This document shows, piece after piece, positions 1 through 64,000 of a DNA stretch of 64,000 nucleotides; positions within the stretch are counted from its first letter, which is position 1, and each line of letters opens with the position of its first letter. The notes below the pieces were generated by a model. That model ran no database searches and had not been told where the DNA came from. It saw nothing but the letters and a program-made list of their open reading frames with translations. The stretch is from assembly GCF_032062105.1 (NCBI RefSeq), contig NW_026928165.1:62001-126000 (forward strand). The letters are read 5' to 3'. The DNA is from Saccostrea cucullata (Eukaryota). The translations under genes were made by a program, and so were the position numbers.

Positions 1-12874: not shown

Positions 12875-13850
12875 TCAAAAACTCATGAGATATCGCCTGC
12901 TATTGAAAATTTCACACATAGAATTTACGACCTTGACCTTTTGACCTCAAAATGAATTGTTATACCCTTATAAATATCATTCTATATATTTATTACTTAT
13001 AAAAAGTCCAACAAAAGAACTGTTTATTACATCGGTCTAACAATTTCACTATTGACCGGTCTTACATAAGAATTGTTAGACCGCAACGTCACTCGTCTGT
13101 TACGTCACAAGTAATTAATCATCGTTCAATATCGGCGACGCGAAAATAGCCGAAGTTACAGCTACAAGAGATGTTGCTAACAGCAAGGTAAGGAAGAAGG
13201 GAAGAGTATGTTTTGTGATAAATAATTTTTGTGATATAACAGATATATACTCAGTAATTTATTTTGTTCTTTCTCAGCTTGATGTTTTATATTTACTGAA
13301 TAAGCCATAATTTTCCATATAAAATAATTGATAATATAGCGTGTATTGATTAAATTGATCAATCTTAAGTGAGGGTATACCAAAACAGTTATAGACTGGG
13401 ATTCGGGCAACATTTGATTTGTTGGACCTGAAGATCTGCAGCCTCGGCCAACATTCTCACCTTCAGGTCCAACAAATCATATGTTGCCCTCATACCTAGT
13501 CAATAACTGTATATTGTAGCCTTCCTTACGCCAAAAGCATTTGTGGTATAAATATCATTGCGCAAAAGCTCAAAGGACTCTCGAGATATAGAAATACATG
13601 TATCGATCGGAAACGAAAGTGTTAAAATAGAGAAAACATTTTAATTTATGACCCTGACTCTTGGCTTTTTGAACTCAAAAACAATAGGGGTCTTCTTTCG
13701 ACCATAGGGAATTGTGTAATATTTCATTGCAAATGCTCAAAGGCTTCTCGAGATATCGCGTGGAAATGAAAGCGTTACAAACAGACAGAAATACAGTTTG
13801 ACGGACGGACAGACAGACCGAAATTAATATCCCCCACTTTCAGCAGACTT
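12875..13850 (-). mobile_element. Degenerate Helentron/HINE-like remnant interrupted by the 12957-13514 repeat
   Basis: GACCTTGACCTTTTGACCTCAAAA and GAGATATCG repeat motifs; GACGGACGGACAGACAGAC microsatellite at ~13800. Confidence 0.45.
12957..13514. mobile_element. Non-autonomous repeat with long subterminal palindrome (Crypton-like architecture); second copy at 60521-62348
   Basis: Colinear similarity to 60521-61085 plus 62336-62348; inverted arms at ~13385-13510. Confidence 0.65.
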
Positions 13851-14433
13851 AATCATTTAACTTAAATAAGAGAAAGTAATTTCTGAAAAAATGTTGAAGG
13901 TAGCTGGAGACAGTTTCACGGTCAGAAGGCCATGTTAAAATTACTCAAGATAAAGAGAGATCCTGGGGTTTGAGGATTTTTTTCACCTAAGAGTTCCTCA
14001 TATCAACATAGATCTTTCATATAAATATTCAAAATTTTAGAATCCTCAATCAGTACAATCAGTACTTTTGTAGTGTTCATGTTTTTAAAAAATTGTTTCA
14101 ATTTACAAGAAAAAAAATATGATTGTTCTATCTACACGTACATGTATATAATTGTGTATTTTCCTCCCCCAAAAACCAGCTCTAGAGCAGGACCCTCCCC
14201 AGAAAAAAGACTCTAGAATAGCACGCCTACGGAGAAGTGAATCTAGAATAATAGGATTTCCCCTCAGAAATCCTACGTCAGATTCAATTTTCCGGGGTTC
14301 CTATGGAATGAATATAGAGTGCAATTTCCCCTAGAGCCACTTTCCGCCAAATAAATATATCACAATTGTATTATTTATAATAAGGAAAGGGGCGATATAT
14401 TGTAATGAGTGTTCCTTTTTCAAATTTGCCACC

Positions 14434-14722
14434 GTAGCCTGCGTGGAGTAGTGGTTAGAGCGTCTGCTCTAGAGTCGAGAAGTAGGGAGTTGATCCTTAC
14501 GTCGCGGGTTCGAATTCCACTGAGGAATATGGAGACCGGTCCTTCGGATGAGACCGCATAAACCGAGGTACCGTGTCCAAGTAGGTGCTGGCACGAAAAT
14601 GATCCCTACCTGCCCAATGGCCCTAAGTGCTGAATATAGGACAAACTTTGCAGCTCTCCACCGGCAAGTGGTGGCGTCTCCATATGAGTGAAAACACTAT
14701 ACAATCAATCAATCAGTCAATC
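14434..14722 (+). mobile_element. tRNA-derived SINE, full length
   Basis: A-box TGGAGTAGTGG, B-box GGTTCGAATTCC, (AATC)n tail; degenerate flanking repeat AAATTTGCCACC / AAAGTGGCCACC. Confidence 0.8.
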
Positions 14723-17284
14723 AAAGTGGCCACCAGTTTCATAAGTAACGAAAAATAAAATAGAATAAATTTCATTTTTCTCAGTAAATGTCCAAATAAT
14801 TACTTAGAAGCATGAGTTTTTCTATTTCTTTTATTGTTCAAACTGGTTTCTAAAAATGCCCCTGGTATATATTGGTACAAAAGTTTTGTTGGACAATTTT
14901 CAAAAGTATTCATTGGAATAAAAAATGTATACATGGAGTTTTGCAAACTACAAGTACAAAATGTCCCTGGTACCGATATGTAAGTGTCTTTCATAGTTCA
15001 TTGCGTTTAGATATATCCAAAATAGCTGCCTTTGCTACATGTATAGAATTAAAATGAGTCATTCATATCTGAAAATTTAAAATTTTAAAATCATTAAAAT
15101 AATTTTCCTATTAGCTTCCAAATCCAATGCAAACCCACTGGTATCGAGCTTGAAAAATCAGCTTTTGTTGCCTTTTTTTGTTGTTAGTTCTGGTTTTTCG
15201 TTTTCTTTTTTTTTCCCTTTTGAAGAACTACATGATACCCACCATATAATATGGGGAAACTTATAAAAATACAAATTTTGAGAATTTTGTCAGACATTCT
15301 TTGTAAAAAAAATTAATGCTTGGCTGTAGAAGGTAAATATGTGACCAAAACACTAATGGTACAGTTAAATACTTGACATATATTCAAAAATTTGTACACA
15401 GATACATGTAGTACAGCTGCGCTGTGAGATGTTGTTGAAACTAAGAGTTTTACGATTTTAAGCGTTTTCTTTTTTGGGATGGGACTGAATGATTTGAACT
15501 ATTTACTATAAGATTTCATACTAAACATGATATATATTTATTTTCATGAAAAATTAATTAAATGTCAAATAAATTTTTGGTTAATTTTTTTTCGGGGTGT
15601 GTGTGTGTGATAAGTACTAGTATGAGATGCCTATAACTTCACTGTAAAATAAAATTATCGGGTTTATAGTAAAATAACTCTATGAAATAACGGTTTGTGC
15701 GGCGATGAAAAACAATCCCGGTTTATAGCTGAGATACATTTTAATAACATGAAGCAGCGATCCAGTCAAAAGTGCCGAGAAATAAAATAAAAAAAGTACG
15801 TTAATTACTTATTGTTTGGTGTGCACTTTACTTGCTTCAATGTCAATGCTAATGAAACTTTAGTATACTATAGCATATTAAATGTAGTTGCATAATTTTA
15901 AAAAGTTTTTTCACTTAAATTTTTGAAATTAACGAATGGGCTATTATACAGACTAATTTACCCAAGTTCTTTGAATGTTAAGTTTCTTAAGATTTGAAAA
16001 ATCATAGTCCTTGTATTAACCACGGGATACAAATCAATACTGATAAACTACTTGTTGATCAAGAAACGGGTTCAAGTGACAGAAAATCATTGTAGTCAGT
16101 AAAAATTAAGACTCCGGAGAGACGCAGGTTGTGTGATTATCCGACAACCTGTTGCAAGCAGACGTTAGGCGAAATAATAAGATTACAATGACGTCTATGA
16201 TTAAAAGTAATTCATAATTCATAAGAGGCAGTGATGTAAAAGTTAGAAAATTAACAACTTTTGTAAAATGATTGAGATGATGAAAAAATTTTGAAAAACT
16301 TGTCATCAGATGGTCCATTGTATTTTTGATTGACTCTCGTATCAAAAAGATTGAAGTAATAAAATCCAAGTTATGACCCGATAAACATACCATTATCATC
16401 ATTATTATTAGCATCATCATTTTGAAAACTAGAAATCGTTTTGTTGTCCATATCAAACTCTGACAACATGTGAAATCTTCAAAGAATTCTGCATAATGTA
16501 TCAAAATAACGGGATATCATGAAAATCCCGATTATTCAGAAAATGAATGATGCCATCCTTCACATAGACAGAAGGGCGCAAATTGTAAGGTCATAGGTCA
16601 GTGTAATGTAGTTCTTCTTCACGTCTCCAAAATGGGAGAGCTTCTTATCAATCGCATGGTCAATTAACCAGTAAAGAAAGAGGGTGATTTTCAAAACCCA
16701 TTTTATGTATGGTAACCGGTGGATTAATACAAGATAACGAGCCAGTACCAAAACAGGGATTAGAAAAGACAAACGATGGTGGATTCGATATTGTGAGAAG
16801 TATGGCCACTTCACGTTTATCACTCTTATTTTGCAGTTTACGACTTGTGGTTGAAGTTTATATCCATAAAAATGTATGGGAATCTCTGCATCAAACCGAG
16901 CTGTGGATGAGCTTGGATCAATGTATATTACAGTTTCTGTAAACAGGGATTACATTGTCAGACATGTTCTTCCCTTTCATATTTATGTTGCATGAGCAAT
17001 AATATGAGGATTACACAAACTTTTTAGGCGCCGATGGCCTTTGGGGATAAAAATCAATATCTATTTATGATTCAAAACCTGTGTTTATGTTTGAAATAAA
17101 CTTTATAATGTGAAAAAGACATTTAACTTGCCTGGCAAGTGAAATGATTTGTCATTCTTATATTCAAAGCTCTCCAGTGTTGTAGTGTAAAACTTCCCCT
17201 TAGTGAGACTTCTTATGAAAGTCTTGATCTAGAGTGATCGAACCTATCCATAGGGGATGTCTTATTCTAGACCAATACCTCTAG

Positions 17285-20200
17285 CTTAAACAAAACAAGG
17301 TACATTAGCAACTGGTACCACTTACAATACCTATTCGGAATAAGACTAATGAGTGCATCAAAGAATGTCCACTTCTCTCTTTGACCATGCCCGTCATATT
17401 CAACTGAAAAATACAAAATTGATTGATTGATTTATTATGTGTTTTTAACGTCCGTCTCGAGAATTTTTCACTCGTATGGAGACCCACCTAGAAATTAAAA
17501 ATATACAAGAAAGTAATCTTACTGTTTTAAATCTGTGTGCTGCTGACAATTACACTTTGATCGCTGTTGTTTCCTGGCTTTTATCACAGCCAAGATTTAG
17601 TACAAGTCACATTCTGAAGTTTTATAAGTGAGTGGCTCAAAACAGTTTTTTAATCCACTGGGTTTGTTTATAGCATAAACAAAACCAGGGACATTAGCAA
17701 CTGGTACCACTTACACTACCTATTTAGAATGTGACGATTTCATTACAATGTCCATCATTCTTTTTGACCATGCCCTTCACATTCAACTGAAAAATACAAA
17801 ATTGATTGATTGATTATGATGTGTTTTAGCGTCTCTCTCGAGAATTTTTAACTCACAAGGAGACCCAATAAAGAATTAAAAACAGAGAAGAAAATAAACT
17901 TACTGTTTTTAATCTTTGTGCTGCTGACAACTACACTTCGTTCATCATTGTTGATTCTTGGTTTCTATCACAACCAAGATTAAGTACAAATCACATTCTG
18001 AAGTTTTGTGAGTGAGTGGCTCAAAACAGTTTTTTTCAATCCAGTGGGTTTGTTTATAGCATAAACAAAACCAGGGACATTAGCAACTGGTTCCATTCAC
18101 ACTACCAATTCAGAATGTGACTTGAGTACATCAACAGTATCCACTTCTCTCTTGTCTTCAAAAAGTGAAATAGAAGATCGGTGTTGTTTCCTTGAGTGGC
18201 TCGGAACAGTTTTCTAATCCATTGGCTTTCTTTATATCATGCCTCATATTCAACTGAAAAAAAATACACGATTGATTGATTGATAATATTTTGTTTAACG
18301 TTCCTGTCGAGAATTTTTCACTCAAACTGAGACCCAATAAAGATTTAAAAACAGACAAAAAAATAAACTTATTATTTTAAATCTGTGTACTGCTGGCAAG
18401 TAGATCTTGATCGCTGTTGTTTGTTGGTTTCTATCACAGCCAAGATTTAGTACAAGTCACATTCTGAAGTATTATGAGTGAGTGGCTCAAAACAGTTTTT
18501 TAATCCACTGGGTTTGTTTATAGCATAAACAAAACCAGGGACATTTGCAACTGGTACCACTTACACTGTTCAGAATGTGACTTGAGTGCATCAACAATGT
18601 CCAATTCTCTCTCGGACCATGTCCATCATATTCAACTGAAAAATACAAGATTGATTGATTAATGATGTGTTGTTAAGGTCCCTCTCAAGGATTTCTCTCT
18701 CATATGGAGACCCACTAAAGATTTAAAAACAGACAAGAAAATAAACTTACTATCTTAAATCTGTGTACTGCTGACAAGTCGATCTTCATCGCTGTTGTTT
18801 TTATGGTTTCTATCACAGCAAAGATTTAGTACAAGTCACATTCTGAAGTTTTATGAGTGAGTGGCTCAAAACAGGTTTTAATCCACTGGGTTTGTTTATA
18901 TCATAAACAAAACCAGGGACATTTGCAACTGGTACCACTTACACTGTTCAGAATGTGACTTGAGTGCATCAACAATGTCCACTTCTCTCTTTGGCCATGC
19001 CCATCATTTTCAACAGAAAAATACAAGATTGATTGATTAATGATGTGTTGTTTAAGTCCCTGTCGAGATTTTTTCACTCACATTGAGGCCCACTAAAGAT
19101 TTAAAAACAGAGAAGAAAATAAACTTACTATCTTAAATCTGTGTACTGCTGGCAAGTAGACTTTGATCGCTGTTGATTTTTTTTTTCTGTCACAGCCAAG
19201 ATTCAGTACAAGCCACATTCTGAAGTTTTATGAGTAAGTGGCTCAAAACAGTTTTTTAATCCACTGGGTTTGTTTATAGCAAAAACAAAACCAGGGACAT
19301 TAGCAAATGTTACCACTTACACTACCTATTCAGAATGTGACTTGAGTGCATCAACAATGTCCACTTCTCTCTCTGACAATGCCCATCATATTCAACTGAA
19401 AAATACAAGATTGACTGATTAATGATTTGTTGTTTAACGTCCTTGTCGAGAATTTTACACTTAGATGAAGACCCAAGAAAGAATTTAAAAACAGAGAAGA
19501 AAATAAACTTACTGTTTTTAATCTTTGTGCTGCTGACATCTACACTTCGTTGATCGTTGTTGATTCTGGGCCTTTATCACAGCCAAGATTTAGTAAAAGT
19601 CACATTCTGAAGTTTTATGAGTGAGTGGCTCAAAACAGTTTTTTAATCCACTGGGTTTGTTTATAGCATAAACAAAACCAGGGACATTAGCAACTGGTAC
19701 CACTTACACTACCTATTCAGAATGTGACTTGAGTGCATCAACAATGTCCAATTTTCTCTCTGACCATGCCCATCATATTCAACTGGGAAAAAAAATACAA
19801 GATTGATTGATTAATTATGTGTTATTAAAGTTCCCTTTCGAGAATTTCTCACTCTTAGGGAGACTACTAAAGATTTAAAAACAGAGAAGAAAATAAACTT
19901 ACTATCTTAAATCTGTGTACTGCTGGCAAGTAGATCTTGATCGCTGTTGTTTGTTGGTTTCTATCACAGCCAAGATTTAGTACAAGTCACATTCTGAACT
20001 TTTATGAGTGAGTGGCTCAATGCAGTTTTTATCCACTGGGTTTGTTTATAGGATAAACAAAACCAGGGATATTAGCGGTTGGTACCACTTACACTACCTA
20101 TTCAGAATGTGACCTGAGTGCATCAACAATGTCCTATTCTCTCTCTGACCATGTCCATCATATTCAACTGAAAAATACAAGATTGGTTGATTAATGGTGT

Positions 20201-23200
20201 GTTGTTGAAGGTCCCTTTCGAGGATTTTTACTCATATGGAGACCCACTAAAGAAGAAAATAAACTTACTATAATAAATCTGTGTACTGCTGACAAGTCGA
20301 TCTTGATCGTTGTTGTTTGTTGGTTTCTATGACAGCCAAGATTTAGTACAAGTCACATTCTGAAGTTTTATGAGTGAGTGGCTCAAAGCAGTTTTTAATC
20401 CACTGGGTTTGTTTATAGCATAAACAAAATCAGAGACATTAGCAACTGGTACCACTTACACTATTCAGAATGTGACTTGAGTGCATCAACAATGTCCACT
20501 TCTTTCTTTGGCCATGCCCATCATTTTCAACAGAAAAATACAAGATTGATTGATTAATGATGTGTTGTTTAAGTCCCTGTCGAGATTTTTTCACTCACAT
20601 TGAGGCCCACTAAAGATTTAAAAAGAGAGAAGAAAATAAACTTACTATATTAAATCTGTGTACTGCTGGCAAGTAGTTCTTGATCGCTGTTGTTTTATTT
20701 TTTTGGTTTCTGTCACGGCCAAGATTTAGTACAAGTCACATTCTGAAGTTTTATGAGTGAGTGGCTCAAAGCAGTTTTTTAAGCCACTGGGTTTGTTTAA
20801 AGTAGAAACAAAACCAGGGACATTAGCAACTGGTACCACTTACACTACCTATTCAGAATGTGACTTGAGTGCATCAACAATGTCCACTTCTCTCTTTGGC
20901 CATGCCCATCATATTCAACTGAAAAATACAAGATTGATTGATTAATGATGTGTTTATGTTTCCAGTCGAGGATTTCTCACTCATATGGAGACCCACTAAA
21001 GATTTAAAAACAGACAGGAAAATAAACTTACTATCTTAAATCTGTGTACTGCTTGCAAGTAGATCTTGATCGCTGTTGTTTTTATTGTTTCCATCACAGC
21101 CAAGATTTAGTACAAGTCACATTCTGAAGTTTTATGAGTGAGTGGCTCAAAGCAGTTTTTTAATCCACTGGGTTTGTTTATAGCATAAACAAAACCAGGG
21201 ACATTAGCAACTGGTACCACTTACACTACCTATTCAGAATGTGACTTGAGTGCATCAACAATGTCCACTTCTCTCTTTGGCCATGCCCATCACATTCAAC
21301 AGAAAAATACAGGATTGATTGATTAATGATGTGTTTTAAGGTCCCTCTCGAGGATTTCTCTCTCATATGGAGACCCACTAAAGATTTAAAAACAGACAAG
21401 AAAATAAACTTACTATCTTAACTCTGAGTACTGCTGACAAGTCAATCTTGATCGCTGTTGTTTTTATGGTTTCTATCACAGCCAAGATTTAGTACAAGTC
21501 ACATTCTGAAGTTTTATGAGTGAGTGGCTCAAAGCAGTTTTTTAATCCACTGGGTTTGTTTATAGCATAAACAAAACCAGGGACATTAGCAACTGGTACC
21601 ACTTACACTACCTATTCAGAATGTGACTTGAGTGCATCAACAATGTCCACTTCTCTCTTTGGTCATGCCCATCATATTCAACTGAAAAATGCAAGATTGA
21701 TTGATTAATGATGTGTTGTTTAAGGTCCCTGTCGAGAATTTTACACTTAGATGAAGACCCAAGAAAAATTTAAAAACAGAGAAGAAAATAAACTTGCTGT
21801 TTTTAATCTTTGTGCTGCTATCAACTACTCTTCGTTGATTGTTGTTGATTCTGGGCTTTTATCACAGCCAAGATTTAGTAAAAGTCACATTCTGAAGTTT
21901 TATGAGTGAGTGGCTCAAAACAGTTTTTTAATCCACTGGGTTTGTTTATAGCATAAACAAAACCAGGGACATTAGCAACTGGTACCACTTACACTACCTA
22001 TTCAGAATGTGACTTGAGTGCATCAACAATGTCCACTTCTATCTTTGGCCATGCCGATCATATTCAACTGAAAAATACAAGGTTGATCGATTAATGATGT
22101 GTGTTGTTAAAGTTCCCTTTAAAAATAGACAAGAGGATTTCTCACTCTGTATGGAGACCACTAAGGATTTAAAAACAGATAAGAAAATAAACTTACTATC
22201 TTCAATCTGTGTACTAGTGGCAAGTAGATCTTGATCTCTGTTGTTTTTATGGTTTCTATCACAGTCCAGAATTAGTACAAGTCACATTCTGAAGTTTTAT
22301 GAGTGAGTGGCTCAAAGCAGTTTTTTAATCCACTGGGTTTGTTTATAGAATAAACAAAACCAGGGACATTAGCAACTGGTACCACTTACACTACCTATTC
22401 AGAATGTGACTTGAGTGCATCAACAATGTCCACTTCTCTCTTTGGCCATGCCCATCATATTCAACTGAAAAATACAAGATTGATTGATTAATGGTGTGTT
22501 GTTGAAGGTCCCTTTCGAGGATTTTTACTCATATGGAGTCCCACTAAAGATTTAAAAACAGACAAGAAAATAAACTTACTATATTAAATCTGTGTACTGC
22601 TGACAAGTAGATCTTGATCGTTGTTGTTTGTTGGTTTCTATGACAGCCAAGATTTAGTACAAGTCACATTCTGAAGTTTTATGAGTGAGTGGCTCAAAGC
22701 AGTTTTTTAATCCACTGGGTTTGTTTATAGTATAAACAAAACCAGGGACATAAGCAATTGGTACCACTTACACTCCATATTCAGAATGTGACTTGAGTGC
22801 ATCACAGTGTCAATTATTCTCTTTGACCATGCCCTTCATATTCAACAGAAAAATACAAGATTGATTGATTAATGATGTGTTGTTAAAGGTCCCTCTCGAG
22901 GATTTTTACTCATATGGAGACCCACTAAAGATTTAAAAACAGACAAGAAAATAAACTTACTTTCTCAAATCTGTGTACTGCTGGCAAGTAGACCTTGATC
23001 GCTGTTTTTTTTTTGGTTTCTTTCAGAGTTAAGATTTAGTACAAGTCACATTCTGAAGTTTTATGAGTGAGTGGCTCAAAGCAGTTTTTTAATCCACTGG
23101 GTTTGTTTATAGTATAAACAAAACCAGGGACATTAGCAACTGGTACCACTTACACTACCTATTCAGAATGTGACTTGAGTGCATCAACAATGTCCACTTC

Positions 23201-23950
23201 TCTCTTTGGCCATTCCCATCATATTCAACTGAAAAATACAAGATTGATTGATTAATGATGTGTTGTTAAAGGTCCCTCTCGAGGATTTCTCTCTCATATG
23301 GAGACCCACTAAAGATTTTAAAACAGACAAGAAAATAAACTTACTATCTTAAATCTGTGTACTGTTGACAAGTCAATTTTGATCGCTGTTGTTTTTATAG
23401 TTTCTGTCACAGCCAAGATTTAGTACAAGTCACATTCTGAAGTTTTATGAGTGAGTGGCTCAAAGCAGTTTTTTAATCCACTGGGTTTGTTTAAAGCATA
23501 AAAAAGAATAGGGACATTAGCAACAGGTACCGCTTACACTACCTATTCAGAATGTGGCTTGGGTGCATCAACAATGTCCACTTCTCTCTTTGGTCATGCC
23601 CATCATATTCAACTGAAAAATGCAAGATTGATTGATTAATGATGTGTTGTTTAAGGTCCCTCTCGAGAATTTCTCACTCATATGGAGACTCGCTAAAGAT
23701 TTAAAAACAGACAAGAAAATAAACTTACCATTTTAAATCTGTGTACTGCTGGCAAGTAGACTTTGATCGCTGTTGTTTTTTGGTTTCTGTCACAGCCAAG
23801 ATTTAGTACAAGTCACATTCTGAAGTTTTATGAGTGAGTGGCTCAAAACAGTTTTTTAATCCACTTGGTTTGTTTATAGCATTAACAGAAGCAGGGTCAT
23901 AAGCAACTGGTACCACTTACACTACTCATTCAGAATGTGACTTGAGTTCA
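17285..23950. repeat. Tandem array of ~382-bp units (17 complete, one half unit, one internally deleted unit), each with nested inverted repeats and a SINE 3' tail
   Basis: The anchor CAAGTCACATTCTGAA (or a 1-nt variant) recurs at ~17603, 17987, 18453, 18832, 19209, 19596, 19983, 20349, 20732, 21113, 21495, 21880, 22278, 22660, 23042, 23425, 23809. Confidence 0.95.
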
Positions 23951-24370
23951 TACCATAGTCAAAAGCAAGGATATAAGAAGCTGGTATCGTTTTCCTTTTG
24001 CTGTTTTTAGTAAACTTGAAAAGGGAAATATATGTTCCTTTAAAATACATTTTTATGATCTTGACTTTTTTATCATTCCAGTTTGTCAGTGTGTTATATT
24101 TTAGTCCATAAATTGCATTGTTTGTTTATAATGCAAAAAAAAAAATTTCAAATTCAACCATGTGAGAATATATGTTATGAACATAAACAAATCCAAAAAT
24201 TATTCCAGAGAGTATCGCAGTAGGCCTATGATTTTCTCTTGAGTTATCAGAGTTTGGAAAGTCCTACTTGCACTTATTTCATGACAATACATTCAGGCTC
24301 CTCTGAAAACCAGTTTTCTGTATGTAAACAATGCATGAAACGTTGATGATTTCCTGTATTTTTGAATAAA
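17590..24370 (+). ncRNA. Putative spliced non-coding host transcript with repeated 38-nt micro-exons and intronic hairpins
   Basis: Each unit has a pyrimidine tract + CAG, a 38-nt exon and a GTGAGT donor. A further acceptor lies at 24010 and AATAAA at 24365. Joined exons hit a stop in the second copy. Confidence 0.4.
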
Positions 24371-26328
24371 AATTATAAAGATTAAATAAGAACATTGATA
24401 TAAAACGCATTATAATATCTCCAAACCTGTTTTTCTCTTTTATAGACCCCAATTTCTGTTTTTAATAAACCTCTCCTTCTTTCCGTGTATCCAAAGCCTT
24501 CGCGGCCTGCAACTCGTGGTCATGGTAACAGTATCCGGGTTATTTCTATAAGTAACGTTCAGAGCGGATACGGTGTAAAAATCCCGGGATTTTAAGAGAT
24601 ATTTTAAATCATTTTTGAAAATAAAAAAAATCATTAAAAATAATGATAATCAATTACATTTGTAAATATAATTTACGCAACTGATTGATATTAAAAGTAT
24701 TTGCCTTATAAAAAGTAGGTTGATAGAGTAGCGAAAATTGGTCCCTGTTTCAATTTATATACCTCAATACCTGACTTCCATAGAGAAGTCTACATGATCT
24801 TGTCGAACTTAACTTCCTTTTTGTGCGTGATAATTTTATATGCCCCACCTGCATAGCTCGATTGATTAAAAAGTATGGAACATGCGTCGGTAAATTTTTT
24901 ATATATATACTTGTATACTTTAATACCTTCCTATAAAAAAGGTGTGTCAAATATTTAAAAATTGTTTGTTTATCAAAAACAAATGAATTCTTGAAAATTA
25001 AGGACCTTGAATTAGTTGATTTTGCTTGAAGTTGATAGTGCTATCCTATGATTGATACACACAGTGCACTTTTGTAAACTATTCTATTTACTCTACTTGT
25101 ATGTATGCAAAAAAAAAAAAAATCTCCGTAAAAAAAATAGCATTTCTTAAATATTGTTTGTAATAAAAAAAACAAACAGGTAGAATTTGTGAAAATTAAG
25201 AATCTTGAATGTGATGATTCCTTGATAGTGCTCTCCTTTGATGCATCAATCAGGTACCCCTCTGTGTTGCGTGTTGATAACCAATGAATATAACAAATTA
25301 AGAGTTTATATTTCAATTTTGCAAAATATAATTAATTTTAAATGGCGGTGAAACCAACACCAAACATATTTGTGTGAGTCAAACCTGTCTGGATGTTTTC
25401 TTCCTTGCGTATTTTGCTTTTTCTATCTCCGCTCCTTTACACCGTCCGTACCCTTTCGCGCTCCGTAACTCTTTGTTGACATACGGGATCTACTTCCTTG
25501 GTAACCGATTCTCATTCGGAACATCCTCCGTCATTTTCTTACACAAGATACACAACATTTCCGAGTATTTCCGACTGCCTCCTTCATAGACGAGTTATGC
25601 CTCTTTGTATATGTTTTTTTTATTGGCGGATCTAAACTTGTATATAACAGAGTTACAAAAACAATTCTTACAAAGAATATTTATCTCTGTGATATAAAAA
25701 AAACCCCGGAAAGGGTTGTCAAACGGCATTAATTTAGATAAATTTATAAAAAAAATTTTATTTAAGTTAAACATTGTAGCTTGGGTTTCATTTACTTTAT
25801 TGAGGAGGCCAAACTGCAAATTCGCTTTTACCCGCCCCACCTTTTTAAAAACATCCGTTTCAAAGAGATCTTTGACAGCTACAAAGTAAGATTGATGCAA
25901 AGCAACAAATTGACTGCAAATAAAATTATTAAAAAGCTTTTAAGGGATATTTTCAAGACTGAATCAGGCCAAAAAAAAAAAAAATAAATAAATAAAAAAA
26001 TAAGTAAATAAAAAAGAAAAAAGAAAATAAATAAATAACACTGCATTTTAAACATAAGAAACGGTTAAAACATAAGTATTTCAAAATGTATTTAAAGCTA
26101 ATTAAAAAGCTAATTATGAAAAGAAATATAATTGTACACAAATTGCAAAATAATCAGACCCCATGACCATAAACTTAGGATACACATAAATAAGTCACAA
26201 TACCTAGAATTTTAATAAAAAATGTTGAAATAATTTGATGTTCGAATAATATTTAAATTTAAGCAATGAAAATGTTGTTCTTATTACTAGTACAATCAGG
26301 GACCTATATACTAACGTCCCTGGTACTC

Positions 26329-26943
26329 AATGGCGTAGCATCGTTTTTGAAAGGGGGGATTTTTAACATACCTGAAAACAACTTGACAAGTCCAAAAATT
26401 ATTAATACATGTACATGTAATCGTAAATTCTGTTTGACTTTCATTTTTTAAACCCATATAATTTAATTTCAGTTGTAACACGTCATTTGATTGGTTAAAC
26501 GGTTTTATCCATTTTGTATAACATAACTTGCCTACGTCACAATGAGTTACGTCAAAAACGTATTACTCCGCTGGACGTTAACTTTTAAAATATGCTATAT
26601 TTGAAGCCTTTTTCCGAAGGAAAAAATTGGAAAAATTGTATCATTGTCTACATTGAAATTAAATTATAAGGAATGACGCTTATTTCAACTTTTGTTATAC
26701 GATATAACATAACTTGGGGCAGTTTACGCTTTTTTATAAACCGTAAATTGCCCCAAGTTATGTTATATCGTATAACAAAAGTTGAAATAAGCTTCATTCC
26801 TTAAATATACTTTATTACACTGCAACAAAAATGGGAGAGAGGACAGACTTTCAATGAGAATTTTCTATAGTAAAAAAAAATGATGTCTGGAAAAAAAAAG
26901 TGGGAATGGGCAGCCCCCCCCCCCCCCCGTACTACTTGCCTTG
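26329..26943. mobile_element. Degenerate MITE (family of 57859-58220) carrying a nested palindromic element
   Basis: CAATGGCGTAGCATCGTTTTTGAAAG start and poly-C ...CTACTTGCCTTG end match the 57859 element. Confidence 0.5.
26455..26806. mobile_element. Palindromic (Crypton-like) non-autonomous element
   Basis: ~60-bp near-perfect inverted arms at 26667-26803 (TAAGGAATGA...TCATTCCTTA). Confidence 0.55.
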
Positions 26944-27156
26944 ATATGGAACTGAAAAAATATCCCCTCAATTTTGACTTAAAATCTGGTCTCCTTTATA
27001 ATGGGATTGACTTAGACCAGAAATGGGACGACATTAAAACTCTTCAGTGCGCTGGTTTGTTTATCAAAATAAAATAATTCATGACATCAATCATTTTTTT
27101 CAAGTTAGCCTACACTGTCAAATGTATTTTATAACAACCATTCATATACTATTCTC

Positions 27157-27205
27157 TATTCTCTTTAGAGAAGTGGACAGACTGTCGACTTCTCTAAAGA
27201 GAATA
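27157..27205. repeat. Short palindrome
   Basis: TATTCTCTTTAGAGAAGT..ACTTCTCTAAAGAGAATA. Confidence 0.7.
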
Positions 27206-27304
27206 TAAACGTATATAAATTACTTGTTAAAAATTATTCAAAACAGAAGTACTCTGACCATTGCCTCTCTATGCTATGCTATCCGATTGGACATGAAAAG
27301 GTAG

Positions 27305-27560
27305 TTATCTCGAAAGAATAAGCAATTCAGAATGGCAGTATCTGTCATGGCTTTATTTTGTTTAAGATAGGTTATTACATAATAAATCAATGGTATCAAA
27401 CAATGGACAATGATCAAGTATTATTGCAAGTGTCAATGAGTAAGCGCCGATCCTCAATCTGGCATTTGGCGCCTACGGTTTGCAGAAACGGAGCCATATG
27501 GTGCTGACAACCCTGGAGGGTAAACAGAAGTTGCCAGCGATGGCTTGTTGCAAAATTCTG
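27305..27560 (-). repeat. Ngaro repeat B2 (256 bp; copy B1 at 28045-28300)
   Basis: The two copies appear identical by eye. Confidence 0.92.
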
Positions 27561-27893
27561 TAGTTCGTCGGCATGGATTGCAGCCTGGAAGGATCTCTAA
27601 AGCCATGACGAGGGACGATGTTGCACTGGAATCGGAAATGATAACAGCAGAAACACAGGAGAAAACTAATAATAATTGAATGCACAATATTTATGCCCTA
27701 ACATACCTATGATAAAAATACTATATGTATGCATATCCGCGTACGTAACTGAATAGGGTGATGTATATATGTAAGCAGTTTTTATGGATGACTGGTATAT
27801 GTAAGCAAGTTTTATGGATGATCGGTGTAAAGAAAAAACTGTGTGAATTAGATGAGGAATATTAATCTACATAAAATGGTGGGGGCGGGTGGG

Positions 27894-28300
27894 TGATCAA
27901 AATCGTCGAGCGGAGAGGATGTGTGCGCAAGCGCATTTAAGACTTGGGGCTATTTTGGAAATTTGGTTGAGGACAGGGGAGTTATCGCGCTTAGGCTATT
28001 CTTCTTCGATAACTGGCATTTACCGCACATGGCGGTAAATGCAATTATCTCGAAAGAATAAGCAATTCAGAATGGCAGTATCTGTCATGGCTTTATTTTG
28101 TTTAAGATAGGTTATTACATAATAAATCAATGGTATCAAACAATGGACAATGATCAAGTATTATTGCAAGTGTCAATGAGTAAGCGCCGATCCTCAATCT
28201 GGCATTTGGCGCCTACGGTTTGCAGAAACGGAGCCATATGGTGCTGACAACCCTGGAGGGTAAACAGAAGTTGCCAGCGATGGCTTGTTGCAAAATTCTG
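27894..28300 (-). repeat. Ngaro internal B1-A2 junction
   Basis: A2 (27894-28044) abuts B1 (28045-28300) at GCAA|TTATCT. Confidence 0.92.
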
Positions 28301-28614
28301 CCAAGTGGATTGCTGTGCACGAATTTCGAGACAGCAATCCATCCGCCAACAAGTGGCGGACAATTTGGCAAACAAGACATCATGTCTTATGCAACGCAAT
28401 GATTCTCAAAGCAATACAAAAACAATATGCAGGGTATCATCAATGAATAATGTGGCAAAGCAATATAACACAACATATCAAAGCATCAATCAGCATAACT
28501 GGGGGGAGGGGAGAGGGAAGGATGCAATGCAACTCAGTGCAATTGCGACTACTATCATGAATATGGGATGGTGTGAAGGTGTTTCTTTTACAAGCCATGC
28601 ACAGATACTGTGTT

Positions 28615-29222
28615 TTATGGGAGTGTGGGGAAAACCTTTTCACTTGAAGTCAGAAACTTGGACAATGCCGTTTGAATTGTAGTTGTAAAAATAGAATTTC
28701 CAAGATCTGATAAATGAACACAATCGAGGAATAATTTGGGCTGATCAATTCTAATATCTGGGTAACGAATGAGGGCCCCATTTAACTTTTGCACAACAAA
28801 GCAACCAATGGAATTATTTATTCTTTTTCTAGATTTCTCTGCAGCTTCGCTCGAAATTATGTAACGCCAGTATTTGCGAGGAAGTATATTTGACCATACA
28901 AGAAGAGTGTTTGGTAATTTTTTATGAAGGGAGGCAAATAATGATTTCATGGCTATTTGTAATTTTTTAAGGGACTGAATGCCAATACTGTTGCCACCAC
29001 AGTGAACTATTAGAACTTGAGGAATGATTTCATTATGGCGATTTAACAAACTAGCAATGTGTTGATCAAGTTGCTCCCATTTTAGTCCCCCAGATCCGGA
29101 CCAGGTTACATCTATGTTTAAGTGCTCCAGAGACAAGTTTTGGCCAATTGGTGAACGTGTGCAGTAATCTTCAGCTCGTCTGATGATGGAAGATCCAACA
29201 ATCCATACTTTGCAGCGAGTTC
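28615..29222 (-). CDS. Ngaro SGNH/GDSL-type hydrolase (esterase) ORF
   Basis: VWIVGSS (block I), WSGSGG (II), HCGGN (III), DCVH (V). There is no ATG before block I; the acceptor TTTGCAG ends at 29223. Confidence 0.8.
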
Positions 29223-29258
29223 CTGCAAACTTAGCTTACAGTTAGTAAGACTGACTAT

Positions 29259-30242
29259 CTACAAGACTACAGTATTAGGGCGAACATATGACTTAAAAGC
29301 GTTGGATTTCCATCTACCCATGGTTTTGATTTCTTGCTCTGGAGTACCTTGCATATACAATGAAGTTGCAGCCCCTATGCGAAATGAATGGGATTTGAAT
29401 GTTGATATATCAAGTTTGAGGAATGATAGAGCTTTCTTTAGTATTTGATTGAATTGATAGTAAGTCAAGGGTGAGCCATCCATGTGGCACAGAAACTGTG
29501 ATGTTTGAGTTTGTGATGGTCTATGGGTCGCGTACTCTAGAATGTTGTGGAATAGGACTTGATTGTGCTTTGTACTGTTAATGTGCATTGTTGTGCCCTT
29601 GCCATGCTGATCTGTTTTAGTTTTCCCTAAAGTGATCTGAATGGATGATTGGGATATTGATACATTTTCTATTGATAATGGGGAACTGTGGGTATTTGCC
29701 CTAGTGGTGGTTATTTCACCAACTCGAAGTAAAGCAAAGAATGCGAGCCCATATGCTGAGGAGAACAGTAATTTTTCATAATAATTGCGACACACATGTT
29801 ACAGCGAGTCTATTAACTTGACTAATAGGGGAAATGTTATCGGGCTTCTTGAATCTTTTCTATGTTTTAGTTGTTTAAAGCCATTTAGCATTTTCTTAAC
29901 TATGAAAAATTGGCATGGGTCTGGGAAATTACCAAGTTTTATGTTGAAGCTTAAGCCAGCTAGGTAGGTTTTGGCTGTAGAGTATGTTGTCCCCTTTGAG
30001 GATAGGTAAGCAATATAGTTAATTAATTGGTCTATGGGAGGGGGCCATACTTCTGTTAAGTTAAATTTTTTTCTAAATTGTGCAAATGAGTCAAGACCTT
30101 TCTGGTATATTTCTTGAGTGTTATGAGAGACTGATGCTGAGAGTAGTTGTTCTACTTCCTGCTCAAATGGTTCCAGAATTCCAGAGGAACTTGGCAGGGA
30201 TAATAGTCTGCATGGGGGGCCAGCTTCCTGAACTTTTGCCAC
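29259..30242 (-). pseudogene. Ngaro tyrosine recombinase with one in-frame nonsense codon (TAA 29801-29799)
   Basis: LLRVGE, KTKTDQ, HSFRIGAAT and GRWKSNAFKSY catalytic motifs; DSL*HVCRN reads in one frame. Confidence 0.9.
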
Positions 30243-31742
30243 TGAAAACGAGATATGGCATCAGCTATAGAATTAGAATGACCTGGTACATGTTCGCAGC
30301 GGACTTGGATATTGTATTTTAATATTTTATAAAGAAAAGGCCTGAGGAGGGACATAACTCTTGGTGACTTTGATGTTTTTTGGTTGATTATCTCGACAAC
30401 AGCCATGTTATCAATGTGCAAGATTATTTTTCTGCCTTGTAGTTTGTGGCCCCATATGTATATTGCAAGGGCGACTGGGACTAGCTCCAGATAAGTCAGA
30501 TCTCTACAATCGTGTTGTGACCATTCTGAGGGCCATTGTAGGTAGGACCATTGTGTACCAAATATGACCCCACACCCAAGTGAACCAGAGCTATCAGAGG
30601 ATATGTGAATAGTGTCTTTATCTGACCAGTGAATATCTGGGAATACAGTTGTGCCATTAAAGTCAGACAGGAACTCGAGCCATATATCTACATCTTCGCG
30701 AAGTGCCCTTGAGATAGTGATATAATGGTGTTGTTTGTATCCCTGTGATAGGCTGTCATAAAATCGCCTACAAAAGGCTCTCCCTGCAGGTATTGCCTTA
30801 GAAATAAATGCCAAAGATCCAACTAATGATTGCATTTCTTTAAGAGTAATTTTGCGACGCGAGGCAACGTTTTGAAGTTGGGCTTTAAGGGCGTCGACTT
30901 TATCTTTAGGGACAAATATAGTTTGGGTGATGGTATTAATCCCTAACCCTAGAAATGTTAAACAAGTTGTAGGACCTTCAGTTTTTTCCTCTGACAGAGG
31001 AACGCCGAGCGTTTCACAAGTTATGTCAAATATTTGCATGAGGTTTTTGCACACAAGGGTGTTTGCAGGGCCTGCAAAAAGGAAATCATCAAGGTAGTGT
31101 ACTAATGTGTCAATATTGGCTCGATCTTGAACAATCCAATGGAGGGCTGTTGCAAATTTTTCAAATGTAGCACATGCTATAGAGCAACCGAATGGGAGGC
31201 ACTTATCGAAATAATAGTTGTTAAAATAAAAACCAAGCAAGGAAAAATCCTCGGGGCGAATAGGAAGGAGTCTGAATGCACTAGAAATGTCTTTTTTCCC
31301 CAATAAAGCTCCCTTGCCTAGTTCTTTTATCATTCTTACTGTCGAGTCAAATGATGTATAATGAACGGTGCAGAGATCTGGGTCTATAAAGTCATTAACA
31401 CTATTTCCCTCTGGTGCAGATAAGTTACAAATCATACGCCACCCCCCTTGCTTTTTGGGAACAATGCCTATTGGGCTACACTTGATATTTGACATGGGGA
31501 TATTCTTGAACGGCCCAGCTACTCTACCTAATTTAACCTCTTGATCAATTTTTTTCTTGGAGCTGCTGTGAATTTGTTTGTGCAGATTTCATGTTTTTAG
31601 ATTTTTGATATTCCCGTATACCCGAATAACAAATGTTGAAACCATATTGAAAACCATTGATTAATTCATGAGCAATATGTTGCAAGGGGTAGTCTTTTAG
31701 CATTGATTTTAGGATGTTAACGTTGACTGGGGTTGGGGCCAA
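30152..31742 (-). CDS. Ngaro reverse transcriptase / RNase H; +1 frameshift in an A7 run at 31549-31555
   Basis: APTPVN N-terminus, SPIGIVPKK, LPFGCS, YLDDF; RNase H SDSS..LELVPV..IDNMAV..NSIADAISR. Confidence 0.92.
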
Positions 31743-32772
31743 GTCCCAGAGGCCTTGGTTGGTTTGGGGGGAACCCTCTACTCTGAAATCTGCTTGGGGG
31801 CTGGCGGGGATGTTCGGCTTGGGATGGGCGAAAGTTTTCTGTGCGAAATGCCTGACTGTTGTGCCAGCGGCAGTTTATGAGTGGGTGATTATTGGAGCAT
31901 TTAATGCAAGCATGTTGATAAGTGCAGTATGGTCTTCCGCATGTGCCTTTGTAATTGAAGTCAAAGCATTTTGGCGATTTAGTTGTATAATTTGGGGTTT
32001 GCTGTGATAGAGTGTTGTGGCCATGAGACACATACAAGAGCCATAATTCTGCGTCGACACACCCCCAGTCGAGAGTATGGTTCCTGGAGCGCTTTAGTCT
32101 AAACTGTATGTCATAATTGAGCCAGTTTAAGTTTGATGATCGCTGTGCAGCAGTGCGTATGATGTTAATGTATTTAAGGATTGATTGAATGTGTTCAGGG
32201 AACTTAGTCAAGTAAATGCTGCTGAAAATGAGGAAAGCATTTGTCCATGTTTCAATTGAAGTTATTTTGATTTCTTTATGCTTAGCCTTTAGCACTAATT
32301 CGCCAGCAACAAATGCGAGCTGTTGCTGGGGCTCGTCATTTGGTTTGAGAGGAAGTAATTTATGCAAGTGAATGAATGCATTATCATATATGTTTTGTCT
32401 CAGGTTGTCTGGGACATGGACGCCCAATGCGTCTGAAACGCTACATAATGAATTTGGTGTTGTTGCACTTGAATTAGTTAATGTATTAGTGCTGCCTGAA
32501 GTACCTGTAGATAGCATTGTTGGCGATGCCTCAAACTCTAAGGGGTCAGGGATGTCTATTCCTGAGGAAGTTGTAGGCTGGTTTGATAAGGCTGGAGGTA
32601 TGGCGTCAGGAGTGACCTGGTTCGGTTGAGTCACGGTGCTTGTAGCAGTGGTGACCTGGTTCGGTTGAGTCACGGTGCTTGGAGGCCTGGATGCTTTGGC
32701 CTTTTTGGTGGCAGCTGGAGCTCGGCCGGGCCTGGCATATGGAGACTTTGTAGTCCTTTTTGCACGGAGCAT
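31717..32772 (-). CDS. Ngaro gag-like ORF1
   Basis: SIETWTNAFLIF, WLNYDIQFR and C-terminal CFDFNYKGTC..C..HAC..C...H....C zinc knuckle; overlaps the RT start. Confidence 0.85.
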   Translation of the reverse strand: MLRAKRTTKSPYARPGRAPAATKKAKASRPPSTVTQPNQVTTATSTVTQPNQVTPDAIPPALSNQPTTSSGIDIPDPLEFEASPTMLSTGTSGSTNTLTNSSATTPNSLCSVSDALGVHVPDNLRQNIYDNAFIHLHKLLPLKPNDEPQQQLAFVAGELVLKAKHKEIKITSIETWTNAFLIFSSIYLTKFPEHIQSILKYINIIRTAAQRSSNLNWLNYDIQFRLKRSRNHTLDWGCVDAELWLLYVSHGHNTLSQQTPNYTTKSPKCFDFNYKGTCGRPYCTYQHACIKCSNNHPLINCRWHNSQAFRTENFRPSQAEHPRQPPSRFQSRGFPPNQPRPLGLGPNPSQR

Positions 32773-33207
32773 GTTTCTATAAAACAAACAACTGTGTAAC
32801 TTGTGTTTAACATATACATAATTTATTATTATTATTATTAATTGCTTATATATTTATAAATTTTTACTATTAATGTTTTTTTTTTTTTATTTTTTTATTT
32901 TTTGTTTGAATCTGAGATTGTGAATTATTAACATCGTTTACTAATTATGAATGATCAAATTATATGTAGAGTTAAAGCCCTTTTGTTTAACGTTTGGCAT
33001 GCCGCCATTAACGGATGGTGATGATGAATATTGATCCAGCAAAATCTGCTGACATCTTAAGTGCTGAGGCAAGGGAAACGCCCAATTCGCTTCCAATGCT
33101 CACTAGATGTTTAATACATACCGATGACCGGTGGAACGATACCTGTACAATATAGTAATCCACGTAATGGGTTGCAACTTGGAGGTGATTTTTCTGTTGA
33201 TACTGTC

Positions 33208-33358
33208 TGATCAAAATCGTCGAGCGAAGAGGATGTGTGCGCAAGCGCATTTAAGGCTTGGGGCTATTTTGGAAATTTGGTTGAGGACAGGGGAGTTATC
33301 GCGCTTAGGCTATTCTTCTTCGATAACTGGCATTTACCGCACATGGCGGTAAATGCAA
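33208..33358 (-). repeat. Ngaro repeat A1 (151 bp)
   Basis: Two mismatches to A2; terminal hairpin GCATTTACCGC-ACATG-GCGGTAAATGC. Confidence 0.92.
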
Positions 33359-33974
33359 ATAACTTCTCACAATATAACTCTTTCGTTCCTGGAGGTAATT
33401 TTAGTGTTTATAGGAAAACAAACAGACCTGAGTGCGAAAGGTTAAAAAATGGGTAGTGTATATTCAACATTTTTCATGTTTCTGTTTTGATTAATGTACA
33501 TAACAGTGTGCAGAACATATATATGCGTACATGAGAGGTAATATGGTCATCCATTTTATACTTCGTCGGTAAATATTGGTCGCTAGTCAGAAGCATCACA
33601 AAAATGCGTTGCAAAGATTGTGAAAGAAGAAAAAAAAATCACAATAAGTGATTTCATGCACCTGAGGTATCCACTATGTAGTTTTAAAAATAATATACTA
33701 GTATATAATACAGATAAATGTTGCTATGATGTTCAACTCTTCCAAAGGCAGTAGCTTGTCCCTGACCTTGTTTTGTGTTTGTCTTGTGATGCATCTGCTT
33801 CATACTGTTATATAATCGTACACTGTATAAAAATTACAAGGCATAAAAGATTTCAAGGAGATTTAAAAAAAAAAGCTCCTTTAATGAAATATAAAAGAAA
33901 CACAATTCAATCAGAATTCAATAAAATATTGCACACTAGAATTTGTGAGAAAACGATTCTTATTATGCGGTCTT

Positions 33975-34620
33975 CTGCATAGCAGTGATTAGAGCATTTG
34001 CTCTAAAGTTGCGGAATAAAAAGTTGATCCGCCAATTTTTTGTCGCTCACTTTGGGTATTATTTCTTGTAGTTTATGCTCTCCTTCATTCTTAGAATGGT
34101 ATCCGATTATTAATCATATATTTTACTCAAATTATTGATACTTTATTTACCTTTCAATGGTCCTAAACAATCCTCTGTGGATTTGGGAATGTCGGTTTAA
34201 AAGATTTTCTATGTCCACATCCATGAATGGCCCTTCTTAATTATTAGATATCATTTATAAAGCTGGGGAAAAAATAAATAATAATGAAAAATACATGAAG
34301 TGAGGGACAAAAAATCGGCGGCATAAATCGAAGGTTTTTACAACACATGGATCTGTAGCTCTCTGCTTTATCTGTCGGAATTTTCTCAAGCGAAGAGCTA
34401 CAGTTCTGCAGCTAATCCCCGTGCAGGATGTGCAAACTAGCTCTTCAGATGAGACCATACAAACTGAGATCCTGTGTTGCATTAGGTGCTAGCACAAGAA
34501 AAAAGATCCCTCTTTGCTCATGGTCCTGAGTGCCAGTTTAAATTTGTACCTTTCCACCCTCAACTGGCAATTGTGAATGAAAAAGTCTCAAAGGGGACAT
34601 TAAACAATTAACAAACAAAG
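33975..34620 (+). mobile_element. Old SINE split into head (~33975-34030) and body/tail (~34420-34620)
   Basis: Similar to the 14434 SINE head (GTGATTAGAGCATTTGCTCTA) and body (CAGATGAGACCATACAAAC...GGGACATTAAACAA). Confidence 0.45.
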
Positions 34621-35158
34621 AAACTACATGTAACTTAAATATTATGCATATACTATTGACAAATCATAGTTAATTAGTTACATGTACATAGAGAATGGGG
34701 GACAATATTGCAAGTTGGTAAGAAATTCAACATAACATGAACTCTAGGAAAGCTAGCTCATAGCTGAGACAAGCCTTATATATAATGGTAAAATATTGAG
34801 GGGGGATTCAAAATTGCCTGTCTGTATATTTTGAAATGGATCAACTCTCCATGTGAACAGCTAAGGCATTGTTTATAGATCCTTTCCAGTTTAAACTGTT
34901 TCTACTAAATTGACTTTAAAATTATTTATGATAATTTTAGATTAAGACTTTAGACATGTCAATGTTCCACTTAAAATTTTCAGTAGTATTGAAGCAAAAA
35001 GTTTTTTTTTTCAGAAGCTGTATAATGCAATTGAATTCAACAACTAAGTTCTAACTTTGGAATAATTATTAGATAAGAAAAAAAAGATAAATAAATATGA
35101 CTGTAATTTCAGGTTAAGTTTTGAATTCGAATTCATCATTGGAAAAATTCCAAACATA

Positions 35159-50900: not shown

Positions 50901-52614
50901 TGACTTTGCCTTACTTAAAGACAACATTCGTTGAGGTGAGCTCTGTAATCTCTGATTACCTATGTTTGTTTCATGATTTAGTTAATCTGAAAAGAATTTT
51001 TAAATAACTATTAAAATTTACTTTCAACTCCATAAGATTCCCAAGTAGACAGGCTACTACAGCATATCAATAATTGGAGCTTTTATATATACATGTAACA
51101 GAATGTCCTTTACTAATTTTTCCTGCAGGTGATGTTTTATATGAAGTGGAATGACTCTGCCCCAGAGACGGGCTCCCTGTCCCCTTCCCCCAGTAGGGAG
51201 GAGCTGTGTCACCCCCTATGTCAGTGTCCAAAGTGTTCAGCCCTCCAACAGGTCAGGCTTATATCTGTAAATCATATAGGTCACTGTAATGGTAACAAAA
51301 AGAATTGGTCATTATTTATTTGATTATCATTAATGCAGAGCTATATTTAAATGTGTGTGAAATCTACAAATTACCCATTCAAAAAATATGTATAGCTAAT
51401 TGCGTTAAACATTAAAAAATAGACCCATTCTTTGACATATTTCTAATAGGAGAATTGGAAGAATTGCAGTTGTAAACATGATACACGTGTCACACTAATC
51501 TAGTATTTCTAATAATTTGCCTCTCTTTTGTAGGGTTCTGTTCCATCAGAAAATGCTTTAAATGTGAATACAGCAGACGAAAAATTGTTCAGACCACTTC
51601 ATAAAGCCTGCCAAGCTCAGAATCTGGAGCTTGTTAAATTGTTCATTGATAAAGGTGCTCAAGTCAATGTCCACACTAAGAAAGGAATAACACCACTACA
51701 CCTAGCTGCCATAAATAAAAGTACTCAGGTTTGTATTTGTTTAATGTAAAAATTTTAATGACATGACTGCTCTAGTTGATGCTTCATTTTTTTTAGTCGG
51801 AAAATAGCTCTTCAGAGCTTATGATTTTTGTTGGTGTACCCAACTTTAAATAAATATTACTTAATTCTCTTCTTTTTCTTTGAAAATTGGCTTTGTACAT
51901 GTTACTTCTGATTTCACTATAATATTTACAAATTTTATTTGTTTCCTAAAATAGTTCTTTTTGAATTCTCTATCATGATCTTAAAACTTGTAGCTGCAAT
52001 GTACCTATAGGTGGCATGCAAAGAAAAGTTTATCATTCATTAGTGTTACATACATGTATTTTGTCCCTAGAGAGACTACCTTGAAATGTTTTCTTTTGAT
52101 AGCTGTTCATGTATATGTAGGTGTTATATTTAGTTTAGATTTAGAATAATTGCCTAATGATTACTTAATTATGATTCTCATCTGCTGTGCACTTAGTCAC
52201 TGGAAATAAAAACTCTTTCTTTGTTTAAGAAGATTAAATTACTTTATTTACACTGATTGTCAATTTTCTTTGGAATTTTATTTACGAAATGAACTGACTC
52301 ATCTAACTTGATTTATTTCATGATATCAAAATTGATTATGAACATTTAGATACTAGTAGTTGTAGAAATGTAAAAGTTTAAATTAGATATTCAATTTGCC
52401 AATGGGTAAATTTTTGTGTGACACAAATATTGCCTCTGATTATAAAGAGAATATCTTACATATTGATCAGTTTTATTACATTTATCTTTATTAGATTGTC
52501 CTTCACCTTCTAAAGCACAATGCCAAGGTCAACGCCAGAGATAACTACGGTGATACGCCTCTACATCTGGCCTGTTATAAGAGCTGTAAGGATACAGTGG
52601 ACTGCCTACTAATG
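35159..52614 (+). CDS. ANKRD27: Ankyrin repeat domain-containing protein 27 (VARP; VPS9 domain, two Zn-fingernails, ankyrin repeats), 22 in-frame exons, 851 codons, 3' end not resolved
   Basis: Exons 35159-35260, 35714-35830, 36116-36172, 36544-36637, 37097-37183, 37308-37402, 37780-37839, 38100-38156, 38525-38798, 41044-41122, 45108-45173, 45389-45476, 45935-45994, 46574-46763, 47028-47167, 47352-47444, 48036-48144, 48561-48721, 49309-49494, 51129-51251, 51534-51728, 52495-52614; all GT-AG with matching phases. Motifs: MDKYDEDIYENPFF, ILFEEAFYN, VPS9 TDEFLP..KSEIPNW, CHPLCSCNKC, CHPLCQCPKC, TPLH ankyrin repeats. Confidence 0.93.
36826..37041. mobile_element. Tc1/mariner-type MITE
   Basis: TA|CTGTAAATTCCT...AGGAATATACAG|TA. 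Confidence 0.7.
40152..40359. mobile_element. Tc1/mariner-type MITE
   Basis: TA|CTGTATATGGGG...CCCTGTATACAG|TA; internal GGGCGAAAATAA repeats. Confidence 0.75.
41180..41759. mobile_element. Non-autonomous TIR element (Kolobok-like ends)
   Basis: TIR AAAGAAGAAGGTACRGTTT at both ends; internal inverted CTGCCACCGTCGCCC / GGGCGACGGTGGCAG. Confidence 0.65.
41776..42852 (+). mobile_element. Helentron-associated non-autonomous element (HINE) with internal ~167-bp satellite array
   Basis: TTTTTAGCTTACCTGAGC start, (GTCC/GTCT)n, ~5 tandem ~167-bp repeats, GCTCAGGTGAG sub-TIR and GGCCCATGGGCC 3' palindrome. Confidence 0.88.
42992..45012. mobile_element. Kolobok-type non-autonomous DNA transposon
   Basis: TTAA|GGTAGGTCGCGGGTTTGCT ... 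AGTAAACCTGCGACCTACC|TTAA (19-bp TIR, 2 mismatches). Confidence 0.8.
43512..43762 (-). mobile_element. tRNA-derived SINE nested in the Kolobok element, 12-bp TSD
   Basis: GTAGCACCATGA at 43500-43511 and 43763-43774; B-box; (AATC)n tail. Confidence 0.88.
49511..50965 (+). mobile_element. Second HINE family with internal ~148-bp tandem repeats
   Basis: TTTTTAGCTCACCTCAA start, GTCGGC repeats, ~6-8 units of ~148 bp, TTGAGGTGAGCT sub-TIR and GTAATC..GATTAC hairpin. Confidence 0.82.
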
Positions 52615-53851
52615 GTAAAGATATGGAGAATTTTTTTGAAAATTAAATATCAAATGATTTTGCTGTTGGTAAATCACTGACAGTTTTCACTTTTGACATT
52701 ATACTGACAGGTAGTTTCAAGGATTTCCTTTCTTTAATCATGTGATTCAATCATTGCCATTGGATGCACATGCAGTTGCTTTGGAATTTTTACCTTTTAG
52801 GAATCCAATAAAAAAACAAAACAAAAGAGAGAATTTTACTGATTCACCTGAAGGGAAAAAACATGCAGTTGATAAAGAGTATTTTAAATGTCAGAGCATG
52901 TTTAAGTCCTACAGTTTTCAACTTTGGATTTTGATATTTATGCTATCAACTTATCACAGATTGGTTGTATCATATGAACCTTGATTTGTTTAGATCAATG
53001 AACTGTTTCCTTCATTATGGTTATTTTTATGCTAAAAGTTAAGCTTGTTTGAAACAAGAATCTATATTGAGAAGTCCAAGGTAACATTTATCAATACAGA
53101 ACTTTGTAATACAATGCTTTGCTTAGAGACAAATATAAATGACTCTCTTGGGGGTTGTATTTTAATCTAAGTATTTTGAGGAGAATGACAAAGTACCCAG
53201 ATATATACAATCTGTAATTGTATATGCAATTAGACAGATGGGTTATGGATTTCTTCTCTAAATTGTGAATAAGTTCAGAATATGATTAACATAAGGTCAA
53301 GATCTAGTAAATGAAAGGTGCCTACAGATTTTTCAAATTTAAGAAATTAATTCCTTTAATTATTCTTTATAATTTTAGCTTGGTCAAAATAGATGTTTCA
53401 GGGCATAATTTGTAGAAAAACAAGATGAAAAACCATATTTTAAACTGTCGTTTTCAATGCAAAATTAAGAAAACCAGTATTGAAAATGGGAGTTTTTTCC
53501 ATATCAGGCAAAGAAAATGTATCCAGATTGCCTACAGTTTTTCAGAAAACGGTAATTTGTATGTTCTTGTTCTTACTTTAAAATAATGTCAAATTTAGGA
53601 TAGGTGTCGGGACTACTTTTCATGTGATTTCAAATTGAATTTCATGGAAATACTTTATTTTCTACATAATTCTGTTAGAGCCGTAAAGTACGGGAAAAAG
53701 AAAGTTGAAAGTCATGATTATGACGTCATAATGAATTTAGCACTGAAAAGTTATTCTAAAGTCATTTACTAGATCTTGACCTTAAGTACATGTATATAAT
53801 TAACTGACAAGTGACCTTGAATTACAATTTAAATATAAACATGAGGAAGTA

Positions 53852-54007
53852 CAGTGGAGCCTCGTTTATCCGGACGCTTTGGTTCCTAGTTAATTTGTCT
53901 GGATATGTGAAGTGTCAGATACCTGAATTACCAGTTAAACAAGATATAATAAAGTTTAAAAAATTCTGTTCCGATGAAAAATCATCCGGATATCTTAAGG
54001 TCCACTG
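53852..54007. mobile_element. Tc1/pogo-type MITE
   Basis: TA|CAGTGGA...TCCACTG|TA with internal ATCCGGA repeats. Confidence 0.7.
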
Positions 54008-55319
54008 TAAATGCCAGTAATGTGTAGATATAAACAAAAATGTTTGCCATTCTGAATATGATATTCTTTGTTTTATGGTTGCTCTACATATCTTCTTCAA
54101 TTTTCTTTAATCATAATTCAGTTAAAACTTTATGTTTTGTCTTTGTCCCACGCAAGTGAGATTTTCTGATGACAAAGCTATAATAATCCAATCAGTCTTT
54201 TATTGTGCTGTGTGCAGAGTGCATGAACATCTGAATTTCTTCACATTTTATTATCAATTAAAGAACCCTCTTTCATCCTGTGGTACTGTAGACTTTTTTT
54301 TTCTGTATGGGATTTATTTCCGCTATGTACACGAACACAATTTTTCAGTGGAAGTTTGTCACAGCGTACTAAAGATTCCTTAAGGACTTATAATGACAAT
54401 CCAGGATATGCATAACATCTGAATTTCTAGAAATTTTTTTTTATTAATTGACCCCGTGGAATTAAGCACTTTTACAGTATATGACATTTTTGAACTTAAA
54501 TTGTAAATTTCATGTACCTTTCCTCTCGTATTTGTAAAATGGGACCATAAAATCAATAGAGGTTTGCAATCTTTAAAAATCCCTCTTTACTTTTGGACAA
54601 CTACATGTACATGAAGCAGACACTTTGAGACAAATTGTGTGCATTATTACATGGACTAATTAGCCCTCAATCCGAATTGCATAATTCATTTCCCCATAAA
54701 GTCCATGTTTCAAACCCTATTTCGGTGTTAAATTGTTTATTTTTGAAAAAAAAAAAAATTCAGACTTAAAGAATTTTTTTTTTACCACATACATCCAGTA
54801 GATCATCTGTTTAATTAATTGATGATGTTTAGCAGCTACCTGTTTTCTGTACTTATGAAGTTTCAATGCACGTTTATTATAAACATTAAAATTCAAGTAT
54901 TCTGTAGTTGGGGTTAAGACCCAAGAGTTTGGCCATTTGTCATTCATGGGCATTCTCAGGTAAATATAAAGGGTTATGTTTCATGTTCTTTATAAGTCTG
55001 TTCTGTTGTTGAAGATCAGATCTACAGTTATGAGCTGAGAGTTGATCCTAAAGTTATGCCACAACTGCTGTAAAATCTTTAATAATCAAAATATCAATAA
55101 AATTTTAAGTGTAAATACCTTTATCTATTATAACTTAACTTTTGCCTTAAGATTTCATTCAGTTATATGCAATACCTTCTGAAATATTCCAATAATGACA
55201 ATGTAAGGTCTTGTCTTTCGATGTCACTGCACAGCAATACTAAGTGACATCAATATGATGTTTTACTTTAGTATTCATTTTCAATTCATCCATAAATCTA
55301 GTAAATGTCTCTCATATAT

Positions 55320-57000
55320 GTTTCACTTTACTGGTCCCTGCAGACAAAGCAGGAAACATTATTGTCTTTGTAAGGCTCATTAATCATTATACAAAAATGT
55401 ATTTTAGAGGAACCTCGGATTTAATTCTACAAGTGGGATTCATAATTCCCTTTTCTAAAGAAGAAATTCTTTAAAATCATATGTCAGTTTTGAATATTTT
55501 TAATATTCAAAACAAACAAAATGAATTTGAATTACCATATCTTATACTGAAAATCTTACAAACAAAGATCTCATAGTTCTCCTTTTCCTCACTAAGATAT
55601 TAACAAGAAAGAAATTCAATATATTCAAGAAGAGGTGTAAATCAGATATGAATACTAAAAACTTCCAAGGAACTTTTGCAAAAATATTTTTAATATTCCA
55701 AACAAACAAAATGAATTTGAATTACCATATCAATATTGGATTCCGATACTCCTTGAAAATCTTACAAACAAAGATACAGAGGGGGTTCCAGTAAATGTTC
55801 TACCAAGTCTCTTTCTTTGCTCCTCACTAAGATATTAACAGTAGTGAAGGAGAAACTTCAAGAGTACTGTGCAACAATATATTCAAGAAGAGGTGTAAAT
55901 CAGATATGAATACTAAAAACTTCCAAGGAACTTTTGGAACATTTGAAACCACAAAATTTTACCAGAATCAACAATATAAAAACTTACGACTTTTCAACTT
56001 TATATACAACCATTCCCCATGATTTATTAAAGTCCAGGCTTTTTGATATCATTGACAGCTGCTTTTTTAATAAAAATGGAACTCGTAAATTTACTTATCT
56101 TGTCATTGGTCATTAGCAAAATTATTTTGTTAAAAAACATTCTGATTCTAAACACAAGAACTCTGAAGTTGAAATTGAAAAGATGCTGGAGTTTCTGATT
56201 GACAAATCTTTGTGGTTTTTGAGACTATGTCATCCAACAATCTTTTGGAATTCCCATGGGTACCAATAACGCCCTGTTATTAGCAGACCTATTTTTGTAT
56301 TCATATGAAGCAGAATTTGTCCAAAATCTTGTATATGAAAAGAAGACAACACTTACTGTGGCGTTCAACTCGACATTTAGATATATCGATGACGTATTGT
56401 CAATTAACAATGGTTATTTCCATTCTTATGTCGAAACGATATATCCTGGTGAGCTTGAAATAAAAGATACCACAGAATTTGACATACCATTTTCATATTT
56501 AGATATATTTAACTTGAAAGAAACGCTCATGGTAATCTAACAACCAAGCTTTATGATGACTTTAACTTTTCAACAAGGTACATGTACCTTCAACACCTTG
56601 ATTTGATACACAAGAGCATGTTCTACCTATGAACAATTTCTAAAACGTGGTAAATTATTGACAAACAAGTTGCTAAAACAAGTATATCAGCAGTCTCATT
56701 TAAAGTCATCATTTCATAATTCTTTGGTCGATACAATGACCAAATGCTGATTGATGGTTTTCATACTGTTTGTTAGGCCATTATTTACACACTTGGTTGT
56801 CGACAATTTCTTTCCGTTATTTCCCGATCATGACAAGGAGCAAACGGCGGGTGTGACCAGTCGACAGGGGATGCCCACTCCTCCATGGTACCTGATCCCA
56901 TTTCTCATGTTATGCAGGTCCGAGTTTGCTCTGCTCCTAATTTTATTGTTTAATGAACTTTTGAGCTTGAATCTGTTCGTTAATAATTATTTCCATATAT
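55320..57000 (+). mobile_element. Decayed Penelope-like retroelement (RT fragment plus conserved 3' tail)
   Basis: VPADKA, TYDFSTLYTTIPH, GIPMGTN.A.LLADLFLYSYE and FRYIDD motifs broken by stops and frameshifts. Confidence 0.85.
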
Positions 57001-57858
57001 TTCATGTACACCCTAAAGCTACTTTGAGCTATTTCATAAAAAATATTTTAAATCCCTATAATGCATTAGCATATTTATTTGGCTGTAGGTACTTATGTGT
57101 AGATTAAGTATCGGATTTCAGAAATGTCTTGGAATGCTTTTTCTCCACACACTTTCTTCTCTCTGGCATCTGTCTACCTTTCGATTTCCATTTACCATCT
57201 TTGTTACAGTGTTATGAAAAGCATTTTAAAAAATTCTTTAATGATAAACATTTCTCTTATAAGTAATCGATGAGTGAATGATTGGACATTTTACGTTACC
57301 TGAAGTTGTCTCTGACGGTACATAAAATCTGCGAAAAGGGATTGAATTTAGAAATAACATTTTGACATAGTTCAAATAATGTTATATGTACAGCTAAAAT
57401 CAAGACGCTTTATAGTAAAATGAGAATAAATGTTATTAAAAAGAATCAAGGGAGAGATTAAAAAACTTTAAGCAGATAAACTGAAATTGAGTGCCGAACA
57501 ATAAGCATCATAAAGGAGCGGACGTCGGCAACACTCTTGCTTCAAGCGGCGATAAACAAACCCTAGCATTAACTTTATTACTCTAATATGTTTAATAGTA
57601 TTGAAATTCTTAGGCTAAATCAAAACACACCGGGGCATCTATATGTAAAATTTTATTCATAACATTCGATATCTTAAGGATTTTACTGCAGTTGTGGCAT
57701 TACTTTTGGATGAACCCTTATTTTTCTAATGAGCCCAATGTTATCTTTATAAGTCGGTTTTGTTTGCCTATAAAGTCAAAAGTCAGGATGCATTTAGGCT
57801 CTTTATGTTTCACTATAATTATCCTGTTGTGCATTTGTCAGTTTTTTTTCTTTGAATC

Positions 57859-58220
57859 CAGGCACGTAGCATCGTTTTTGAAAGTGGGAGGGGGGGGGGC
57901 AGCCAGACAATTTTTTTTTACTTACCTGGAAAGGTTGACAAGAAAAAAAAAAACAACAAAAAAACAAAAAACAACCATTGCCCAAACTCGAAAATCCTAT
58001 TTCGTGAGGAGGAGGAAGGGAGGGGGGTTGAGGCCAACTTTTTTCAGATGCTGACTTCTTTCAGTACCAATTTTTTTGCATACAATACTGCATTTCCCTT
58101 ATATTACTTTACTGCAGTTTTAACTAAGGGGGGGGGGCTGTATATCAGTGAACATTTTCAATAGTAAAAGTACTGTTGGGAAAAAGGGGGAGGGCTGGCC
58201 CCCCTGTTGCTACGTGCCTG
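57859..58220. mobile_element. MITE with 13-bp TIR and 5-bp TSD
   Basis: GAATC|CAGGCACGTAGCA...TGCTACGTGCCTG|GAATC. Confidence 0.82.
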
Positions 58221-59164
58221 GAATCTATGTGCATGAAATAAGGTGTGTAGATTCAGAGATCAAATATACTAATAATTAATCTTGATAAGATTTGTTGTAT
58301 CTCTGCATTTTTCTTCGTGATTTAGGAACAATTTATATAACCTTTATATAACCCTGTTAACATCAATAATTATAGCAAAGACATTGAAGATGAGTATGAA
58401 CAAACATTTTTGCGCTATGACTAATTTTCAGACATATTGCGGTTTAGGTTTGTCTTTATGAATGTAAAGCAATTTAGTCTATGATTACTCAGAATGTAGA
58501 TTTCGTTATATTTCCTAGAGGTTCTTGATTTGAATTTCAAATATTTTATCTGCACAAATTTTGTCCAATTCTTGGATGACCTGTTTGCCTTTGGTTAATA
58601 TTGAAATCGTTCAGCATTACGTAGCAAACTCGAAAGAGAAATTACATAGATTAATTTACATTTTTGTCAGCTGCAAGTGTTGCTGTTGTGAAATTAAAGT
58701 TGTACTTGGAAGATATAATTTGCATTCTCTAAAGGGTTACATTTAATAAATTTTTTACCGTAGTCGGTAATATTATTTAAATTCTCATTCCAAAACTCAC
58801 AGTAATTTGTCCCCAAGTTCTTGTGTGGCCTATAGAAATTAAGGTGCTATTAATAAGCATAAAAAACCGTAATATACTAGTAATTGCAAATACCACCTCA
58901 TAAGTAGATCCTGTAGGTATAATATTTATTACAAATTATCTTCATCTTTTGCAATTTTTTTGTATAGTTATCAAACATTAGCAAATGGTAGCTTATTCAT
59001 AAAATAGATGATTATTGTACCCATGTAAATATTTCTGTGATTGGTTATAATTACACGTGCGCATGTCCTCTATCACTAGCGTGAAATATAAAAAAAGTAA
59101 AGATAGGGCCTAACGAACAGCGGTGGACCTAACAAAAATCCACAAATAATATAAAATGTGTTAA

Positions 59165-59370
59165 GAGGGGCATAAAACACGGACCTCTGGAAATTCCAGA
59201 AGTGGGATCAGGTGCCTAGGAGGAGTAAACATCCCCTGTTGACCAATCACACCCTCCGTGAGTCCTGTGTATATTGATCAGGCAGCCGGAACTTTCCATA
59301 GTCAAACTCAGTATAAAGAAAAAAAAAAGGCCTAACAATATGAACAACGTCAGCCAAAATGAGACCCAAA
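59165..59370 (-). mobile_element. Penelope-like 3' tail fragment (a shorter one lies at ~35575-35627)
   Basis: Reverse complement matches 56843-56925 (GGGTGTGA..CAGGGGATG..ACTCCTCC..ACCTGATCCCA). Confidence 0.6.
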
Positions 59371-59707
59371 TGCAAATAATGTCTTTATAAAGACCAGAGA
59401 AATTACGAAAAGTGTGTTTTAATTTTGCATGCTGATTTAATTAAAACTGATATTTCACTCATTGTTGTGCTATTGGTTTTAATTAGCGAATTAGTAATCG
59501 TGTTCTCCTGTTAAAAACTAGTTTCCCTAACTGGAACGGAGAGATGCCTTTTAAAAAGCAATCGTGCTATTTGTTAATTATATGTAAGTAAGGGAATTAG
59601 ATTTCGCTCACCAGTTTTTTGGTACCTGATTAGATGGAGAATGTAAAAAAAGTCAGCTAAAAATAAGTTCATTGAAGAATAATAGATAAAGGAATGCTTT
59701 GTAGTTC

Positions 59708-59709
<2 letters not shown>

Positions 59710-59772
<63 letters not shown>
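59710..59772. repeat. (GA)~31 microsatellite
   Basis: Pure GA run. Confidence 0.95.
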
Positions 59773-59776
<4 letters not shown>

Positions 59777-59854
59777 AGCTGTGGAGCTTTTGGCGGAAGG
59801 GGCCTATCCATTAGCCAAAAATAAAGAAGGCCTCACTCCTTTTGATTTAACTAA
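59772..59854 (+). CDS. Orphan ankyrin-repeat exon fragment, probably from ANKRD27
   Basis: DEAVELLAEGAYPLAKNKEGLTPFDLTK followed by the donor AG|GTAAGA; the 5' part is occupied by (GA)n. Confidence 0.55.
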
Positions 59855-61085
59855 GGTAAGAGTTAATTTGGTTTTGAAAATTTTCTACTAGGTGGAAATT
59901 TAATTTTGAAAAATTATTCTTACATAGGGATAATAAATGGAAAATTAATACCGATATTTTACATACAAATTTATCTGCAAACATAAAAATTAACACACAT
60001 TGGAAACAAAAATAATTTTCTCCAATATTTATCGATCGAAATACTGGTAGCTATACCAAATTCACATCTGGAACAATTTAAAAATTTGGAGGAAAAATAC
60101 GCACTTTATAGTAATTGTGTCATTACTTTCCGATCCCTCGTAAACCGATTGCATGCCACAATTTAGCAAAATTATATTAACCCCCTCCCCCTTCCTCTTC
60201 TCTCAGATAGAAGAATATATATATACAATGTACCAACATTCATACAAGACATTTGACGTAATTTACTCGTAAGTTACATTGTAAAAAATATACTTGCAAT
60301 TGAATTTGACTTATCTAGCAGCACAGAAATCAAAATTTAGGAAACACTACTTCTTTCCCTTGTTGATTCCAAAAAAAGTAAACAAGGAATACTTCCAAAG
60401 ATTAGGGTGCCTGTACAGTGATATAAAGGCAGTCACAGTTTATTTTAAAAAATGAAATATGATTGAACAATCATTGAAAATAAGTTGCAAAGTCAATCTT
60501 TAGTCAGTCAAAATTTCATTTTGTTATACCCTTATAAATAGCTTTCTTTATATTTATTACTAATAAAAAGTCCAACAAAAGAAATGTTTATTACATCGGT
60601 CTAACAATTTCATTGTTGACTGGCTTGCCGGTCCAACATCAGAATTGTTAGACCGCAACGTCACTGCTACGTCACAAGTAATTAATTATCGTTCAATATC
60701 GGCGACACGGAAATAGCCGAAGTTAAGACCTGCAAGAGTTGTTGCTACCAGCAAAGTAAGGTAGAAGAGAAGAGTATGTTTTGTAATAAATAATTTTTGT
60801 GATATAATAAAAATATAATTAATTTTATTCTTTCTCAGCTATTGTTTTATATTTTCTGATTAAGCCATAATTTTCCATATAAAGTAATGGATAATATAGT
60901 GTGTATTGATTAAAACTTAAATGAGCACTGAAGGGTATAACAAAACAGTTATAGATTTGGATTCGGGAACATATGATTTGTTGGACCTGAAGGTGAAAAT
61001 GTTGCCCGAGGCCTGCGCCCTCGGGCAACATTTTCACCTTCAGGTCAACAACAAACATATGTTGCCCTCATACCCAGTCAATAAC

Positions 61086-62335
61086 TACGATGGCCGATAT
61101 CAGCCATGACAGTCTACATACAAATTTAAGGGTAGCGTGTCAGTGAATTGTTTTACATGGCAGTCTAACCTTAACGCAAAGTGACAAAATGTACAAGCTG
61201 TCATTTGGTGATGTCAAGTTTCTGTGGCAGGACACGCTTTTCTTTTCGTAAAAAGTACAGCGTGTCCATACAACTTTGCTTGATGACACTTTACACTTAA
61301 GTGCAATTGAAATACTTTATATTCAAAAAATAAATAAATGAATAAATAAAAACAAAAAGATAAGATCAACCAACCAGCATGGGGGAACTTTTAACACTGA
61401 GAAAGTTCAGATTCTGAGACTTTATTGCGGTCGCGATCGGGGCCGAAATGATTATTAACATAATATATAATCTTTAAAGTAAAAAAATAAATAAATAATA
61501 ACCAATTTTCTAAAATTCTTTTAATATGGCATTGCTTGCAGGTGTTATCTACCCTCTTAGTATTCTGAGGATTCATTTCGTCATCCATTTTGTTGATCAA
61601 AACTTGAAAACTTTGTGAAAAAAATTCTCAAAGGAATGCAATGATATGTGATTGGTTGATTGATTGATTTTATACGTCCAATTCAAGAATTTTTCACTCA
61701 TATAGAGAAGTCACAATATACCCGTGATGGGCTCCAAAAGTTGACCTTTACTTGACACTCAGGGCCATAGATTTGAACATATTTTATTATGTAATAAATA
61801 CATAAATGAATTAGGCAGCAGGTATAGCCACAGGTACAGGTATAGCCACAGGTACAAGTTTAATCAAAATACATTATACTACATATAGTTAAAGGTTCAT
61901 ACATGTATACATATCACCAATAAGTTAAGTTAAAGTTAAGTAACACAAAATTGGATGGACGCATATGTTAACATCGTGACCGCAATAAACATGATAAAGT
62001 TCTCAGAATCTGAATTTTCTCAGTGTTAATAGTTCCCCCATGCTGGTGGGTTGATTTCATCGTTTTGTTTTTATTTATTCATTTATTTATTTTTTGGGAT
62101 ATAAAGTATTTTAATTGCACTTAAGTGAAAATTGTCATCAAGCAAAGTTGAATGAACACGCTGTACACTTTACGAAAAGCAAAGCGTGTCCTGCCACAGT
62201 AACTTGACATCACCAAATGACAGCTTGTACATTTTGTCACTTTGTGTTAAGGTTAGACTGCCATGTAAAACAATTCACTGACTCGCTACCCTTAAATTTG
62301 TATGTAGACTGTCATGGCTGATATCGGTCATTGTG
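61086..62335. mobile_element. Non-autonomous DNA transposon with ~350-bp TIRs and CACRATG-type ends (Transib/Chapaev/RAG-like)
   Basis: Arms 61086-61437 and 61973-62335 are inverted copies; the right end reads CACAATG and the left (C/T)ACGATG; target duplication AATAA(C). Confidence 0.75.
61650..61770 (-). mobile_element. SINE 3' fragment nested inside the long-TIR element
   Basis: (GATT)n + AGAATTTTTCACTCATATAGAGA matches the SINE tail. Confidence 0.6.
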
Positions 62336-63221
62336 AATAACTGTATATCAATGTCACTTCTAAATACATGTATAGGAAAAGCTATATTTTGTCGAGTGCA
62401 GAATGCAGTTCTCTTTGATATTCAAAAACTGTCTCCGTTTTTCGAGGTTATCTTACAACAGTTGTGAGTAATGACAAAGTTGACAGTGCCTATATATCCC
62501 ATAGCTGGTGTATTGAACTGATTTTTTTCAAACACCATCAATTGACGCAGATATAAAATAGATATAAAAGTTTTATACATATATATACTTTTGTACCTAA
62601 AATAATCTAAGTAAATTATTCAGTTCACAGTGAAAAAGTACAAATAAAGGAGATAGCAGCCACGCAACAATATTTGGCATTTGATCTTACCAATACCAAT
62701 TAAAAACGACACATTCTGAAAAGCTACGAAATCGGAAATTTGATAATTTTTAAAACGTGGTTATGCTAAATTGGAAACAGCGACAAAGGTTGAAGCACGT
62801 GACAAATTATATGACAGTTAGTGCGTTATCTTACAGTACTTGAGTGGAGCTACAATAGAATTAGGCGACAGACGTGTTCCGACAGAGGAGAAAAAAAGGC
62901 CCGTAGAAAGTTTTATGTAAATCATTTTTAAGTATAATTTCTGTCGCCCTAATTAAAATATATCCCTTCTACCGGCTAAACCCCTGTCGGAAATGCGGTT
63001 GATGAACATCGTTAAATTCGGTTCATTCGCATCGGTTTTGTAACAAACAAGAAATAGGTTAATGCTTGAACAAAAAAATCTTTATTCTTTCATTATTTGA
63101 GCAGATAGAAACATTAATGGTGATAAAATAACAGTGTTGCGACATCCGCTTGATTAGTCATGTCAGAGGTGTTATGGAATCGGTGGGAAATTGATCTAAT
63201 ATTGTTGAAGGAAATTTCATC

Positions 63222-63468
63222 TTAAACCAATGTTCTAGCAATTTGTCTTTCTGACGTAGCGCAAGTAGTCACTTCCTTTATGATCCGATGTCCAACATGG
63301 TAGACGTTGCTGTAAATTAATTCTTTGCCATCGAAGTTGTAGTAAATCTCTCTGATGAATGGAGTTTTTGTATCTTCCTTTGACCGCGATGATAGTCCAG
63401 TGGCGTATCTACCGATGCGGTTACCACGATTATTCAGCCTCTCATTATCTCTTGTGTTCGGTTTCGGT
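63222..63468 (-). CDS. Probable terminal coding exon of an unidentified gene (81 aa + stop)
   Basis: Acceptor CTACTTTTACAG followed by an open frame PKPNTRDNERLNN...REIYYNFDGKELIYSNVYHV...ARTLV*. Confidence 0.5.
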
Positions 63469-64000
63469 CTGTAAAAGTAGATAAAATAATGATCCGAGTA
63501 GTACCATTAGTTTTCCGGGATTAAATTGTCCTTCCCGCCAAGTTCCGCGATGAACAGGGGTTTATAGATTGGGCAGTCAGTGTTAATTAAGGTTCATGTG
63601 TTCAACATGAAAGTCTATAAAACGGAGTACATGTATGTCACAGTATTTGAAGTTTATTATATTGTAGATAAAGAACTGGAAACAAGCGACAAATATTTCA
63701 AATAGAAAATTCGTTTTAGATTATATTATTTTAAAAGCAGGGATCCAGACTGTACTCTAGATTGAAATAAGATAAAATAGATTTTTTTTAAAGAATGAAA
63801 TTGAAAGAGCAGTTTAAGACTGTCAAAGAAGAATACAGATTCACAATATTTAGATTTGATGAAAAAAAAAATAATCAAGCAATTTAGGTTATCGAATATT
63901 TAAAACTTGTGTTTCACATGTAAATTGAGATATTCGTTAAAAATATAATTGCAAAACTTTATTTTACACTTCTTGCCAAATTTCATGAAAATCAACAATA

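Follow-up and report, generated by a model that had tools for sequence, protein, structure and literature searches.

What does a tandem array encode when each of its units folds back on itself, and which strand carries the product? The question is posed by a 64,000-nucleotide stretch of the oyster Saccostrea cucullata genome (contig NW_026928165.1, positions 62,001 to 126,000; hereafter the window, numbered from its first letter), in which 17 full units of ~382 bp and one partial unit stand in a row (Table 1). A sequence-only reading of this DNA had taken every unit to contain a plus-strand micro-exon, buried together with its donor by an intronic antisense copy, and had seen substitutions that favored folding of the plus-strand RNA. 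The long foldback that it described exists and is conserved, and it is not a MITE in our hands; the strand and the exon anatomy were wrong, since the spliced RNA comes from the minus strand.

The hairpin is present in 17 units of the window. Positions 21495-21510 of unit 11 are the exact reverse complement of 21615-21630, as had been claimed, and the ~150-nt fold of the window consensus lies far beyond chance on both strands (plus, -55.7 kcal/mol, z -6.6; minus, -55.2 kcal/mol, z -6.3; against 60 dinucleotide shuffles). Predicted folds place an apical sub-hairpin of ~60 nt on a short lower stem, and the longest uninterrupted helix measures 9-17 bp in 36 of 36 loci of the family introduced below. 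In 35 of 36 loci the whole consensus folds more favorably as minus-strand RNA, but the hairpin alone folds with no strand preference, so we did not use this result as evidence of strand.

For transcription we turned to one long-RNA run, available as contigs apparently from another individual, which gives neither strand nor level directly; it holds 0.06 of the sampled words and is uninformative on tissue or habitat. Among the joints listed, we tabulated 30 from two overlays of the same contigs. Ten match minus-strand intron ends within 1 nt, five of them exactly, and one further joint is shifted by 3 nt; because the same contigs underlie both sets, these matches represent about five distinct contigs, as told by depth value. 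The removed segment is the SINE-bearing spacer, which reads on the minus strand as a GT-AG intron, its donor being GTAAGT and its acceptor a pyrimidine tract followed by AG. We conclude that the spliced RNA comes from the minus strand, that the SINE-bearing ~115 nt is an intron and that the hairpin lies inside an exon of ~267 nt. Exons in the window are 262-273 nt long in 15 of 16 units and 350 nt in the other, and the 17 introns comprise 11 with GT-AG ends, 1 with GC-AG and 5 with a broken site. The spliced join is present in RNA (one run, contigs) and absent from DNA: none of 831 BLAST hits in 40 fetched genomic sequences spans it, and its single genome-wide pattern match (control, 1) falls in unrelated sequence that has no hairpin.

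Table 1. Features of the array and its surroundings (window coordinates).
Feature	Position	Strand	Basis
Unique sequence past the far end of the array, two low-depth RNA contigs	16575..17262		RNA contigs
Array body of the minus-strand non-coding transcript	17282..23951	-	Splicing direction in RNA contigs
Site of 11 nt that could pair with the 5' end of miR-2 family members of this genome	21474..21484	-	Sequence match
Conserved hairpin, with unit 11 as example: a rod with a basal stem of 16 bp, internal loops and an apical hairpin of ~60 nt closed by a 3-nt loop	21495..21630		Fold prediction
Hairpin interior as a minor alternative GT-AG intron, spliced out of a few RNA contigs	21506..21611	-	Joints 19995->22415, 23821->23563
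22-nt window with the strongest constraint in the unit (observed/expected 0.51 for substitutions); straddles internal loop, no clean duplex arm	21520..21542	-	Substitution scan
Representative repeated exon with hairpin, 268 nt	22197..22464	-	Junction fit
Repeated intron, representative copy of 115 nt; donor GTAAGT, acceptor AG after a pyrimidine tract	22465..22579	-	RNA joints
SINE-like repeat end fragment within intron	23244..23302	-	Sequence comparison with full copies elsewhere
Small internal exon between 5' exon and array	24274..24317	-	Joints 24317->24427, 23863->24274, both CT..AC on +
Conserved block 1, likely first exon, CAG|GTTT donor	24427..24600	-	RNA contigs, copies in genome
Conserved block 2, likely alternative first exon, same donor motif as block 1	25385..25545	-	RNA contig cover

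This anatomy bears directly on the proposal that plus-strand micro-exons, with donors buried by an intronic antisense copy, form a splicing switch. The supposed micro-exon, donor and antisense copy all fall within a single minus-strand exon. Of the 17 proposed plus-strand exon starts, not one is the end point of a joint among the 30 tabulated from those listed, and RNA contigs pass straight through the proposed acceptor. As the contigs give no direct strand, unspliced plus-strand RNA could also exist. AG and GTGAGT motifs do occur in most locus consensuses, and one lower-helix G·U pair and one T·G intermediate suit the plus strand. However, G·U-compatible single changes at Watson-Crick pairs number 244 for the plus strand and 244 for the minus strand across 36 loci, in a count that skipped non-Watson-Crick consensus pairs, mis-paired the lower helix in 16 loci with an insertion and offset one basal pair in 17. 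In the same count, 16 of 36 loci no longer pair in the "donor" helix. The window alone gives 10 plus against 4 minus (p = 0.18), and with corrected pairs, in loci of at least 8 units, shared variants number 51 plus and 58 minus (p = 0.57). Because the G·U-compatible counts are equal on both strands, the claimed plus-strand preference falls, and we regard a plus-strand switch as very improbable. On the minus strand, weaker splice sites within the hairpin are used in a few contigs, so some burying of splice sites may exist there.

RNA contigs also cover the apical stem. Contig depth, summed over many paralogs and giving no ranking of expression, is 2,500-4,300 at points in the hairpin, 42-51 in intron bins and 24-34 in the 5' blocks. 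On the earlier suggestion of an ADAR substrate, differences between RNA and unmatched DNA in the two overlays number 23 T>C against 18 A>G, and 13 against 8; the most frequent ones coincide with paralog alleles.

The array is one of many. Our sample of the family, the window plus 39 further fetched genomic stretches, contains arrays in 36 of its 40 sequences, with 608 full units, periods of ~277-408 bp and about 4-44 hairpin units per locus, one per exon. Several locus pairs are near-identical and probably represent haplotypes, so the independent loci are fewer than 36. Across the genome the two exact 13-nt stem arms occur together in 82 matches (control, 0), and a 23-mer of the unit occurs 158 times. 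Splice signals persist in this wider set: of the 36 locus consensuses, 32 have GTAAG at the donor, and 520 of the 608 units have GT there, with introns ranging from ~26 to ~147 nt, the shortest of which may go unspliced. At some loci the acceptor has been lost by deletion, yet these loci appear in RNA.

The sequence-only reading had named dispersed copies with target-site duplications as a sign that the foldback is simply a MITE, here one later amplified in tandem. Its terminal inverted arms of 16 bp would suit such an element. Every copy among the matches listed sits inside an array, with no solo hairpin, and the exact two-motif pattern of an empty site has no match genome-wide; both results speak against a MITE. 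The AGTA noted on both sides of the foldback is found in unit 2 and in no other unit, leaving a 4-nt duplication in one unit only. We consider this origin scarcely credible. Scored genome matches to the stem, among those listed, were likewise array copies, with no target gene among them, and a metagenome pattern scan for the unit returned 0 matches.

About 60 nt of each unit matches the end of a dispersed SINE-like repeat, with fuller copies at 43507 and in two other loci; only the subfamily of loci to which the window belongs has the fragment throughout its arrays. A tRNA-like head is visible by eye in the full copies elsewhere.

Animal retrozymes are dispersed tandem arrays of transcribed units with a self-cleaving ribozyme. 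The oyster family resembles them in its dispersed tandem arrays of 280-400-bp transcribed units. It differs in having no Rfam ribozyme match (E<=5 for the window, E<=1 for four other loci), in its spliceosomal introns and shared 5' exon block, and in the retention of introns in all genomic copies examined. We rejected a retrozyme on these grounds, with ribozymes of classes as yet undescribed being possible. More broadly, Rfam returned nothing credible for the window (two chance matches with E about 4, at a cut-off of E<=5) or for the four other loci (E<=1); ribozyme, snoRNA and mirtron identities were set aside on this basis, and the motifs they need are not conserved by eye. A retroposed origin was rejected as well, as the genomic copies retain their introns and none of the fetched sequences contains the exon-exon join.

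Upstream on the minus strand, most arrays share a 5' block. Block 1 has 34 genomic copies; 30 of 36 arrays are flanked by it, always on one side and in one orientation, whereas the remaining 6 have no 5' block in the fetched range. All 33 of the block-1 copies examined carry a half site that we take to be RFX-like. Block 2 has 31 genomic copies and is covered by RNA contigs, none showing a joint. RNA cover ends near 24613 and 25543, and Pol II would start at these two conserved blocks, within 24427-25545. Between block 1 and the array lies a small exon, and its joint on the array side, 23863->24274, runs to an acceptor inside the last hairpin; the contigs showing this exon may derive from paralogous loci. 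A comparison of block 1 with block 2 gave a homology score of 36 against a shuffle maximum of 37, which is suggestive only.

The opposite ends of the arrays are ragged. Beyond about 500 nt, each of the 23 loci with enough sequence has its flank in common with 0-3 other loci, and the window's own far flank is unique. Two low-depth RNA contigs there possibly represent the 3' part of the transcript; DNA carry-over is also feasible. The loci may have spread as DNA duplications that kept the 5' block and the array with a ragged far end.

The RNA shows no sign of coding for protein. We found no synonymous excess in six frames (269 observed against 298 expected in the open frame), in-frame stops are present, and exon lengths do not preserve frame. 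A protein or selenoprotein reading of the 40-60-codon open stretch across the hairpin was rejected on the same lack of synonymous excess. Taken together, these results show that a non-coding RNA joins a shared 5' exon toward the array, and that the hairpin is the constrained part of its repeated exon.

How the hairpin is constrained was examined on several scales. The repeated exonic module is more conserved than its surroundings, and the whole hairpin, loops included, shows about half the variation of the flanking exon: variant events per site and locus are 0.35 at paired and 0.37 at unpaired hairpin positions, whereas the flanking exon has 0.65-0.68 and the intron stub 0.83. Among 16 window units, divergence from the consensus is 3.6% in the hairpin and 11.2% in the SINE part, but the non-SINE exon flanks, at 11.1% and 12.8%, vary just as much, and the earlier impression that the SINE part varies far more is not confirmed. 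Singletons form a larger share of variants in the hairpin (1113/1568, 71%) than in the exon flanks (905/1542 and 603/1060, 57-59%; p = 2e-17), indicating that hairpin variants spread less within arrays, a share that assembly errors could raise most where true variants are few.

Between loci, two pairs have switched in a compensatory way. One basal pair is T-A in 17 loci and G-C in 17, and is mismatched in two loci that branch beside the G-C group; at one apical position, 21 loci have C-G, 11 have T-A and 3 have T·G. The basal switch is a single change on the tree, which leaves about two compensatory events in all. The intermediate that reads T·G on the plus strand, seen in three loci, suits that strand better. 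Identical mismatches and bulges persist across hairpins. Double changes at true pairs number 48 against 31.7 expected, where slid controls reach 40 against 35, and compensatory units within arrays number 17 against 11 expected. We saw no pairing-specific selection within arrays, where paired and unpaired positions are equally constrained and G·U-compatible changes are not favored. What is constrained is the sequence, in loops as much as in stems, and conservation tails off into either flank of the hairpin, as would equally be expected from gene conversion.

That last point raises the possibility of a transcribed satellite whose RNA has no function: the palindrome would drive its own amplification and gene conversion, the latter holding the surrounding sequence uniform, and captured promoter and splice sites would yield RNA as a by-product. 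Such a satellite would account for the equal constraint on paired and unpaired sites, the missing G·U preference, the smooth decay of conservation away from the hairpin and the ragged array ends, as well as for the 5 of 17 units in the window whose splice sites are broken and for the loci that lost their acceptor. It fits poorly with a 5' exon block beside 30 of 36 arrays, with a donor kept in 32 of 36 loci despite severalfold change in intron length, and with a stem that switched through a mismatch intermediate and was not perfected, its fixed mismatches persisting. We judge a functionless satellite unlikely, though it deserves to be taken seriously.

Our preferred reading, held tentatively, is that the arrays form a minus-strand family of spliced non-coding genes in which the predicted ~150-nt hairpin is a module where an RNA-binding protein docks in a multivalent manner. 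Selection would maintain both the sequence and the fold of the module, and the hairpin would act as a repeated binding site within a long RNA. The choice of a protein as ligand is prompted by likeness to lncRNAs functionalized by local repeats, namely Firre with its 156-bp RRD in 8-16 copies bound by hnRNPU, NORAD and the Xist repeats (PMC6316617). Like these, the oyster transcript is non-coding and contains many copies of a conserved module of ~150 nt; unlike these single mammalian loci, the family occupies tens of loci, and the likeness is one of description.

The chief competitor to protein docking is a polycistronic small-RNA precursor, of pri-miRNA or hpRNA type, from which Drosha or Dicer would cut a ~22-nt guide out of each hairpin. 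The loop of a pre-miRNA is free to vary. In the oyster hairpin loops are as constrained as stems, no conserved 22-nt duplex arm stands beside a variable loop, and the most constrained window straddles an internal loop. Constraint on loop and stem together, the exonic position and the cover of the apical stem by long RNA fit docking better than a pre-miRNA. The ~60-nt apical sub-hairpin atop a short lower stem is what a precursor might look like, and the general architecture, tandem 277-408-bp units in spliced non-coding transcripts, has precedents in two reports (PMC2691840, PMC10317233). The first describes the C19MC host transcript, a non-coding RNA that is spliced and built from repeated units of 400-700 nt; exons recur along it, pieces of SINE are included and every unit has its hairpin (PMC2691840), a plan that the oyster array parallels. 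However, C19MC hairpins are described there as intronic pre-miRNAs of ~70 nt with proven products from one locus, whereas the oyster hairpin is ~150 nt, mainly exonic and multi-locus. In the second, Drosophila hp-CG4068 carries 9-20 tandem hairpins on a common transcript and changes copy number fast (PMC10317233). The oyster hairpins are likewise tandem on a common transcript, and their copy number too changes fast. According to that report, hp-CG4068 needs Dcr-2 and has a target gene, whereas oyster duplexes reach at most 17 bp in all 36 loci, short of the long duplex that would give phased 21-nt siRNAs, and the apical loop is 3 nt. Molluscs are reported to have no siRNA Dicer, and a survey of them reports no dedicated siRNA pathway (PMC12479628). 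Neither the window nor the four other loci has a credible Rfam match, and six 9-nt hairpin motifs had no match in 9 supplement files from a survey of miRNAs in the Pacific oyster (PMC4138081), a different species, with a positive control found and one file partial. A small-RNA precursor is thus a possible but less probable identity for these transcripts.

To our knowledge, functional lncRNAs are almost uncharacterized in molluscs. The oyster family is an unusually clean candidate: its first exons are shared, its splice sites are conserved and it repeats a structured module hundreds of times. The array in the window belongs to a set of spliced lncRNA genes at many loci, with a repeated structured exon, that is apparently undescribed: among the papers listed in searches of the openly accessible literature, none describes such a hairpin-exon family. 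An array with the look of a satellite can turn out to be a family of multi-exon genes, which the masking of repeats would conceal.

A separate lead came from the exon beside the hairpin. The motif that the sequence-only reading had called an acceptor is, on the minus strand, a site complementary to miR-2, and in many loci it sits within the loop of a small 8-bp hairpin. The mir-2 loci of this genome yield nine distinct candidate mature sequences of miR-2 type; the seed is common to 9 of 9, and 3 of 9 match the site over 11 nt. The start position of mature miR-2 is confirmed by a Pacific-oyster table (PMC4138081). Could the RNA be a sponge, presenting a miR-2-family site and a stabilizing hairpin in every exon and tens of sites per transcript? 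The identity of 11 nt to the 5' end of three miR-2-type sequences, the seed match in 408 of 608 units and the six site bases predicted to be mostly unpaired in the four other loci folded would all agree with this. Conservation of the site is no better than that of its neighbors (observed/expected 0.86-0.91, against 0.5-0.7 in the hairpin), the 8-mer is intact in just 8 of 17 window units, and the match was noticed post hoc, with a rough chance estimate of about 1-2%. From sequence matching, then, the site is a weak lead, and we think a pure miR-2 sponge quite improbable. A combined role is somewhat easier to entertain, if still rather unlikely: the family may be driven by a shared RFX-like promoter block, with the hairpin titrating an RNA-binding protein and the adjacent, loop-displayed site titrating miR-2/Argonaute. 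Were this so, it would be a Firre- or NORAD-like and sponge-like RNA made from tens of loci with 600 or more hairpin exons, and its dose would be set by array length and locus number.

Five members of the array family (L055, L057, L060, L062 and L063) constitute a subfamily with a unit length of 277 bp, whose units have lost their acceptor along with some of the exon; in the RNA contigs, the junction of this subfamily is present in unspliced form. At 17217-17347 of the window, the partial outermost unit of the array has diverged in sequence. By eye, its right stem arm carries two changes that would pair with one or the other of two stretches further upstream, at ~17217 and ~17257.

The stretches L082-L089 (G000:C18254:270209-273823 and three other contigs) contain the mir-2 cluster of the same genome, which comprises at least seven hairpins, and also a divergent mir-2-like pair that occurs on three contigs.

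Genes and repeats in the window
Feature	Position	Strand	Details
Reverse-transcriptase-like ORF	827-2218	-	463 aa
C2H2 zinc-finger gene	5118-7171	-	two ORFs
Inverted repeat, near-perfect	26667-26803		arms 66 nt, 95% complementary; spacer 5 nt
DIRS-like element	27297-33364		ORFs and split direct repeats
Split direct repeats of DIRS-like element	27297-27560/28037-28300; 27894-28050/33208-33364
Ankyrin-repeat, VPS9-like gene	38525-59891	+	scattered exons
Tandem repeat, 166 bp	42047-42746		adjoins GTCT microsatellite
Tandem repeat, 147 bp	49779-50634

The zinc-finger gene, which from its motifs we take to be Snail/Scratch-like, shares the strand of the lncRNA and lies ~10 kb beyond the array in the downstream direction, and the ankyrin-repeat gene is presumably ANKRD27-like. 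The ORFs of the DIRS-like element, some of them split by stops, are gag-like, RT/RNase H and tyrosine-recombinase-like, and the 463-aa frame is probably a LINE ORF. The inverted repeat is MITE-like, and both tandem repeats presumably belong to a kind known from bivalve Helentron-like elements.

What the first reader, a model, noticed from the sequence alone, without database searches (positions are those of the whole stretch)
17285..24370. Tandem 'micro-exon + splice-donor hairpin' cassette array: candidate C19MC-like intronic hairpin/miRNA cluster
Seen: the ~382-bp unit (17 complete copies) is not a featureless satellite. On + it reads, for unit 11: branch-like TGCTGAC and a U-rich tract ending CAG (21481), a 38-nt exon (21482-21519), a GTGAGT donor (21520), an 87-nt hairpin whose first base is the donor G (GTGAGTGG pairs with CCACTTAC, 21520-21606; upper stem CAGTT/AACTG, TAAT/ATTA, CTGG/CCAG, TTTGTTTAT/ATAAACAAA), then a SINE tail and the next acceptor. 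A strong acceptor follows the last unit (24010) with AATAAA at 24365. Joined 38-nt exons hit a stop in the second copy, so the product would be non-coding. Known: primate C19MC is built from repeated short exon + intronic pre-miRNA + Alu units, and 3'-tailed mirtrons such as fly mir-1017 start at the 5' splice site. Inference: a lineage-specific, SINE-associated small-RNA cluster amplified ~10 kb from snail.
Basis: partly seen in the sequence, partly recalled or inferred. Interest (0 to 1): 0.9.

Follow-up and report, generated by a model that had tools for sequence, protein, structure and literature searches.

The report
Dispersed oyster hairpin-repeat array family
The 6.7-kb tandem repeat upstream of snail is real, but it is one of about 33 similar "conserved head plus hairpin-repeat array" loci scattered through this oyster genome, and nothing supports the proposed plus-strand micro-exon/mirtron design, although the hairpin itself is unusually well conserved.

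Summary
Observation confirmed.

Interpretation only partly supported:
- The 87-nt hairpin is the inner part of a 136-144-nt imperfect palindrome. It swallows the last 25 nt of the "38-nt exon" and folds equally well on both strands.
- The array is not locus-specific. I collected 423 units from 32 loci. About 33 genome loci carry the same non-coding flank (23952 to about 26395 here), always on the same side of an array.
- That flank holds two ultra-conserved blocks and a TATA box that points at the array on the MINUS strand.
- The one RNA data set shows no exon-exon junction inside the array. Its single canonical junction is minus-strand, running from the flank into the last unit.
- Splice-like motifs occur on both strands. 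They are kept no better than the conserved block around them.
- There is no Rfam, tRNA or ribozyme match.

The hairpin block (0.06 against 0.23 divergence between arrays) and the head core (0.12 against 0.26) are clearly constrained. I cannot tell a transposon-like composite satellite, which is typical of oysters, from a transcribed multi-hairpin RNA gene family. The scan noted what is probably the same family on other DNA (s1-716618). No small RNA has been shown.

The parts
17282..23951 (.). Tandem array. It begins with a partial unit that starts in the palindrome loop, continues with 15 near-complete units plus rearranged unit 2 of about 366-397 bp, and ends with a partial unit that stops just after the palindrome.
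   Evidence: Unit identities are 83-96%.
21353..21738 (.). Reference unit (unit 11), used as the frame for the family profile. Profile position is roughly the coordinate minus 21352.
21491..21636 (.). Imperfect palindrome of unit 11, with outer stem 21495-21510 / 21615-21630. It is the conserved block of the unit together with about 15 nt upstream.
21520..21606 (+). GTGAGT at 21520 lies in the second helix.
21482..21519 (+). Its last 25 nt are the 5' arm of the outer stem.
21318..21384 (.). Spacer between cores. It is a head fragment of an unrelated interspersed repeat. It is found in this array and in a minority of the others, and is absent from most arrays of the family.
   Evidence: Loose ends.
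23952..26395 (-). Shared non-coding flank ('head') that accompanies an array of this family at about 33 loci, always on this side. Its right end is unresolved: a MITE-like element follows at 26458 and a DIRS-like element at 27303.
24346..24610 (-). Ultra-conserved head core (strongest at 24466-24606). It is non-coding and does not fold on either strand.
24437..24444 (-). TATAAAAG on the minus strand, on the array side of the core and kept in nearly all copies. The start site predicted from it is near 24410 (inference).
23864..24273 (-). Minus-strand intron seen in one RNA-library contig. The donor is AAATAA|GTGCAAGT and the acceptor is AG|TGGATT inside the palindrome of the last unit. The donor GT is specific to this copy.
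25270..25650 (.). Second conserved non-coding block of the head, with stop codons in all six frames in all copies.
25971..26038 (.). A-rich / (AAAT)n microsatellite inside the head. It is not the end of the element, because homology to other copies resumes after it.

Best explanation
The array is one copy of a dispersed, non-coding composite repeat family of the kind that dominates oyster satellite DNA. It has a conserved 'head' and a run of tandem units.

Head: at least 2.4 kb, at 23952 to about 26395 here, with two ultra-conserved boxes.

Units: 6 to at least 28 tandem units of 305-390 bp, each built around a conserved palindrome of about 140 nt.

Shown:
- About 33 loci exist.
- Head and array keep a fixed relative orientation.
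- The far side of this array is unique DNA.
- The arrays show higher-order repeats.
- The palindrome block and the head core are strongly conserved against variable spacers.

Inferred:
- The head-plus-array unit spread as a non-autonomous mobile element. Its class is unresolved; Helitron/Helentron-type is the local precedent.
- The arrays then grew and shrank in place by unequal exchange.
- The head boxes and the palindrome are the cis-acting parts that the element lineage must keep.
- The micro-exon, donor and acceptor 'grammar' is a by-product of the palindrome and of AT-rich spacers.
- If the locus is transcribed, it is from the TATA-bearing head on the minus strand across the array. That would give an RNA with one long hairpin per unit, a natural substrate for small-RNA silencing pathways.
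For: - Family size and layout. I collected 423 units in 32 fetched loci. The head core has 35 genome matches, all of them scored. In 12 of 13 newly fetched head copies an array lies directly beside the head in the same orientation.
- The left flank is unique.
- Higher-order periods of 2x and 3x the unit occur in other arrays. This array shows a weak 6-unit periodicity.
- Conserved block against the rest of the unit, between arrays: 0.062 against 0.230, with 54/151 against 128/150 variable columns, p = 3e-19. Within arrays the block is lower in 18 of 18 when gaps are counted and in 16 of 18 for substitutions only (0.033 against 0.070).
- Head core against other alignable flank: 0.124 against 0.260, lower in 78 of 78 pairs.
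- The palindrome behaves as a DNA-level inverted repeat. The two strands have equal folding energies. There is no G.U against A.C bias (139 against 164 events, p = 0.17). Unpaired positions are as conserved as paired ones.
- No ORF or Pfam domain in the head.
- Literature: oyster satellites are short, scattered arrays that are mostly tied to conserved boxes of Helitron/Helentron elements, often on one side only (PMC7492417, PMC8268682).
Against: - I found no transposon hallmark: no target-site duplication, no terminal inverted repeats, no shared terminal hairpin, no coding partner. The right end of the element is unresolved.
- The HINE-type 60-bp right flank after the last repeat is absent here, because the adjoining 106 nt are unique in the genome.
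- There are only about 33 copies, mostly 72-88% identical in the best-kept block. There is no burst of near-identical copies, which is unusual for an active transposon.
- Head core and hairpin evolve about half as fast as their surroundings even in the closest pairs. That fits selection on each locus as well as it fits constraint on a master lineage.
- A TATA box directed at the array and a spliced minus-strand contig from this locus look gene-like.
Confidence: 0.45

Rival explanations
1. This is a host non-coding RNA gene family. Each of the roughly 33 loci would be a Pol II gene whose TATA-bearing head drives minus-strand transcription (in window terms) through the array. Every unit would contribute one conserved hairpin of about 140 nt, which is processed into small RNAs. 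It would work like the Drosophila tandem hpRNA cluster hp-CG4068 or a multi-copy miRNA cluster. This is essentially the reading of the earlier finding s1-716618.
For: - Two separate modules, head core and hairpin block, are kept while everything between them drifts or becomes unalignable.
- A conserved TATAAAAG lies on the array side of the core.
- One canonical minus-strand junction runs from the head (donor at 24274) into the first hairpin unit.
- Conservation within the hairpin has a saddle shape: the arms differ by 0.01-0.04 and the apex by 0.16-0.19, and the apex carries a compensated pair.
- Bulges and internal loops are conserved, so they have not been erased by arm-to-arm repair.
- The copy number is low and there is no young burst.
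- Family sequences are present at high word depth in an RNA library.
- Tandem hairpin RNA clusters on one transcript are known (PMC10317233).
Against: - No small RNA has been shown.
- The RNA run consists of contigs of a metatranscriptome, and DNA carry-over cannot be excluded. Depth scales roughly with copy number.
- The minus-strand donor GT is peculiar to this copy.
- The hairpin shows no strand-specific wobble signature.
- Unpaired positions are as conserved as paired ones.
- No in-array junctions were seen. In-unit splice-like signals on the minus strand are kept in only 50% of units.
- There is no match to any Rfam family.
- The apical loop is 3 nt and the stem is about 54 bp, which is unlike typical animal pre-miRNAs (established knowledge).
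Confidence: 0.3
2. A plus-strand host transcript is spliced from 38-nt micro-exons, with the hairpin as an intronic pre-miRNA or 3'-tailed mirtron that starts at the donor G. It would be a C19MC-like cluster specific to the snail neighbourhood.
For: - All the motifs are present.
- The 38-nt spacing is kept in 397 of 423 units, and AG plus GTRAGT together in 76%.
- The hairpin is stable and conserved.
Against: - The helix extends 25 nt into the 'exon', so the donor is not at the base of the hairpin.
- A mirror donor sits on the other strand.
- The motifs are no better kept than the surrounding block. The acceptor is deleted in the consensus of one array and the donor is GTTTGT in two.
- No junction of about 344 nt appears in the RNA contigs.
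- The family has about 33 loci.
- The only conserved promoter-like element lies downstream on the plus strand and points the other way.
- A run of six T inside each hairpin on the plus strand is irrelevant to Pol II but excludes Pol III.
Confidence: 0.04
3. This is a neutral satellite with no cis or trans function. The palindrome block looks conserved only because palindromes attract breaks and gene conversion, which homogenises that segment within arrays and between loci.
For: - There is no strand bias, and paired and unpaired positions are equally conserved.
- Compensated pairs can arise by arm-to-arm template switching.
- Concerted evolution is evident: arrays are far more homogeneous than loci are to each other.
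Against: - The asymmetric bulges and loops of the palindrome are retained in all subfamilies instead of being repaired towards a perfect repeat.
- The conserved block has sharp edges, at about profile positions 128 and 278.
- An unrelated, non-palindromic head core shows the same excess conservation in 78 of 78 pairs.
Confidence: 0.12

Closest known systems
Helitron/Helentron-associated satellite arrays of oysters (Cg_HINE, CgiSat families; PMC7492417, PMC8268682)
   Same: - Oyster host.
- Short arrays of units of some hundreds of bp, scattered over many loci.
- Fixed orientation of the repeats relative to conserved flanking boxes.
- A microsatellite inside the flank.
- Arrays often tied to a box on one side only.
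- Non-coding.
   Different: - The flank here is at least 2.4 kb, with two boxes of 140-380 bp.
- No 60-bp right flank with sub-terminal repeat and palindrome follows the last unit, because the adjoining DNA is unique.
- No shared terminal hairpin or TT insertion site could be shown.
- There are about 33 copies rather than hundreds or thousands.
- The units are 305-390 bp, and each contains its own conserved 140-nt palindrome.
- There is no exact match to the C. gigas satellitome supplements.
Drosophila tandem hairpin-RNA cluster hp-CG4068 (PMC10317233)
   Same: - Many tandem copies of one hairpin unit, 9-20 per locus in flies and 6 to at least 28 here.
- Copy number varies between loci or species.
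- The hairpins are much longer than a pre-miRNA.
- The copies are thought to lie on one primary transcript.
   Different: - The fly cluster is a single locus with proven Dicer-2-dependent siRNAs and a known target (mus308).
- Here there are about 33 loci, no small-RNA evidence and no known target.
- The helix here is interrupted by conserved bulges.
Primate C19MC miRNA cluster
   Same: Tandem units that each carry one hairpin, with fragments of an interspersed repeat between units.
   Different: - C19MC is one imprinted locus with intronic pre-miRNAs of about 80 nt and proven spliced host exons.
- Here the family has many loci and the palindrome is about 140 nt and overlaps the supposed exon.
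- No junction reads were found, and the repeat fragment is present in only some arrays.
Mouse L1 5' monomer arrays (established knowledge)
   Same: A variable number of tandem monomers of about 200-400 bp at one end of a dispersed element, with the outermost monomer truncated at variable positions and a unique sequence beyond.
   Different: - L1 monomers sit upstream of coding ORFs and act as promoters.
- Here the partner sequence is non-coding, the conserved TATA lies in the flank rather than in the units, and no poly(A) end or target duplication was found.

Membership tests
C19MC-like intronic miRNA cluster | Spliced host transcript: exon-exon junctions joining the short exons of successive units. 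| tested here: not met
   RNA run X1 was laid on 18401-24400 and 17 joints were reported (15 listed). None is GT..AG with a skip of about 344 nt. This is a single small metatranscriptome held as contigs, so absence is weak evidence.
C19MC-like intronic miRNA cluster | A hairpin of pre-miRNA size (about 60-90 nt) lying wholly inside the intron. | tested here: not met
   The helix is 136-144 nt, and its outer stem uses 25 nt of the proposed exon.
C19MC-like intronic miRNA cluster | A single lineage-specific locus. | tested here: not met
   About 33 loci carry the head. Arrays lie on at least 20 contigs.
C19MC-like intronic miRNA cluster | Discrete 22-nt RNAs from both arms with 2-nt 3' overhangs. 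| not testable with these tools
   No small-RNA run was offered.
3'-tailed mirtron | The first base of the hairpin is the G of the 5' splice site. | tested here: not met
   The GT at 21520 lies in the second helix. Sixteen perfectly paired bases and an internal loop lie further out.
   No Rfam match in the array at E up to 1. The small hairpin at 21430-21505 has z = -0.6. TATCACAGCCA is intact in only 55% of units, and in 0-6% of units in four arrays (L014, L017, L020, L030).
Oyster HINE / Helentron-borne satellite | Short arrays at many loci, in fixed orientation relative to conserved flanking boxes. | tested here: met
Oyster HINE / Helentron-borne satellite | A right flank of about 60 bp, with a sub-terminal inverted repeat and a palindrome, directly after the last repeat. 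| tested here: not met
   The DNA beyond the array's free end is unique in the genome, both for 1483 nt and for 106 nt at E up to 10. Other arrays show no common motif at their free ends.
Oyster HINE / Helentron-borne satellite | A left flank with a 5' sub-terminal repeat, its inverted partner and a microsatellite; insertion at TT without target duplication. | tested here: inconclusive
   An A-rich microsatellite lies in the flank at 25971-26038.
Tandem hpRNA cluster (hp-CG4068 type) | Tandem long hairpins on one primary transcript. | tested here: inconclusive
   The DNA layout fits. Evidence for a transcript is one minus-strand spliced contig, plus family contigs in an RNA library that may contain DNA.
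Tandem hpRNA cluster (hp-CG4068 type) | Dicer-dependent 21-nt siRNAs and a complementary target gene. | not testable with these tools
   No small-RNA data are available. A target search was not attempted.
Retrozyme / hammerhead-bearing satellite | A self-cleaving ribozyme motif in each unit. | tested here: not met
   No ribozyme family matches at E up to 1 over 15000-27000.
tRNA-derived SINE | A tRNA-like head in the unit. | tested here: not met
   ARAGORN finds nothing in 17000-26500. The spacer is a fragment of another interspersed repeat whose class I did not determine.

The most novel reading that the evidence does not exclude
The roughly 33 head-plus-array loci would be an undescribed oyster gene family under selection at each locus. 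Each would be a Pol II promoter driving a long RNA that carries up to about 30 copies of one conserved 140-nt hairpin, more than 500 hairpins genome-wide. These would yield an abundant lineage-specific small RNA, and the copy upstream of snail would be just one member.
Probability: 0.3. Interest if true: 0.75.

Novelty: new variant of a known kind. Interest (0 to 1): 0.42.

Why it matters
As a miRNA/mirtron cluster next to snail, the finding would have been striking. That reading does not hold.

What remains is still more than an ordinary satellite. It is a low-copy, genome-wide family in which a promoter-like head and a long hairpin repeated in tandem are both kept, while the DNA between them decays.

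If the family is mobile, it adds a new architecture to the transposon-borne satellites that shape bivalve genomes. That architecture is a large boxed head with the array at one end and a palindrome in every unit.

If it is a transcribed hairpin-RNA family, it would be one of the largest tandem small-RNA precursor families outside flies and vertebrates, and it would be directly testable with existing oyster small-RNA methods.

For annotation, it warns that palindromes containing GTGAGT/ACTTAC generate convincing but spurious splice 'grammar' on both strands.

Tried and rejected
- Rfam scan of 15000-27000 at E up to 1. Nothing in the array or head. The hits at 26663-26806 belong to a separate MITE-like palindrome.
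- ARAGORN on 17000-26500: no tRNA.
- miR-2-like reading of TATCACAGCCA: rejected.
- Plus-strand RNA preference, as claimed in note s1-732164: rejected. Energies are equal on the two strands, and G.U against A.C events are 139 against 164.
- Poly(A)/retroposon reading of the A-rich run at 25971-26038: rejected, because other copies stay homologous beyond it.
- A candidate target duplication CAATACCT at 17270 and 26199: rejected, because homology with a sister copy runs past it.
- A sharp homology edge at the minus-strand donor (24274), suggested: an artefact of search sensitivity.
- Shared terminal hairpin in the flanks: none.
- Coding potential of the flank: none.
- Structured RNA in the head core: z above 0 on both strands.
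- Inverted repeat between the two head boxes: none.
- Exact-sequence searches of the C. gigas satellitome supplements, of all held papers and of metagenome contigs: all blank and uninformative.
- Earlier-findings look-up by sequence: blank.

Full report
OBSERVATION

The tandem array is real. Tandem Repeats Finder reports 17282-18153 (period 381) and 18244-23951 (period 382, 14.9 copies, 88% matches). A conserved 29-mer anchor recurs 17 times at 366-466-bp spacing. A profile built from the units places a partial first unit at 17282-17461, then 15 near-complete units plus rearranged unit 2, and a last partial unit at 23670-23951. No family pieces lie elsewhere in the window. The 87-nt hairpin folds at -29.3 kcal/mol, z = -4.7. 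Units are 83-96% identical, the edge units are the most diverged, and there is a weak 6-unit periodicity.

First, the hairpin is larger than described. A perfect 16-bp outer stem (21495-21510 with 21615-21630) encloses it. The element is a 136-144-nt imperfect palindrome of -55 kcal/mol, z = -7, and it folds as well on the minus strand (-55.2) as on the plus strand (-55.0). Twenty-five of the 38 'exon' bases are the 5' arm of that outer stem. The 'donor' GT therefore lies inside the second helix, not at the base of the hairpin. Because the element is a palindrome, the partner of GTGAGTGG (CCACTTAC) reads GTAAGTGG on the other strand, which is an equally good donor look-alike.

Second, the repeat is genome-wide. 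A search of the window's own genome (1.17 Gb) gave at least 280 unit matches on many contigs, with only 20 of 111 candidate regions scored. I fetched 34 further stretches and collected 423 units of at least 230 nt from 32 loci. Array periods range from about 305 to 390 bp, and 2x and 3x higher-order periods occur in several arrays. All arrays share a core of about 310 bp. It is a head fragment of an unrelated interspersed repeat that occurs at many loci without arrays (loose ends).

THE LOCUS IS COMPOSITE

The DNA left of the array is unique in the genome, both for 1483 nt and for the adjoining 106 nt even at E up to 10. The DNA to the right is repeated. In 12 of 13 newly fetched copies of that flank, an array of the same family lies directly beside it, in the same relative orientation. 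The same holds for the arrays fetched first.

The flank is non-coding. With sensitive alignment it is shared from about 24050 to 24870 and from 25270 to 25650, with weaker stretches out to about 26395. It contains two ultra-conserved blocks, 24346-24610 (strongest at 24466-24606) and about 25390-25560. The first block has 35 matches in the genome, all of them scored, which means about 33 loci.

The A-rich microsatellite at 25971-26038 is internal, not a terminus. The outer end of the flank could not be fixed. I found no target duplication, terminal inverted repeat or shared terminal hairpin.

CONSERVATION

Across the consensus sequences of 22 non-duplicate arrays, the block at profile 128-278 (the palindrome plus about 15 nt upstream) differs by 0.062 per site. 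The rest of the core differs by 0.230. Variable columns number 54/151 against 128/150 (p = 3e-19).

Within arrays the block is less diverged in 18 of 18 arrays. The difference persists when only substitutions are counted and CpG sites are excluded (0.033 against 0.070; lower in 16 of 18 arrays, the other two about equal). Higher-order repeat structure means the within-array figure is not fully independent of the between-array one.

The head core shows the same pattern: 0.124 against 0.260 for the other alignable flank, lower in 78 of 78 pairs, including the closest ones.

This excess conservation is the strongest reason not to dismiss the locus as an inert satellite. It does not by itself distinguish selection at each locus from constraint on the lineage of a slowly transposing element.

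THE HAIRPIN AS STRUCTURE

On 111 units sampled from 26 loci, 91.7% of cells form standard pairs. Two pairs show well-populated changes on both sides (UA/GC 49:35 and UA/CG 47:36), and both separate the same two subfamilies. Intermediates exist for each.

There is no strand signature:
- Mean folding energy over 411 units is -51.1 on the plus strand against -50.5 on the minus strand.
- One-sided transitions that give G.U on the plus strand against those that give A.C (which is G.U on the minus strand) number 139 against 164 array-by-pair events, p = 0.17.
- Unpaired positions are as conserved as paired ones.
- The asymmetric bulges are kept in all subfamilies.

So the sequence of each arm is constrained, not merely complementarity. 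Conservation inside the block is saddle-shaped: the arms differ by 0.01-0.04 and the apex by 0.16-0.19.

SPLICING AND TRANSCRIPTION

On the plus strand, the AG is kept in 91% of 423 units, GTRAGT in 83%, both in 76%, and the 38-nt spacing in 397 of 423. That is what 3-6% divergence of the block predicts for short motifs. One array has the acceptor region deleted in its consensus and two have GTTTGT.

These are kept in 61% and 82% of units, and both together in 50%. Neither strand stands out.

Only one RNA run held the stretch, a 2019 metatranscriptome kept as contigs. When it was laid on 18401-24400, 561 short contigs matched at 88% or better. High word depths belong to contigs that carry the majority-subfamily variants, so they come from other copies. 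Depth scales roughly with copy number, so DNA carry-over cannot be excluded.

No joint inside the array is canonical on either strand. The joints listed are explained by contigs from other arrays that align only at the conserved blocks. One joint is canonical, and it is minus-strand: 24274 joined to 23863, with skipped ends CT..AC. That is donor AAATAA|GTGCAAGT in the head and acceptor AG|TGGATT inside the palindrome of the last unit. The donor GT is peculiar to this copy, so it shows minus-strand transcription of this locus rather than a conserved gene structure.

On the array side of the head core, the minus strand carries TATAAAAG (24444-24437), which is kept in nearly all copies. The core itself does not fold on either strand. 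A start near 24410 is an inference.

COMPARISON WITH KNOWN THINGS

There is no Rfam family, including miRNAs and ribozymes, in the array or head at E up to 1, and no tRNA. The miR-2-like 11-mer noted earlier is intact in only 55% of units, sits in a hairpin with z = -0.6, and is nearly absent from four arrays.

Oyster satellite DNA is known to consist of short arrays scattered over the genome. Most are tied to conserved boxes of Helitron/Helentron non-autonomous elements, often on one side only (PMC7492417, PMC8268682). The present family shares that general pattern, but it lacks the 60-bp right flank and other termini that define HINEs. It also has a much larger boxed head, few copies, and a palindrome in every unit.

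The closest functional analogue for tandem long hairpins is the Drosophila hp-CG4068 cluster, with 9-20 tandem hairpins on one transcript and proven siRNAs (PMC10317233).

It reads it as about 30 non-coding genes with a promoter-like head and over 570 hairpin copies. That note made me test the flank and the minus strand. My own tests support the head-plus-array layout and the conservation, but not yet the claims of exons or of small-RNA output.

VERDICT

The plus-strand micro-exon / mirtron / C19MC-like reading is not supported, and the link to snail is incidental. Snail lies on the minus strand at about 5118-7158, so the array is 10 kb upstream of it and is one of about 33 such loci.

The best-supported description is a dispersed composite repeat: a conserved head plus a palindrome-bearing tandem array. 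My probabilities are:
- 0.45 for a transposon-like satellite family whose head boxes and palindrome are cis-acting;
- 0.30 for a transcribed multi-hairpin RNA gene family;
- 0.12 for a neutral satellite homogenised at its palindrome;

Small-RNA data, stranded long-read RNA and cross-species synteny would decide between them.

Noticed in passing
window 27303-33000 (minus-strand ORFs 29259-29795, 29799-30242, 30152-31495, 31717-32787): A DIRS-like retroelement: reverse transcriptase and RNase H-like domains plus a tyrosine recombinase (Phage_integrase and SAM-like domains). At least 14 copies elsewhere in the genome are 99% identical, so it was active very recently. It truncates or abuts the shared flank of the array family.
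   Followed up: partly
window 26458-26808 (palindrome 26663-26806): A MITE-like element of about 350 bp, with copies 93-94% identical on at least four other contigs. Its near-perfect 144-nt palindrome gives sub-threshold hits to many Rfam miRNA models on both strands (MIR7533, MIR5998, mir-8536, mir-2009, mir-980), which is a typical false positive for a long AT-rich inverted repeat.
   Followed up: partly
window 23864-24273, minus strand: One RNA-library contig (depth about 5) joins 24274 to 23863 with canonical minus-strand GT..AG ends. A cryptic exon in the shared flank is therefore spliced into the palindrome of the last repeat unit. The donor GT exists only in this copy of the flank.
   Followed up: partly
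window 18108-18311 (unit 2): Unit 2 is 466 bp long because of an internal rearrangement. It contains an extra partial copy of the left palindrome arm (profile 168-214) and of the unit tail.
   Followed up: no
window 827-2164, minus strand: A 445-aa open frame with a reverse-transcriptase domain (RVT_1, E = 3e-11). It lies 3' of the snail zinc-finger exon (5118-5927, minus strand) and is another retroelement fragment in the snail neighbourhood.
   Followed up: no
L013:2337-3399 (G000:C15900:7337-8399): A different satellite of 168-bp period (6.3 copies, 91% matches) sits between two blocks of the 380-bp family on that contig.
   Followed up: no
L042:2707-2746 (positions 2182-2221 of the flank downstream of the array; G000:C10335, about 24707-24746) and its sister copy L043: A 19-bp-stem hairpin (TTAGCTTGGCTTTCTTT..AAAGAAAGCCAAGCTAA) lies about 2.2 kb from the array in one copy of the flank. 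In the near-identical sister copy it is interrupted in the middle of the stem by a sequence that looks retroelement-derived (not tested). It is not shared by other family members.
   Followed up: no
L017/L020, L035/L037, L040/L041, L042/L043: Pairs of loci on different contigs are 95-97% identical through array and flanks. They are probably haplotigs or very recent segmental duplicates. I counted each pair once in the statistics.
   Followed up: partly
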